This document shows, piece after piece, positions 1 to 64,000 of a stretch of DNA of 64,000 nt. Below the pieces are notes generated by a model. That model was given only the letters and a program-made list of their open reading frames with translations, made no database searches and was not told the DNA's origin. The DNA is from Nostoc sp. DedSLP01. GTDB taxonomy: Bacteria; Cyanobacteriota; Cyanobacteriia; Cyanobacteriales; Nostocaceae. A program made the translations under genes and the position numbers. The stretch is taken from positions 32,001 through 96,000 of the forward strand of contig JAVRCJ020000022.1 of the NCBI GenBank assembly GCA_034530875.2. Reading direction: 5' to 3'. Every line of letters begins with the position of its first letter. The first letter of the stretch is position 1.

Positions 1-1039
1 GCTAATTGGAAATGCAGGGCCAGATAACTCTAGTATAATATCTGCTACAACTTTCGGTCTCGGCGAGTCTGGAAAAGTGACAATTCATACAGAAAAATTG
101 ACTGTCCGAGATAAAGCTGAAGTAAATGTGAGTGTTTTGGGAGATGGACGCAACCAAGGAAGAACATCGGGTGAAATTAATGTAACTGCTCGCTCTATCC
201 TGCTTGACGGAGGAAAACTCACATCTAATAGTGAATCAGGTGCAGGCGGAAATATTTCGCTACAGGTGCAGGACTTATTACTGATGCGCGGCCAAAGTAA
301 AATAACCACTAACGCTGAGGGTAATAGAGATGGTGGGGGTAACATCACCATCACTGCACCAAATGGCTTCATCGTCGCCCCTGTTTTTGGAAATAGCGAT
401 ATTACCGCCAATGCTAACTTTGGCTCTGGTGGCAAAATCGAAATCACCACTAAAAAGATCTTTGGATTTGTAACACGCACCCGTGAAGATGTAGATAGAC
501 TTGACCCAACAGGCCAAATCAATCCAAATAACCTGCCAACAAACGACATCACGGCGTTTTCTCAGCAAAACCCTTTACCTTCATTCAGTGGCACAGTACA
601 AATCAATTCACCAGATGTTGACCCCAGCAAAGGATTAGTGCAATTGCCGATAAATCTGGTTGATGCTTCACAGCAAATAGTTGCCAATTGTGGTTCTAGT
701 GCAAAAATGGCCAGCAGTTCGTTCAATAACATTGGGCGTGGAGGAACAGCACCCGATCCTACACAGCCATTGACGGCTGATGCAGTGTTGGCAGATTGGA
801 TAATACTGAATCCAGAAAGTGAGAATCCTGCTGAGGGTATGAAGAATAGAGTGGTTGTTCAGAAGCAACGAAACACACACATACCACAGAAATTGAATTA
901 TATCAATGAATCTGCTGAAATTGTCGAAGCCCAAGGATGGATAACGGATGCCGATGGTAACGTGGTTCTGGTTGCTCAGATACCTACTACAACACCCTAC
1001 AATTCATCTCTCGTGGCTGCATCTTGCGCTGCTCATTAG
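1..1039 (+). CDS. Filamentous haemagglutinin-like (TpsA / S-layer family) exoprotein, C-terminal part; start lies upstream of the window
   Basis: Gly/Asn-rich beta-helix repeats (GGNISL, GGNITI, SDITANA..GSGGKIEI) and the typical cyanobacterial C-terminus (GRGG..P.P, IVEAQGW...DGNVVLVA). Confidence 0.85.
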   Translation, partial: LIGNAGPDNSSIISATTFGLGESGKVTIHTEKLTVRDKAEVNVSVLGDGRNQGRTSGEINVTARSILLDGGKLTSNSESGAGGNISLQVQDLLLMRGQSKITTNAEGNRDGGGNITITAPNGFIVAPVFGNSDITANANFGSGGKIEITTKKIFGFVTRTREDVDRLDPTGQINPNNLPTNDITAFSQQNPLPSFSGTVQINSPDVDPSKGLVQLPINLVDASQQIVANCGSSAKMASSSFNNIGRGGTAPDPTQPLTADAVLADWIILNPESENPAEGMKNRVVVQKQRNTHIPQKLNYINESAEIVEAQGWITDADGNVVLVAQIPTTTPYNSSLVAASCAAH

Positions 1040-1084
1040 AATTTGAGAGATAGCACATAACAGGCAAGGAGCAAAGAAGAATAA

Positions 1085-1168
1085 TAGACATCTCCAGAAA
1101 TTAAATATGCGTTATCCAGTAGAGACGTAGCATTGCTACGTCTCTACATTCATTTTTGGAGATGTCTA
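1085..1168. mobile_element. MITE with TAGACATCTCC terminal inverted repeats and an internal GTAGAGACGTAGC hairpin (copy 1)
   Basis: Ends TAGACATCTCC...GGAGATGTCTA (TA termini). Internal palindrome GTAGAGACGTAGCATTGCTACGTCTCTAC. An inverted relative lies at 24281-24374. Confidence 0.8.
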
Positions 1169-1191
1169 ATTAATAACCAATGCCCTATGCC

Positions 1192-2271
1192 CTAATTCGT
1201 CTCCTGAATCTGCAAACGTACTGTGTGTTCTGTAGTGCCACTCAGTTGTAATTCCATGATTTCGCCGCCTAGAGGCTCTAAACAACTGAGGAGCGATCGC
1301 AAGTTGGGCGTACTTGCGCCAGTATCGACATACAATCTATCTGCCAAATTGCCGATACGTTTCCAAGTCATGTACAGTTTGGCGATAGTTTGTTCGATTT
1401 GCGATGCTTGATTGACTAAATCGGCAGCAATGCTCAAACAGCCGACTCTTTGCGCTTCTTCTAAAGCTGTTTCGATATCAACGTTTTCCTGTGCTAATGC
1501 CTGGACTTGAGCCGCACCTTTGAGATATTTTGCTAAGTTACGCGCTTCTGTAGTTACTTGTTTTAAGGTATCTACATCCGGATTGGCAGCTATTTCTTTT
1601 TGGATAAACTTTTGATGGGATTCCGGCAGTTTTTCCATTTCCTTTACCAGAGGAGCAATGTAGCGCGGCGGAAGGGTGTTATCTGCGGCTTTTGCCCTGA
1701 CTGGTTCGGGTAGTAATTCTGAGGACATCGCTGTCCATTCATCGGTGAGTTGTCGGACTTCGCGCCTGGTGATGCGATCGCCTTTTTGGGCGGCTTCACT
1801 CACCATTTGTTGTACTTCTGGTACTGCTTTGGAAGTTTCAACAAATGCCCGTTTGCTAAAGTTATTCACTGCCTCAGGGTCTAGTTTGCCTTCTTCTAAA
1901 AGCGTATCAGCACTATTAGCCAGTTGAATCCAGGCATAAGCTTGACTTTTGCTAATTTCTCGCTCTTTTAGCCATCTGAGAAAACCCGTACCGCGTCCGT
2001 CACCACCAATTTTCTCTCTGTCGCGGATCGCCCGTAAAATTCGCCCCCGCCAGATTTCAGTTTGCAAATCGAAGCGATCGCATACTTGCCAAGCTATTTC
2101 CAGCTGTTGTTGAAAATCTGAGTCTAGAATCTGTTCGTCTTCAGGATCGGGCAGTTCAAAGGTGAGATCGGCTGGTTGTTGCAAAGCAGCAGCAAGGTCG
2201 TTGATGGAGTCGGTATCTTGCACAATTGATGAGTAACGAGTAGTATATGCGACCGGCTTATTATGCCACAA
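1192..2271 (-). CDS. Conserved cyanobacterial hypothetical protein (true start possibly GTG at 2223)
   Basis: 359-codon ORF with normal composition and a helical/coiled-coil character; no family recognised. Confidence 0.75.
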   Translation of the reverse strand: MWHNKPVAYTTRYSSIVQDTDSINDLAAALQQPADLTFELPDPEDEQILDSDFQQQLEIAWQVCDRFDLQTEIWRGRILRAIRDREKIGGDGRGTGFLRWLKEREISKSQAYAWIQLANSADTLLEEGKLDPEAVNNFSKRAFVETSKAVPEVQQMVSEAAQKGDRITRREVRQLTDEWTAMSSELLPEPVRAKAADNTLPPRYIAPLVKEMEKLPESHQKFIQKEIAANPDVDTLKQVTTEARNLAKYLKGAAQVQALAQENVDIETALEEAQRVGCLSIAADLVNQASQIEQTIAKLYMTWKRIGNLADRLYVDTGASTPNLRSLLSCLEPLGGEIMELQLSGTTEHTVRLQIQETN

Positions 2272-2387
2272 TCTGTGAATTCTAACTTAGGGGGTAAGAC
2301 GGTATTTTCAGTTACCACCGAACTAGAATAAAGGAGTAAAGCACCTTAGTAAGATTTTTAATTATTCATAACAATAAAAATAAAACG

Positions 2388-3374
2388 ATGAACCAGGTAG
2401 ACTACCTCCGCATTAGTTTAATAGATCGTTGCAACTTCCGTTGTCAATACTGTATGCCAGAGGGAGTAGAACTGGACTATATTCTCAAGCAACAGCTATT
2501 GACTGATGAAGAACTGCTCGCTTTAATCCGAGAAGTATTTATTCCTCTAGGTTTTAGCCGCTTCCGTTTGACTGGCGGCGAACCATTATTACGTCCCGGT
2601 GTGGTGGATTTGGTTGGGGCGATCGCTTCTTTTCCCCAAACTCAAGATTTGTCAATGACCACTAACGGGTTTTTGCTGGCCCCAATGGCGCAAAACCTCT
2701 ACAACGCAGGTCTGCGGCGCATTAATATTAGTCTGGATTCTCTCGACTCCGACACTTTCGACCAAATTATTGGCAATCGCGGTCGTTCTCGTTGGCAACA
2801 AGTCTGGGACGGAATTCAAGTCGCTTACCAAGTTGGATTTGACCCACTGAAGCTGAATGTGGTGGTCATTCCTGGCGTTAACGATGGCGAAGTTCTAGAT
2901 TTAGCTGCCCTGACAATTAATAAACAGTGGCATATCAGATTTATTGAATTCATGCCCATTGGCAATTTCGATTTATTTGGCGATCGCGGTTGGGTTTCTT
3001 CAGCGGATTTACGCCAACGCATCCGCGATCGCTGGGGCTTGACAGAATCCCAAGTTCGTGGTGCTGGCCCTGCCGATGTGTTTCAAATTCCTGGAGCCAA
3101 GGGAACGCTAGGATTTATTAGTCAGATGTCGGAATGCTTTTGCGATCGTTGTAACCGGATGCGCCTGAGTGCTGATGGTTGGCTGCGTCCGTGTTTATTG
3201 AATGAAACTGGTCAACTCGACCTCAAGACTGCTTTGCGTTCTGGCACTAGTACTGCTCAACTACGAGAGCAAGTGAGGCGTTTACTTGCAATCAAGCCAG
3301 AAATCAACTTTAAAGCCCGCGATCCTGGTACTCAGGGTATATACACGCGCACGATGTCGCAAATTGGCGGCTAG
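2388..3374 (+). CDS. moaA: GTP 3',8-cyclase MoaA (molybdenum cofactor biosynthesis, radical SAM)
   Basis: [19 protein letters not shown] (CxxxCxxC), TGGEP, C-terminal cluster [11 protein letters not shown], terminal MSQIGG. Confidence 0.97.
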
Positions 3375-3485
3375 TCAACCCCTTTGGGAATTCAAAATTC
3401 AAAGTTAATTGGCTCAAGGTCTGTCAAATTCCCGTTAATTTATTGGCTCTGTATCCTTATTGAAAATCTCCAATTTGCTGCCAAG

Positions 3486-3983
3486 CTACAAAATACTTGG
3501 CCAGGATAGAGTCAGTAACATAATCAAATTACTTGACCAAAACAAAAGCAACAGCCACAAGGCACTATTAATTATCCTGAAGTTCGCTGCCTCGAAAACA
3601 GCAGTTTTAAGGAATTGCTGTCCATACCAAAGTTGCCAAACTCGAAATGCAGTGTAAACTGTACCAATAATTACCACTAAACTTGGTAACCAAACTCTAC
3701 TGACTATTTGTTCGGTGAGAATTTGGATAATAATAACTAGCAAGTAGAAGCCAAAGATTTGGCGAATTTCAGGATACTTAAACCAAATTACAAATGTAAT
3801 TGTAGGAAGAATAAGTCCAATAGCGATCGCTAACAGTATCCAAATTTTAATAAATCTCTGTCCAGCGTCGCTATAGTGAATTATTGGACTAATTGGTAAT
3901 ATTCCAATTGAAGTCAGCCAACCAACAAATACTACTACTAAAGTTGCCAGTACTATAAAGATAAATGTCTTTCTCCAAGTCAT
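3486..3983 (-). CDS. Hypothetical integral membrane protein (about 5 TM helices)
   Basis: 165-aa ORF with ATG start and several long hydrophobic segments. Confidence 0.7.
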   Translation of the reverse strand: MTWRKTFIFIVLATLVVVFVGWLTSIGILPISPIIHYSDAGQRFIKIWILLAIAIGLILPTITFVIWFKYPEIRQIFGFYLLVIIIQILTEQIVSRVWLPSLVVIIGTVYTAFRVWQLWYGQQFLKTAVFEAANFRIINSALWLLLLFWSSNLIMLLTLSWPSIL

Positions 3984-4048
3984 TAATTGTTTGCTCCGCT
4001 AACTAAGTGAGCTTTAAATATCAACGAACGTTGGTGAGAATTTGACTT

Positions 4049-4166
4049 TATACCATTTCGATATGAAGACGCATAGAAATAACCCCACCGCCTGCGGCAT
4101 CTGCCCTTGGTAAGGGGAGGTTGGGAGGGGTGAAAATAATGTGCAGCTTCACAAAGAATTGGTATT
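4049..4166. mobile_element. MITE-like element with imperfect ATACCA(A)TTC..TGAAG terminal inverted repeats
   Basis: Left end TATACCATTTCGATATGAAG, right end CTTCACAAAGAATTGGTATT, with a GC-rich hairpin core (CCCC...GGGAGGGG). Confidence 0.6.
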
Positions 4167-4208
4167 AGACAAAAGAGGTAACAGCTTTTATTAAATCTCT
4201 ATCTACTA

Positions 4209-4314
4209 CAATACGGTTCAGATAAGCCTTTTTCTCTTCCCCTACCTCCCCTGCTTGCCCTGCTCAAGAACAGCTTGCCTAAACAGATAAATTTCCTTAA
4301 CACCAAGCGTATTG
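4209..4314. mobile_element. MITE with CAATACGGTTC TIRs and a 10-bp target-site duplication (older copy)
   Basis: CAATACGGTTCAGATAAG...CTTAACACCAAGCGTATTG, flanked by CTATCTACTA / CTGTCTACTA (9/10 match). Same family as 54306-54440. Confidence 0.75.
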
Positions 4315-4524
4315 CTGTCTACTAATGGTGTCATCCATCCATTGCCGCAAGATATTCAAGTGCAATTGAGTCAGCAGGCATAAAAAATAAAAGAAATAAT
4401 TTGAGCGATCGCTTTCAGGCAGTAGAAATTATTCAAATCAATTACAAAATATGAGTGGAGGAAAACAAACCTCCACTCACACTTTAGAACTTGTCCTTTG
4501 CAAATAACTAAAGACAAATGACTA

Positions 4525-5133
4525 TTACGCTTGTCGTGAGTAGTATTCCACCACAAGTAGTTCGTTAACTTGCAGTGCCACCCATTCCCGTTCAATAACA
4601 CCGTTGACTTTGCCAATCAATTTATTTTTGTCAAACTCCAGATGGCTGGGGAGGTTGGCTAAACCGGGATATTGCAAATTATTTTCTACCAACTTCCGAG
4701 ATTGTTCGCGGTCTCTGACAGCGATCGTTTCACCAGGACGGCATTGATAGCTGGCAATATTAACTACGCGTCCGTTAACAGTGATGTGACCGTGATTCAC
4801 TAGTTGGCGGGCTGCTGGGATCGTTGGAGCTAGACCCAAGCGAAAAACGGTGTTATCCAGACGCATTTCTAGCAATTGCAGCAGAACTTGTCCGGTAGAA
4901 CCAGTAACGCGTCTGGCTTTACGCACGTAACGTAGCAGTTGCTTTTCTGTTAAACCGTAGTTGAAGCGGAGCTTTTGCTTTTCTTCTAGACGGATAGCAT
5001 ACTCAGAGCGCTTTTTGCGGTTCTGACCGTGTTGACCTGGTGGATAAGCGCGTCTAGCGCTTTTACGAGTTAATCCTGGGAGGTCGCCCAAGCGACGTAT
5101 AATTCTGAGGCGTGGCCCTCTGTATCGGGACAT
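4525..5133 (-). CDS. rpsD: 30S ribosomal protein S4
   Basis: [16 protein letters not shown]..., [30 protein letters not shown]. Confidence 0.99.
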
Positions 5134-5479
5134 GAGTTTCCTTAATCTAATCCTGTTTAAACTTTACCTAAACATTCTATATTGACATCAGAATCCAGAA
5201 TTCAGAACTCAGAATTCAGAAGTCACAAGTCACAAATCAGCAATAAAACCAGCTTTTTGCTTGGCTATCAGACTGAGCTTGTGTACTTAACTTGCCTTGA
5301 AATCTGCTCTCTTTTTCAAAGAGTCATCATATTAACACAATTTATTATAATAACACAGTTTACAGTATACTAACCCAGTTTAGTCCCCGATTCCAAATCC
5401 TAAATTCTGAATTCTGACTCCTGAATTCTGAGTTCTGAATTCTGATATTTGAGTTAGCATTACTTTGGGTGTTTGGAGA

Positions 5480-6106
5480 ATGGCAATGTTAAAAAGCAAA
5501 AAAGCGGTTAGCAAAAGTCAGGTTTTAACAGTACCAGTTTTGGCAATAGCTGGATTATTGACAGCGATTTTACCTGATATGGCGATCGCTGCCTCCTACA
5601 GGAATGATTACAGTATTTGTGCAGAAGGTCTTTTGAAGGTTGGCATCACACCAGAAGCAGCATCACAAGGTTGTGCCCAGGCACTGCGTCCCAGAGATCT
5701 TGGTGCTTGTGTCGTTAAAATTGACAAGGGAACTGAAATTACAGCCGCAGATGCCCTGTCTTACTGTGGGAGAGCTAGGCGTCCTGAGGAATTAGCTACC
5801 TGTGTAGTCGGTGTCAGTTCATTGACCAAGGAAGCAGTTAATCCAGCAGTTTTAAATTACTGCGGCCGCAGTTTATTGCCCGTGCGCTTTGGTCAGTGTG
5901 TGGTTGGATTACTTGGTAAAATCGAACTTCCTCCCACTCAGGCTTTGGACACTTGTATCGATGGCAGTGACAGCAGTGTTATCGGGGTTTCATCTTCACC
6001 TACATCACCGAATCTATTCCCTGGAAGTTCAAGTCCTAGTACGGAGACTGCACCATTCCCAACGCAACCCGTTGCGCCAACGCAACCTCAGCCCGGTACT
6101 AATTAA
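5480..6106 (+). CDS. Secreted Cys-repeat hypothetical protein with a Pro/Ser/Thr-rich tail
   Basis: Signal-peptide-like N-terminus (AIAGLLTAILPDMAIA), repeated C..A.RP..L..CV motifs, GGAG RBS before ATG 5480. Confidence 0.8.
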   Translation: MAMLKSKKAVSKSQVLTVPVLAIAGLLTAILPDMAIAASYRNDYSICAEGLLKVGITPEAASQGCAQALRPRDLGACVVKIDKGTEITAADALSYCGRARRPEELATCVVGVSSLTKEAVNPAVLNYCGRSLLPVRFGQCVVGLLGKIELPPTQALDTCIDGSDSSVIGVSSSPTSPNLFPGSSSPSTETAPFPTQPVAPTQPQPGTN

Positions 6107-6395
6107 ATTAAGTGCTTTGCAATTTAATGATTGTTAGATTTTAAATTTTGGAATTGAAAATTCAAAACTTAAAATCTAAAAATATCTGAAGCACTTAACT
6201 TTATTGGTTCGCTCTAAATCCTATGTATTTTTTAAGGATTTTCAGCTAATCAAGTTAAGAGGGTAGTATACATAGCTGTACTACCCTCTTACTGATTTTG
6301 CTTTCAATAAACCTGAGTTCGACGAACTTCTGGGTGCGTTGAACTTTAGTTCAAGCTCGTCCCTCTTCGAGCTGGAGAGGGACTGTTTTGAGTAA

Positions 6396-6490
6396 TATAG
6401 CGGTTCCCAATCAAATGAGGTAGAGAAATTTGTAGGGGCGCAAAGCTTTGCGCCCCTACCTTGTACTTCACTAGAATAGGAAATGCTATA
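6396..6490. mobile_element. MITE with TATAGC TIRs enclosing a GTAG-type REP-like hairpin
   Basis: TATAGCGGTTCCCA...TAGGAAATGCTATA; internal palindrome GTAGGGGCGCAAAGCTTTGCGCCCCTAC. Confidence 0.7.
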
Positions 6491-6758
6491 AAACTTCTTA
6501 GAGGTTTTTTAATTAAGTAAATAGGGTGGACAATATATGAGCTATTTAATTCAATTCTTCATTAGTACTAATAACTAATGACTAATAACTAATGACTAAA
6601 TATTTTTTTGACGTAGCTTCGTTGGGGCTAAAAAATTATCAATTTAGAGGCAATACTAGATGCTATGCAAATAGACCTTTTTAAATTTTGAATTTTGAAC
6701 CTTCAATCCAAAATCCAAAATTTAAAATTTAGAATTTGGTGAATTTTGCACAGTTTTA

Positions 6759-7694
<936 letters not shown>

Positions 7695-9256
7695 TTAATC
7701 GAGTGAAAATAGGTAGTATACACCTGGCTGAAGATAATGTCTTTACTTCAGACTATATTAGTATGCGATAACTCTGAAATTTGCGGTAGCATAATCTACG
7801 ATTATCGCATATTTTCTGGAACAAAGACTTATTCAGTATTATTACCATAAGTATCTTTGCATCTATCTGCCCAGAAAATTCACGAGACATCACCAAGTAT
7901 AAGTTGACGATGGTCTATGTCCTCAAAGTCAATTGTGTTGCAATTAATCTACAAAGCTTTTAAGTTCTAGAGTTTTTTTTAGTTTTTTGTCCTGGAAGAG
8001 CAATTGCGTCAAGCTGTTTACAGCTAATTATGACACGATGCTAATTCAAAGAGAAAACTAAATTTACAAGGTTCATCTGGGATATATATAAACTCAAAAA
8101 AGATTGTTTATTTAGCTTTGATAAATTACTTGTAGTACACGAGTGACTATAAATAATAGCGAGTTAGAACACGGAAATTGGTTACCAGGTGTACCAACAT
8201 TTGCAAGTTTAGCAAAATGGACTGTTGTCAGTTCTCATCCTGTTCACAACCTCCAGTGATGTCTCGGCCATAGAGCTTGTTGGCTTGAAGAAAAACTGTA
8301 GACATCAAGTAGAGCAAATAATTTCAACTTACAAATACCTGTTTTTTCAAACATTGTTATTGATTCTACCATTATTTTTTATTTTGGAATATGTTTATAT
8401 CTTTTTAAATTAATAAAAAATCTATATTTAAATTGTTTATACTTTTAAAAAGTCAGGGTTTCTTGATATTCTCAAAAGCCTAAATTATTAGAGCCTAATT
8501 TATCTTTTTGTACTCTTGGAGTAACTCCTAAAGCTACAAAAAAGACAAAATTAGCTGTATGACTTTTGAGCTTTTTTGAACTACAAAATTAGCGATACAT
8601 AAAAAATGTCATAAAACATATTGGCTCCAATTCTCTAAATTATTAAAGAGTTTTTAGAAATTAATTTATATTTATTTCATAAAATAATTTTGAATTCTCA
8701 TTATCTATCGGAGAGAACAGCTAAGAGGTAACGGCCAAAAAATACCGTATTTTTTGGGATTATGGCTTTCGATCGCAAAGAACTTCTGGCAACCAAAGTA
8801 TGAAACTTGTCTAAGTTCTATAAATGCACAAGAGCTTACAAGATTTTTTCAAAGCGATCGCAAGTGTATTAAAAAGCTTAGATCCGGGTAAATCCTTTGA
8901 ATAAAGATAGGGGAAAGGGAATTCAATTACAGATGTTTTACTCATCGCGGATGGCTGGCTACCAGTGGGGTGCTTTTGAGCAACAAGGAGTGGAGAGCAG
9001 GGGTAGAAAGTGTTGCTTTGATTTGTAGGCGATCGCTGCATATATTCATGTAGCGACAATAGTCTGTCAAGCTGAAAAAACAACTTAGTATAGACATTGG
9101 TGCTTTTACTTCCAAAGCTTGTTGCAATAGCCTCAACTCCTTGTAAATCTGCTCTATGGACAAGTACTCATAATCAACTAGCTGAGTCAGTATTACTCAC
9201 ACTACTCATATATACGTGTTTTCCTATCTCTATCAGGCTAAATCTATAAAAATGCT

Positions 9257-9283
9257 TGATGGTAGCTTTAATAGCTACCATCA
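9257..9283. terminator. Hairpin downstream of sepJ (probable terminator)
   Basis: TGATGGTAGCT-TTAAT-AGCTACCATCA, a perfect 11-bp stem. Confidence 0.6.
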
Positions 9284-9328
9284 CACCGAATAAAGTTATT
9301 ATCTGTCCACCCCGCAATGACTGGTAAT

Positions 9329-11866
9329 TTAATTAGCAGGAGTAGAGGGTTTAATTTGATTTCGCATTGTTTCAAAGCTGAAAGCGGCTGCACCAAAAGT
9401 TACGAACAATACTCCTAGAATTTGGACAATATCCAAATTTTCTTGAATGATTAACCCAGCGAAAATCACGGTTAAAACTGGAATGCTGCCGCCAATGAGA
9501 GCCGATCGCGAAGCTCCTAGTTTAGCGATCCCAGCATTGTTGAGCAAATAGGCAGAAAGAGTTAAAACGCCCAAAATAAAGGCGCTTAAAATCAGTTCCA
9601 GCATTTTTGTGGGATCGATAAACAAGTTCCATTCGCTTGGTAAAGGTAACATCAAGCAGATGAAACTCAACAGCAACATGGTAGTGAAGTTGATTAAAGT
9701 AAAAGTCACTGGATGTAGTTTACTAGCGCACACCCGCGTCAGAATGATATAAGCAGCAAAGGCTGCGCCAGAAATAATCGCGGCGCTACTTCCTAATGAA
9801 GTATTACCGATCGCACTGCTGGAAGAAGCTCCTAAAACCAATAATTCACCGCAGCAGATAGCAGCGATCGCTCCGATACGAAATATAGTAGGGCGATCCC
9901 CCAACAAAAACCACGAGAATAAACCGCTAATCATGGGATAGACGAAGAAAAGAGCGATCGCCATTCCAGTCGGTACTTGAGCGATACCAATATAGATTAG
10001 TACTTGGGACAAAAATAAAAAGCACCCACTGATAATTGACAACAGCAAAATCTGCTTTGTACTTGCATTGGTAGCTGTGGGATTTCCTCTGACTGAACCA
10101 ATCAAGTTTTCCAAATCTTGCCACAGTCTTGGATGCAGTATAGGAGACAACAGTACCAACAGTGGTACTACTACCATAAATCGTAGGGTCAAAATTAAGA
10201 AAGTATTACCCAAAGTCGGTGGTAGCAAGCGCTCTACATCAACTACGCCAAAAATCTGCGAACCTTCGTGAAAAATCACCTTGATGGCTACGTTGTAAAG
10301 CGAGGATAAAACTGTAGACAACACAATCAGCAAGAAACCGATTTGAATTGAAGATAAACCTGAATTACGGGATCTTCGTTGCAACGGTTTTGCTTCCTGT
10401 GACGGCTCTAGCGCAGTCACAGGTGTAGGTTTAGTTTTGCTTTGGGGAACGCTTTTGCGGAGAACAGAAGCTAGTTCCGGAGCATTAATTTTGAGTGAAG
10501 GTTGTGAAGGTTGTGTTGGTTGCTGGGGAACTGATGTCGTAGAACCTTCTGATAGAGTTTCACTTTCTGAAAAGTCGTTGCTCAGAACAGAAATTGGTTC
10601 GGTGGGATTTTCTTCAACACTAGCCTGCGGTGGAGTTTCACTTTCCCAAAATTCATTGCTCAGAATAGAAACTGGCTCATTGACATTTTCTTGCTCGACA
10701 GTAGACTGCGGTGGAGTTTCGCTTTCCGACAAGTCTTTACCGAAGATAGAAATTGTCTCAATGATATTTTCTTGAAGAACAGTAGGCTGCGATGTTGTAG
10801 TTGTACTTTGCGATAAGTCGTTTTCTTGAACAGTAGGCTGGGGTGGACTTTCGCTTTGTGTCGAGTCGTTGCTGAGGACAGAACTTGGCTCAGTGACTTT
10901 TTCCTGTGGCGGTAGAACTATTGCAGCAGGCTGGGGTGGAGTTTCCCTAATTGAAAAGTCCCGATTGACGGCAGGAAGTGGTTCAGTGAAGTTTTCCTGT
11001 GGCGGTATAACTATAGCAGCAGGCTGTGGTGGAGTTTCGGTAATGGAAAAGCCCCGATCGACGGTAGGAATTGGCTCGGGGGGGTTTTCTCGAACGGCAG
11101 GCTGCGATGGAGTTTCGCTTTGAGTAACTTGATTTGAAGTTGCAGAAATTGGCTCAGGATAACTCCTGGCTTCGGGAGATATCTCCAAGAAAGGATTTTT
11201 CTCTGGCTCTTCTACCTGCAAAACAGTGGGTGTACCTGTTGTTGGTGGTTTGCGTGAAGCTTCTTGTATGGTTTTTTCTAGTTGCCCGTGCAAGCGATTC
11301 ACAAACTCTGTCAAAATCGCTTCCCCTTGCTGCTGTTGGCTGTACATCCGTGACAGCTGTTGGGAAAGATTGCTTTGATAATTCTTTAATTCTTGTTGCA
11401 GCGAATTAAAAGTGATAGTAACTGTGTCATCAAGACTGTCAAACATGTGTTCGACTTTTTCATTGATTTCACTTACTACATTGCTGCTGACTTCAGCAGA
11501 TTTCAGCGCAGCTTGTTCGTAAGATTGGCCTTCTATATTTTGCGTAGCTAAATTTGTCAGAGATGATTGCAGTTGCGAAGATATATGCTTTGCCAGAACT
11601 TCTGCAAGTTGGCGAATTAATACTTGCTGCTCAGTAATTTGCCGTACTTGTTGTAAATGCTCTTTTTCTTCTTGTAAGCTTTGAATGTCATCAGATAACC
11701 GATTTTTTTCTGCCTGGAGCCGCTTGACATCTTCTTGCAATGCTCTGAGGACATTCTGCTGGAGATTTTCTAGATCCTCAACTACAGCCCAGAGAGCATT
11801 CTCTGCTGCTCTGGAGAGTTCGCCTCTGGATCGCGGATTTTCTGGTTGCTTCTCGAATCGCCCCAT
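9329..11866 (-). CDS. sepJ: Septal junction protein SepJ (FraG): coiled-coil, Pro/Ser-rich linker, DMT/EamA permease
   Basis: MGRFEK..RGELSRAAENALWAVVEDLE coiled-coil, repetitive SETPPQP linker, about 10 C-terminal TM helices, adjacent to hetR. Confidence 0.96.
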   Translation of the reverse strand: MGRFEKQPENPRSRGELSRAAENALWAVVEDLENLQQNVLRALQEDVKRLQAEKNRLSDDIQSLQEEKEHLQQVRQITEQQVLIRQLAEVLAKHISSQLQSSLTNLATQNIEGQSYEQAALKSAEVSSNVVSEINEKVEHMFDSLDDTVTITFNSLQQELKNYQSNLSQQLSRMYSQQQQGEAILTEFVNRLHGQLEKTIQEASRKPPTTGTPTVLQVEEPEKNPFLEISPEARSYPEPISATSNQVTQSETPSQPAVRENPPEPIPTVDRGFSITETPPQPAAIVIPPQENFTEPLPAVNRDFSIRETPPQPAAIVLPPQEKVTEPSSVLSNDSTQSESPPQPTVQENDLSQSTTTTSQPTVLQENIIETISIFGKDLSESETPPQSTVEQENVNEPVSILSNEFWESETPPQASVEENPTEPISVLSNDFSESETLSEGSTTSVPQQPTQPSQPSLKINAPELASVLRKSVPQSKTKPTPVTALEPSQEAKPLQRRSRNSGLSSIQIGFLLIVLSTVLSSLYNVAIKVIFHEGSQIFGVVDVERLLPPTLGNTFLILTLRFMVVVPLLVLLSPILHPRLWQDLENLIGSVRGNPTATNASTKQILLLSIISGCFLFLSQVLIYIGIAQVPTGMAIALFFVYPMISGLFSWFLLGDRPTIFRIGAIAAICCGELLVLGASSSSAIGNTSLGSSAAIISGAAFAAYIILTRVCASKLHPVTFTLINFTTMLLLSFICLMLPLPSEWNLFIDPTKMLELILSAFILGVLTLSAYLLNNAGIAKLGASRSALIGGSIPVLTVIFAGLIIQENLDIVQILGVLFVTFGAAAFSFETMRNQIKPSTPAN

Positions 11867-12474
11867 TAGCTTTTAACCTCTAACACCTTGACAATAAAGC
11901 TGCTTCCCGTAAACTTGACTGGCAATCATACTAATTTCATGTATTTTGTCAGATAAATAAAAATGCTATTACAGCACTTCGGCATTTCAACGTAATTCTG
12001 TCATGCTGGACACAAGGTTAGCAAAACATTATCACTTTCGGAAATTTAAAATTTGTTTTAACAAGTTGAACTACTGTTTTGTTCTGATTGCCAGATTTAA
12101 AGCAACTGCCGTCTGATAGCCGAAAATCGACCTCAGCTGTTCCGAAAAATTCACGCATTACAATTGTGTAAGTTCTATACCGATTATTGTAGTGGCAATA
12201 GTATTATCAAATACTCACTCGTAAGTGCCCGATCGCCACAAATTTGTCTAACTTGCAAAACTAACTCTAAATTCTTGTGGAATGTAACTTGACTGACAGT
12301 TTACATCTCTAATGGAGATTAAAGTATCTTTCTGTAGAAATTTTAAGTTACGCTATCCCCTGCAAAACATTCTAATAAATGAGCAGCGATTGTGCAAAAA
12401 CAAGGTTTTTGAATGTTTTTGCAGTTTAGATTTTGCAGGGACTAGAGCGAAAAATTAAAAAAATATAATAATTC

Positions 12475-13755
12475 TTATAACAACAAAATCCGAGCGATGC
12501 TAAAGATGGCAGCGCTAAGGACAGCACTCACAGGGATTGTAATTAGCCACGCAGCGGCAATACCTTGGAGAGTTTTGAACTTGATGGATTTAAGATTTTG
12601 CACGACTCCAATACCGACTACACCGCCGACAAGGGCGTGAGAAGTAGAGACGGGCAAACCTAACCGCGAGGCAATCAAAATGGTGGTAGCAGTAGCGAGT
12701 TCTGCACAAAATCCACTACTAGGTTGTAAAGCAATGATGTTTTCGCCAATGGTAGCGATGACTTTTTTACCCCAGACAGCCAAACCCCCAACAATACCAA
12801 CACCGCCAAGGATTAAAATCCAGATGGGGATAGCGATCCCATTGACAGGTACGCTACCAGTACTTTGAATGTAGACGATCGCAGCTAAAGGAGCGATCGC
12901 ATTACCAACATCATTAGAACCATGAGCAAAAGCGACAAAGCAAGCACTTAGGAGTTGGAAGCGGGCGAATAATTTTTCGACGGGAGTGGGGAATGGGGAG
13001 TCAGGAGTTATTTTGCTTGTCTCGTTGTCTCCTGTTTCTTCTAATTGTCGCCAGCTAATAATTGTCAGTCCAACTGCTGCTATGCCACCAGTTAATAATG
13101 GAATGTCGTAAGTGGGTATGTTTAAGCCGACTTGCTCAATAAAAAAGTTTGTTAGAGGTTGAGTTACCGAAGGTAATACAATCACACCAAAGATACCTAT
13201 TAGCGCAGTACTCAACCAGGGTATCCACTCTTGTAATTGCAATATTGGATTGGGTCGCTCTAAAATCCAGTGCTTAATTTGACTGTAGAATAAAGCTGCG
13301 ATCGCACCACTAATTACAGGCGTTAAAATCCAGCCAATAGTAATTCTGCCAATCGATGACCAATCAATTGCATCTACTCCCAAAGCTACCCAACTAAATC
13401 CGGCGATCGCACCCACAACCGCGTGAGAAGATGACACTGGTAAACCCCGCGATGTGGCAATTTGCAACCACACGCCACAGGAAACTAAAACTGTCGCCAT
13501 TCCAATCACCAGTATTTCAGGTGTAGCAGCAAATAAGGTAGGATTGGCAATTTTCGTCGCTAGAGTTTCTGTTACCTGATGTCCAAACAAGACAGCGCCC
13601 GTGAACTCTAATATCCCAGCAATTATTAATGCCTGTTTGAGAGTAACCGCTTTAGAACCTACAGAAGTTCCCATCGCGTTAGCAACATCATTTGCTCCGA
13701 GATTCCAAGCGACGTAGAAGGCTAGGAGGGCGACGAAGAGTAGGGTGTAGAGCAT
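12475..13755 (-). CDS. Inorganic phosphate transporter, PiT family
   Basis: GANDVANAMGTSVGS and HGSNDVGNA signatures; PVSSSH / PVSTSH. Confidence 0.95.
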   Translation of the reverse strand: MLYTLLFVALLAFYVAWNLGANDVANAMGTSVGSKAVTLKQALIIAGILEFTGAVLFGHQVTETLATKIANPTLFAATPEILVIGMATVLVSCGVWLQIATSRGLPVSSSHAVVGAIAGFSWVALGVDAIDWSSIGRITIGWILTPVISGAIAALFYSQIKHWILERPNPILQLQEWIPWLSTALIGIFGVIVLPSVTQPLTNFFIEQVGLNIPTYDIPLLTGGIAAVGLTIISWRQLEETGDNETSKITPDSPFPTPVEKLFARFQLLSACFVAFAHGSNDVGNAIAPLAAIVYIQSTGSVPVNGIAIPIWILILGGVGIVGGLAVWGKKVIATIGENIIALQPSSGFCAELATATTILIASRLGLPVSTSHALVGGVVGIGVVQNLKSIKFKTLQGIAAAWLITIPVSAVLSAAIFSIARILLL

Positions 13756-13818
13756 ATAGGAGGTGGGGAGGTGGGGAGTGTGAGGAGATGGGGGGATGAG
13801 GAAGTGTAAAAACTGACA

Positions 13819-14135
13819 GTTTAAAGTTTAGAAGTTCAACGAGGAACCTTTGAGCTTCGTCGGTAAATGTCTGAGCTTCGTTGCCGAATATCTGAGCTTC
13901 GTCGGTGAATGTCTGAGCTTCGTCGCGGAATATCTGAACTTCGTCGCTGAATGTTTGAGGTTCATCGTTGAATATCTGAACTTCGTCGCTGAATATTTGA
14001 GGTTCATCGTTGAATATCTGAACTTCGTCGCTGAATATCTGAGCTTCATCATTGAACCTCAGAGGTTTGTCGTCGAACCTCTGGGCTTCATCGCTGAATA
14101 TCTGAACTTCATCGCCGAATATCTAAACTTTAAAC
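13819..14135. repeat. About 14 x 21-bp tandem array (consensus GAATATCTGAACTTCGTCGCT) bounded by a perfect 14-bp inverted repeat
   Basis: Units start every 21 bp from 13844 to 14117. GTTTAAAGTTTAGA (13819-13832) is the reverse complement of TCTAAACTTTAAAC (14122-14135). Confidence 0.9.
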
Positions 14136-14191
14136 CTTTAGTTATAACACCTCCCTATCTCCCCACCTCCCCACCTCCCCACCTCCCCATC

Positions 14192-15238
14192 TCACGGATA
14201 AATCAAGATTTTATAAGTTTCCGCAGTAGGTGCGATCGCAGCTTCCACGGCTGCTGATAAATCTTTTAATGGATAGCGATCGCTAATTAATGCTTTTACC
14301 TCAATTCGCTGATTAAATACAATATCAGCTGACAAATTCTGAAGCCGATAAGACGAGCTGTAACTGCCCATTAGGTCAATTTCGCGGCGGTAGAGGATAT
14401 TCGGGTTGATGGGAATTTCTACTTCATCAGGAAATTCAGCGAAAAACAAGATTTTACCGCCTTTGCGAGTGCAATCAAGTGCTTGAAAGAAAGCTTTTTC
14501 ACTGGGGACAGCTAGCAGGGTAACATCAACGCCTAGCCCACCAGTCAAGGCATGAATTTTGGCGGCTAAATCGGGATCGCGAGCATCAAAAGCTGCTTCG
14601 GCACCAACATTTAATGCTTTTTCAATTCTAGAGGGTAGTAAATCGGTGGCGATCGCTTTTGCTCCGAAATACTTCACCAACATCACAAACATTAAGCCAA
14701 TTGGCCCTGCACCAGTCACTAACACAGTTTGTCCGGGGGCAATTTGGGCTTTTTTCACTGCTTTCAAACAGCAGTTAGTCGGTTCGACAAAACTGGCTTC
14801 TTCAAAACTGATATTGTCGGGGATGGGAATTAACCCGCCGTTTTGCACAATATGCCCTGGTACTTTGACATAATCAGCGAAACCGCCGCCACTAGCGTTA
14901 AAGCCTGCGGTTGTAGAAATGTTTTTGTAGACATCGCACATGGAAAAATTGTCATTGAGACAGTAGGCGCAATGCATACAAGGGATGTGGTGCATTACTG
15001 CTACTCGTTGTCCAACTTGCCAACCTCGGACTTGAGATCCTACTGCTGCGATCGTACCAGCGGTTTCATGTCCAAAAATGCGCGGTGGTTCGTAAAGTGG
15101 ATAACGAATTTTTTTAATATCTGACTGACATAACCCCACAACTCGCACCTGTACTAGCACTTCATCCGGTTCCAAGGTTGGAACTGGGATCTCTTCGTAA
15201 GAAAGTTGATTTACGCCTCTAAATACCTGTGCTTTCAC
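14192..15238 (-). CDS. Zinc-dependent alcohol dehydrogenase (MDR family)
   Basis: GLCQSD, GHE, structural-zinc motif CMHCAYC...C, GAGPIG. Confidence 0.93.
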   Translation of the reverse strand: MKAQVFRGVNQLSYEEIPVPTLEPDEVLVQVRVVGLCQSDIKKIRYPLYEPPRIFGHETAGTIAAVGSQVRGWQVGQRVAVMHHIPCMHCAYCLNDNFSMCDVYKNISTTAGFNASGGGFADYVKVPGHIVQNGGLIPIPDNISFEEASFVEPTNCCLKAVKKAQIAPGQTVLVTGAGPIGLMFVMLVKYFGAKAIATDLLPSRIEKALNVGAEAAFDARDPDLAAKIHALTGGLGVDVTLLAVPSEKAFFQALDCTRKGGKILFFAEFPDEVEIPINPNILYRREIDLMGSYSSSYRLQNLSADIVFNQRIEVKALISDRYPLKDLSAAVEAAIAPTAETYKILIYP

Positions 15239-15296
15239 GTTGATTTTTCACCGTTCAACGATACTAGATGTAACATTAGTGGTCAACGTTAGGCTA

Positions 15297-15753
15297 TCAA
15301 GTTTGAGATTTTTGGGTTTTAGCTTGTTCTAGTTCTTGTTCTAAAGTTTGTTCAAATATTTGGAATGCCTTGATATCTGCCGATGAGAGCTTTCCTTGAA
15401 TTGTTCCATTCTGAAGCCGCAGAATTTCCCCTTGGTTGTCCTTAGCAGTAATTGTTAAAACTCCCCGATTCTGCCATAGTCGATAGCGGTCTCCCTCAAA
15501 ACATAGACCCCCTTCTGGTGCTACCTTGCCTAGTTTATTCAAAGCTTTTTTGGCAGTTTGGCAAACACTTTGGCTGTATTCATGCCATAAAACTTTACTG
15601 GCGAATATCGGTACTTCTTTGCTGAGGAGATCGAGTAGGTCAATAATAGTCAGCGGTGAAATAAAAACCAGCCCTAGCACAACGAAGTAGAATGTCACGC
15701 AGGTACATAGGGAACAGAACACAAGAGTCTAATAGAACAAGCTGCTCAGCCAT
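15297..15753 (-). pseudogene. PIN-domain toxin gene, internally deleted and frameshifted
   Basis: ATG at 15753 reads MAEQLVLLDSCVLFPMYLRDILLRCARAGFY (PIN N-terminus) and stops after 37 codons. A C-terminal part (..TIIDLLDLLSKEVPIFASKVL..) continues in another frame to 15297. Confidence 0.75.
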
Positions 15754-15772
15754 TTTATTGGTTGAATTACTC

Positions 15773-16216
15773 CTATTCGTAGAATCCTGCTTCTTGGCTC
15801 ATCTGAGTTAGCTCGGTTAAGAGTCGATCGCGTTTCACATCGCGTTGCTGTTTGTACTTCATTAAATCATCAAAACGAACCCGTCGATGAGAACCCACTT
15901 TAATGTGAGGAATTTCACCTTGTTCTAATAACTTGATCAGGTATGGGCGTGATACATTAATAAATTCAGCAGCTTGTTGTGTCGTCAGTTCCTGTTGCTG
16001 CGGAATTATTGATATGGCTTTACCTGATGCCATTGTATGGACAACTTGAAGCAGCACCTGATAAATCGGCTCAGGAATGATAATTTGTTCTCCGTTTGCT
16101 CCTACTAGTTTCGCTCGGGAGCCTTCAATGCTTAGTATACGCTCCAGTTCTTTAATAGATTGAGCTTCTAACTGTGGAGATATTACAGAATCTAAAGACA
16201 TGTTCTGTGTTAACAT
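15773..16216 (-). CDS. Excisionase-family (HTH_17) DNA-binding protein, putative antitoxin of the PIN module
   Basis: ELTTQQAAEFINVSRPYLIKLLEQGEIPHIKVGSHRRVRFDDL; likely start ATG 16216. Confidence 0.9.
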   Translation of the reverse strand: MLTQNMSLDSVISPQLEAQSIKELERILSIEGSRAKLVGANGEQIIIPEPIYQVLLQVVHTMASGKAISIIPQQQELTTQQAAEFINVSRPYLIKLLEQGEIPHIKVGSHRRVRFDDLMKYKQQRDVKRDRLLTELTQMSQEAGFYE

Positions 16217-16381
16217 GATAGATTTTTCACTTGCTGTGTTTTTGGACTTTACGTCGTCAATACTATTCACAATCTTATAATACACACTACATAAACGAAA
16301 TATCCGAAATAAAAACAAATTATCTTGTTTGATGCCAAGCTATCTGGGGACAATATGTCGAAAACTTAGAAAGGTTAAAAG

Positions 16382-18151
16382 ATGGTTCATCAAACATATA
16401 CAGCGGATGTCTTAGTCGTAAGTGGTGGAACAGGGGGGACTGCGGCTGCAATCCAAGCGGCACGGCGGGGAGCCAAAACTATCCTCGTAAGTGAATTTCC
16501 GTGGTTGGGAGGAATGCTGACTTCAGCCGGAGTATCTGCACCCGATGGCAATGAATTAGAAGCCTTTCAAACAGGGTTATGGGGTGAATTTTTGCGCGAA
16601 TTACGGCTTCGGCAACCAGGGGGATTAGATAACTGTTGGGTAAGCTTTTTTAGTTACGATCCCCGCATTGGGGCAGAGATTTTTGCTGATTGGGTGCGGG
16701 AATTACCAAATCTGCACTGGATTTATGGACAAGTGCCTTTAGAAGTTTATCGGCAAGGCGATCGCATTACTGGTGTCCGCTTTGCTGATTTTGCTGTCAC
16801 GGCCAAGATTATTCTGGACGGTACAGAATTAGGAGATTTGTTAGCTTTAGCTGACATACCTTATCGCTGGGGCTGGGAATTGCAATCGGAGTGGGGAGAA
16901 CCCAGCGCCCCGGTAACTTTTAACTCTTTAACCGAAAGATATCCGGTGCAAGCGCCGACTTATGTCGTAGTTATGCAAGATTTTGGTGAAACTGTAGCCC
17001 CAGAAATTCCGGCTGCTCCTAATGAAAATCCATCGCTGTTTGCGGGTGCTTGGGATGACTATGGCGCAGAGACATTTTTAAATTATGGACGTTTGCCTGG
17101 CGATCGCTTCATGATAAATTGGCCAATTTGTGGCAATGACTACGGTGAAGGGGTAGGGCGGCTGATAAAGTCAGAGGTGACCAGAGGTGAATTTATCGAA
17201 GAATCACGCTGGCACAGTCAAAATTTTGCCCGTTTTATTCAAAATCAACTTGGCCGTCGCTATGGTTTAGCACAACAACTATTTCCTCACACTCCTACAG
17301 CTTTTGCACTCCATCCCTATTACCGGGAAAGTCGGCGCTTAGTAGGGCTAACTACTGTCCGAGAACAGGATATTTTGCCAATTGCTGGAGGAAGAGTTGC
17401 ATCCATATTTAACGATGCAATCGCTGTTGGTAACTACGCCAACGACCATCATTATCCTGGCATTCAATTTCCACTGCAACCAAAATCTATCCGTTGGGGG
17501 GGGCGCTGGACTGGAAGTGCCTTTATAATTCCCTACAGTTGTCTAATTCCAGCCACAACGGACGGTTTGTTGGTTTGTGAGAAGAATATTTCTGTTTCTC
17601 ACATTGCCAATGGCGCAACCAGATTACAACCTGTGGTTATGGGTATTGGTCAAGCAGCAGGAATGGCAGCTGCGATGTGTGTTGAGTTAAACTGCCAGCC
17701 AAGGGATCTACCTGTCAGGGATCTACAAGCGGCTTTACTACAAGATAGTCGCTCAAGGGCAATAATCATACCTTTTTTTAATCTCCCGCCTAATCATTCG
17801 GATTGGTTCGACCAACAACTGTATTACTTAAATAACCCACCACTGTATCCAACAAGTGGTAATTGTCCTTGGTCATCCACGGATAAGTATTTTGAATCTA
17901 CTGTTGACGAGTTATCAATTCCAGAAAACAAGTATTTTCAAGGTATTTTCTATCGGTTAGGTCAACAGGAATACAGATTCACTGTTACTATACCGACCGT
18001 AGATAGAGGTCAAAATTGGCAACTTGTGACTTTGCGATCGCATATCAACGAGCAGTTACAGGCTTATCCTCACGAACGATTAATTACAGTATGGGGTAGC
18101 CATAATCGCTACAGTAATTGGTTATTAGTCGAACATTTAAACGGAGGATAA
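16382..18151 (+). CDS. FAD-dependent oxidoreductase (FAD_oxidored family)
   Basis: DVLVVSGGTGGTAAAIQAARRG Rossmann motif, LGGMLTSAG, YYRESRRL, NGATRLQP. Confidence 0.9.
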   Translation: MVHQTYTADVLVVSGGTGGTAAAIQAARRGAKTILVSEFPWLGGMLTSAGVSAPDGNELEAFQTGLWGEFLRELRLRQPGGLDNCWVSFFSYDPRIGAEIFADWVRELPNLHWIYGQVPLEVYRQGDRITGVRFADFAVTAKIILDGTELGDLLALADIPYRWGWELQSEWGEPSAPVTFNSLTERYPVQAPTYVVVMQDFGETVAPEIPAAPNENPSLFAGAWDDYGAETFLNYGRLPGDRFMINWPICGNDYGEGVGRLIKSEVTRGEFIEESRWHSQNFARFIQNQLGRRYGLAQQLFPHTPTAFALHPYYRESRRLVGLTTVREQDILPIAGGRVASIFNDAIAVGNYANDHHYPGIQFPLQPKSIRWGGRWTGSAFIIPYSCLIPATTDGLLVCEKNISVSHIANGATRLQPVVMGIGQAAGMAAAMCVELNCQPRDLPVRDLQAALLQDSRSRAIIIPFFNLPPNHSDWFDQQLYYLNNPPLYPTSGNCPWSSTDKYFESTVDELSIPENKYFQGIFYRLGQQEYRFTVTIPTVDRGQNWQLVTLRSHINEQLQAYPHERLITVWGSHNRYSNWLLVEHLNGG

Positions 18152-18195
18152 GAAGAGTTTATTTTCAGTAAAACACAATACTTTTTGACGAATTG

Positions 18196-18222
18196 TCCGG
18201 ATAATCGTAAAAAAGCTAAGTA
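18196..18222 (+). promoter_or_regulatory. DIF1+ heterocyst-specific promoter motif upstream of patX
   Basis: TCCGGA (18196-18201), 18 nt, then GTA (18220-18222), ending 36 nt before the patX ATG. Confidence 0.8.
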
Positions 18223-18258
18223 TCAGTGAAGTGGAGAGTTCCAAAATAGACATCTGCT

Positions 18259-18576
18259 ATGCGTGCTGCCATTTCACTTTTAGTTTCCAGTTTGGTGTTC
18301 GGCCCCTTAGCTTCTAACTGCCAAGCAATGGACAATCATTTATCCAGCAGAAAGTCTGTAGACAATTCTGCGGCTTTTCCCAGGCTACGCCGACTTCCGG
18401 CAAGACCAAAAACAAACAGAACTTTCCAAGAAAATTGGCTATTTTCGATGCCTACTTGGCAACAGTTACTATCAGCACAATCTGACCCAAACCCAGATGA
18501 TGCGCCACGTCATCGCGGTAGCGGACGCAGAGAAGTGATGCAAAAATTTGTAAGCAATATCTATGCTGTCGTTTAA
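18259..18576 (+). CDS. patX: Heterocyst-inhibiting signalling peptide precursor PatX (RGSGR-containing)
   Basis: Signal peptide MRAAISLLVSSLVFGPLASNCQA, Pro-rich stretch followed by HRGSGRR, DIF1+ promoter, position after the FAD oxidoreductase near hetR/sepJ. Confidence 0.9.
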   Translation: MRAAISLLVSSLVFGPLASNCQAMDNHLSSRKSVDNSAAFPRLRRLPARPKTNRTFQENWLFSMPTWQQLLSAQSDPNPDDAPRHRGSGRREVMQKFVSNIYAVV

Positions 18577-18999
18577 CTACCGTGCGACTGTGCCTGTTTT
18601 TACAAAACAAACAAATTACTAGAAAACAGAATGTCATTAGCATTGTTTTCCCAGCTTTTCTGGCAGAGATATATACAGTTAACACGCGAAAATATTCAGC
18701 GATCGCTTAGTATTTCAACTGTCAAGTTTGTATATATACTAGTTGGCATTAATCCTGTCAATCAAAAGGCAAATCCAACCAAGCGCTTAGATAGACAGCA
18801 TGACCAACTCTTCAAAAGCCATACAATCATTAATCTTTCTGGGAAGCTCTGCGCCTCAAACCTCAGCTACTTTACAAACAGATGTTACTTAGGTTATCAA
18901 TAATTTAAAACACATCTAATTCCGACGTTTTGCTGATTGGGGAAATAACCTTAAGGCAATCTTTCTTTATTCCCAAATAGGTTTTCTTACAGATTGAGT

Positions 19000-19168
19000 A
19001 ACTGGTACAACAAACCTAAAGTAAAAAGTGAGTCAGTGCGATGGACAGGTTCCCCCGCAAAAGCAACTGGCGAACTCGTAAGAGTTAAAAGTAAAAAAAG
19101 AATACTGATACTCCTAACTTTTTACTGATTCTAGATGGTAGGTTTATTCCCATCATGATGTACTAGTT
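19000..19168. mobile_element. Degenerate MITE with CTAGTAC-type ends carrying a short dispersed repeat
   Basis: AACTGGTACAACA ... TGATGTACTAGTT (11/13 inverted match), AGT(A/T)AAA heptamers and a GC-rich insert. Confidence 0.5.
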
Positions 19169-19925
19169 ATCTAAATCAATAAATAATCGATCTTTGCTTT
19201 GGTATCTGTTCGATGCTCTTCAGCAAAGCATTTGCTTTCACCTCATCTTGTTTAGGGCATTGGGAGTACTATTATCGGTAGCTGGGCATTTAGCCTATGC
19301 TGAGTATGAAGTCCAGAGTAAGGAGTTAAAAGTTAAGAATTATTCTCTTTGCTCCTCCATCTCACTTGCCCCTTTGCTACCCATCTCCCAGACTCCTCCT
19401 CTTCATAGGGTTATTTTCTCCCGACTATCTTCCAATTCGCTGGATCCTGTTGAGGAACATAGGCACGAAATTGTGGAAAAATACTTGGGTTCGGGCTGCT
19501 AAGATTTTTATGCAGCCTGAATTCTAATAATTTTGTGTTTTGTACAGACAATTAAAGATTCAAAAAATAAAGTTAATACCAATTCAAAAATCTGCTGAAC
19601 TGCAAAAATTAAATTATTCAATTCGTACATTCTAAACAGCTATCCATTTATTCTTCTCCTGCCTCCTGTGCCTCTCCTGCTTCCCTCGCTGTCTAAACAA
19701 CTGGTAACTCAACAGTTCGCCGATCGAAAGTTGTTGAAGTTAACGCCAGGTAAGGAGCGAGTCATCAAACTGGCGCACAATCGCTTCAAGTGAGATGAAA
19801 AATAGATGAAATAATTAGAAAAATTAAAAACCTTAGAACTAGACTCTGCCAGAAAACCTATTTGCTGGGTAAATTGGGATATAGAGCCAGAAAATTTTTC
19901 TGTGTAAACTTGACCAGCAAATGGT

Positions 19926-20417
19926 ATGAAAAAATATTATCAAGACTTTTTAATCCGCAATTGGGTGGAAAGCGATCGCACAAGAGCAGCCCAAGTCATT
20001 AATTATGTATTATCCGAATACGGTCTGGGTTGGGAACCAAATGGTGCAGACCGAGATGTAGTGCAAGTAGAGGAATATTATTTATCTACGGGCGGTGAGT
20101 TTTGGGTAATTGAGCACCAAAGCCAGGTAGTAGGTACGGGGGCATACTACCCGATACAACGCGGACAAAAAGCAGTAGAAATCAGAAAAATGTATCTTTT
20201 ACCCAGCATTAGGGGTTTAGGATTGGGGAAATATTTGTTACAACAGCTAGAAGCAGCGATCGCAGAGCGTGGTTTTGAGCAAATTTGGATTGAAACTGCC
20301 AGCGTTTTGGTGGAAGCAGTCAAGCTATATGAAAGCAACGGCTATAAACCAGCAACAGGAATAGAAACCAAACGTTGCGATCGTGTCTATGTTAAATCAT
20401 TGGTCATTAGTCATTAG
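19926..20417 (+). CDS. GNAT family N-acetyltransferase
   Basis: VEIRKMYLLPSIRGLGLGKYLL acetyl-CoA motif; AVKLYESNGY. Confidence 0.92.
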   Translation: MKKYYQDFLIRNWVESDRTRAAQVINYVLSEYGLGWEPNGADRDVVQVEEYYLSTGGEFWVIEHQSQVVGTGAYYPIQRGQKAVEIRKMYLLPSIRGLGLGKYLLQQLEAAIAERGFEQIWIETASVLVEAVKLYESNGYKPATGIETKRCDRVYVKSLVISH

Positions 20418-20547
20418 TCATTAGTCATTGGAAAATAATACATGACAAAGTGCAAAGTCTGTAGTAAGACCCTACAAAATGTGGAGGTAACTCTGCTCAG
20501 AACTTTGTAACGCAGGGGAAATGAACAATGGCAAAGGATAATTTTAA

Positions 20548-21237
20548 ATGCATACTTGGACTCAGAAACTCACAAGCTTACTTAATCTTTTTCTCCAATC
20601 CCATTGCCCATTGTGCCAACGCTCAACTTCCCAAGAATTCTGCCAAAACTGCACTAGACAATTACAAAAACATCAACGTCAAAACCCGGTTTTTCTATGG
20701 CAAGAACCACTACCAGTATTTATCTGGGGTGAATATGGGGGTCTAGTAAAACGAGCAATGGCGGCGATGAAATACGACAATCAACCTCAAATAGCTCGTC
20801 CTTTCGGTCAATGGTTAGGGGAGGCATGGTTGTTAAATTCACCTAAGCGAGATAGCCAGGCTGTGGTAGTTCCTATCCCACTTCACGCTAACAAGCAAAA
20901 GCTACGTAAATATAATCAAGCTGCATTAATCGGGCAAAGCTTCTGCGAAATAACTGGATTAAAATTGAAACTAAATGGTTTAACCAGAGTGCGACAAACT
21001 GAAGCACAATTTGGTTTATCAGTATCTATGCGAGAACAAAACTTGGCCAAAGCATTTGCTCTTGGTCAGGAATTTCGCTATCGTCCCCCAAATGTTCCGG
21101 TGCTGTTAGTGGACGACATTTATACTACTGGTGCTACTGCCAGATCTGCTGTGCAAACACTTCGTGAGTATGGAATTGTAGTCTTAGGACTAGTAGCAGT
21201 AGCCACTACCATCAAAGACAGCTCGAACGAGAATTAA
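20548..21237 (+). CDS. comF: ComF family protein (competence, PRTase fold)
   Basis: N-terminal CPLC..CQNC zinc ribbon, VVPIPLH, YNQA, LLVDDIYTTGAT. Confidence 0.92.
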   Translation: MHTWTQKLTSLLNLFLQSHCPLCQRSTSQEFCQNCTRQLQKHQRQNPVFLWQEPLPVFIWGEYGGLVKRAMAAMKYDNQPQIARPFGQWLGEAWLLNSPKRDSQAVVVPIPLHANKQKLRKYNQAALIGQSFCEITGLKLKLNGLTRVRQTEAQFGLSVSMREQNLAKAFALGQEFRYRPPNVPVLLVDDIYTTGATARSAVQTLREYGIVVLGLVAVATTIKDSSNEN

Positions 21238-21259
21238 TCGACAACTTTGGGCGCAAAAG

Positions 21260-21352
21260 TAGACCTACCTTGAAAATAGGGAGTAGGGAATGGGGAGTAG
21301 GGAATAGGGAAAATAAATTTTGATTGTTCCTTGTGAGCGTAGCTAATGGAGT
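21260..21352 (+). repeat. About 90-bp dispersed repeat (MITE end), inverted copy at 57813-57904
   Basis: CCTTGAAAATAGGGAGTAGGGAATGGGGAGT.GGGAATAGGGAAAA..TT.ATTGTTCCTTGTGAGCG....ATGGAGT is shared by both loci. Confidence 0.8.
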
Positions 21353-21502
21353 CTCTTGCAAAAATAGTTTTGTACTCTTGAAGGGAAAAGGTTAAAAGGA
21401 AAGGATTTTTTATCTCTTTCTCCTTTTGCCGACTTGTACAAGAAGTCTAGTGTATCAGTTGACCAAATTACCCTATTTTTATCGAAAAATTACTTGAAAT
21501 GT

Positions 21503-21958
21503 ATGAATAAAGCTTTTGCGGCGGGTTTACAACAGCTCAATATCATTCCTGCTACGTTGTTAGCAATAGGTATAAGTGCAAGTACAGCTTTTGCTCAAAA
21601 TAAGTTGTATAGTCCAATTCCTTTATCTAACAGTACTGAAATTTCTGATAGCCTTTCAGACAAAGACATTCCCACAGGTCAAGGTGGGTTTGCTCGTGAT
21701 TACACAGTTAAGTTAGACAAGGGCGATAATTTAGCAGTTGACCTGTCATCTGAAAGCTTTGATAGCATTATCACACTGCTGGCACCTGATGGTGCAACTT
21801 TGGCAGAAAATGATGACGGCCCTGATGGTAGTAGCAATTCTCTACTATTTACTCGCATTGTAGAGACAGGGACTTATGTTATTCGCGTCCGTTCTTTTGG
21901 AGAAACTGGGATTGGGGCTTTTAAACTGAAAGTTACAAAGCTACAACCGATTAAGTGA
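21503..21958 (+). CDS. PPC (pre-peptidase C-terminal) domain secreted protein
   Basis: Signal peptide ending AFAQ; AENDDGPDGSSNS...ETGTYVIRVRSF. Confidence 0.85.
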   Translation: MNKAFAAGLQQLNIIPATLLAIGISASTAFAQNKLYSPIPLSNSTEISDSLSDKDIPTGQGGFARDYTVKLDKGDNLAVDLSSESFDSIITLLAPDGATLAENDDGPDGSSNSLLFTRIVETGTYVIRVRSFGETGIGAFKLKVTKLQPIK

Positions 21959-21977
21959 AGTAGGTATGGGACATTGG

Positions 21978-22182
21978 CATACGTGTCAACTGAAACTAGA
22001 AATAGCTTCGGTATTGGCTTTCTCACCCGCCAGAGAATAAATTCTCTGGCTAATAGCTCAAGTCTACTTCAGTAGACTCAAAATCTTGGGGATAATTTAG
22101 TAATCTTGAGATTACTTGTGCTATCAGTAAGGAACTTCAGTTCCTTGCGGGACATCGGTTCTACGTTAAGTTGACACCAATG
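21978..22182. mobile_element. MITE with CAT..GTGTCAACT TIRs containing four internal hairpins
   Basis: CATACGTGTCAACTGAA...TTAAGTTGACACCAATG. Hairpins GCCAGAGAAT-AA-ATTCTCTGGC, AGTCTAC..GTAGACT, AGTAATC..GATTACT, AAGGAAC..GTTCCTT. Confidence 0.7.
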
Positions 22183-22951
22183 GCATTGGGTATAGAAAAT
22201 ACGATGGAGAGGAGAGTTTCAAGACATCCACCCTGGGGTTAGTTAAAGCTATATCTTGTTAAAAATAGTCGTCTGTCTCAACACCACTGTGTTGAGTTTT
22301 TTTGACAAAAAAATTACACTATGTATAAAATTTACATAAGCATAATTTATAAATATTTTTAATTACAATCAAATCTGCTCAAATCAAATTAGTTAAAAAC
22401 GAGAACTGAATATTTAGAAATATCCTAACTCTGCAAATTTCTAAATTTGAGCTAATTATAAGTAATAAAATGCTTCGTATATATTATTACATAATTGTAT
22501 AGCTATTAAATGATAAATTCAGTGTTTTTATATTGATAGCTTATGAAAAATATAGGTTTTTCCTATCTAATAGACAAAAAGACAAAATATAATACTTAAA
22601 AAATTAAGTAAAAATAAACACTTTATTTTTACTTTTAGCAGTATAAACAAGTAAATTAAACGCTAATAAATGTATTGATTGAATTAGGTTTCTATCCACA
22701 AAACGAATAATAGGGGTTTATCTATCAGAAGTATTAGATAAAAATATCGGTGATTTATCTATAGAAGAATTAAATACATATACTTAATCTAAAAGTATAC
22801 TTCTGTCAGAAGATGTAAAAAAATATTAGGCGTATTAAATTAAAATCAATATTAATCAAAGTTCTTTAATACTTCAGTAAAGCGTTGTTCGATCGGACTC
22901 GCTTTCCTGGAAATCTAGTAAAACTTTGTTACAATCCGCAACACACAAACT

Positions 22952-24259
22952 ATGAACTCTAACACCGAAAAACGTATCGCCTTGATTTCCGTCCACGGAG
23001 ATCCGGCGATTGAAATAGGGAAAGAAGAAGCTGGCGGACAAAATGTTTACGTGCGCCATGTGGGTGAAGCGCTAGCCCAGCTAGGATGGGAAGTTGATAT
23101 GTTTACCCGCAAGGTCAATCTAGAACAAAACTCAATAGTTCAACATAGCGAGAATTGTCGAACTATTCGTTTAAAAGCAGGCCCTCTAGAGTTTGTGCCT
23201 CGAGATGAGATTTTTGAATATTTACCAGAATTTGTGGAGAATTTCCTCAAATTTCAAGAGAAAAACGGTATTGCATATCAGTTAGTTCACACTAACTACT
23301 GGCTCTCAAGCTGGGTAGGGATGGATTTGAAGAAGAAAATCCCAGGGCTGAAACAGGTTCACACCTATCACTCTTTAGGAGCAGTCAAATATAACACGAT
23401 AGAGAATATTCCTCCTATTGCTAGTCAGCGATTGGCTGTGGAAAAAGAAGTTTTGGAAACAGCAGAACGAATTGTGGCGACGAGTCCGCAAGAAAACGAA
23501 CACATGCGATCGCTCGTATCCACCAAAGGCAATATCGATATCATTCCCTGCGGTACAGATATTCACCGATTTGGTTCGATTACACGCAAAGCAGCCAGAT
23601 TGGAGTTAGGAGTCGGACAAGACGCCAAAATCGTACTATATGTAGGTCGTTTCGATCCGCGCAAAGGTATAGAAACCTTAGTACGTGCAGTAAACGAGTC
23701 TCAACTACGAGAGTCCAACAACCTCCAGCTAATTATTGGTGGTGGTAGCACTCCAGGTAACAGCGATGGTATCGAGCGCGATCGCATCGAGGAAATTATC
23801 AATGAATTAGGGATGAGCCACCTGACCATCCTTCCTGGTCGTTTGAGTCAAGATATTTTGCCAACTTACTATGCAGCAGCTGATGTTTGCGTTGTTCCCA
23901 GTCACTACGAACCCTTTGGACTCGTAGCGATCGAAGCAATGGCCAGCGGGACACCGGTAGTAGCAAGCGATGTGGGCGGACTTCAGTTTACTGTAGTTAA
24001 CGAAGAAACTGGTTTATTAGCACCAGCCCAAGATGTACCTGCCTTTGCAAATGCGATCGACAGAATTTTGTTGAATCCAGAATGGCGAGTTCAACTAGGT
24101 AAAGCCGCTAGAAAACGTGTAGAAACTAAGTTTAGTTGGGATGGCGTCGCCAATCAACTGACCGAACTCTACAATGAACTTCTCGGACAAACAACCAAAC
24201 AATCAGAACCAGCATTACTCACAACCAAAGAATCAAAAACAGCATTACTGGCCTCATGA
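22952..24259 (+). CDS. spsA: GT-B glycosyltransferase, minimal sucrose-phosphate synthase type
   Basis: RIALISVHGDPAIEIGKEEAGGQNVYV, HTNYWLS, HTYHSLG, YEPFGLVAIEAMASG, as in Nostocales SPS. The spsA versus spsB label is uncertain. Confidence 0.75.
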   Translation: MNSNTEKRIALISVHGDPAIEIGKEEAGGQNVYVRHVGEALAQLGWEVDMFTRKVNLEQNSIVQHSENCRTIRLKAGPLEFVPRDEIFEYLPEFVENFLKFQEKNGIAYQLVHTNYWLSSWVGMDLKKKIPGLKQVHTYHSLGAVKYNTIENIPPIASQRLAVEKEVLETAERIVATSPQENEHMRSLVSTKGNIDIIPCGTDIHRFGSITRKAARLELGVGQDAKIVLYVGRFDPRKGIETLVRAVNESQLRESNNLQLIIGGGSTPGNSDGIERDRIEEIINELGMSHLTILPGRLSQDILPTYYAAADVCVVPSHYEPFGLVAIEAMASGTPVVASDVGGLQFTVVNEETGLLAPAQDVPAFANAIDRILLNPEWRVQLGKAARKRVETKFSWDGVANQLTELYNELLGQTTKQSEPALLTTKESKTALLAS

Positions 24260-24280
24260 CCTAATAACCTTCTTTGGTAA

Positions 24281-24374
24281 TAGACATAGGAGTGAAAATC
24301 AATGTAGAGACGTAGCATTGCTACGTCTCTACAAGGGTTTCGGGTAACGCAGAATTAATTTCTGGAGATGTCTA
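24281..24374. mobile_element. MITE of the TAGACATCTCC family (copy 2, inverted, left end decayed)
   Basis: Same GTAGAGACGTAGCATTGCTACGTCTCTAC hairpin and TTAATTTCTGGAGATGTCTA end as 1085-1168. Confidence 0.8.
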
Positions 24375-24511
24375 ATAGGTAATTGGCAATATTAGTAACA
24401 GAAAAATGCGGTTAGCTCAATGCTGACCGCTTTTTCTTGTGATGCCAGCGCGGACTAAACACGATAGCATATACTGGGCATCAATGTTTGAATGCCTAAT
24501 GATTCATTTTT

Positions 24512-26239
24512 GTGCAACCAGTTGACTTTACCACCCTCAAAGCTGCTTGTAGCGAACTACGCACGAACTGGCTACCCTCACGGGCAGAGCAAGTTTACCA
24601 GCGCGATCGCTACACTATTCTCATAGCATTACGCACCTTGAAACAGCGGGGTTGGCTAGAGATTTCTTGGCATCCTCAAGCTGCACATATTTGCATTGGC
24701 GATCCGCCACCGCGAATTCCCGATACTTTCACCTTCAGCCAACAACTGATACACCAATTGGGTGGTTTGGCATTAGTAGCAATTGAAGCGATCGCTCCTT
24801 GGGAACGCGTTATCGATCTACAATTTGCTCGGCGTCCTGGAGAAACTGCCCTATATCATCTCTATGTAGAAATTATGGGCAAGTATAGCAACGTCATTCT
24901 CACCGACGCCAGCAATATAACAATCGCTCCTGCCCATCAAGTCAGTCAACAACAATCTAGCGTCCGTCCCATACTCACTGGACAACCTTACGAAACACCA
25001 CCGAAACTGACTGGAACTATTCCCAATTTGAGCGAATCTCAACAACACTGGCAAGAACGGGTAAGTTTAGTACCAGGAGCTATCAAGCGGCAATTACTCA
25101 AAAGTTATAGTGGTTTAAGTGCTGCATTACTAGAATCAATGTTATTAGCAGCAGACATACCGCCAGAAACATCTACCGATACCCTCAAACCGGAAGATTG
25201 GCAAAGATTGTTTGAGCGTTGGCAAGAATGGCTGCAAGCCTTAGATTTGTGTAAATTTCAACCCGCTTGGACAAAAGACGGCTACACAGTAATGGGTTGG
25301 GGTGGAGTGGAAAGCGCCAAAGATACCCAAGAATTACTCAACCGTTACTACACAGACCAACTCAATCAACAGTTGTTTTCCCAATTGCGCCATCAGTTGA
25401 GTCAGAAATTGAATAATATTTTGGGGAAATTACGCAACAAAGCTCAAACCTTTAAGACGCGCTTGCAACAATCAGATCGAGCCGATGAATATCGACAAAA
25501 AGCTGATTTGTTAATGGCTCACCTACACAACTGGGAACCGGGGATGACACAGATAATTATCCCTGATTTTGAGACTAACGAGCCTGTAGCGATCGCTCTG
25601 CAACCAGATAAAAATGCCGTCCAAAATGCCCAAAGTCTTTACAAACAACATCAAAAACTCAAACGCGCTCGTTCTGCTGTGGAACCCCTACTGTTAGAAG
25701 TACAGACAGAAATCGACTATTTAGAGCAAGTAGAAGCTGCGATCGACCAGATAGACAACTACCAAACAGCAGAAGATTTGCAAGCTTTAGAAGAAATCCG
25801 CGAAGAACTGATCGGACAAAAATATCTCGAAGATCCAGAATATCGCAACCGCAGCAGCAACGAGAACTCCACTAGTGACTTTTATCATTACCATACTCCC
25901 AGCGGTTTTGAAGTATTAATCGGCCGCAACAACCGCCAAAACGACCAATTGACTTTTCGCGTAGCTGGAGATTATGACCTTTGGTTCCACGCGCAAGAAA
26001 TTCCAGGCAGCCACGTACTACTACGTCTCGAACCCGGTGCCGTTGCAGAAGAAGCTGATTTGCAATTTGTAGCGAATCTTGCTGCTTACTACAGTCGCGC
26101 CCGGCAAAGCGATCGAGTGCCAGTAGTATACACTCAACTCAAACACGTCTACAAACCCAAAGGAGCAAAACCGGGAATTGCCATTTACAAGCAAGAAACT
26201 ATCCTCTGGGGAAAACCGCAATTAGTTATTAGTCATTAG
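24512..26239 (+). CDS. NFACT family protein (FbpA / RqcH-like ribosome quality-control factor)
   Basis: EIMGKYSNVIL, NAQSLYKQHQKLKR, IGRNNRQND, WFHAQEIPGSHV, VYKPKGAKPG. Confidence 0.92.
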   Translation: MQPVDFTTLKAACSELRTNWLPSRAEQVYQRDRYTILIALRTLKQRGWLEISWHPQAAHICIGDPPPRIPDTFTFSQQLIHQLGGLALVAIEAIAPWERVIDLQFARRPGETALYHLYVEIMGKYSNVILTDASNITIAPAHQVSQQQSSVRPILTGQPYETPPKLTGTIPNLSESQQHWQERVSLVPGAIKRQLLKSYSGLSAALLESMLLAADIPPETSTDTLKPEDWQRLFERWQEWLQALDLCKFQPAWTKDGYTVMGWGGVESAKDTQELLNRYYTDQLNQQLFSQLRHQLSQKLNNILGKLRNKAQTFKTRLQQSDRADEYRQKADLLMAHLHNWEPGMTQIIIPDFETNEPVAIALQPDKNAVQNAQSLYKQHQKLKRARSAVEPLLLEVQTEIDYLEQVEAAIDQIDNYQTAEDLQALEEIREELIGQKYLEDPEYRNRSSNENSTSDFYHYHTPSGFEVLIGRNNRQNDQLTFRVAGDYDLWFHAQEIPGSHVLLRLEPGAVAEEADLQFVANLAAYYSRARQSDRVPVVYTQLKHVYKPKGAKPGIAIYKQETILWGKPQLVISH

Positions 26240-26426
26240 TCATTGGTCATTAGTTATTAATTATTCTCCCTCCCCTGCCTCCCCTGCCTCCTCTGCCCCT
26301 CCGCCTCTTCTATCCTGCGTTGTGGCGAATTCATCTTAAAGATAGAAGCTTTTAAATTATGCTTATATCTTTTTTTGATGAATTTTTCTGAAAAATCTGT
26401 GTTGGCTGTTACAATATTGTTAAGAA

Positions 26427-26531
26427 AAGTTGCCCGTTGCATTTTTAGGAACGCGCAATTGGGTTTTAACTCTCTTGAGAAGACAACGTAAAAAATATTT
26501 TTGAGACCAGCTGTGGGAGGCTGGTCTTTTT
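26427..26531 (+). ncRNA. Probable trans-acting sRNA, NsrR1-like
   Basis: About 105-nt ORF-free unit starting AAGTTGCCCGTTGCAT, with ACTCTCTTGAGAAGACAAC and a strong terminator GAGACCAGC-TGTGGGAG-GCTGGTCTTTTT. Preceded by a -10-like TATTGT and an NtcA-like GTG-N8-TAC. The identity is from recall only. Confidence 0.55.
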
Positions 26532-26927
26532 GTTATTAGCAACCAACTTTTTTTAAGTTTTCCTGACATAAACTACTGAATTGTTGGTCAAATGTAAATC
26601 AAAGACGGCTGAAGATTAACCGTAATATCATATAGTTTGCCAAAATATTTGCAACATACCAATCGCCTCTAGGGCGTACAGTTGTATGCTTCTACATATT
26701 TTTAAGTAGTTGGTGAAATAATATTACGTGTGTCTTCAATGAAAATACTAGGTTTTTGAATTTTGACATCATACCACAAAAGAGAAAATCACTTTTTAGG
26801 CAATTAACTGTTTACTCATAACTGTTAACCGTTAACAATCAACACTCAACAATCAATGCAAAATCCCATCCATTTTTACGGATGGGATCAGCTGATTTTT
26901 GGCGTCTGTGTTTTGAAATTTTGACAA

Positions 26928-28541
26928 TTAGAAACTGAATGTGGTTCTTAACGCACCAATCACAACATCATCATTATCATTGTTATGGTCTGGTGATGTT
27001 AACCAAATGACTCCTGGAGTGATAGTGATATTATCGCTGAGCTGATACTGATAGAAAGCTTCCAGATGATAAGATGTATCCTCATCTTCAGGTAATCCTA
27101 CGAGGGTAGAACTTGTGACTCGAGGTTCTACACCAGCAATAATACCTGCTAAACTACCTTTTGTACCAAGGTCAGGGAAGCCAAGGGTAACAGCGTAGTT
27201 CCAAATGTCAACATCTCCACGGTTTCCTCTCAAGCTGCGACTGGTGGTGTATCCAGCCCAACCACCTAAAACTATATTTTTAGTAATGCCAATGGATGCT
27301 TGCACGCCGTAAGAATTACTGGAGAATCCGACTTCTTCTTCTGGCAAACCTTGGATAGCTGCTATATCTTGGAAGGTTGCGGCATTGCTACCTGTGAGTA
27401 GTGGCTGGTTGTAAGAATTGATGTAAGTTAAACCAATAGAAATGCGATCGCTTGGTTGAATTGTCAGCTGTGCCAGCGCACCATAAGAACCATTAAATAA
27501 ACCATTATTCGGTGTAGGGTCGTTAGCCGCACCACTCAAGTAGCCAAGACTGAGTGCTAATTTCTCGCTAAATTGGTATGTTAATCCTAAACCGGCGCCG
27601 TTGATCTGGTTATAAATTGGGTTGCGCGTACCAAACGTGGACAAAGCGCCAAAAGCACCATCACCATCAAAGAGATTGACAGTAGTAGTCAGGTCATCTG
27701 CTGCACCTGCATTGGCAATAGCAACCACCTCTGTCTTTTTGCCCAAGGGAAATCTGTAAAGCAGTGCATCTATGGCAGCATTAGTAGTGCCATCCTCACC
27801 AGCAAAGAATAAATTGCCCTCTGGTGTCCCGATATTAGGGCTGAGAATATTATTCGCCTGGATTCTAGTGAACAGGGTATCTTCCCCTGTGAAGCTGGTA
27901 ACTAATTCTATCCGCGCCCTTACTCCTAAAGTTGTGTTTTTGTCAGTAATTTCTGCACCGTTGACTGTATTTCCTGACAAAACATCACTGGCAACTGCAA
28001 CAACTTGTCCTTGCAGTTTGGTTGTGGTAGAAAATTGATTGGCTTCTAATTCGGCTGTGTGTGCTTCTACTGTATCCACACGACCTCGGAGTGTCGTCAG
28101 TTCCGCAGAAAACTCTTCTTGCAGTTTTTGTAATGTGGCTAAATCTTGTTTGCTAACTAAATCGCTTGTGGCTGTTGCAATTAGTTCGTTAACGCGATCT
28201 AAACAAGCATTCAAACCAGCAGCAAACTCATACCGCGTTAGCGCCCGATTCCCACGATAAGTACTATTTGGATATCCTGCAATACAACCATAGCGTTCTA
28301 CCAGCGATTGCAAGGCTTGGAAAGCCCAGTCTGTAGTTTGCACGTCAGACAACTGAGACACTGAGGTAACTTGTGCCGTTGTCTGGTTTTGAGTTATATT
28401 CTCAAGTTTGGTAGTTGGACTAGCTACTCGATCTATTTGGGTAGTGGTTGATGTTTCACCTGCAAATGCAGCAGTATTAAAAAATAGCATTGCAGTGCAT
28501 ACTGCTGGATTAACCAGCAGATATTTACAAAATTTTTGCAT
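26928..28541 (-). CDS. SLH-domain OprB-family outer-membrane porin
   Basis: QVTSVSQLSDV..TDWAFQALQSLVERYGCIAGYP, TRYEFAAGLNACL, C-terminal LRTTFSF; AGGAG RBS before ATG 28541. Confidence 0.95.
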   Translation of the reverse strand: MQKFCKYLLVNPAVCTAMLFFNTAAFAGETSTTTQIDRVASPTTKLENITQNQTTAQVTSVSQLSDVQTTDWAFQALQSLVERYGCIAGYPNSTYRGNRALTRYEFAAGLNACLDRVNELIATATSDLVSKQDLATLQKLQEEFSAELTTLRGRVDTVEAHTAELEANQFSTTTKLQGQVVAVASDVLSGNTVNGAEITDKNTTLGVRARIELVTSFTGEDTLFTRIQANNILSPNIGTPEGNLFFAGEDGTTNAAIDALLYRFPLGKKTEVVAIANAGAADDLTTTVNLFDGDGAFGALSTFGTRNPIYNQINGAGLGLTYQFSEKLALSLGYLSGAANDPTPNNGLFNGSYGALAQLTIQPSDRISIGLTYINSYNQPLLTGSNAATFQDIAAIQGLPEEEVGFSSNSYGVQASIGITKNIVLGGWAGYTTSRSLRGNRGDVDIWNYAVTLGFPDLGTKGSLAGIIAGVEPRVTSSTLVGLPEDEDTSYHLEAFYQYQLSDNITITPGVIWLTSPDHNNDNDDVVIGALRTTFSF

Positions 28542-28773
28542 TTTTCTCCTCACACTTATCAACGATTCGCACTCACACCGCGCTTTTTAAGGCACATTTG
28601 ATTAAAAACTTGTCAGTAATCTTATCAGAAGGTGCAAGCTTTTTAATAAAAAATGTCAATAAACCGTAATTATTTTGGGAAAAATTAACTACAGAGGCAT
28701 CCTCTGGAAAAAGGTTGATTGTGATTATTTACACTACAAATATTTAAATATATAACTCTGCTGAGATTGAGAA

Positions 28774-28788
28774 TGAGAATTATTATAA
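28774..28788. promoter_or_regulatory. Zur box in the divergent porin/znuA promoter
   Basis: TGAGAATTATTATAA versus the 7-1-7 consensus TGATAATnATTATCA, directly upstream of a zinc ABC operon. Confidence 0.7.
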
Positions 28789-28861
28789 TGTACAAGATAG
28801 AATAAGTATCATTGTCATCTGGTAAAGGCACAGCAAGCATCTGTCCTGGGGAGAAAGCACG

Positions 28862-29878
28862 GTGATGGGGAATTGGAGAAAATGGAGAATATGCAAACAA
28901 ACAAAGGGCATAGTCTCATTATTTGGTGTGTTAGTGTTGTCAATGGCTGCTGGCTGTAGCCAATCGAATCAGAATCAAGGAACAACTGCCCAACAGTCAC
29001 CGCAAGCACAGGAGGCTGCATCTACTCCCATAGCGCAGCGAGAAAAAACTAAAGTAGTGACGACATTTTTACCGATATATTTGTTTACCAAAGCAGTAGC
29101 TGGAAATGTAGCAGACGTAGAAATTTTAGTCCCACCTGGTACGGAAGTACACGAATACCAAGCGACACCAGAAAATGTCAAAGCGATCGCCACTGCTAAT
29201 GTATTAGTTAAAAATGGTTTAGGCTTGGAAGAATTTTTGGCAGATACTATCAAAAATGCCCAAAATTCTAAATTAACACAAATTGATGCCAGTAAAGATA
29301 TTAAACCCTTAAATGAAATTTCGCCTGTTGAAACAACCCAAACAAACGAAGAACGCGATCGCGAACACAGCAAAGGCAATCCTCATGTTTGGTTAGATCC
29401 AGTTTTGGCAAAACAGCAAGTAATCAATATTCGTGATGGTCTAACTACTGCTGACCCCAAGAATAAAACGGCTTATGAAGCTAATGCTGCAACTTATATT
29501 AAAGAATTAGAAAATCTCAACAATGAATTTCAACAGACTTTGCAAAAAAATCCCAGTTGTACGTTTGTGACTTTTCATGATGCATTTCCATACATAGCCA
29601 AACGCTATAACCTGAAGCAAGTTGCTGTGGTAGAAATTCCCGAAGACCAACTTTCACCAACAGATGTGCAAAATGCTGTCAACGCTGTAAAAAAGTATAA
29701 AGTTAAAGCCTTATTTAGCGAACCAGGAGTAGATAATAAATTGCTTGCTAGCCTTTCAAAAGACTTGAAATTAAATTTGCGTACTTTAGATTCTCTAGAA
29801 ACTGGGGAAACAAACCCACAGTATTATTTCCAAGCGATGAAAGCTAATTTACAAACTCTAGAAACTGCATGTAAATAA
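28862..29878 (+). CDS. znuA: Zinc ABC transporter substrate-binding lipoprotein
   Basis: Lipobox AAGC, EVHEYQ, NPHVWLDP, FHDAFPY. Confidence 0.9.
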   Translation: MMGNWRKWRICKQTKGIVSLFGVLVLSMAAGCSQSNQNQGTTAQQSPQAQEAASTPIAQREKTKVVTTFLPIYLFTKAVAGNVADVEILVPPGTEVHEYQATPENVKAIATANVLVKNGLGLEEFLADTIKNAQNSKLTQIDASKDIKPLNEISPVETTQTNEERDREHSKGNPHVWLDPVLAKQQVINIRDGLTTADPKNKTAYEANAATYIKELENLNNEFQQTLQKNPSCTFVTFHDAFPYIAKRYNLKQVAVVEIPEDQLSPTDVQNAVNAVKKYKVKALFSEPGVDNKLLASLSKDLKLNLRTLDSLETGETNPQYYFQAMKANLQTLETACK

Positions 29879-29928
29879 ATTAGCTATTTATCTTTTCCAA
29901 ATGACTAATGACTAATAACTAATAACTA

Positions 29929-30729
29929 ATGAATAATAACATTCCTATTTTAAAAGTTGAAGGATTAACTGTTTATCAAGGCAGTTATTTAGCTATACGA
30001 GATGTTTCCTTTGAATTGTTACCAGGAACAGATACCGCTATAGTTGGCCCCAATGGTGCTGGTAAAAGTACTCTGATAAAAGCGATTTTAGATTTGATAC
30101 CTCGAAGTTCTGGGACTATTGAAATATTAGATCGTCCAATCGCAAAATTAGGGCATTTACGTCACTTTTTGGGTTATATGCCGCAAAATTTCTTTTTTGA
30201 CCGTAGCTTTCCAATTTCTGTTAGGGAATTGGTGGGACTAGGATGGACGAGTAAAGGCAAAAGGCAAAAGGCAAAAGGCAAAACAGACGATTCATTTTTT
30301 GCCTGGTTGTGGAGACAAGACCGAGAAAAAACAGCAGCAGTAACAGAAGCTTTACAAAGAACCGATGCTTATCATTTACAGCATCAAGCAATTGGTACTC
30401 TAAGCGGCGGTCAACTCAAGCGAGTGTTGTTAGCTTATTGTTTGGTAACGCCACGAAAACTATTAGTACTAGATGAAGCTTTTGCTGGAGTTGATGTCCA
30501 AGGTGCCGCAGATTTTTACGCTTTGCTAAATGAATTAAAGCGCGAAGAGGGTTGGACAGTATTACAAGTTTCCCATGATATTGATATGGTAAGCCGTCAT
30601 TGCGATCGCGTGCTTTGCCTAAATCAAACCATTGTTTGCACTGGTAAGCCAGAAATTGCCCTTTCACCAAAAAATCTGCTTGCAACCTACGGCCCTGGCT
30701 TCAGTCGCTACCAGCACCATCACGATTAA
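29929..30729 (+). CDS. znuC: Zinc ABC transporter ATPase
   Basis: GPNGAGKST, LSGGQLKR, LVLDE, SHD, His-rich C-terminus. Confidence 0.9.
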   Translation: MNNNIPILKVEGLTVYQGSYLAIRDVSFELLPGTDTAIVGPNGAGKSTLIKAILDLIPRSSGTIEILDRPIAKLGHLRHFLGYMPQNFFFDRSFPISVRELVGLGWTSKGKRQKAKGKTDDSFFAWLWRQDREKTAAVTEALQRTDAYHLQHQAIGTLSGGQLKRVLLAYCLVTPRKLLVLDEAFAGVDVQGAADFYALLNELKREEGWTVLQVSHDIDMVSRHCDRVLCLNQTIVCTGKPEIALSPKNLLATYGPGFSRYQHHHD

Positions 30730-30841
30730 TTTGGGCATAGGGCATAAGGCAGAAGTTCTTTAATTTTGAATTTTGAATTTTGAATTGATTTGTCTCCCCA
30801 TCTCCCCAGTCACCAGTCCCCAGTCACCAGTCCCCATAATT

Positions 30842-31711
30842 ATGGATTTATTCAATAATTGTCAAATAGCTTGGCTAGCGATCGCCAGTAGTAATGACTT
30901 GGTAAGCTTATTACAATATCCCTTCATGCAACGGGCAATTGTAGAAGCTCTACTAATGGGAATACTTGGTGGGATATTAAGTAGTTTTGTCACCTTGCGC
31001 CAGCTGTCTTTTTTCAGTCACGCTGTTAGTCATGCAGCATTAGTAGGTGTGGTGTTAGGTGTGCTGCTACAAGTAAACCCTACTTGGATGCTGTTACCTT
31101 TTACCTTAGTTTTCGGCGTTCTTGTTCTCTACTTTATCGACAAAACTGACTTAGGTAGCGATAGCGTACTTAGTATAGTGCTATCTGGAGCATTGGCGAT
31201 CGGACTAATTCTCACCAGCTTCATTAAAGGATATCGCGGTAACTTAATGGCAGTGCTGTTTGGCGATATTCTGGCGCTTGATACCACAGATTTGGTTTTA
31301 ACGTTGGTGGTACTTGTGGGAAGTTGCATATTTTTACTATCAACTCTGCAACAGCAAATTTTGTTAACACTTAACCCCGATGTGGCGCAGGTTCAAGGTA
31401 TTCCCGTGCAACTGTACCGCTACGCTTTTGTGGTCTTGCTTTCACTCGCCGTTGCTGTAGCAATAAAAGCCGTTGGTGTTTTACTGGTAAATGCCTTTTT
31501 GGTTATTCCCGCTTCCACTGCCAAACTAATGAGTCACCACTTTAGCCGCTTTCTGGTCATTTCGGTAATAGTCGGTTCCATCAGCAGCATTACTGGCATC
31601 ATTGTCTCAGGTCTTTTCAACCTAGCTTCCGGCCCTAGTATCGTTCTTGTGCAGTTCCTCATGTTTCTAGCTGTTTTCATCTGCTTAAAGTTGACCTTGA
31701 AAACTGCGTAA
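30842..31711 (+). CDS. znuB: Zinc ABC transporter permease
   Basis: PFMQRA, FSHAVSHAAL, LFGDIL, ASGPSIV; ABC-3 family. Start uncertain. Confidence 0.9.
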   Translation: MDLFNNCQIAWLAIASSNDLVSLLQYPFMQRAIVEALLMGILGGILSSFVTLRQLSFFSHAVSHAALVGVVLGVLLQVNPTWMLLPFTLVFGVLVLYFIDKTDLGSDSVLSIVLSGALAIGLILTSFIKGYRGNLMAVLFGDILALDTTDLVLTLVVLVGSCIFLLSTLQQQILLTLNPDVAQVQGIPVQLYRYAFVVLLSLAVAVAIKAVGVLLVNAFLVIPASTAKLMSHHFSRFLVISVIVGSISSITGIIVSGLFNLASGPSIVLVQFLMFLAVFICLKLTLKTA

Positions 31712-31787
31712 ATATTTTTCTCCAATCTCTTGCAAAATCCTTTTTCCTTTGCTACATTTATTAATCGTGGCTCAAATAAAAGCCCCA

Positions 31788-31860
<73 letters not shown>

Positions 31861-31863
31861 TAT

Positions 31864-31899
31864 AAAAACCCTTGAAATAATCGACTTCAAGGGTTTTTT
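31864..31899 (+). terminator. Intrinsic terminator after tRNA-Phe
   Basis: AAAAACCCTTGAA...TTCAAGGGTTTTTT. Confidence 0.8.
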
Positions 31900-32031
31900 G
31901 CTTTCTCATACCTCAAAAATAGAGGATAAGTGTTCTACTTATGCCAATTTTGGACGTTCCTGGATACCTTTAGAGACAAAAGTGGGTGTAAAAGTGGTGT
32001 AAAGTGGAGGAAAATTACACCATTAATACTT

Positions 32032-32136
32032 ATGTACTAAGATTCTTCTAGGGGACGAGGATATAAAGGATCTGTAGCAATCATTAACTCTAAAGGTCAA
32101 TTACAGTTGAGATTTCACTTGGATCGCCTTTTTTAA
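32032..32136 (+). pseudogene. Remnant of a tyrosine-integrase N-terminal arm-binding (DUF3596-like) domain
   Basis: Reads MY*DSSRGRGYKGSVAIINSKGQLQLRFHLDRLF*, matching the KGSV.I.NS.GRLQLRF start of cyanobacterial tRNA-targeting integrases. Confidence 0.7.
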
Positions 32137-32220
32137 TTTCACGCCGAATTAGGTTGTGTGCGATCGCACTAACGAGAAATGCCAGAGTATTAATGCGATC
32201 GCTGTTGACTAATAACCCCT

Positions 32221-32490
32221 TTATTGGTCAGGTGGTTTGCTACAGCTTCTTTTTATAAGCTGTACCTCAAAAGGATGAAGTTGGACACGCAACTCCGCAC
32301 AGTTGGATATTACTACCACTCCCAATGCGGAGAAGTATATAGTTAAAAAAATCACTAAACTAATAACCGTTGTATTAATAATAGGTTTTGGAAAAAATTT
32401 CCAAAAGGGTACTTCTAGGGTTGTTCTTTTTGTCTTCATTGGTTTAAGTTGGGATTGGGCTTGAACATTTGATGGAACTTTCGATTTCAT
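32221..32490 (-). CDS. Small hypothetical membrane protein (island cargo)
   Basis: 89-aa ATG ORF with one hydrophobic segment. Confidence 0.45.
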   Translation of the reverse strand: MKSKVPSNVQAQSQLKPMKTKRTTLEVPFWKFFPKPIINTTVISLVIFLTIYFSALGVVVISNCAELRVQLHPFEVQLIKRSCSKPPDQ

Positions 32491-32735
32491 TATTTTTCAG
32501 TCCGTTGTATATTTTTGAACTTGAGAGCCAGTCTTGGAGCCTGAGAAACACTAGACTGACTCTGCTTTTTTATGTAGCACTGGCATAAACCTGGAACTTG
32601 TGCTAGCTTCGTTGCTTTTGGAAGATGATCTTATATATTCACGCAATAATTAACCTTATAGCACCCTTTGTGATAATATAGCTTATAGCACAGCTAATTC
32701 GTGCTGTATAGATCTAATTTTTTATGCTTTAGCCT

Positions 32736-33317
32736 ATGGCGCCTCAATTCATCCGATTCCAGGAATTGGGTCAAATTTCTCAAGGAATTACCCCTAGTCG
32801 TTATGCCAGCGATCGGGGAGTAACTTACCGTGTTGTGAGTGTTAGCGATCTCGAACAACTATATGTAGAAGATGTCCAAGGACAAGCTCAACTTGATGTA
32901 CCCGACATTCAACGGTACGAGCTACTCGAAAATGATGTAGTAATAGCGATTCGAGGCACAATCCTTAAATCTTCAGTCGTGACAGCATCTCTACAAGGAA
33001 GTATCTCTAACCAAAATACTGTATTTTTTCGCTCGCAGTCTAAAAAAGTTAACCCATTGTACTTAGCTGTACTACTGCGCTCAGAATATTTTGAGAAACT
33101 GCCATTCTTTAGAGAAAGACAATCCACTACTACCCTACCAGCTATAAGAGTTAAGGATCTTCGTAACTTAGAAATCCCGTTACCTGATTTGTATACTCAA
33201 GATCAGATAGCTCAGCTTTTTCTATCTATTGAGCAGGCAAAAAAGATCACATTATCAGCTATTGAAACTCGTAACAGACTATCCAAAGTTGCTCTTTTTA
33301 AAGCATTAGAGATGTAG
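32736..33317 (+). CDS. hsdS: Type I R-M specificity-subunit-like protein (single TRD, half-size)
   Basis: L.ENDVVIAIRGT, VNPLYLAVLL, LRNLEIPLPDLYTQDQIA conserved-region motif; 193 aa. Confidence 0.8.
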   Translation: MAPQFIRFQELGQISQGITPSRYASDRGVTYRVVSVSDLEQLYVEDVQGQAQLDVPDIQRYELLENDVVIAIRGTILKSSVVTASLQGSISNQNTVFFRSQSKKVNPLYLAVLLRSEYFEKLPFFRERQSTTTLPAIRVKDLRNLEIPLPDLYTQDQIAQLFLSIEQAKKITLSAIETRNRLSKVALFKALEM

Positions 33318-33319
33318 AT

Positions 33320-34732
33320 ATGCTTAATAAAACCGAGATAGAATATACACTTTGGCAAGCCCTCGATATTTTGCATAGAAAGTATGCTTCCGGTGAAAGT
33401 GTAGACTGTGTGCTAAAGTTGCTCCTCTTTAAGAGATTGTCAGATCAATCACGTATCGAAAAAAGAACGCAATTGTCTGTTCCTAAAGAAGCACGCTGGT
33501 CTGTTATAGAAGCAGAGCAGTATGTTCTTGCTGACAAACTTAGTGAGGCTTTAACTACTATAGAGAAAGTTAACTCCCAGCTAGAAGGAGTTTTTACTAA
33601 TTCAGAGATGAACTTTTGGAATAGGTTCGATAATGAAACACTACGACATGTAATCAAGCTTATTTCTAAATTAGATATTAGCGATGAAAATTTTAATGAT
33701 TTGAGTGAACTAGGTAAAGCAACTGAAGAATTAATTGAAAAAAGAGATTCTATTGAACCGTATAGAAGAAGCATCTATACTCCACAACAAGTTACTAAGC
33801 TAATGGTTGAACTAATCAAGCCACAGCAAAAAACAAGTATTTACGATCCTGTTTGTGGTTCTGGTGAATTTTTAGCTGAATCTGTAAAGTTCGTTAAGAA
33901 GCTAGGAGGCAATTTATCCCAACTGCATGTATATGGTCAGGATGCAGATCTCCAAAAATGTGCAACTACTAAAATAAATTTAATATTTCATGGAAGTTAT
34001 AACTTTGATATTCGGCTAGGTAATGCTATCTTGAAACCTTGTTTTCTTCAAGAAGGTAAGCCAAGAGTATTTGATATAGTGCTAGCCAATCCACCTTTTA
34101 ATGTTAAATACCACTCAGAATCTTTAAAAAATATTAATTATAATCAACGATTTGATTACGGAATCCCTAGTAACGGCATTGGCAATTATTTGTTCATACA
34201 GCATATTCTCTCTTCTCTTGGAGACAAAGGAAAAGCAGCTGTAATACAACCTCGTGGAGTTCTTTCTCGTGAGGGAGATGAAGGAGAAATCCGCAAAAGG
34301 ATAATTGAAGCCGACTTGATTGAAGCAGTTATTGAAATTGCTCCGAAGCTATTTTATAACTTTTCAATCCCTGTTGTGATTATGATCTTCAATCGGAGCA
34401 AATATCATAAAAATCAGATTTTATTTATTGATGCGAGCAGTGAATATGAAGCTAGAAGAGGACAAAATTTTTTACAGACTGAGCATATTGATCGCATTGT
34501 CTGTGCATATAGCAGATGGGAAGATGAAGAAGGGTTTGCGAAGATAGTATCCATTGAAGAAATAGCTAAGAATGATTATAGTCTCAGCGTTGATCGCTAC
34601 GTCATTCCTCCTACTGATGAAAAAATTGATATTACCTCTGAAGTTAGCAAACTTCATCGCTTAGAAGCTGAACGCTCTGAATTGGAAAGGAAAATAGACG
34701 GCTACTTACAAGCCTTAGGAATCAAACTTTAA
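33320..34732 (+). CDS. hsdM: Type I-like N6-adenine DNA methyltransferase (HsdM)
   Basis: LLLFKRLSD, YTPQQV, IYDPVCGSGEFL (motif I), ANPPF (motif IV), ILFIDAS, NDYSLSVDRYV. Confidence 0.92.
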   Translation: MLNKTEIEYTLWQALDILHRKYASGESVDCVLKLLLFKRLSDQSRIEKRTQLSVPKEARWSVIEAEQYVLADKLSEALTTIEKVNSQLEGVFTNSEMNFWNRFDNETLRHVIKLISKLDISDENFNDLSELGKATEELIEKRDSIEPYRRSIYTPQQVTKLMVELIKPQQKTSIYDPVCGSGEFLAESVKFVKKLGGNLSQLHVYGQDADLQKCATTKINLIFHGSYNFDIRLGNAILKPCFLQEGKPRVFDIVLANPPFNVKYHSESLKNINYNQRFDYGIPSNGIGNYLFIQHILSSLGDKGKAAVIQPRGVLSREGDEGEIRKRIIEADLIEAVIEIAPKLFYNFSIPVVIMIFNRSKYHKNQILFIDASSEYEARRGQNFLQTEHIDRIVCAYSRWEDEEGFAKIVSIEEIAKNDYSLSVDRYVIPPTDEKIDITSEVSKLHRLEAERSELERKIDGYLQALGIKL

Positions 34733-35030
34733 ACTAGACATCACCGTAGTCGGGTATCAACATGGACAAGCATCAACATATAATCTGCGATCGCTTATTT
34801 ACAGTATGATAATTGAATATGTTGTCACCCGTGCATTATTTAAGTAATCGCTATGATTGCAGCCAAAACGCCCTTATTAATTTGTCATGGTGACAACTAG
34901 AGTTTTATTGTGTTTCATAGATATTCTCACCTCATATAGGTGAATTATGATTACCCAATGTTTTAAAAATATGCGAATGGCAGACTTCATCATTTTGAAA
35001 ACAACTAAGTGAAGGGAAGAATCTCATTTT

Positions 35031-35606
35031 CTAACTAACATTACCCGCTGCTAAAATTTGTTTGACTGTCAGCACAATTTCTGGAAAAGTTGCAGAGATA
35101 ATTTGCTGATTTCCGCTAAACTCTTGTTCCTCGTACAATCCTTCTGACAGCAATAAAATTGTAATTTTTGACTCTATTGGGTCTACAATCCAATACTCTG
35201 GAATCTCTAACGCTGCATATTCAGAACGTTTATAGCGATAATCGCGCTTCACTGAATCAAGACTCACTACTTCCACTACTAATATCGGTGCAGTCTGACA
35301 AACAGCCGACTCATCCAGCAATTCCTTTACCTGTTCTGCTGCGACAACATAAATATCAGGTAATCTTGACTTCCGCCATCCCGTTCTCACTCCGGCTTCT
35401 CTAAAGCATAGCCACGGTAAACTCAGGCGATTGATTTCTGTGTCAAATGCTAGTTCAATAAATTTAGAAATCAGTAAATGTCTGAAAGTTGGTGGATTCA
35501 TAAGTTCTAGTTTTCCATCCACCAGTTCATAACGGTTATCGGTACCATCGTCATAAGCGAGATATTCTTCAAAAGAATATAGACGTTCTGTAGTTGCCTT
35601 TGTCAT
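35031..35606 (-). CDS. Uma2 family (DUF820) endonuclease-like protein
   Basis: SFEEYL..RYELVDG, RLPD, LVVEVVS, KRSEYAALEIPEYWIVDP. Confidence 0.92.
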   Translation of the reverse strand: MTKATTERLYSFEEYLAYDDGTDNRYELVDGKLELMNPPTFRHLLISKFIELAFDTEINRLSLPWLCFREAGVRTGWRKSRLPDIYVVAAEQVKELLDESAVCQTAPILVVEVVSLDSVKRDYRYKRSEYAALEIPEYWIVDPIESKITILLLSEGLYEEQEFSGNQQIISATFPEIVLTVKQILAAGNVS

Positions 35607-35714
35607 GGCATAATTTCTAATAACGAGATTTTTTTGAGATAGTTCTCAAAATATCGTGGAAAATTGCAAATATGTTGGTAGTAGAGCGTGTGCGCTACTA
35701 CCTCTATCAATAAC

Positions 35715-37601
35715 TTATTCTACCGTTACAGACTTGGCCAAATTCCTGGGCTGGTCAACGTCCAAACCGCGACGGGCAGCAATGTGATAAGCCAATAGTT
35801 GCAAAGGTACGACTGTCAGCAGTGGAGAAAGCAATTCTTCTACATGGGGGACAGGGAGTAAATCGTTAAAAATTTCCGCAGCTTCGCCATCTTTAACTGG
35901 AGTGACGCCAATTAAGCGAGAATCTCTGGCTTTGGCTTCTTGGGAATTGGAAATCACCTTTTCATATACGCTACCAGGAATTGCGATCGCCACCACCGGT
36001 ACTTTCGCATCTAACAAAGCAATAGGACCGTGTTTCATCTCGCCAGCTGGATATCCTTCAGCGTGAATGTAGCTAATTTCTTTTAATTTCAACGCTCCTT
36101 CTAAAGCAATGGGAAAGTTAATTCCTCTACCTACAAAAATGAAATCTTGGGTTTCAGCAAATTCATGTGCCAGTTGTTCGGTTAAACGTTCCTGACTTTC
36201 TAATGTTGACTCAATATCTTTAGGAATTTGTCGCAAGCCATTAATAATTTTCTCTAAAGTTTCTTTGTCAACTGTCTGCCGTTGAGCTGCTAAATCTAAC
36301 GCTAATGCATAAAACGCCATCAATTGAGCAGTAAAAGTTTTTGTCGCGGCCACCCCAATTTCAATTCCCGCTAAGGTACTAATAATATGCGGTACTAAAT
36401 GACCAAGGCTACTTTCTGGGCGATTAGTAATACCTAAAAGTCGCGCTTCATATTTCGCTTCTTTCCCTTGGCGTCGTTCTTTTTCCATCGCCAAAGCTGC
36501 TAGAGTATCAGCGGTTTCACCTGATTGAGTAACACCAATAATCAAAGTATTGGATGTCAATGGTGATGGTGCATAGCGATACTCAGAAGCGTAATGTACC
36601 TGGGTGGAAATTCCTGCTAATTGTTCGATTAAATATTTACCAATTAATGCAGCGTGCCAACTTGTACCACAAGCAACGATGTGAATTTGTTCTAAATCTG
36701 TGTATAAATCTTCGGGTAAACCTAAATTGATAGGCGATCGCCCATTTTCTTCTACATTACTAAAATAAGCTTCTAAACTAGCTCTCACTACCCCTGGTTG
36801 CTCGTGAATTTCCTTGAGCATAAAGTGTTTGAATCCCTGTTTTTCCACCATCGTGGGATTCAAGTTGAGTAGTCGGGGTTGTTTTTTGAGCCTATCGCCA
36901 GCAAAATTGTAAATCTCAACGCCCAATGGTGTTAGGCGGGCAATTTCGCCATTTTCCAAAGGTAGCACCGCCCGCGTGTAGGAAACGATCGCTGGCGTAT
37001 CTGAGGCACAAAAAAACTCTCCTTGACCAAAACCAATCACCAAGGGCGCTTGTTGGCGAACAACAATCAATTCATCGGGATAATCAGCACAAACCACTGC
37101 CAGCGCAAATGCACCCTCTAAGCGGGTAACAGCTTGGCGCACTGCCTCTAGGAAAGTAAATGAGTCGTCAGATGAAGCGGAAAAATTCTTTAAAATGTCG
37201 GCAATGAGGTGGGGGATAACTTCGGTATCGGTTTCGGAACGAAAAATGTGTCCTTTGGCTTTAAGTTCTTCCCGTAACTCGCGGTAATTTTCGATAATAC
37301 CATTTTGCACCACCGCTACTCGCATTGCATTATCTAAATGGGGATGGGCGTTGTACTCTTCTGGTTTTCCATGAGTCGCCCAGCGAGTGTGACCAATACC
37401 AATTTGGGCAGGGGTTTCCATGTGTTCGAGTTTAGAACGTAGGTTATGCAGCTTGCCTTTCGCTCGCACGCAATTAACCTCACCTTCCCAAACAGTAGCG
37501 ATTCCAGCAGAATCATAGCCCCTGTACTCTAGTTTTTCCAGACCAGCTAATAAAATGTCTGTTGCCGCTTGAGTGCCTATATATCCAACGATTCCGCACA
37601 T
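35715..37601 (-). CDS. glmS: Glutamine--fructose-6-phosphate aminotransferase
   Basis: MCGIVGY, LEYRGYDSAG, GHTRWATHG, C-terminal DQPRNLAKSVTVE. Confidence 0.99.
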   Translation of the reverse strand: MCGIVGYIGTQAATDILLAGLEKLEYRGYDSAGIATVWEGEVNCVRAKGKLHNLRSKLEHMETPAQIGIGHTRWATHGKPEEYNAHPHLDNAMRVAVVQNGIIENYRELREELKAKGHIFRSETDTEVIPHLIADILKNFSASSDDSFTFLEAVRQAVTRLEGAFALAVVCADYPDELIVVRQQAPLVIGFGQGEFFCASDTPAIVSYTRAVLPLENGEIARLTPLGVEIYNFAGDRLKKQPRLLNLNPTMVEKQGFKHFMLKEIHEQPGVVRASLEAYFSNVEENGRSPINLGLPEDLYTDLEQIHIVACGTSWHAALIGKYLIEQLAGISTQVHYASEYRYAPSPLTSNTLIIGVTQSGETADTLAALAMEKERRQGKEAKYEARLLGITNRPESSLGHLVPHIISTLAGIEIGVAATKTFTAQLMAFYALALDLAAQRQTVDKETLEKIINGLRQIPKDIESTLESQERLTEQLAHEFAETQDFIFVGRGINFPIALEGALKLKEISYIHAEGYPAGEMKHGPIALLDAKVPVVAIAIPGSVYEKVISNSQEAKARDSRLIGVTPVKDGEAAEIFNDLLPVPHVEELLSPLLTVVPLQLLAYHIAARRGLDVDQPRNLAKSVTVE

Positions 37602-38119
37602 TGCTCACACCACTTTTTTTTCAGGATGATTAAATCCAGTATAGTTGTTAGCACAAACTGGGTGTTTTGCAAATAAAAAAAGGATTTATTTAGGGTGTGG
37701 GGTGTGGGGTGTGGGGTGTAGTGAAATAATGTGCTTTTACAGCTACTCTTTTATGGCTTGTTTATTTATTAGAGCCTGGGGTGTAGGGTCTAAGTGTAGC
37801 GAAAGAATATGCTTTTATACTGACTCTTGTATGGTTTCTTTATTTATTAATGAAGACAATAAAATATATTTATGGTTAAATTCTCGAAATTGATTTGTGG
37901 CGATTCCCCCACACCCTACACCCTACACCCTTCTCAATCAGAATTGAGTGCTGAGTCCCCAGTGGCGAGTGATCTGTATCTCAGCACTAGGCACTCAGCG
38001 AGAGTTTAGAGTAGTTGGCTACCCTTCGGGAACGCTAACGGCAAACCGCCGCAGACGCCCGGAGGGCGGCTTGTCGAAGACATCTGGACTTCGGCGATTC
38101 AACACTCGGCACGAGCCTT

Positions 38120-38407
<288 letters not shown>

Positions 38408-38866
38408 TCATAATCAAGGCATAGTTTACCGCAGTGCTTGATAGCCTGTACTCAAAAGGCTACATAACTTCAAACAATTTAATAGGCACGTTAAAATATT
38501 TGTTTTTGGGAGATCGTCCCTATTGACTTAGCAATTTGCAACATTATAACGACGTATTTACCCCATAGCGCAATACGCTGGGGTTTAGGGACTTGCAACT
38601 AAAAAATATCCTATCGCTGTGTAGGCACGGGGGCACGGGAGGCAGGGTAAAAAACAGAAATTGAGGGTTTGTCAGTAAGAACTGATGACTACTTACAAAC
38701 CTTCTCTAGAAAAAGATATTTGCGTTTGCCGGGATTTAATCAGTTTGCAGCAAATTTTCTTTGGCGTTGCTGCATAACGTCATTAAGTTCCCAGCAGACG
38801 GTCACTAGGAGTTTAAGGTTGGGGCTGGCGATCGCACCAAGGTACAATTGAGGCACGAGTCAAGCA

Positions 38867-39976
38867 TCAGAATTTTTTCGCCAGCACTTCCTGAGGAGTA
38901 ATTTCGGCGTACTGTTGTGGAGTTAGAAAACCATCTCTAACATTTACCTTCTTAGGTATCAGTCCCAAATCATACCACTTATCGGCTACTTGCTGTTGCT
39001 TTTTGATCATTTGCTCGTTAATCGGTACTAATGCAAAATCATATTTTTTGTGCATGATTTCTAACGTAGGTGTATCCAGTTGAGTAGCTGAAGCGAGTAA
39101 TTGGGCTATTTCTTGAGGATGGGTTTTTGACCAATTTTGTGCTTTATTTAGTTCTTCTAAAAAAACCTTAATAACTTCTCGGTTTTCTTCATAGAACTTG
39201 CGATTAGTAGAGTAAAAGTTGTTAGTATCCCGCAACCCATTTCCACCATCTGTTAGGATACGCCCTGTTTGATTTTGAATATTTCTAGTAACAAATGGCT
39301 CCCAAATAAACCAAGCATCTACCTTACCTTGGCTAAATGCCACATTTGCATCTGGTGGTGGTAAATAAACTGACTCTACATCGCTGAGTTTTAAACCTTC
39401 TTTTTCTAAAGCTCTAACTAGAAGATAGTGACCAATTGATGCTTTTTGAAAAGCAACTTTTTTACCTTTCAAATCTTTGACGCTTTGAATCGGAGAGTTC
39501 TTTGGAACTAACAGCGAAACTGCTTTACCATCGCTAGAATTAGCAGCTAAATATACTAGAGGCGCGCCAGCTGCTTGAGAGAAAACCGGAGGTGACTCAG
39601 CTGTAGAAGCAATATCAAGTGCGCCTGCATTTAAGGCTTCTAATTGCTGAGGTCCGGCAGCAAATTCTGGCCACTCTACCCTGTAACCTAGAGGTTTTAA
39701 TCGTTCTGCTAAAATTCCTTTTTGTTCTAAAACAGCTAGGGCTGTAAGTTGTTTAGAACGAACAATTCTCACTACTTTTTCACTAGTAGTACTACTAGCT
39801 ACATTCGATGTCGATGAAGTTGTTTGTTCCTGAGTATTATTTCTTGCAGGGCTGCAACTAAACAGCGTCGTAGACAATACTACGCTATAGCCAAAAGCAA
39901 ATAAAGCATGGCGGCGAGTGATGCGTAGGCGGTTCCAAGATGCAAATCTATTTTTCATTTTTCGCACTAATGACAT
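38867..39976 (-). CDS. ssuA: Aliphatic sulfonate ABC transporter substrate-binding lipoprotein (SsuA family)
   Basis: Lipobox LFSC, EFAAGPQQLEALNAGALD, DLKGKKVA, VDAWFIWEPF, QQQVAD....GLIPKKV. Confidence 0.85.
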   Translation of the reverse strand: MSLVRKMKNRFASWNRLRITRRHALFAFGYSVVLSTTLFSCSPARNNTQEQTTSSTSNVASSTTSEKVVRIVRSKQLTALAVLEQKGILAERLKPLGYRVEWPEFAAGPQQLEALNAGALDIASTAESPPVFSQAAGAPLVYLAANSSDGKAVSLLVPKNSPIQSVKDLKGKKVAFQKASIGHYLLVRALEKEGLKLSDVESVYLPPPDANVAFSQGKVDAWFIWEPFVTRNIQNQTGRILTDGGNGLRDTNNFYSTNRKFYEENREVIKVFLEELNKAQNWSKTHPQEIAQLLASATQLDTPTLEIMHKKYDFALVPINEQMIKKQQQVADKWYDLGLIPKKVNVRDGFLTPQQYAEITPQEVLAKKF

Positions 39977-40276
39977 GATTTTTTATTATTCAGTGATGTC
40001 AAAATCAAAAATTAAAGAAATAAGGTGGAAAAAACCACCTTAAGTAACAGAATTCGAGGTTTACTGTGGCAGAAAATTTAATAAGAATTCAAGAGTCAGG
40101 ATTCAAAATCATTTATTGATGAGATAAAAAACATAATTCCTAATTTCTGCGCTCCCAACTTTAGCCTTGGAGTAACAATTACTGTCTTCGTAGCGCTGGG
40201 CAATCTATTACGAATTATTCTGACTCCTGAATTCTGTTAGCGTAGCGGGGCGTAGCCCATTCTGAATTCTGAATTC

Positions 40277-41464
40277 TTACGAATATTGCGTAACTAAAGG
40301 TAATTCTTGATTAAGTACCCAATTGCCAATATCACGCAATTTATAATCTACAGGATCGTGGAGAGTGAATGTACGCAAATCTCGCCAGTAACGGTCAAAG
40401 CCGTATTTAGTCGCTGTAGAACGAGTTCCGGTTGCTTCAAAAAGACCAGTAGTAATATCCAAACCAACACGAGAAGCAAAAGCTTTGGCTGCAAAAACAG
40501 AAATTGCTACTTCTCCCCTTTCTTGAGTTGTGAGGTTAGTTTCTTTTTTCCATACTTGTTGCACTTGGAGGCTAACTTTGTCAGCTAAACTAATTGCTGC
40601 TTGCAATTGCGTCCACAAGTTTCCATAGTGATGCAAAATATATGGGTCTTGAGTGGCACTATTAACACCAGATGTAATCCAAGGTTTTGTCTGAGTAATA
40701 GTGTATTGCCTTGCAGCTGCTAATGCTCCTTCAGCAATTCCCAAATAAATATAAGTTTTCGTTAATTGGGCGATGATTCCCAAAAATGTGCTAAAAGCAC
40801 CATCAGGAGGATGAGGATATCCCAAAATTTCATCTTTTTTTACCAAAACATCGTAAAAAGTGAATGTATCGCTATCTGTGCGTCTTTGTCCGATATTGTC
40901 CCAGTCTTGGTTAGAAGCAATACCAGACCTATCTTTAGGAATTATAAATATTAAGGGTACTTCTACATTATCTTGAAGAGCTGAGAATACACGGTAATCT
41001 GCAATGGCAACACCCGTGCCGAAACTTTTGCTACCATGAACGCGAAAATGTTCGCCCTCTGGACTAATTTTCAGCCTCGTATCTCTGGTGTTGATGGCAT
41101 TAGCCCAAAATAAGTTTTTCTCGGCAGTCTCTCGATAATATCTTTCTTTTTGCTCTAGCGTTCCGGAAACATGAGCTAAGGCACTTAAGTTAAGATGGTT
41201 GCCATACAACTGTCCGATGGAACCGTCTGCTTTTGAAAGTTCTTGGACTATTTTTAAAGCTTCTGCCCAAGTCGCACCTATACCACCGTACTCTTTTGGT
41301 ACAACCAAAGATAGCAAACCAGTTTCTTTCAATCGTTGGATTTCTATATCTGGTAACCCTGCTTTGTTATCTCTTTCAACTGCGGTGGCTGTCAGTTCCG
41401 TAGATAAAGAAGCAGCAACATTAATCCAGTTTTTAGATTCTGCTTCAACCAATAGTTGCACCAT
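40277..41464 (-). CDS. SfnB/DszC-like flavin-dependent monooxygenase (acyl-CoA dehydrogenase fold, sulfur acquisition)
   Basis: VPKEYGG.G, ADGSIGQL, DWDNIGQRRTDS, DPYILHHYG, FDRYWRDLRTFTLHDPVDYK. Confidence 0.88.
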   Translation of the reverse strand: MVQLLVEAESKNWINVAASLSTELTATAVERDNKAGLPDIEIQRLKETGLLSLVVPKEYGGIGATWAEALKIVQELSKADGSIGQLYGNHLNLSALAHVSGTLEQKERYYRETAEKNLFWANAINTRDTRLKISPEGEHFRVHGSKSFGTGVAIADYRVFSALQDNVEVPLIFIIPKDRSGIASNQDWDNIGQRRTDSDTFTFYDVLVKKDEILGYPHPPDGAFSTFLGIIAQLTKTYIYLGIAEGALAAARQYTITQTKPWITSGVNSATQDPYILHHYGNLWTQLQAAISLADKVSLQVQQVWKKETNLTTQERGEVAISVFAAKAFASRVGLDITTGLFEATGTRSTATKYGFDRYWRDLRTFTLHDPVDYKLRDIGNWVLNQELPLVTQYS

Positions 41465-41672
41465 TATCTATCATTCTCCTTCGGATGGGTATGCATGAGG
41501 AAATGGGAATTGGGAAACAACTTGGTGAAAGTTCATATTAGTTGCAAAACGATGAGGTATAGTTCGCCCAACTCCCAAGATTCAGTTGCGCAGCTGTTAT
41601 CAACTCAGGATTTTTACGATATAGTGACCTGATTGCTGATAAGCAAGATTAATTTAAATGGCTAGTCTGAAA

Positions 41673-41700
41673 CTACTGTAAATCGGTAGTATTTAAGTAG
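41673..41700. promoter_or_regulatory. CTAC-N20-GTAG operator-like box 1 (upstream of the monooxygenase-ssuA unit)
   Basis: CTACTGTAAATCGGTAGTATTTAAGTAG; a minus-strand -10 TATACT (41708-41713) lies 7 nt upstream. Confidence 0.7.
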
Positions 41701-42258
41701 ATTCGATAGTATAGAAGTTTTGCATAGTTCACTATAAAAGGCAAGTTTTTTTTGTGAAACAAATCAACAAATGCAATATTACTTAACTAAGTTATGAAAT
41801 CTTGATATAGGGTAATTATAAGAAAATATACTCATTGACTCTGGAAAATTAATTAACTGTTTATTAATAGATATAACTGAAAGCCTTACTGAGTAATCAT
41901 TTCATTTATAATAGATGAGTTGATGAGAGTATTGCTTTTGTTAACTATGCTCTGTGTGGGAAGATGGACAAATCGGGCACATCGTAGGGTGTAATTTGCG
42001 ATCGCAACATTCAAATTAGGGCAAATGGATAATCTTCTCTCAGCAACACAAGAGTCTGAACCCCGAATTTATACGAATTTTAGGTACTTAGACATTTATC
42101 AAAGCATCTAAAACTAGTTGAATTTACACAATATAGATGGGTTTAGTGTGCTTAGAATTGCGAAACATTTAGCAACTATTGATTTCTCAAAAATAAAGTT
42201 TTACCTTGCTATTTAAGACAGCTAAAACATCAATTACAAAAACAGGGAAGCTATTTCT

Positions 42259-42666
42259 ATGATGATGACTGAATCTATACTCGCCGAAATCGAAGCTTGT
42301 AAAGAAATCTGCATGGAATGCCAAACCACTTGCATTGAGACTATTAAATACTCTAAGACTCAGGGTGGTAAATACATGGATATGGGTATGATGTCCATGA
42401 TGCGGGACTGTGCAGAAATGTGCATGATGTGCGTGAACATGATTAATGACGGTTCTGAGTTTATGGGAAACACTTGCAGTCTGTGCGCTCAAATTTGCGA
42501 TCGCACTGCAATGGTTTGCGAACAAATGAGCAACGATCCCACAATGATGCACTGTGCTGCTATTTGCCGTAAGTGCGCTCAACACTGCAACACGATGGGA
42601 CTCAATTCTGCTTCTTATTTCCGCAGATCGAGTTTAGTGACAGCAGATGCACTACTTGCTAACTAA
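42259..42666 (+). CDS. Four-helix-bundle copper-storage (Csp3/DUF326-like) protein
   Basis: 15 Cys in CxxxC/CxxC helical repeats (CAEMCMMC, CSLCAQIC, CAAICRKCAQHC); no signal peptide. Confidence 0.85.
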   Translation: MMMTESILAEIEACKEICMECQTTCIETIKYSKTQGGKYMDMGMMSMMRDCAEMCMMCVNMINDGSEFMGNTCSLCAQICDRTAMVCEQMSNDPTMMHCAAICRKCAQHCNTMGLNSASYFRRSSLVTADALLAN

Positions 42667-42751
42667 TTTACCCCCAAGATTGAGTTTCCTAACTCATCAC
42701 AAACTAGTCTTTCTACTTAAAACCATATCGTGCCCGACTATTTTTAGTTGT

Positions 42752-42781
42752 TCGCCACCCAGAAAGTTTTTTGGGTGGCGA
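42752..42781. terminator. Hairpin between convergent genes (probable bidirectional terminator)
   Basis: TCGCCACCCAGAAA-GT-TTTTTGGGTGGCGA. Confidence 0.7.
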
Positions 42782-42820
42782 TAAAATTAACAAAATTGTT
42801 TGGATTTCTGCAATGTAGTG

Positions 42821-43486
42821 CTAGGCAGCAACAGGAGTCGCAAATCTAGCATATCGTTCGATGTAGAATTCCTTGCTATTAGCGATCGCCACTACAGAAT
42901 CCCTTTGTTTCAAAGCCTTTTTCCACTGACGCAGACGAGTAAATTCCTCTGGTATGCCAAAGCCTCGATATTGCTTCAGCGCAGGCCAACGTTCAAACCA
43001 CGGGTAAAAGGTAAAATCAACCAAACTGATAGATTCACCAAACCAGTAAGGGCCGTCTTTTGATAACTTCGCTAAACCTTCATTTTCGATAAATTCCAAA
43101 TGTTTGTACAGTTCTTGTTTAGCTGCTTCTTGTTGTTCAATTTCAGAACTACGCAACAGAGCAGAAAAAGCTGGAACAAATCGAGTATTAGCAAAATCAA
43201 TCCAGATTCGAGCCTGCGCTTTATCAATGGAATCGCTAGGCAAAAGAGGCGGATTTGGAAATACCTCATTCAGGTATTCATTAATAATTGCCGATTCCCA
43301 AACTCGCCGACCGTTATGAACGATCGCAGGTACTTTACCATAAGGGGAAATGTTCCTAAAGCCCTCCGGTGGATTTTGTAAATTAATTTCAATTAAATCA
43401 AAGTCGATACCTTTTTCTTGCAAAACCAAGCGCGAACGATGAGCATAAGGACAAACAACCGCGCTATATATTTGAATTTCAGCCAT
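42821..43486 (-). CDS. Glutathione S-transferase, omega-like (CPY active site)
   Basis: [38 protein letters not shown]. Confidence 0.92.
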   Translation of the reverse strand: MAEIQIYSAVVCPYAHRSRLVLQEKGIDFDLIEINLQNPPEGFRNISPYGKVPAIVHNGRRVWESAIINEYLNEVFPNPPLLPSDSIDKAQARIWIDFANTRFVPAFSALLRSSEIEQQEAAKQELYKHLEFIENEGLAKLSKDGPYWFGESISLVDFTFYPWFERWPALKQYRGFGIPEEFTRLRQWKKALKQRDSVVAIANSKEFYIERYARFATPVAA

Positions 43487-43562
43487 CTTGATGTTCCTCT
43501 ATAATTTAGGATTGATTTATTAAGGAAGGCAGCAGGAAAACTGCTCTCTACCTTCTGCCTTC

Positions 43563-44687
43563 TTACAGCCAAGGCACTTCTTCAGGTGCATAACGAAACG
43601 CACGGAAGACTGAATTTTGTTCCCCACGAGCAACTGCTGATTTTTCACCAGGAAGATTCCTGACGGCAAAGTGGGGATTAACATATTCCCAAACTATTTC
43701 TCCTGTAACTGTCACCTCAAAGATGCGACCGAAAGCACCTTCTGTAATTAAAGTGTTGCCATTGGCTAGACGTTGTGCACCTGATATATAAGAACTGAAA
43801 AAATTGTGAGGTGGGGTGTCAGTGTATTCCCAAACTATTTGTTTAGTTTGGCGGTTGACTTCAATTACACGAGAAAAATTGAGCGCAGTGTGACGGCGAT
43901 GTGCGCCATTATCAAAAATTAGGATATTGCCGTTAGCTAATTCGTTGGGAAAGTGCTGTTGTGCTAGGACGTCATCTCCAAGCGTCCAGATAATTTCTCC
44001 TGTGTGGCGATCGATAATTGCGACGGTAGAAATGTTACGAAAGCTGACTATAATATTGCCGTCAGCGAGTTCGCCTACAGTATTACCATGAGTCCATTCG
44101 TGCCGTTGGTCTTGGGGAGTGATAGTAAAAATATCTGGATCTAAATGTTCGTGGGCGTGCCAAGTCCAAACAATTTCACCACCAGGAGTAACTTCATAAA
44201 GTACATCAGCATAGATATCGCCGTCTGCTTCGGTTCCTGGTATACCACCTTTAATACGGGGAATCAAAGACTGGGGTATTTTTTCAATGGCTAATAAAAT
44301 CGTGTTACCGTTACGTAGTCTGCGCCCATCGTGATGATGATATGGATGTTTGTATTCCCAAATAATATTGCCTTTGGGATCTGCTTCTAAGACTACGCCC
44401 CCTTTAAAGGCAGCCCACAATGGAAAATGTGGCGGAATATTTAAGGTTTTTCCATTATAAAAAAGGTTGCCGTTGGGTAAGAGATAACCATATAAACCTG
44501 GTGGATAAGGCAAATTCCATTGATGTACCACTTCTCCTTCTAAATTGAGAAGATATACTTCTCCGTTACCTGTAAGTGGTGCAAAAAGCGTGTAACCTTT
44601 GAATACTTTGTCAGGATTATAAGCTCTTAATCCGGTACCACGGCGACGAATGGTATTTTGATCGACTAATGCAGTTGCGATCGTCAT
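43563..44687 (-). CDS. Aryl-sulfate sulfotransferase (ASST) family beta-propeller, no signal peptide
   Basis: HHHDGRRL.NGN, EWTHGN, IVSFRN, QQH.P, IFDNG, SSYISGAQRLANGNTLITEG; likely start ATG 44687. Confidence 0.85.
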   Translation of the reverse strand: MTIATALVDQNTIRRRGTGLRAYNPDKVFKGYTLFAPLTGNGEVYLLNLEGEVVHQWNLPYPPGLYGYLLPNGNLFYNGKTLNIPPHFPLWAAFKGGVVLEADPKGNIIWEYKHPYHHHDGRRLRNGNTILLAIEKIPQSLIPRIKGGIPGTEADGDIYADVLYEVTPGGEIVWTWHAHEHLDPDIFTITPQDQRHEWTHGNTVGELADGNIIVSFRNISTVAIIDRHTGEIIWTLGDDVLAQQHFPNELANGNILIFDNGAHRRHTALNFSRVIEVNRQTKQIVWEYTDTPPHNFFSSYISGAQRLANGNTLITEGAFGRIFEVTVTGEIVWEYVNPHFAVRNLPGEKSAVARGEQNSVFRAFRYAPEEVPWL

Positions 44688-44848
44688 AATTTTAATGGAT
44701 GGGATTGGGGATTGGGGATTAGGGACTGGGGACAAGGAGAATAATTCTTTCTTGTACAGACGCGATTAATCGCGTCTCTAATTCCTCACTCAAAACTCAA
44801 CTTTCAAGACTTTTATTTTGAATTTTGAATTTTGAATTTTGAATTGAT

Positions 44849-45886
44849 TCATGGTGCTGGATTTGGATATTCAGCGTGAACAGCATCTATTTCTGCCAAG
44901 ATATCTTTATCGAGAACTACATTGATACTTTCTAGATTCTCTTTAAGTTGTTCTAATGTAGTAGCGCCAATAATCGTGCTACCAACAAACCAACGACTCC
45001 GCACAAATGCTAAAGCTAATTGTGCGGGAATTAATTGATGGCGTTTGGCAATTTCTACATAAGCAGCGACTGCTTTGGTAACATTTGGTTTTAGATAGCG
45101 TTGACCAAAGTTTTCAAACAAAGCAACTCTGGTGTTTTCTGGTTTACCGTTGAGATATTTACCAGTTAAATAGCCAAATCCTAAAGGACTATAAGCTAAT
45201 AAAGGAATGTTTTCGTAATAAACTGCTTCTGCAAGAGCGCCATCAAAAACTCGATTGAGTAAATTGTAAGAATTTTGTATGGAAACAACTTTAGGCAATC
45301 CTAATTGTTTAGCTGCTTGGCTAAATTGTACAACTCCCCAAGGTGTTTCATTACTTAAGCCAATATAGCGAATTTTTCCTGCTCTAATGACATCAGCAAA
45401 TACTTCGAGTTGTTCGGTAATGGGAACTGTCTCTTTTACTTGATAAGGGTCGAAAACTGTTTGCCCAAAACGAGGTACATAGCGGTCGGGCCAATGAATT
45501 TGATACAAATCAATATAGTCTGTTTGTAATCTTTTCAGACTATCATCTACTGCTTGTTTAATATTGTCTCGGTCAATTGCTTTTGCTCCATCACGCAGCC
45601 ATTTAAAGCCTCTACCAGGCCCCGCAATTTTAGTGGCAATTATTAATTTATCTCGCTGTTGGTGTTTTAACCATTCTCCAATGTAAGTTTCTGTTAAACC
45701 ATAGGTTTCAGCACTGACTGGTACTGGATACATTTCAGCTGCATCTATGAAATTAACTTCATTATTAGTTGCATAGTCTAGCTGTTGATGGGCTTCTTCG
45801 ATAGTATTTTGCCGCCCATAAGTCATTGTACCCAGACAAATTTCAGAAACTTCTAGGTCACTATTCCCTAATTGATTATACCGCAT
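44849..45886 (-). CDS. NADP(H)-dependent aldo/keto reductase (Tas-like)
   Basis: VSEICLGTMTYG, FIDAAEMYP, SLKRLQTDYIDLYQIHWPDR, LAYSPLG; start ATG 45886. Confidence 0.92.
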   Translation of the reverse strand: MRYNQLGNSDLEVSEICLGTMTYGRQNTIEEAHQQLDYATNNEVNFIDAAEMYPVPVSAETYGLTETYIGEWLKHQQRDKLIIATKIAGPGRGFKWLRDGAKAIDRDNIKQAVDDSLKRLQTDYIDLYQIHWPDRYVPRFGQTVFDPYQVKETVPITEQLEVFADVIRAGKIRYIGLSNETPWGVVQFSQAAKQLGLPKVVSIQNSYNLLNRVFDGALAEAVYYENIPLLAYSPLGFGYLTGKYLNGKPENTRVALFENFGQRYLKPNVTKAVAAYVEIAKRHQLIPAQLALAFVRSRWFVGSTIIGATTLEQLKENLESINVVLDKDILAEIDAVHAEYPNPAP

Positions 45887-45977
45887 ATTTTGGGATAATT
45901 TTATTATTCGTTTGACAATTTTTATTGTTGAGTTTTTATTACTCAATAAGGAACCGATTAGAATTATTTGAATAATA

Positions 45978-46005
45978 CTACGGTATGTCTATCAAATTAA
46001 GTGAC
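45978..46005. promoter_or_regulatory. Operator-like box 2 (divergent AKR / 2OG-oxygenase promoter region)
   Basis: CTACGGTATGTCTATCAAATTAAGTGAC; the left half matches box 3, the right half is degenerate. Confidence 0.55.
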
Positions 46006-46139
46006 TTAAGATAAAGTTTACAATTGTATGTAAATCAACCTCGATTTTATATAGTTGATGGGTAGTAGCGATCGCCATAACTAAAATTCTAGTTATCGAT
46101 ATAATTTTCTGTATACCTTAGCGATAAAAGAATCTAATT

Positions 46140-47159
46140 ATGACAGTCTTACAAGCTATAGACAAAAAGTTTTCACAAGTACCTGTTATTGATATTAGTA
46201 CGTTGATTTACCAAACTAATAACTCTTGCGATCTAATTGCCGACCAAATCAGACAAGCGTGCCAAGATTACGGTTTCTTCTATATTATTGGTCATGGAGT
46301 TAACGAACAATTACAAGAGCAGTTAGAAAATCTCAGTCAAGAATTCTTCGCCCAGGATATAGAAACTAAACTGAAAATTCGTATGGCTCTTGGTGGTAGA
46401 GCATGGCGAGGATATTTCCCTGTTGGCAACGAATTAACATCAGGTAAACCTGATTTAAAAGAAGGCATTTACTTTGGTACAGAATTAGAAGAAAACCATC
46501 CTTTAGTGCAAGCTGGTACACCAATGCACGGCAGCAATCTTTTTCCATCTAATATTCCCCAATTTAGGGAAACAGTACTTGAGTATATAGAAGCAATGAC
46601 TAAACTCGGACACACCTTGATGTCTGGTATCGCTTTAAGTTTGGGATTAGAAAAGTCTTACTTTGCAGACCGTTATACAAAAGACCCATTGATATTATTT
46701 CGGATTTTCAATTATCCTCCTAATTCATCATTATCTAAATCTGAATGGGGTGTTGGCGAACATACTGATTATGGAGTCTTGACTATCCTCAAGCAAGATA
46801 ATATCGGGGGATTACAAGTCAAATCAAAGTCTGGTTGGATAGATGCGCCTCCTATTCCTAACTCCTTTGTTTGCAACATTGGAGATATGCTCGATCGCAT
46901 GACAAGAGGATTGTATCGCTCAACGCCCCACCGCGTTAAAAACCTATCAACAAGTAATCGCCTATCATTTCCCTTCTTCTTTGACCCCAATTTCAACGTT
47001 GAAGTCAAACCCATTGAACTAAATGACGTAGTAGTGAATGACGATCGAAGCGATCGCTGGGATAAAGCCAGCGTCCACGAATTTAGCGGCACTTATGGCG
47101 ACTATCTCTTAAATAAAGTCTCCAAAGTCTTCCCAGAACTACGTCAAACAGTACTTTAG
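46140..47159 (+). CDS. 2-oxoglutarate/Fe(II) oxygenase, isopenicillin N synthase family
   Basis: VPVIDIS, GFFYIIGHGV, HTDYG (HxD), STPHRV, RLSFPFF. Confidence 0.92.
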   Translation: MTVLQAIDKKFSQVPVIDISTLIYQTNNSCDLIADQIRQACQDYGFFYIIGHGVNEQLQEQLENLSQEFFAQDIETKLKIRMALGGRAWRGYFPVGNELTSGKPDLKEGIYFGTELEENHPLVQAGTPMHGSNLFPSNIPQFRETVLEYIEAMTKLGHTLMSGIALSLGLEKSYFADRYTKDPLILFRIFNYPPNSSLSKSEWGVGEHTDYGVLTILKQDNIGGLQVKSKSGWIDAPPIPNSFVCNIGDMLDRMTRGLYRSTPHRVKNLSTSNRLSFPFFFDPNFNVEVKPIELNDVVVNDDRSDRWDKASVHEFSGTYGDYLLNKVSKVFPELRQTVL

Positions 47160-47237
47160 AGTTCTGAGTGAGACGCGATTAATCGCATCTGTACAAGAAT
47201 TATTCTCCTTGCCCCCCTGCCTCTTGCCTCCTGCCTC

Positions 47238-48461
47238 CTAATAAACAGATGTCAACAACTTATCTATCGCTGCTCGAAACGCTGTTGCTGCACCAGCACT
47301 CATATCACGAGGAGCGCAGATGCGATTTCTCAGATAAGCAAAAGTAATAGCCCCCACAGCAGCGAAGATAGAATCAACACTGCTATTTTTACCACCAGTG
47401 CGACCGCCCGATAAACTCTCGCCATTGCCATGAATGAGATAATCAGCCAGTTGTCGCAAGTGAAAATCAACAGCTTCCTTAACTGTGGTAAAGTCGCCAT
47501 CTGCTGCTAATGCTTGGACTCCAGAGTTTTTGATAATATCTGCGATCGCAACTTCTCGATTATCGCTCAATCTCTCAGCTGCTTCTGCTCGAAATTCAAT
47601 GTTCTGACTATGTGCTGCATCCAAAGCTAAGGGATTTCCAGTCGGTTCGACACCCCATCTGCGACGTAACAGTAAATTGTTAGTAACATTATCCGACTTT
47701 ACCCGATGATAAGCGGGGCGATCGTTGAGTGCTTCAAACCAAGCATTGATACGAGGATAGCGAGGATTTCCTTTCAGGTGATATCCCCGATATACAGGTA
47801 AATTAGCCGCCAATCTATCCAGATGGGGACTATACATAGCATCTACCAAGCTAAACGTACTTACAAAGTAGGGGCCTGGATATTTAGCCAAAACTTGTTC
47901 GAGTTCGTCCAACTTGGCCTCAAATGCTGTTTGTAAATTTGCCAACTCATCAGCATCTAGAGATGGTTCTCTAAGGTATTTGTAAGCAATCTCTTTAAAA
48001 CCGTTAGTTTCAGCCTCTTCAACCAACTGTCTAGCAATAGCATTCTCCTCTGGATCTTGCGGTAACAATGGAGGATCGGGAAACCTTTCTTCTAAAGCTA
48101 AGAGAATATCTTTGGATTCATATACTAACTTTCCGTCAATTTTTGCAGCCGGGACAAGGGCTGTCGGAACTAGGTCAGTGTACCATTTGGGTTTATTACT
48201 TAAATCGATAAACTCCGTTGCAAAGGGAATTTGCTTTTCTTCTAAAGCAAACCAAACTCGCTCGCAAAAAGGACACCAGGAATTAGTATCTCGATAAAGC
48301 AAGACTAGTGGTTGTGTATTTGGCGGAAGTTTATCTAAACTGCTGGGAATTGGTGCAGTAGAAGGAGATTGTCCCGGCCTCTTTACCCTACGCGCAGAGG
48401 TATTTTTTCTCGCAGTTTCTAAAAGTTCTTCCCAACTCGATACTGTGTTTTGAATAGACAT
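47238..48461 (-). CDS. Long GST-family protein with CPFC motif and C-terminal extension
   Basis: LYRDTNSWCPFCERVW, KPKWY, VYESKDIL, FSLVD, RICAPRDMS. Confidence 0.85.
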   Translation of the reverse strand: MSIQNTVSSWEELLETARKNTSARRVKRPGQSPSTAPIPSSLDKLPPNTQPLVLLYRDTNSWCPFCERVWFALEEKQIPFATEFIDLSNKPKWYTDLVPTALVPAAKIDGKLVYESKDILLALEERFPDPPLLPQDPEENAIARQLVEEAETNGFKEIAYKYLREPSLDADELANLQTAFEAKLDELEQVLAKYPGPYFVSTFSLVDAMYSPHLDRLAANLPVYRGYHLKGNPRYPRINAWFEALNDRPAYHRVKSDNVTNNLLLRRRWGVEPTGNPLALDAAHSQNIEFRAEAAERLSDNREVAIADIIKNSGVQALAADGDFTTVKEAVDFHLRQLADYLIHGNGESLSGGRTGGKNSSVDSIFAAVGAITFAYLRNRICAPRDMSAGAATAFRAAIDKLLTSVY

Positions 48462-48464
48462 TTG

Positions 48465-49121
48465 CTACCTCGCTCTATTAGGAACGCCAGAAAACACAAA
48501 TAACTGTTGCTCTTTGGGTTGAGGTAAATTTTCACCAAGGTAACGATGAATACCTACTCCCATATCTCCTGTAGCCGTAAGTTTGAAGTTAACTTCTTCA
48601 AATCCAGATTTACTGAAAATTCTCCGCACATTATCAGAGTGTGGAATACCCTGAGAGTGTCCGCGAGTCCAGAGGACGAAAGTACCAGGTTTACTCAGAA
48701 AGCTCAAGTTATCAAGTAAGCGACTCAATTCTCCTTCATCAGGTAGATTACCAAAAACACCGCAGGCGATCGCAATATCTGCCGGAACTGCACCTATATA
48801 GTTACTAGAAAGAGTTGCATCACCATTGATAAACTCAATTTGCTTGCTCAAACCCAATGATTCTATAGTTGCTCGTCCCCGTTCAACTAAATCTGGATTT
48901 ATTTCAACCAGTCGTGCGCGAACATCTTTCGCCCGGTGGTGATTTTTTAAAACCCCTAGTAAATCTCGCCCATCACCCGCACAAACACTCACTATTCTGA
49001 TAGTTCCATCTGGCGACGCATTCAAGCTATAAGCAATATATTCCCGCACGATTTCTAGACGCTGCTGCAATTTTGGCTCAGTGTTGTAGAGGTCGTGCCA
49101 TTCATACCAATCTTTTGGCAT
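48465..49121 (-). CDS. Class I SAM-dependent methyltransferase
   Basis: KDWYEWH, IVSVCAGDGRDLLG, LVEINP, FINGDA; likely start ATG 49121. Confidence 0.8.
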   Translation of the reverse strand: MPKDWYEWHDLYNTEPKLQQRLEIVREYIAYSLNASPDGTIRIVSVCAGDGRDLLGVLKNHHRAKDVRARLVEINPDLVERGRATIESLGLSKQIEFINGDATLSSNYIGAVPADIAIACGVFGNLPDEGELSRLLDNLSFLSKPGTFVLWTRGHSQGIPHSDNVRRIFSKSGFEEVNFKLTATGDMGVGIHRYLGENLPQPKEQQLFVFSGVPNRAR

Positions 49122-49162
49122 AAGGGGTGATTCCCATTTGATGCACACTGTTTATTTACAAA

Positions 49163-49190
49163 CTACGGTTAGTTTATCAATTAAATGTAG
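49163..49190. promoter_or_regulatory. Operator-like box 3 (upstream of the methyltransferase-GST unit)
   Basis: CTACGGTTAGTTTATCAATTAAATGTAG, an exact CTAC-N20-GTAG. Confidence 0.7.
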
Positions 49191-49568
49191 TTTATGAATC
49201 AGAGGTAGAGTATCACAGATATTCATCTAAAATCAAGCCTGATTCGGTGCGATCGCCATTAAGCAGTATTTATACGGTTATTGTTGTATAACAATAATTA
49301 GCCCTTTAGCCCTCGGTTGAGACTGTAAAATTAAAGTTAAAGTTATCTTTTAGCCTTAGAAGCTAAGTTCTCGTAAAATTTTTTCTAGAGCAGCGCCTTA
49401 AGGTGTATTTGATATCCCTGTACATCTCAGTAGGCAAAATTTTGACAATTAATCAGCTTTACAAGCAACCTTCGATCCGTATTCTTCACATTTTAGTTTC
49501 ATAAAAATTAACTGTAGATTAGGACAGTATCAGTACAACCTATACTTGGCGTAAAGGAGAAGTATACT

Positions 49569-50024
49569 ATGCTGTCAGATGTAATACGTCAAAAACAAAT
49601 AATTGAAAAAACTGTTCGTAAGATTTGTGAAGGAATAAATGCTGGAATTTGGCGGTTTAGCTTACAGTCTTTTGATAATGTAGATTCTGGCGATGTTTAC
49701 GAGATTTATGGTATTGAGGGTAAAGCTCTTTGCCAGGAGTATGAAGTAAGTCTTGGTTTTGAGTCCAAGCGTTCACTGAAAGATATTGAAGATCTAGAAT
49801 CTTACAAGTGGTATTTTTCATCTAACCTTAAGCAATCAAATCGAGCAGATCCCTTTGCGTTCAAAGGTGAGCTTGATGGAGTAGCAATTCAGTATGGTAG
49901 ACATCGCCCAGAAGAAAAAGAAATTTTGGAATTAGTCAGAGATTCCATTAGTCTTCTTCAAGAATCTCAAATTACTTTTGACTTGCAAGATATAGATAAT
50001 ACAGTGTGTGTACATTGCCATTAA
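49569..50024 (+). CDS. Hypothetical protein
   Basis: 151-aa ORF with an AAGGAG RBS. Confidence 0.65.
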   Translation: MLSDVIRQKQIIEKTVRKICEGINAGIWRFSLQSFDNVDSGDVYEIYGIEGKALCQEYEVSLGFESKRSLKDIEDLESYKWYFSSNLKQSNRADPFAFKGELDGVAIQYGRHRPEEKEILELVRDSISLLQESQITFDLQDIDNTVCVHCH

Positions 50025-50070
50025 ATGTAACTGAAGAGCTAAAAACACTTTAACTGTATATATCCGAATA

Positions 50071-50400
50071 TTACCTAGCAACAACTCTTGTTCGAGCTTG
50101 TGAGTGAGATTGAGGTTTAGCTGTCACTACAATCTCTACATCTTGACCCAACGCATTCAGGAAGCGAAACAACCGCACGGTAGAAAAGCCTGATAATTTT
50201 CCATTCGTCAAAGCAGATATTTTTGGTCGATCGATTCCTAAAAGTTCTGCTGCTTGAGCCTGCGTCATTTGTTGCATACTAATAATATTGCTAATCTTAC
50301 GTGCAAGTTCAGCTTTCACTAGCAATTCATCAGAGTTCTCTAAATCCAAATCGGCAAATATATTACCGCTACTAGCTTTTATTTTAATTTCTTCACTCAT
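50071..50400 (-). CDS. XRE/HTH_37 antitoxin (HigA-like)
   Basis: SSGNIFADLDL, KAEL, MTQAQAAELLGIDRPKISAL, FS..RL.RFLNALG.DVEI. Confidence 0.9.
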   Translation of the reverse strand: MSEEIKIKASSGNIFADLDLENSDELLVKAELARKISNIISMQQMTQAQAAELLGIDRPKISALTNGKLSGFSTVRLFRFLNALGQDVEIVVTAKPQSHSQARTRVVAR

Positions 50401-50780
50401 TCTGGCTCCCCCTGCTGCTGGCTATAGTTTTCTTTGTAATGCTCTTTTGCTCGCTTAAGTCTTTTTTCAATCAGATCGATATCTTGCTTTGGTGTAGCTA
50501 GACCGTGCTTTGATTTCTTTTGAAAAGCGTGTAAAACATAAATTACACCCGCAAGCTTTACAGTATAAACGGCTCGATAAGTATCTCCATCAAAGTCTTC
50601 TACAACTTCCAGCACTCCAGCACCTTTAAATCCTTTGAGTAGCTTAGCTGAGGGATGTTTCTCACCAGATTGAGCTAAGTACAGAGCATAACCCATAACT
50701 TGCCGTACTTCCTCTGGGAATTCTTTCAAATCCTCAAGCGAACTTCCAACCTACTCAACTAGTTTCAACGATAAACTCAT
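50397..50780 (-). pseudogene. RelE/HigB (Gp49-like) toxin with a premature TAG at codon 10
   Basis: ATG 50780 reads MSLSLKLVE*VGSSLEDLKEFPEEVRQ...YRAVY...IYVLHAFQKKS. The TAG (50751-50753) sits at the usually conserved Trp of W.GSS. Confidence 0.85.
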
Positions 50781-51114
50781 ACTTGAAGTATGCTAGTTTT
50801 GGCATATTACTGTCAATATTCTGCGTACTTCTAGGAAGAATTGGTGTAGGCTTAAAGATTTTAAAATTTTCCTACTAATCATCTTACACTGCCTCAATTT
50901 ACTTATGTATTAAATAAAACTGAGTAAATTACATCTAAACCCTTGAATTTACAATTTATCGACATTAATTTCAGTATAATTTACAGCCAGACATACAGTT
51001 GCTATAATATTTAGTTATTCTAAATATTTGTAATTAATAAATTTAGGTAAGCATATATTTTATTTGCGAAAGACTTGAATTTTATTTAGTGGCGTGCAAT
51101 ACTGGTAAATTAAT

Positions 51115-51142
51115 CACCGTTAAATCGGTCAATAATTAGTAT
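51115..51142. promoter_or_regulatory. Operator-like box 4 (upstream of the flavoprotein)
   Basis: CACCGTTAAATCGGTCAATAATTAGTAT; shares the TAAATCGGT core with box 1 in the same register. Confidence 0.6.
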
Positions 51143-51399
51143 TTTTCAAAAAACGTCTGTATTAGCTTAAAGAATAAGCATTTCAGTTCATCTTCAACTG
51201 ATGCATAGATTGATGCATAGATGAATTTGGCAAATCATGTGTATGGTCTTAAAAAGATTCCTGTCTATCGATTTCAGGAGTGAGAACTAGTGAAAGATTA
51301 GCAAATTTGCAATTCCTAAAAGTTTTTCTACAAGCTCCCTCGGATTCTTGGGGAAGCTTTACCCTTCCCCTTTTTCTTATTTTTAAAGGAGTAAATTTC

Positions 51400-53013
51400 A
51401 TGAATAGTCCTATCCCTCAAGATTCTTCTCATCTAGATTTAGTAACTGATGTATTAATTATTGGCGGCGGCCCGTCTGGTACTTGGGCTGCTTGGAGTGC
51501 AGCAAGTAATGGGGCAAAAGTCGTTCTAGTGGACAAAGGTTACTGCGGTACAAGTGGTGCAGCAGCGGCCTCTGGAAATGGCGTATGGTATATTCCACCA
51601 GACCCAGAACAACGGGAAGCAGCAATGGCAAGCCGGGAAGCGATGGGAGGCTTTCTTGCAGACCGCCACTGGATGACTAGGGTATTAGATAGGACATACG
51701 ACAACATTAACTCCCTTGCGGATGAGGGGTATCGTTTCAGCGTTGATGCTAATGGCAAGGTCATTCGTCGTTCCTTGCAAGGGCCGGAATATATGCGGTT
51801 CATGCGGAAAAAGATTAAGCAAGCAGGAGTGAAAATCTTAGACCACAGCCCTGCTTTAGAGTTGTTGGTGGATGCAGAAGGTGCTGTGGCTGGTGCTAAG
51901 GGTATCAATCGTCAATCTGGGGAACGGTGGAGAGTTCGAGCCGGGGCAGTTGTGATTGCTACAGGTGGTTGTGCTTTCTTAAGTAAGGCTCTTGGTTGTA
52001 ATGTCCTTACAGGCGATGGTCTGTTGATGGCAGCGGAGGCCGGTGCTGATTTTTCTGGTATGGAATTTTCTAATGCTTACGCAATTGCTCCAGCTTTTTC
52101 CTCTGTTACCAAGACTCGTTATTATGAATGGGCTTCTTTCACTTATGAAGATGGCACGGTAATTGAGGGTGCAGGTTCTAAGCGCGGTCGTTCTATAATT
52201 GCCAAAACATTGCTGACTCAGCCAGTTTATGCGTGTCTCGACCAAAATATGGATGAGGAAACAAAAGCTTGGATGCGGGGATCTCAGCCTAACTTCTTTA
52301 TTGCTTTCGATCGCGCTGGTATTGACCCCTTCACTCAAAGATTCCCGATAACTTTACGTTTGGAAGGAACTGTACGCGGTACTGGTGGTATTCGGATTGC
52401 AGACTACACCTGTGCTAGTTCAGTGAATGGACTCTATGCCGCGGGAGATGCAGCGACAAGAGAGTTAATCTGTGGTGGCTTTACAGGTGGTGGTAGCCAT
52501 AATGCAGCCTGGGCAATGTCTTCTGGCTACTGGTCTGGACAATCTGCTGCTAACTATGCCTTGAGTTTAGGAGAACGAGCAAACCAGCGTAGCGTCCAAG
52601 GAGTTGGTGAAGCGGGATTGTATGGGGAAGGTAATAAGAGATTTTCACCCGATGACGCGATCGCTGCAACTCAAGCCGAAGTTTTCCCTTACGACCGCAA
52701 CCTCTTCCGCAGTGCTGCTGGGTTAAGCGCATCCTTAGATAGACTAAATCACCTCTGGCAAGAAATCCGCCATAGCCACACACCAAATGATAGCCAAATT
52801 GTGCGATCGCGGGAAGTTGCAGCGATGGTTGCTACTGCTCGTTGGATGTACAACAGCGGTTTGCAACGTCAGGAAACTAGAGGTATGCACAAGCGCGTCG
52901 ATTTCCCACAACAAGACCCTAACCAGCAATATCGGCTCCTCAGTGGTGGATTAGATAAGATTTGGGTGAAACCTGAGTTAGTTGTTAGCGGTCGAGAATT
53001 AGTCACAGCGTGA
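51400..53013 (+). CDS. Fumarate reductase/APS reductase-like flavoprotein (AsfA-like)
   Basis: DVLIIGGGPSG, VDKGYCGTSG, VVIATGG, TGDG, GLYAAGD, RQETRGMH.R.DFP; AAGGAG RBS before ATG 51400. Confidence 0.85.
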   Translation: MNSPIPQDSSHLDLVTDVLIIGGGPSGTWAAWSAASNGAKVVLVDKGYCGTSGAAAASGNGVWYIPPDPEQREAAMASREAMGGFLADRHWMTRVLDRTYDNINSLADEGYRFSVDANGKVIRRSLQGPEYMRFMRKKIKQAGVKILDHSPALELLVDAEGAVAGAKGINRQSGERWRVRAGAVVIATGGCAFLSKALGCNVLTGDGLLMAAEAGADFSGMEFSNAYAIAPAFSSVTKTRYYEWASFTYEDGTVIEGAGSKRGRSIIAKTLLTQPVYACLDQNMDEETKAWMRGSQPNFFIAFDRAGIDPFTQRFPITLRLEGTVRGTGGIRIADYTCASSVNGLYAAGDAATRELICGGFTGGGSHNAAWAMSSGYWSGQSAANYALSLGERANQRSVQGVGEAGLYGEGNKRFSPDDAIAATQAEVFPYDRNLFRSAAGLSASLDRLNHLWQEIRHSHTPNDSQIVRSREVAAMVATARWMYNSGLQRQETRGMHKRVDFPQQDPNQQYRLLSGGLDKIWVKPELVVSGRELVTA

Positions 53014-53035
53014 TAATTGCAAACTCAAGACTATT

Positions 53036-53362
53036 TCAGAATTGATTTAGTGTTTGTTCGTACAAAGCTCCATGTGCCTCGCTGTCTACCAACACTCCAT
53101 CACAGTCGAAATTTACCAGTTGTGTTTCTAGTTTACTTATTTCTTTAACAGCTTCTTCATTAATATCATCCATTGATTCATAGGTCTCATAAGGGTGTGA
53201 GCCTTGAGCAATTACCCGATGGCTATGAATGCTGACTTGACTGGAAAAAGCAGAGTGAAAGTCAGGCTCAAATGTGGTGTTACCTGCTGGTAATAGCAAG
53301 CCCAGGCGGATATGCCTATGGGAGTCAGCTTTAGAGTACATCTGAATCTCTGTTGTTGACAA
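53036..53362 (-). pseudogene. Chimeric remnant: maleate isomerase/Asp-Glu racemase N-terminus fused to a HAD hydrolase start
   Basis: RLGLLLPAGNTTFEPDF...SIHSHRV followed by LVNFDCDGVLVDSE and an early stop. Confidence 0.65.
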
Positions 53363-53439
53363 GCCTAATTATATCTAGATATTTAGTTACCCTAATAATT
53401 AGGTATACATATTTTCAGATAGCCTGTATAATGTTTAAA

Positions 53440-53467
53440 CTACGATAAATCGACCGATAAAGTGTAA
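53440..53467. promoter_or_regulatory. Operator-like box 5 (upstream of the GST-dioxygenase unit)
   Basis: CTACGATAAATCGACCGATAAAGTGTAA; a perfect -10 TATAAT (53427-53432) lies 7 nt upstream. Confidence 0.7.
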
Positions 53468-53608
53468 TATATCATCTAACAGACCTACACACCTGCTAAT
53501 TCTTTAATCGCACTCATCAACACATCTGGCTTCTGTATTATTGCTCTGGTTTCGAGTTGTGCAATTTCAAATAGCGTGCATTCACGATAATTACGAGGAA
53601 AGGATTTC

Positions 53609-54280
53609 ATGAGCAACGTACAACTTTACTTCGCCAAAGGTTCTACCTTCTCACAACGCACTCGTGTAGTCTTACTAGAAAAAGGTATTGACTTCACCCC
53701 GATAGAAATTGACTTACAGAATCTACCAGATGGGTACAGGCAGATTTCACGGTATGGAAAGGTTCCAGCTATCAAACATGGAGATGTTCAACTTTACGAA
53801 TCTGCCATTATCAATGAATATCTAGATGAGGTTTTTCCAGAACCATCATTGTTACCCCACGATCCTGCAAGCAAAGCGATCGCTCGTATCTGGATAGACT
53901 ACGCCAATACTCGGTTTGTCCCGGCTTTTAACAAATTCCTCCGTGGTAAAGATAGCCAAGAACACGAACAGGGTAAAAAAGAGTTTACAGAAGCACTTTT
54001 ATATCTCGAACAAGAAGGATTCGGCAAAAGTGATTACTTGTTAGGAGATAGTTTTAGTCTAGTTGATATCAGCTTTTATCCTTGGTTTGAACGTTTACCA
54101 CTATTAGAACACTTCCGTAAGTTCGCGCTACCAGCAGAAACACCTCGTTTGCAGACATGGTGGAATCTGGTGCGCGATCGCTCCTCAGTTCAACAAGTAG
54201 CAAATCCTGTGGACTTCTATTTAGAAAGATTCGCTAAAATCCTTGGCGAACCGATTGCTATTGGTGCAGGGCAAAAGTAG
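53609..54280 (+). CDS. Glutathione S-transferase (Ser-type paralogue of 42821-43486)
   Basis: [53 protein letters not shown]. Confidence 0.92.
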
Positions 54281-54305
54281 GGATTGGAAAATTCATCATC
54301 TCATT

Positions 54306-54440
54306 CAATACGGTTCGGTTAACGCGTTTATTCCTCAAAGATCCCCCCAACCCCCCTTAAAAAGGGGGGCTTACAACCCTCTTTTACCCCCTTTTTAAGG
54401 GGGTCGCCGTAGGCGGGGGGATCTTAACCGAAGCGTATTG
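54306..54440. mobile_element. MITE with CAATACGGTTCGGTTAA TIRs and a perfect 10-bp TSD
   Basis: TCATCTCATT|CAATACGGTTCGGTTAA...TTAACCGAAGCGTATTG|TCATCTCATT; internal CCCCCCTTAAAAAGGGGGG hairpins. Confidence 0.9.
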
Positions 54441-54477
54441 TCATCTCATTGACAATAATTTAGGAGAAATAAATATC

Positions 54478-55392
54478 GTGACTTCCCAATACTTTGATAT
54501 CAAACCAATTGCCGGACGTATCGGTGCAAAAATCATTGGTGTTGACCTCAGCAAGAATCTTAGCGATGAAATTATCAGCGATATCCGTAAAGCTCTAGTT
54601 CAATACAAAGTTATCTTCTTCCGCGAACAGAACCTTGACGATAAAGCACAAGTAGCCTTCGCCCGTCGCTTCGGAGAAGTCACTACAGCTCATCCTACCG
54701 TCCCTTCATTGCCAGAAAACCCAGCAGTTCTTGACCTGAATTACGGTAAAACTGTCAGTCGTGCCAATAACTGGCACACCGATGTCACATTTGTAGACCG
54801 TCCTCCTCTTGGTTCTGTTTTACGGGCGCTGGTTATCCCGCCATCAGGAGGCGATACCGTTTGGGCAAACTCGGTGACTGCATACGAAGATTTACCAACT
54901 CATCTGCGTAATCTTGCTAACGAACTTTGGGCAATACACAGCAACGCCTACGATTATGCAGCAGCAGCGGTTGATTTACCAAAACAAGTTTTAGAGTATC
55001 GAGCTGTTTTCACCTCAACTGTATACGAAACTCTGCATCCAGTTGTTCGCGTCCATCCTGAATCGGGCGAACGTGGTTTATTTATTGGTGGTTTCGTGCG
55101 TCGTTTGCGTGGTTTATCACAAAATGAATCTGATGAAATCTTGAAATTGTTGCAAGCTTACATCACACGCCCAGAAAATACCGTCCGGTGGCGTTGGAAA
55201 GTTGGCGATGTAGCTTTCTGGGATAATCGCGCTACTCAACATTATGCGATCGCTGACTACGGCAATCAACCTCGTCACGTCCAGCGAGTCACCATTGTTG
55301 GCGACATTCCCGTTGGTATTGATGGTAAACAAAGTCAAGCCATCAAGGGAGATTCCTCTGCATATAACCGACGCGAACCCGCTTTAGTATAG
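54478..55392 (+). CDS. TauD/TfdA family 2OG dioxygenase, AtsK (alkylsulfatase)-like
   Basis: RANNWHTDVTF, GGDTVWAN, LWAIHSNAYDY, HPVVRVHPESGE, WDNRATQHYA; GTG start with AGGAG RBS. Confidence 0.9.
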   Translation: MTSQYFDIKPIAGRIGAKIIGVDLSKNLSDEIISDIRKALVQYKVIFFREQNLDDKAQVAFARRFGEVTTAHPTVPSLPENPAVLDLNYGKTVSRANNWHTDVTFVDRPPLGSVLRALVIPPSGGDTVWANSVTAYEDLPTHLRNLANELWAIHSNAYDYAAAAVDLPKQVLEYRAVFTSTVYETLHPVVRVHPESGERGLFIGGFVRRLRGLSQNESDEILKLLQAYITRPENTVRWRWKVGDVAFWDNRATQHYAIADYGNQPRHVQRVTIVGDIPVGIDGKQSQAIKGDSSAYNRREPALV

Positions 55393-55542
55393 AACAGATT
55401 AAAAAAGGTTTTTACCTTTATACTTCGTAAGAAACAAGATCCCCGATTTATTTGAAAATCGGGGATCTAAACATCGTGAATTCTCACAAATTTCTGTTAG
55501 AGTTTGTCTGCCCTCACAATTACGAATTACGAATTATAAATT

Positions 55543-56250
55543 ATGTCTCTCAGCACTATATTGTTTGATTTAGATGGAACTTTGACAGATCCCAAACTTG
55601 GCATTACTCGCTGCATTCAGTTTGCTTTATCTGAACTTGGTTACAAGCCACCTGATGCTGATGAATTACACTGGTGTATTGGCCCTCCAATCAAAGAAAG
55701 CTTTTCGCTGCTATTAAATACTTCAGATGATGCAGTTTTAGAACAGGCTATTTCACTCTATCGTAGTCGCTTTGCCACAGTTGGATTATTTGAAAATGTA
55801 CTTTATCCTCAAATTTTAGAAACTTTAGATGCTATTTGTTTTGCTGGTTATAAAACCTTTATAGCAACTTCTAAACCGCATATTTATGCTAAACAAATTG
55901 CTAAACATTTTGGCTTGTCGTCGCTTTTCGATGGTATATATGGTAGCGAATTTGACGGAACGCGGAGTGTGAAATCTGACTTAATTCATCACATCTTGCT
56001 AACAGAAAATCTTTCACCTGCGACTGTGGTGATGATAGGCGATCGCTACCACGATATAATCGGAGCCAAAAATAATAATGTGACTGCAATTGGTGTCACC
56101 TACGGTTACGGAACTGAGGAAGAGTTAAAGACTCACGGTGCTGATTTTATTGTTCATAGTCCAGATGAAATTATCAAATTGCTGGTTCATGGCAATGAAC
56201 TAAGCCTAGAGACTGATGTGACATTGCCAGGGATTTGTTCCTTCATTTAA
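55543..56250 (+). CDS. HAD-family hydrolase (5'-nucleotidase/PGP-like)
   Basis: LFDLDGTLTD, ATSKP, MIGDRYHDIIGA, GVTYGYG. Confidence 0.92.
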   Translation: MSLSTILFDLDGTLTDPKLGITRCIQFALSELGYKPPDADELHWCIGPPIKESFSLLLNTSDDAVLEQAISLYRSRFATVGLFENVLYPQILETLDAICFAGYKTFIATSKPHIYAKQIAKHFGLSSLFDGIYGSEFDGTRSVKSDLIHHILLTENLSPATVVMIGDRYHDIIGAKNNNVTAIGVTYGYGTEEELKTHGADFIVHSPDEIIKLLVHGNELSLETDVTLPGICSFI

Positions 56251-57575
56251 CTGGGAACTTGTAACAGCCATCCCAAAAGACTTTGTAATAGCAGCCAACC
56301 ATTTAAACCAACGATAACAAGAGCAACTAACCAAGCTAAAGACTTGAGCCATAACGGATTAACAAACTCACCCATCAAGCGACGATTACTAGTAAACATC
56401 ACTAAGGGAATCACTGCAAACGGTAACTGCAAACTGAGGATAACTTGACTCAAAACGATGAGGCTGCTTGTACTACGTTCCCCAAAGATAATAATTGTAA
56501 TCAACGCTGGAATGATAGCCAAAAGACGGGTAGCTAAACGCCGCAACCAAGAGGGAAAGCGAAATTGCAAAAAGCCTTCCATCACAATTTGTCCAGCTAA
56601 GGTTGCAGTCAGTGTTGAACTTTGGCCGGAAGCAAGTAAGGCGATACCAAAAATAGCACTGGCAGCACTAACGCCTAACAATGGTGAAAGCAGTTTGTAA
56701 GCATCTTGAATTTCTGCCACATTCTGATTGCCAGAAAAATGAAACGTTGCGGCAGAAACAATTAAAATGGCTGAGTTGATAAATAGTGCCAACGACAGAG
56801 CAAAGGTTGAATCAATTGTGCCAAACTTAATTGCTTCCCATCTTTTTTCATTAGTAGGTTGCCAATCACGGGTTTGCACAATAGAGGAGTGTAAATATAA
56901 GTTGTGAGGCATGACTGTTGCGCCTAAAATGCCAATGGCAATGTAGAGCATTTCTGGATTTTGTAAAATTTCTTTCTTGGGCAGATATCCTAACAAAATC
57001 CCACCCATATCAGGACGAGAGAACACTATTTCTGCTGTGAAACATAAGCCGATAGTTGCTACCAACATTATTACCAGAGCTTCTGTATAGCGAAAGCCTT
57101 TTTGCTGCAAGAATAGCAATACCAAAACATCCAGCGCGGTGATGCAAACACCCCATACTAAGGGAATGCCGAATAAAAGTTGCAATGCGATCGCACTTCC
57201 TAATAATTCTGCCAAGTCACAAGCTGCGATCGCAATCTCACACAGTACCCACAAACAAAAACTTACCTTTGGACTAAAATAGTCTCGACAAGCCTGTGCC
57301 AAATCTCGCCCTGTAGCAACACCCAAACGCACGCATAGCGATTGCAGCAAGATTGCCATGAGGTTCGACAGCAGAATAACTGTTAATAGGGTGTAGCCAA
57401 ACTTAGCTCCCCCAGCGATGTCTGTAGCCCAGTTTCCAGGATCCATATATCCCACTGAAACCAGATATCCCGGCCCTCCATAAGCCAGCATTTTGCGCCA
57501 AAAGCTCTTGGTGTTGGGGACTCTGATGCTGCGATGAACCTCTGGTAAGCTGGGTTTATTGTTTGGGATAGTCAT
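56247..57575 (-). CDS. mntH: Nramp family Mn2+ transporter
   Basis: GYMDPGNW, GATVMPHNLYLHS, GQSSTLTATLAGQIVMEGF. Confidence 0.96.
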   Translation of the reverse strand: MTIPNNKPSLPEVHRSIRVPNTKSFWRKMLAYGGPGYLVSVGYMDPGNWATDIAGGAKFGYTLLTVILLSNLMAILLQSLCVRLGVATGRDLAQACRDYFSPKVSFCLWVLCEIAIAACDLAELLGSAIALQLLFGIPLVWGVCITALDVLVLLFLQQKGFRYTEALVIMLVATIGLCFTAEIVFSRPDMGGILLGYLPKKEILQNPEMLYIAIGILGATVMPHNLYLHSSIVQTRDWQPTNEKRWEAIKFGTIDSTFALSLALFINSAILIVSAATFHFSGNQNVAEIQDAYKLLSPLLGVSAASAIFGIALLASGQSSTLTATLAGQIVMEGFLQFRFPSWLRRLATRLLAIIPALITIIIFGERSTSSLIVLSQVILSLQLPFAVIPLVMFTSNRRLMGEFVNPLWLKSLAWLVALVIVGLNGWLLLQSLLGWLLQVPS

Positions 57576-57589
57576 CTATTCTGCCGAAA

Positions 57590-57608
57590 TTTTCATAATC
57601 TTCTCATA
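57590..57608 (-). promoter_or_regulatory. ManR-type direct-repeat box upstream of mntH
   Basis: Minus strand TATGAGAA-GAT-TATGAAAA, matching the ATGA(G/A)AA-N3 direct repeat known from cyanobacterial mntH/mntCAB promoters. Confidence 0.7.
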
Positions 57609-57812
57609 ATTTCTAAAAATTTGGCATAAATATCAATATCCTTAATATAGATATTCATATATGCATATAGGCATAAAAAAGAATGCGATCGCTCTAGTAG
57701 TCTGGCAACCCAAAAATGTTAGATAGAGGTTGGGTAAAGGTTAAAGGGGGAAAGGTGGAAAGGTTTAGTATTTTCCTTTCCCCACCTGTTGCAAAAGTGT
57801 TTTTTGTCTCTT

Positions 57813-57904
57813 ACTCCATGACTTGCGCTCACAAGGAACAATGAAAATTTTTTTCCCTATTCCCCACTCCCCATTCCCTACTCCCTATTTTCAAGGCAGT
57901 CTTA
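57813..57904 (-). repeat. Inverted copy of the dispersed repeat at 21260-21352
   Basis: The reverse complement aligns with 21260-21352 over about 90 bp with few mismatches. Confidence 0.8.
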
Positions 57905-57971
57905 TTTACTTAGCACCACGCTGTAATAGTAGCCCATACTAAAAGTTGTAACTCAATTCAGGTTTTACAAA

Positions 57972-58919
57972 ATGAGTCAAATTCGTGCTGTTGTTGTAGA
58001 TCCTAATGTATCAGGACGTTTAGCATTGCATGATGTCGATGCACCTCAACCGGCTCCTAGCGAAGCTGTGATTCGGGTATCAGCAATTTCTCTGAATCGA
58101 GGAGAAGTCAGACGTTCTACCACGGCCGACGCTGGTTGGCGACCAGGTTGGGATTTAACAGGTGTTGTAGAAACTGCTGCTGCTGATGGTTCTGGCCCTG
58201 CTGTCGGTACGCAAGTCGTCGGTTTAGTTCGTTCTGGTGCGTGGGCGGAATTAGTACCAGTACCAACTCACTCACTAGCTGAATTGCCCTCGTCAGTTTC
58301 TTTTGCTCAAGCTGCTACGTTACCCGTAGCAGGTTTAACTGCCTATCATGCCCTACTCAAAGGTGGCTCACTTTTAGGCCGTTCGATATTAATTACAGGT
58401 GCATCCGGTGGTGTGGGTCACTTCGCCATTCAATTAGCACAACTTAGTGGGGCGCAGATAACAGCCCACATTCGCCGTCCAGAAAACGAAAGTTTTGTTA
58501 AAGAAGCTGGCGCTCATTTTGTAGTCATTGGTGAGGATCTTTCGCCAGCTAAAGAATACGGCCCCTATCATTTAATTGTCGAATCAGTTGGTGGAAACAC
58601 TCTTGGAACAGCCTTTAATTTGTTGGCAGAAGATGGAACTATAGTTCTGTTTGGTACTTCCAGTGGAAATGAGGTAACATTCAACGCACAGCCCTTCTAC
58701 GCAGTTGGTGGTGCAAGTTTGTATGGTCTGATATTGTTCCACGAACTAAGACGAGAATCAGCAGCAGTAGGCTTAAAAAGGCTATTAAGTTTAGTAGAAG
58801 CAGGTCAATTGCGTCCTGTTATTGATATTGAAGCTGATTGGACACAAATAGCTGATGTCGCACAGAAGTTGTTAAATAGAAGCTACCTTGGTAAAGCAGT
58901 GTTACACCTCTCCAAATAG
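57972..58919 (+). CDS. Zinc-independent MDR / quinone oxidoreductase-like protein
   Basis: ISLNRGE, PGWDLTGVV, AATLPVAGLTAY, ITGASGGVG, GKAVL; no Cys ligands. Confidence 0.88.
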   Translation: MSQIRAVVVDPNVSGRLALHDVDAPQPAPSEAVIRVSAISLNRGEVRRSTTADAGWRPGWDLTGVVETAAADGSGPAVGTQVVGLVRSGAWAELVPVPTHSLAELPSSVSFAQAATLPVAGLTAYHALLKGGSLLGRSILITGASGGVGHFAIQLAQLSGAQITAHIRRPENESFVKEAGAHFVVIGEDLSPAKEYGPYHLIVESVGGNTLGTAFNLLAEDGTIVLFGTSSGNEVTFNAQPFYAVGGASLYGLILFHELRRESAAVGLKRLLSLVEAGQLRPVIDIEADWTQIADVAQKLLNRSYLGKAVLHLSK

Positions 58920-59413
58920 CTGATTTCTCGAATTTTTTGTCAATTGATTTACATTTTGCACTAGGCAATTTTCGCGCTTAGTGCTTTTAAATTTTTATTT
59001 CATAAATTAGTTTTATCGTTTTAAAAATCAAGAGTATTTGCTTTGATACGAAACAAACAATAATATTAAATTTAGAAGCTAATAAGCTTAACTGTTGAAG
59101 GGAAAAATACATCTTTAATGAATAGCGATCGCTTAAATTATTTTCTCAAATAATTGTATTGAAGTATTGCAAAGAAAGATTATAAATTAGGGAATTGATA
59201 CGTTAATTATTGTAATATTTATGAGTTACCCAAAGACATTTGATAGCAATATTACAGCTTTACAGTTGAGATGAATAGCTAGGAAAAAATCATCACTTTT
59301 ATTTATGCTCATACTAAATAATAGTATTTGATTTTCGACATTGATTGGTATTAAGGTAAAACCAAAGTTAATTGAAAGCAAAAAACAATACCGAATTCCA
59401 GAGGAATCAAGTT

Positions 59414-60058
59414 ATGAAAAAACCAAACTCAAAAAAAGTAGCTTCTTGGCTTTTAAGCATTGTATTTTTGGGATTTTTGACAGTATTTTCTCTTTTCGAG
59501 CAGCCTTATGCTTTAGCTCAAACAGAGACACCACCCGCACCAACAGAATCTACACCGGCTCCGATAGTAGCTCCTGCTCCTGTGATACCTCCAACACCAT
59601 GGCCAGTAAATAGCGTAGCTGCAAATGTTCAACGCCTATTAACAACCAATGAATGCGTTGGATGCTACTTAGTTGAAGCACAATTGGAAAGAGCAAATCT
59701 ACAAGGAGCTAATTTAGCGGGTGCAAACCTGCTAAAAGCAGAGTTAGAACACGCGAATCTACAAGGAACCAACCTTTCATCAGCTAATTTACAAGCAGTA
59801 GATTTAAGCAAAGCAAATATAGCTGGAGCAAATCTGCAAGGGGCAAATTTATATGATGCAGATTTAGAAGCAGCAAACCTGCTAGGCGCTGATTTGCAAG
59901 GAGCAAATTTACAAAAAGCGGATTTACAGAAAACAAATCTGATGAGTGCCAACATCCAAGGTGCAAACTTGCTAGGGGCTGATTTGGAAGATGCAGTACT
60001 ACCGCAAGCAATGATGAATCTATATCAATCTCAATATCCATATCAACCATATCAATAA
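59414..60058 (+). CDS. Exported pentapeptide-repeat protein
   Basis: Signal peptide, Pro-rich linker, LLTTNECVGC, A(N/D)LxG repeats; GAGG RBS before ATG 59414. Confidence 0.9.
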   Translation: MKKPNSKKVASWLLSIVFLGFLTVFSLFEQPYALAQTETPPAPTESTPAPIVAPAPVIPPTPWPVNSVAANVQRLLTTNECVGCYLVEAQLERANLQGANLAGANLLKAELEHANLQGTNLSSANLQAVDLSKANIAGANLQGANLYDADLEAANLLGADLQGANLQKADLQKTNLMSANIQGANLLGADLEDAVLPQAMMNLYQSQYPYQPYQ

Positions 60059-60129
60059 TTCCAAGCATGAAGCTATGTGAATAGATATGTCAGCTAGGGA
60101 GCAATCCCTAGCTTATTTTTATTAAACTT

Positions 60130-61134
60130 TTAAAGATTAAAAGTAAAATTTAGGGCAGCAGCAATTTTTACAAAAACTTCTCTTGCTGGTGAAGCGTATT
60201 CACTAATAGCAATAGGATTTCCACTATCTCCACCGCTACAAATATGAGGATCTATAGGAATTTGTCCCAACAAAGGCGCTTGTAATTCTTTAGCTAATTG
60301 TTCGCCGCCACCACTGCCAAAAATCGGGTTACGCGAACCACAATCACCGCAGATTAAGTAACTCATATTTTCAACAATACCAAGGACAGGAACGCCTACT
60401 TGGCGAAACATATAAATATTACGTCGGACATCTGCGACAGCTACTTGTTGAGGAGTTGTTACCAGAATTACTCCACAAATTGGGCTTTCTTGGATAATTG
60501 TAATTTGAGCATCACCTGTACCAGGAGGTAAATCTATTAATAAATAATCTAATTCTCCCCATGCCACATCTTGTAAAAATTGCGTGATAATTTTATGTAA
60601 AACAGGGCCTCGCCATGCCAAAGGACGATTTGCTTCGGCAAGTAAACCAACTGACATCAGTTTTATTCCCTGGACTTCTAGAGGTAAAAATTTATCCCCT
60701 GTCGGAGTATTAATAACTTCAATATCAGCTTGTCCCAAACCTAGCATTTGCGGAAGATTAGGCCCATAAACATCAGCATCTAATAATCCAACTTTTGCAC
60801 CTTGTAGTTTTAAAGCCACGGCTATATTTACGGCTGTTGTTGATTTACCTACGCCACCTTTACCGCTAGAAATTGCTAGTGTTATTTTCACACCAGGAAT
60901 TGTACAAATTTGAATATAAGTTTTTTTGCACCAAGTTAGAGATGATAATTTAGATTGAATTTCTGGCTGTAATTGCTCCTGATGAGAACCAATATATAAA
61001 CGCAAGTAAACATAGTCATCAACTATACGGAGATTTCGCACCATTCCTAAACTAACGATGTCATTCTTTAAGGTAGGTTCGATAATTTGTTTGAGTAATT
61101 GAACGACTTCTTGCTGACGAGAATCTGATTGCAC
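60130..61134 (-). CDS. Mrp/NBP35 (ApbC) Fe-S cluster carrier ATPase
   Basis: SGKGGVGKST, DADVYGP, WRGP, DLPPGTGD, GIVENMS..CGDC. Confidence 0.93.
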   Translation of the reverse strand: MQSDSRQQEVVQLLKQIIEPTLKNDIVSLGMVRNLRIVDDYVYLRLYIGSHQEQLQPEIQSKLSSLTWCKKTYIQICTIPGVKITLAISSGKGGVGKSTTAVNIAVALKLQGAKVGLLDADVYGPNLPQMLGLGQADIEVINTPTGDKFLPLEVQGIKLMSVGLLAEANRPLAWRGPVLHKIITQFLQDVAWGELDYLLIDLPPGTGDAQITIIQESPICGVILVTTPQQVAVADVRRNIYMFRQVGVPVLGIVENMSYLICGDCGSRNPIFGSGGGEQLAKELQAPLLGQIPIDPHICSGGDSGNPIAISEYASPAREVFVKIAAALNFTFNL

Positions 61135-61189
61135 GTTGTTTATAGCTCTTGTTTAAATATTCTTTAAAATCTGTTTTATCTAAAGTTAT

Positions 61190-62167
61190 TTACTGCTTTT
61201 TTGACACTATTTTATCTGTTTTAATCTTGTGAATTGCTCGTTGTGCTTGAATAGCAACCTCCCTATCAGGGTCATCTAAAGCTTGTTGCAGAGGATTAAT
61301 AACATCAGGATGTGCTAAATTACCAAGGGCAATTACTGTTTCTTTACGAACATCTGCATATTCATCTGTTAATGCTTGAATTAATTTCGGCATCACTTGT
61401 ATATCTGGAATTTTTTGCAAAGCTTGTGCTACTGATTTTCGTACTTGCCAATGTTCGTCATTTATAGCTATTTCTAATACTGAAATTGCTTGATGATTTT
61501 CATGAATAGCCAGAGATTTGGCAGCATTACGACGCACTTGCCAGTCAGTATCGTTTGTGAGTGCTTGAGAAAGTATGCCAATCACTTCTGTATCTTGTAA
61601 ATGTCCTAAAGTTAAAGCAGTAGCACGACGCACGGCTGCTGATTCATCAAAGATTAAATTCAAAGCTTGGGGACATTTTTCTATTTGATTTATATATCGA
61701 ATTGTAATCACTGCTGCTTCTCTTAATTCAGCCTTATCTGAGTCTAAAAATGGTAGAATATATGGTAAAGATTGAATGTCATGTATTTTTCGTAGCAATA
61801 CTAAGATATTTAATTGTGTATTGAAATTATTAGTTTGCAATTTATCTAATAGCAGTAGCAAATGGTCTTGGCTAACCAACTCATTTAAAGCAGAAGCAGC
61901 TTCAGCACGAATATCTGTATCTGGCGAACTAAAGCATTCAATTAAAGCAGGAATTGCTACAGGATCGGCAATTTCCCAAAGAGCAGATATCGCTATTTTC
62001 TGAACAGCAGTGTGTTCATCTTTTAAAGCAATAATTAATGCGTCTACTGTTTCATCATCGCCAAGATGCTGTAAGGTTTTAACTGCTACTAAACGGTCAT
62101 TTACATCAGGCGATCGCAGCATTTCTAGCCATTGATTTAATTCTGAATTAGTACTATTTATAGACAT
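61190..62167 (-). CDS. HEAT-repeat (PBS lyase-like) protein
   Basis: Repeated L.D....VR..A..AL motifs. Confidence 0.9.
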   Translation of the reverse strand: MSINSTNSELNQWLEMLRSPDVNDRLVAVKTLQHLGDDETVDALIIALKDEHTAVQKIAISALWEIADPVAIPALIECFSSPDTDIRAEAASALNELVSQDHLLLLLDKLQTNNFNTQLNILVLLRKIHDIQSLPYILPFLDSDKAELREAAVITIRYINQIEKCPQALNLIFDESAAVRRATALTLGHLQDTEVIGILSQALTNDTDWQVRRNAAKSLAIHENHQAISVLEIAINDEHWQVRKSVAQALQKIPDIQVMPKLIQALTDEYADVRKETVIALGNLAHPDVINPLQQALDDPDREVAIQAQRAIHKIKTDKIVSKKQ

Positions 62168-62244
62168 TTTTAATGCTATTGGTAGAAGAAATTGGAAGCA
62201 AGCTAAAGAATTTTTGTTACAAGCTAGTTAGTCAGCTTATACAA

Positions 62245-62472
62245 CTACCGCAACAAAAAAGGAATTTGTACCGTAATTGCATTGGTAGGACATTCTTTTT
62301 CACAAGGCAAGCAAAACCAACACTCATCATATTTCATATACGCTTTCCCTGTTTCTGGATTTTTTGCCAACACATCTAACGGACAAACTTCAATACAAGC
62401 AGTGCATTTTTCTAAACATTTAGATTCATCAACTATGACAGGAACATCTATTCTTTGATTGATTAAAGCCAT
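62245..62472 (-). CDS. 2x[4Fe-4S] ferredoxin (AprB/AsfB-like)
   Basis: CLEKCTACIEVCP and CWFCLPCEKECP. Confidence 0.93.
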   Translation of the reverse strand: MALINQRIDVPVIVDESKCLEKCTACIEVCPLDVLAKNPETGKAYMKYDECWFCLPCEKECPTNAITVQIPFLLR

Positions 62473-62491
62473 AAAAATACTCCAATTGTAA

Positions 62492-63001
62492 CTAAGCTGT
62501 TAAGCGGTATAATAAATGCGGTAAATTTGCGTGGATAATATCACGCTGGTATTTAAATCCCAACTTTTCCATAACCCTTTGCGAAGCTTGGTTTGTTGTG
62601 AGAGTAAAGCAAATGACTTCTGATATATTTAGTAACTCAAAACCAACTTGGAGAATTTTTTCGCCCATTTCTGTAGCTAATCCTTGACCCCAAAATTTAG
62701 CTATTAAAGCATAAGCTAATTCCACCTCTTCTTTCCCATCTACATAAGTGTTCCGAAGACCAGCACGACCAACAAACTGACGATTACTTTTATCTCGAAA
62801 TACCCATAAACCAAAGCCATACTGCTGCCAATGATGCAAATTATTGAAAATAAATAGTCGTGTTGCTTCATCAGAACGAATACCGCCTAAAGTAGCCATA
62901 ACTTCTCTATTTTGGTGCATACGGTAAAGTTCATTCAAATGTTGAAAACGCAGACGTTCAGCAAACAAGCGGGGTGTAGAAAAGGTTTCGATTAACTCCA
63001 T
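62492..63001 (-). CDS. GNAT acetyltransferase (RimJ/RimL type)
   Basis: TPRL, GFGLW, FWGQGLATE, NQASQRVMEKLGF. Confidence 0.9.
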   Translation of the reverse strand: MELIETFSTPRLFAERLRFQHLNELYRMHQNREVMATLGGIRSDEATRLFIFNNLHHWQQYGFGLWVFRDKSNRQFVGRAGLRNTYVDGKEEVELAYALIAKFWGQGLATEMGEKILQVGFELLNISEVICFTLTTNQASQRVMEKLGFKYQRDIIHANLPHLLYRLTA

Positions 63002-63008
63002 ATTTTTA

Positions 63009-63470
63009 CTAAACTAATTGTTTATAAAAAGCTAAAGACTGTTTAATGTTGGTATAGCCAATTTTTTCATAAAATAAATGTGCCTCCTTCCGTCTAAGGC
63101 TAGAACGTAACATCACACCTTCACATCCAGCCAGAGAAGCCCATTCTTCAATCTGCTGCATTAAAATACGTCCAATTCCACTACAACGATAATTTTTATC
63201 GACAACTAACCCCAAAAGAATTGCTTGAGTTGGAACAATAAATAAATCGCTAATATGAGCGTGCGCCCAACCAATTACATATTCATTCGCTAAAGTTGCA
63301 ACATAAACAATATGACTATTGTCATGATGAATTTTAGTAAGTCGTTCTTCTATTTGTTGGTTTGTAACATCGTATTCAAGCTGTTCAGAAAGATTAGCAA
63401 TTCTTTCTGTATCTCTTAGTTCAGCTTCTCTAATTTTAATTTGCTCGACTACAGCAACTTTATCTGTCAT
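63009..63470 (-). CDS. GNAT acetyltransferase
   Basis: LVVDKNYRCSGIGRILM, AHLFYEKIGY. Confidence 0.9.
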   Translation of the reverse strand: MTDKVAVVEQIKIREAELRDTERIANLSEQLEYDVTNQQIEERLTKIHHDNSHIVYVATLANEYVIGWAHAHISDLFIVPTQAILLGLVVDKNYRCSGIGRILMQQIEEWASLAGCEGVMLRSSLRRKEAHLFYEKIGYTNIKQSLAFYKQLV

Positions 63471-63487
63471 AACTTTAAATTAATAGT

Positions 63488-64000
63488 TTAATTATCCAAG
63501 GTTGCGCGGATAAAACGATAGCCTAAATCAACCTCTGTCAAATTCTGGATATCACCATATTTTTTAGCCCATTGTCCACTACTTAAATCTGCTGCTAATA
63601 AATGTAATCCTTCTTTTACTAAATCTTGATTTGCTAATGCAAAAGATGATATTCCAGCACGTACTTCTGGCTGAAGATATAACTCTGGTCGTTTCCAGGC
63701 TGCTGCTGCGAATAAATCAGATAAGTCATCTGATAATAAAAGGGGTATTGCTTCCACACGCTTTTTAGTATTATTCTCAATTAAATTAATTTGTTCGTTA
63801 AGGGGTAAAAATTGTAAAGCATCTTCCCACAAAAATGGGAAATAATCATAAAGCCATATCTTCTGAGCAAATCTAATATCAAAACTTAGCAAAACTATTG
63901 TCCCATCTCGAATAACTCGTTGCATTTCTTGAAAAGCTTTTTCGAGATGACTAAAATGATGAATTGCCAGGATACTGACAACGCCATCAACAGACTTATT
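63488..64000 (-). CDS. Class I SAM-dependent methyltransferase, C-terminal part (start beyond the window)
   Basis: The frame stays open to the window edge (..VDGVVSILAIHHFSHLEKAFQEMQRV..); WLYDYFP, AAAWKRPELYL, DLGYR. Confidence 0.8.
   Translation of the reverse strand, partial: NKSVDGVVSILAIHHFSHLEKAFQEMQRVIRDGTIVLLSFDIRFAQKIWLYDYFPFLWEDALQFLPLNEQINLIENNTKKRVEAIPLLLSDDLSDLFAAAAWKRPELYLQPEVRAGISSFALANQDLVKEGLHLLAADLSSGQWAKKYGDIQNLTEVDLGYRFIRATLDN

Follow-up and report, generated by a model that had tools for sequence, protein, structure and literature searches.

Palindromic boxes and associated genes in the window

The window analyzed in this study is a stretch of 64,000 bp from the genome of Nostoc sp. 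DedSLP01. Five boxes of 28 bp were located in it, all of them in intergenic regions, as an earlier note on this DNA had reported (Table 1). Genes of the same types carry boxes elsewhere in the genome. The paralog of the Tas-like aldo-keto reductase on contig C27 is boxed (25.3 bits), and the paralog of the FAD-dependent oxidoreductase on contig C79, which heads a unit with ferredoxin and SsuA-like genes, has a box of its own. Box 2 is the lowest-scoring of the five. Upstream of the 2OG-Fe(II) dioxygenase gene a stronger box (at least 16 bits) was found in 7 of 19 loci. The methyltransferase gene that follows box 3 shows a box of at least 12 bits at a conserved position in 18 of 25 loci.

Table 1: Boxes, genes and predicted promoters in the window (contig positions for genes outside it)
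Feature	Position	Strand	Remarks
Box 1	41673..41700		22.9 bits; lies 209 bp upstream of a - strand unit with DszC/SfnB-like monooxygenase and ssuA genes
DszC/SfnB-like flavin monooxygenase	40277..41464	-	below both equivalog cut-offs
SsuA-family aliphatic sulfonate binding protein	38867..39976	-	TIGR01728 above cut-off
Candidate -10 TATACT	41708-41713	-	ends 7 nt before box 1
Alternative predicted promoter TTGCCT-N17-(TGC)AAAACT	41716..41744	-	ends 15 nt before box 1
Box 2	45978..46005		11.9 bits, decayed; between divergent aldo-keto reductase unit and 2OG-Fe(II) dioxygenase
Tas-like aldo-keto reductase	44849..45946	-	heads predicted unit with arylsulfotransferase and GST genes
Arylsulfotransferase (ASST)	43563..44735	-	
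Glutathione S-transferase (GST)	42821..43486	-	in predicted aldo-keto reductase unit
2OG-Fe(II) dioxygenase (DIOX_N)	46140..47159	+	
Box 3	49163..49190		27.6 bits; ahead of methyltransferase-GST unit
Putative SAM methyltransferase (Methyltransf_20)	48465..49148	-	
GST-domain protein	47238..48461	-	
Predicted promoter TTGATT-N18-(TGA)TACTCT	49207..49236	-	ends 16 nt before box 3
Box 4	51115..51142		19.6 bits; ahead of FAD oxidoreductase
FAD-dependent oxidoreductase (SdhA/NadB/AprA superfamily)	51280..53013	+	
Predicted promoter TTGAAT-N17-(TGC)AATACT	51075..51103	+	ends 11 nt before box 4
Box 5	53440..53467		24.5 bits; ahead of GST-TauD unit
Glutathione S-transferase	53609..54280	+	GST-TauD unit
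TauD-family taurine/sulfonate dioxygenase	54478..55392	+	
Predicted promoter TATACA-N17-TATAAT	53404..53432	+	TATAAT at 53427-53432; ends 7 nt before box 5
Rrf2 between cysE and cysK	G000:C19:76925-77392		outside window
Rrf2 paralog	G000:C1:408635-409078		outside window
Rrf2 paralog	G000:C19:68225-68659		outside window
Tail-less fourth Rrf2	G000:C4:143344-143817		widespread
Crp-family regulator	G000:C19:75138-75728		beside cysE

Box sequence and statistical support

The consensus of the box is (A/C)TACGGTAAATYGATCRATTTACCGTA(G/T), a full palindrome of 28 bp with A/T-rich flanks, and the information is spread over the whole palindrome. For the 33 sites of at least 18 bits in the genome, 31 of which are noncoding, the 28-bp axis gives a self-complementarity of 0.59, versus 0.23-0.35 for 12 shifted axes. 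The recurrent element proposed in the earlier note is thus present, but not under its label CTAC-N20-GTAG. This literal pattern is matched by two of the five window sites (41673 and 49163) and has 110 matches in the genome, of which just 4 are high-scoring sites, and it was dropped as the motif.

The five sites rank first to fifth in the window, both with a matrix built from 25 sites that lie beyond it and with a matrix from 31 sbp boxes of other genomes, although the latter were chosen using the first matrix and the independence of the two is incomplete. The next-best site reaches 4.6 or 7.7 bits with these matrices. With the sbp-trained matrix, the five scores were reached by 0, 0, 0, 3 and 7 of 1,783,674 reversed noncoding positions. 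The refined matrix, applied with a threshold of 20 bits, yields 28 noncoding matches and one “coding” match in the genome, whereas 20 column-shuffled palindromic matrices gave 0-2 noncoding matches each. The palindrome therefore exceeds chance expectation, and the objection that it might occur at background frequency failed against both controls. That the sites are chance matches in AT-rich DNA or copies of a dispersed repeat, devoid of regulatory function, is hence largely refuted and hardly credible to us. The frequency of the literal pattern would fit such a reading, as would the roughly one third of the strong sites that lie ahead of genes without an obvious role in sulfur metabolism. Besides the two controls, it is contradicted by orthologous promoters, in which the box position is conserved while the flanks have diverged, and by sulfur-gene targets of the box in distant cyanobacterial families.

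Promoter geometry

The earlier note had placed -10 hexamers exactly 7 nt upstream of two boxes on the strand of the gene, and TATACT at box 1 and TATAAT at box 5 indeed lie there. More sites are consistent with a TTGnnn-17-extended -10 arrangement whose end lies 9-18 bp before the box. The pattern TTG-N16-18-TG-NN-A-NNN-T, which was derived from the tested sites themselves and for which the orientation was assigned by hand, ends at this distance in 17 of 40 gene-oriented sites, compared with 3 of 40 in the opposite orientation and 32 of 6193 background slots. Ahead of box 3, the -35 element and the extended -10 element are visibly conserved among orthologous promoters. Under either promoter model the box is situated just downstream of the predicted promoter, so that the geometry is that of a repressor site, as had been proposed.

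Predicted regulon in the Nostoc genome

Boxes mark about 30 promoter regions of the genome, mostly of genes for organosulfur scavenging and cysteine synthesis. By our own count of the 33 sites of at least 18 bits, at least 18 precede ssuA, ssuD/sfnG-like, tauD, DszC/SfnB-like, ssuCB, cysE, rrf2-cysK, CBS-cystathionine lyase, tauE and the linked Crp gene. A box of 12 bits within 650 bp is found for 60 of 6189 ORFs (1%). The boxes predict a regulon of cysteine-synthesis and sulfur-acquisition genes, and ssu, tau and cys genes are enriched among the targets; enrichment before ssu genes and cysK, among others, had been named as a check in the earlier note. Weak boxes only (11.3, 13.8 and 10.9 bits) are present at cysA and at two of the three sbp copies. 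No box was found in this genome for sat, sir, cysH and ssuE, and isc or suf genes were not seen among the annotated targets.

CymR-like Rrf2 proteins as candidate regulators

Three Rrf2 genes encoding proteins with a MYYI ending are present in the Nostoc genome, all outside the window. One of them lies between cysE and cysK. In the divergent cysE/rrf2-cysK region a box of 25.5 bits (C19:76893) is separated by 4 bp from the start of rrf2 downstream of it, and a second one is found at C19:76799. The box of this region is kept in 75 of 80 close Nostoc loci, in 71 of them at one offset. For the widespread B/C-type rrf2 genes, a box within 300 bp upstream was found in none of 22 loci.

The proteins belong to the Rrf2 winged-helix family (PF02082 and TIGR00738 above cut-off). 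In an alignment of 32 CymR-like proteins, M, Y and the terminal I of the M-Y-x-I tail are invariant in all 32. No cysteine is invariant in alignments of 20 and 32 sequences, so the triad of Fe-S ligands is absent; the C19:76925 protein has one cysteine and the B-type paralogs have 1-5. The label IscR was rejected, as the triad is missing and the model TIGR02010 scores 66-73 bits, far below its cut-off of 207.55. Because of the missing triad we call the proteins CymR-like rather than IscR-like. They do not carry the NCBIfam CymR equivalog label (NF047409) either, which was rejected at 90.7, 110.3 and 106.9 bits versus a cut-off of 195. This model also gives 99 bits for the tail-less fourth Rrf2 and therefore fails to single out the MYYI-tailed proteins. 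In a tree of 21 Rrf2 sequences the A-type clade is supported (95/93), most other forks being open. The predicted recognition helices of the paralogs are similar, and the paralogs probably read the same box.

Among solved structures, the closest relative by sequence is 4CIC (E 9e-21), and B. subtilis CymR (2Y75) is also among the best. 4CIC, which we take to be the IscR of Thermincola potens, also ends in MYYI and has a similar YLEQ helix. In IscR, three conserved cysteines ligate a [2Fe-2S] cluster. The cyanobacterial proteins differ from 4CIC and E. coli IscR in the lack of an invariant cysteine and of isc or suf genes among the annotated box targets.

Co-occurrence of box and candidate regulator

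A fixed IUPAC pattern, applied to 201 genomes, gave on average about 10 matches in 18 genomes of the window's family with the A-type paralog and about 3 in 8 genomes without it (controls 0-4). Outside this family the pattern was too insensitive, and the regions upstream of sbp were therefore searched with a matrix, built from this Nostoc genome alone. Of 44 genomes with a CymR-like Rrf2, 35 have a 12-bit box no more than 650 bp from sbp; of 16 genomes from six families that lack the protein, none has one (best 2.3 bits), though the genomes are related and the counts are not independent events. For the remaining 9 of the 44 genomes, no box was found among those sbp copies that were fetched. In the sulfur-regulated region of the S. 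elongatus plasmid pANL, where boxes are weak, an Rrf2 with the ending MFYI is encoded, and the best box match on the plasmid (11.7 bits) lies 34 bp before its gene.

In the genus g32 (17 genomes) CymR-like Rrf2 proteins are absent; 16 genomes have only a distant tail-less Rrf2 and one has none. Strong boxes nevertheless precede organosulfur genes in G187 and G201 (26.0 bits), in G137 and G207 (24.1 bits) and in G212 (14.8 bits). Since the genome-wide box counts match the control (185 versus 168), these boxes are read as orphans, presumably in acquired islands.

Taken together, CymR-like Rrf2 repressors whose genes lie outside the window quite probably use the 28-bp palindrome as their operator. 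A dimeric sulfur-status repressor of the Rrf2 family (CymR/IscR-like), encoded elsewhere, had been suggested in the earlier note; the MYYI-ending Rrf2 between cysE and cysK, the boxes at its own promoter, the co-occurrence across genomes and the enrichment of sulfur genes among the targets support this suggestion.

It appears improbable that the box is instead read by the Crp-family, CysR-type regulator encoded beside cysE or by a paralog of it. In S. elongatus, regulation of sulfate transport and of pANL genes by CysR is reported (PMC11420160). The Nostoc Crp gene carries its own 25-bit box, and a Crp ortholog occurs in all three g32 genomes tested; these have no CymR-like protein, and orphan boxes are found in two of them. 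Yet none of these three has an sbp box. By a hand tally, the sbp box is still present in 11 of 30 genomes from which the Crp ortholog is missing, and all 11 have a CymR-like Rrf2. In four of them (G002, G062, G086 and G123) there is no Crp match better than 1e-25. Crp sites are about 22 bp long and usually located upstream, unlike a 28-bp site downstream of a -10 element. The box tracks Rrf2 better than Crp.

We also consider it improbable that another protein, e.g., the tail-less Rrf2, reads the box and that the CymR-like genes are mere members of the regulon. Such a reader would account for the orphan boxes of g32 and for the box-less B-type rrf2-cysK, but the tail-less Rrf2 occurs in most of the 16 genomes with box-less sbp promoters, and among those regulator families that were screened, no other regulator gene was seen to track the box.

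Proposed mechanism and comparison with known systems

From the co-occurrence, the position at its own promoter and the geometry we infer that the CymR-like Rrf2 would bind the box directly and repress transcription. Predicted targets of repression by the C19:76925 protein are its own gene as well as cysK and cysE. By analogy with CymR of Bacillus and Staphylococcus, the C-terminal tail of the Rrf2 would dock in the active site of CysK when sulfur is replete, and the complex would sit on the box just past the start site and block transcription. When sulfur is scarce, the tail would be driven out by O-acetylserine and repression of the regulon would be lifted; in this scheme cysteine would be sensed via CysK. 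The prediction of an Rrf2-CysK complex gave a score of 0.27 (mark 0.32). S. aureus CymR ends in YMFYI, and a peptide of it binds the CysK active site; the decapeptide has a KD of 25 nM and its terminal Ile is strictly conserved (bioRxiv 10.1101/2024.09.19.614015).

It is very unlikely that the CymR-like protein is an activator at the box, or that it binds there without CysK and senses the thiol redox state through its own cysteines. The cysteines of the B-type paralogs would allow the latter, and S. aureus CymR is described to sense oxidation via one Cys as well (PMC13689551), but it is the tail and not any cysteine that is invariant. Activation is at odds with a box downstream of the predicted -10.

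The proposed circuit resembles CymR-CysK of B. subtilis and S. aureus (2Y75, 3T8R) in an Rrf2 protein without the conserved Fe-S Cys triad, a C-terminal tail of the M-x-Y-I type as a sequence feature, the linkage to cysK and cysE, and a regulon that covers cysteine synthesis and the uptake of sulfur sources, under a long palindromic promoter operator. It differs in that the proteins are cyanobacterial, have up to three paralogs per genome and stay under the CymR HMM cut-off. The operator is also a different one, a 28-bp box of even symmetry; the one firmicute site scored, the CymR site of B. subtilis cysK, reaches -33 bits or lower on the box matrix. In the predicted cyanobacterial regulon, genes that serve the scavenging of sulfonates, sulfones and sulfate esters predominate, together with GSTs and a Crp regulator.

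The target types overlap with those of the CysR regulon in S. elongatus PCC 7942 (sbp, sulfate ABC genes and the sulfur-regulated region of pANL), although CysR is a Crp-family protein and distinct from the Rrf2 candidate. How the CysR regulon is built is described as undefined in PMC11420160; the terms “motif” and “Rrf2” are absent from its main text, and its text supplements show no match for CysR or Rrf2. A single Nostoc locus under the operator encodes CysE (tail GAGI), the CymR-like Rrf2 (MYYI) and the Crp-family regulator; all 22 of the latter's 22 orthologs share an invariant W-x-Y-x-I tail. It is conceivable, though rather doubtful, that CysK is a three-way hub for CysE, Rrf2 and Crp, with Crp also docking to CysK and part of the credit given to CysR due to Rrf2 derepression. 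Crp would then be a second transcription factor docking in the CysK active site, in a cascade from repressor to activator that is read by O-acetylserine.

We found no paper describing a CymR-CysK-type circuit in cyanobacteria; a predicted cyanobacterial Rrf2 regulon with this motif may be listed in RegPrecise. The type of mechanism is already known, which limits the surprise. The analysis provides a probable operator together with a candidate repressor and a proposed sensing mechanism, and it suggests a likely sulfur role for unannotated genes encoding GSTs, an aldo-keto reductase, a methyltransferase and FAD oxidoreductases. If true, moonlighting control by CymR-CysK would extend from Firmicutes to cyanobacteria.

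A palindromic box in an organosulfur cluster

All five 28-mers pointed out in the earlier note were found in the window sequence at their coordinates (boxes 1 to 5), and all five are intergenic, as it had claimed. Its label CTAC-N20-GTAG did not hold: it matches literally in only 2 of the 5 sites, has 110 matches genome-wide, 4 of them among strong sites, and is uninformative across the genome. When a matrix was seeded with the five sites and iterated across the 8.57-Mb genome, it settled on the palindrome CTACGGTAAATCGATCGATTTACCGTAG, flanked by TAAA/TTTA, in which C4 and G25 are invariant in 29/29 training sites and the even 28-bp axis scores best. At ≥18 bits (matrix score), 33 matches were found genome-wide, 31 of them noncoding by our own ORF calls (noncoding share of the genome: 21%); one of the two "coding" matches lies in an over-extended start and the other in a repeat-rich ORF which is probably spurious. 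Twenty column-shuffled matrices gave 0-5 noncoding matches at this threshold versus the 31 real ones, and matrices trained without the window place the five sites 1st to 5th. The box is a real and widespread feature.

The window region is an organosulfur-scavenging cluster with genes for SsuA, a DszC/SfnB-like monooxygenase, an arylsulfotransferase, an aldo-keto reductase, GSTs, a 2OG dioxygenase, an FAD oxidoreductase and TauD. In orthologous promoters, the box position is conserved in 18/25 loci for box 3 and in 7/19 loci at ≥16 bits for box 2. The Cys- and Met-rich protein has no match in Pfam and resembles by eye a pANL four-helix-bundle copper-binding protein adjoining cysK. The 108-aa ORF, without match in a family search, appears to be what is left of a truncated or chimeric gene. 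The island to the right of the window holds 8 further boxes >15 bits, several ssuA copies, ssuCB, a porin, an NtaA-type monooxygenase and amidohydrolases.

Table. Coordinates of boxes and neighboring features
Feature	Location	Strand	Remark
Box 1	window 41673
Box 2	window 45978
Box 3	window 49163
Box 4	window 51115
Box 5	window 53440
Cys- and Met-rich protein	window 42259-42666	+	135 aa; inside sulfur cluster, 558 bp from box 1
Gp49-like/HTH_37 toxin-antitoxin-like pair and unknown ORF	window 49569-50729		breaks sulfur cluster between boxes 3 and 4
108-aa ORF	window 53036-53362	-	divergent from box 5
Organosulfur island	C22:96000-131047		directly right of window, runs on ~35 kb
A-type rrf2	C19:76925		faces cysE
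Crp-family gene	C19:75138-75728 (L005:15139-15729)	-	beside cysE; own 25-bit box
Box near flavodoxin gene	C17:30346 (L021)		18.4 bits; 538 bp 5' of flavodoxin ATG, 186 bp from divergent 100-aa ORF
Boxes with clear downstream gene absent	C83:6544, C16:152377, C36:47042		25.6-30.3 bits
Plasmid rrf2	pANL (L320, NC_004073):31585-32081		sulfur-regulated region, S. elongatus; product ends SRMFYI

Promoter geometry

The -10 hexamers which the earlier note had placed ahead of two boxes are both present. More general is the arrangement TTG-N16-18-TG-NN-A-NNN-T ending 9-18 bp ahead of the box, found in 17/40 gene-oriented and 3/40 reversed cases against a background of 0.5%, with the pattern drawn from the same sites on which it was counted and orientations assigned by hand. 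A generic sigma-70 score over the same sites gave no sharp peak. At box 3, the -35, the extended -10 and the box are visibly co-conserved across genera. Because the predicted promoter ends just before the box, the latter would cover the first 30-40 transcribed bases (predicted starts), a position as for a repressor.

Candidate regulators

The genome is of Nostoc type, with an Rrf2 up to 95% identical to proteins in named Nostoc records, and encodes four Rrf2 proteins. Three end in MYYI, and two of these three genes lie directly 5' of cysK. The MYYI-tailed gene facing cysE (A-type) shares with it an intergenic region containing two boxes; the box is conserved in 75/80 close Nostoc loci and in most other same-family loci. 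Among the B/C-type paralogs it occurs upstream in 0/22 loci, and an own-promoter box is found for the A-type only; strong boxes are present in genomes with only B-type rrf2, and either type may be the one that binds. All 32 of 32 CymR-like proteins compared keep M, Y and the terminal I, and none of their cysteines is invariant. The tail YMFYI of Staphylococcus aureus CymR is reported to bind the CysK active site (bioRxiv 10.1101/2024.09.19.614015), and low O-acetylserine reportedly leads to repression by the CymR-CysK complex (PMC13689551, PMC9338935). As judged from sequence, the CymR-like Rrf2 is a well-supported predicted reader of the box.

Across 201 genomes of the phylum, CymR-like matches that are full-length (E <1e-25) form a group apart from the distant matches lacking the tail. 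The sulfate-binding protein gene sbp was searched in 80 of these and is present in 70; upstream DNA was scored for 59 of the 70 and the genome studied, covering part of the sbp copies. A box ≥12 bits was found at sbp in 17/19 genomes with the A-type paralog, in 18/25 with B type only and in 0/16 with neither, these 16 representing six families of one order; relatedness inflates any statistic. Evidence against this reader comes from one genus (g32) in which the CymR-like protein is absent: boxes of 14.8-26.0 bits precede organosulfur genes in 5/17 loci, taking one best match per genome (L186 in G201, L193 in G187, L192 in G137, L195 in G207, L200 in G212). Box counts across these genomes are at control level, and the strong boxes are probably orphan operators in acquired islands.

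Reading of the box by a Crp-family (CysR-type) regulator fits worse than the CymR-like Rrf2: by hand tally, 11 of 30 genomes lacking the Crp ortholog still have the box, and three genomes with the ortholog but without CymR-like Rrf2 have none. The final residues W-x-Y-x-I of the Crp beside cysE are invariant in 22/22 aligned orthologs, a candidate second CysK-docking tail; they are absent from the Crp paralog on contig C6 and from the L273 Crp, whose gene has an sbp gene on either side.

Comparison with known systems

The cyanobacterial CymR-like proteins score under the cut-off of the NCBIfam CymR model, where tail-less Rrf2 scores similarly, and the one Bacillus subtilis CymR operator tried does not match the box matrix. 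For these two reasons the system, which likely works like CymR-CysK, is classed as a CymR-like variant and not as CymR. On plasmid pANL, the best matrix match lies 34 bp 5' of the Rrf2 gene; weaker ones of about 5-6 bits lie ahead of the carbonic anhydrase-catalase and DUF4242-ABC units, one equal-scoring match (44700) being coding. No description of box or regulator was found in the part of the literature on CymR/Rrf2/IscR in cyanobacteria that was covered; RegPrecise may contain a predicted regulon of this kind. A large cyanobacterial cluster without conserved Cys and His is reported from an Rrf2 network analysis (PMC9218516) and may or may not correspond to the proteins described here. The CysR regulon is left undefined in the S. 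elongatus iModulon paper (PMC11420160), and the words motif and CysR are absent from a Synechocystis sulfur-starvation study (PMC2491639).

Genes behind the box

By our tally, clear sulfur-gene units lie downstream of at least 18 of the 33 sites at ≥18 bits: ssuA (several), ssuD, sfnG-like, tauD, SfnB-like, porin-ssuCB, cysE/rrf2-cysK, aminotransferase-CBS-cystathionine lyase, tauE and the linked Crp gene. The other sites are followed by oxidoreductase, hydrolase or transport-related genes, or by nothing that could be identified. In this genome, weak boxes occur at cysA and at 2/3 sbp copies, and none at sat, sir, cysH or ssuE. In other families, annotation was obtained for 35/37 box-adjoining genes, including cysK-type enzymes, PAPS reductase, sulfate-binding proteins, rhodaneses, TauD, luciferase-like monooxygenases and SsuA-type binding proteins, together with some unrelated or unannotated genes. 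The three strong boxes on C83, C16 and C36 possibly serve small proteins or non-coding RNAs, or are sites cut off from their genes by insertion elements. Should the box on C17 control flavodoxin, this would point to Fe-S sparing when sulfur runs short.
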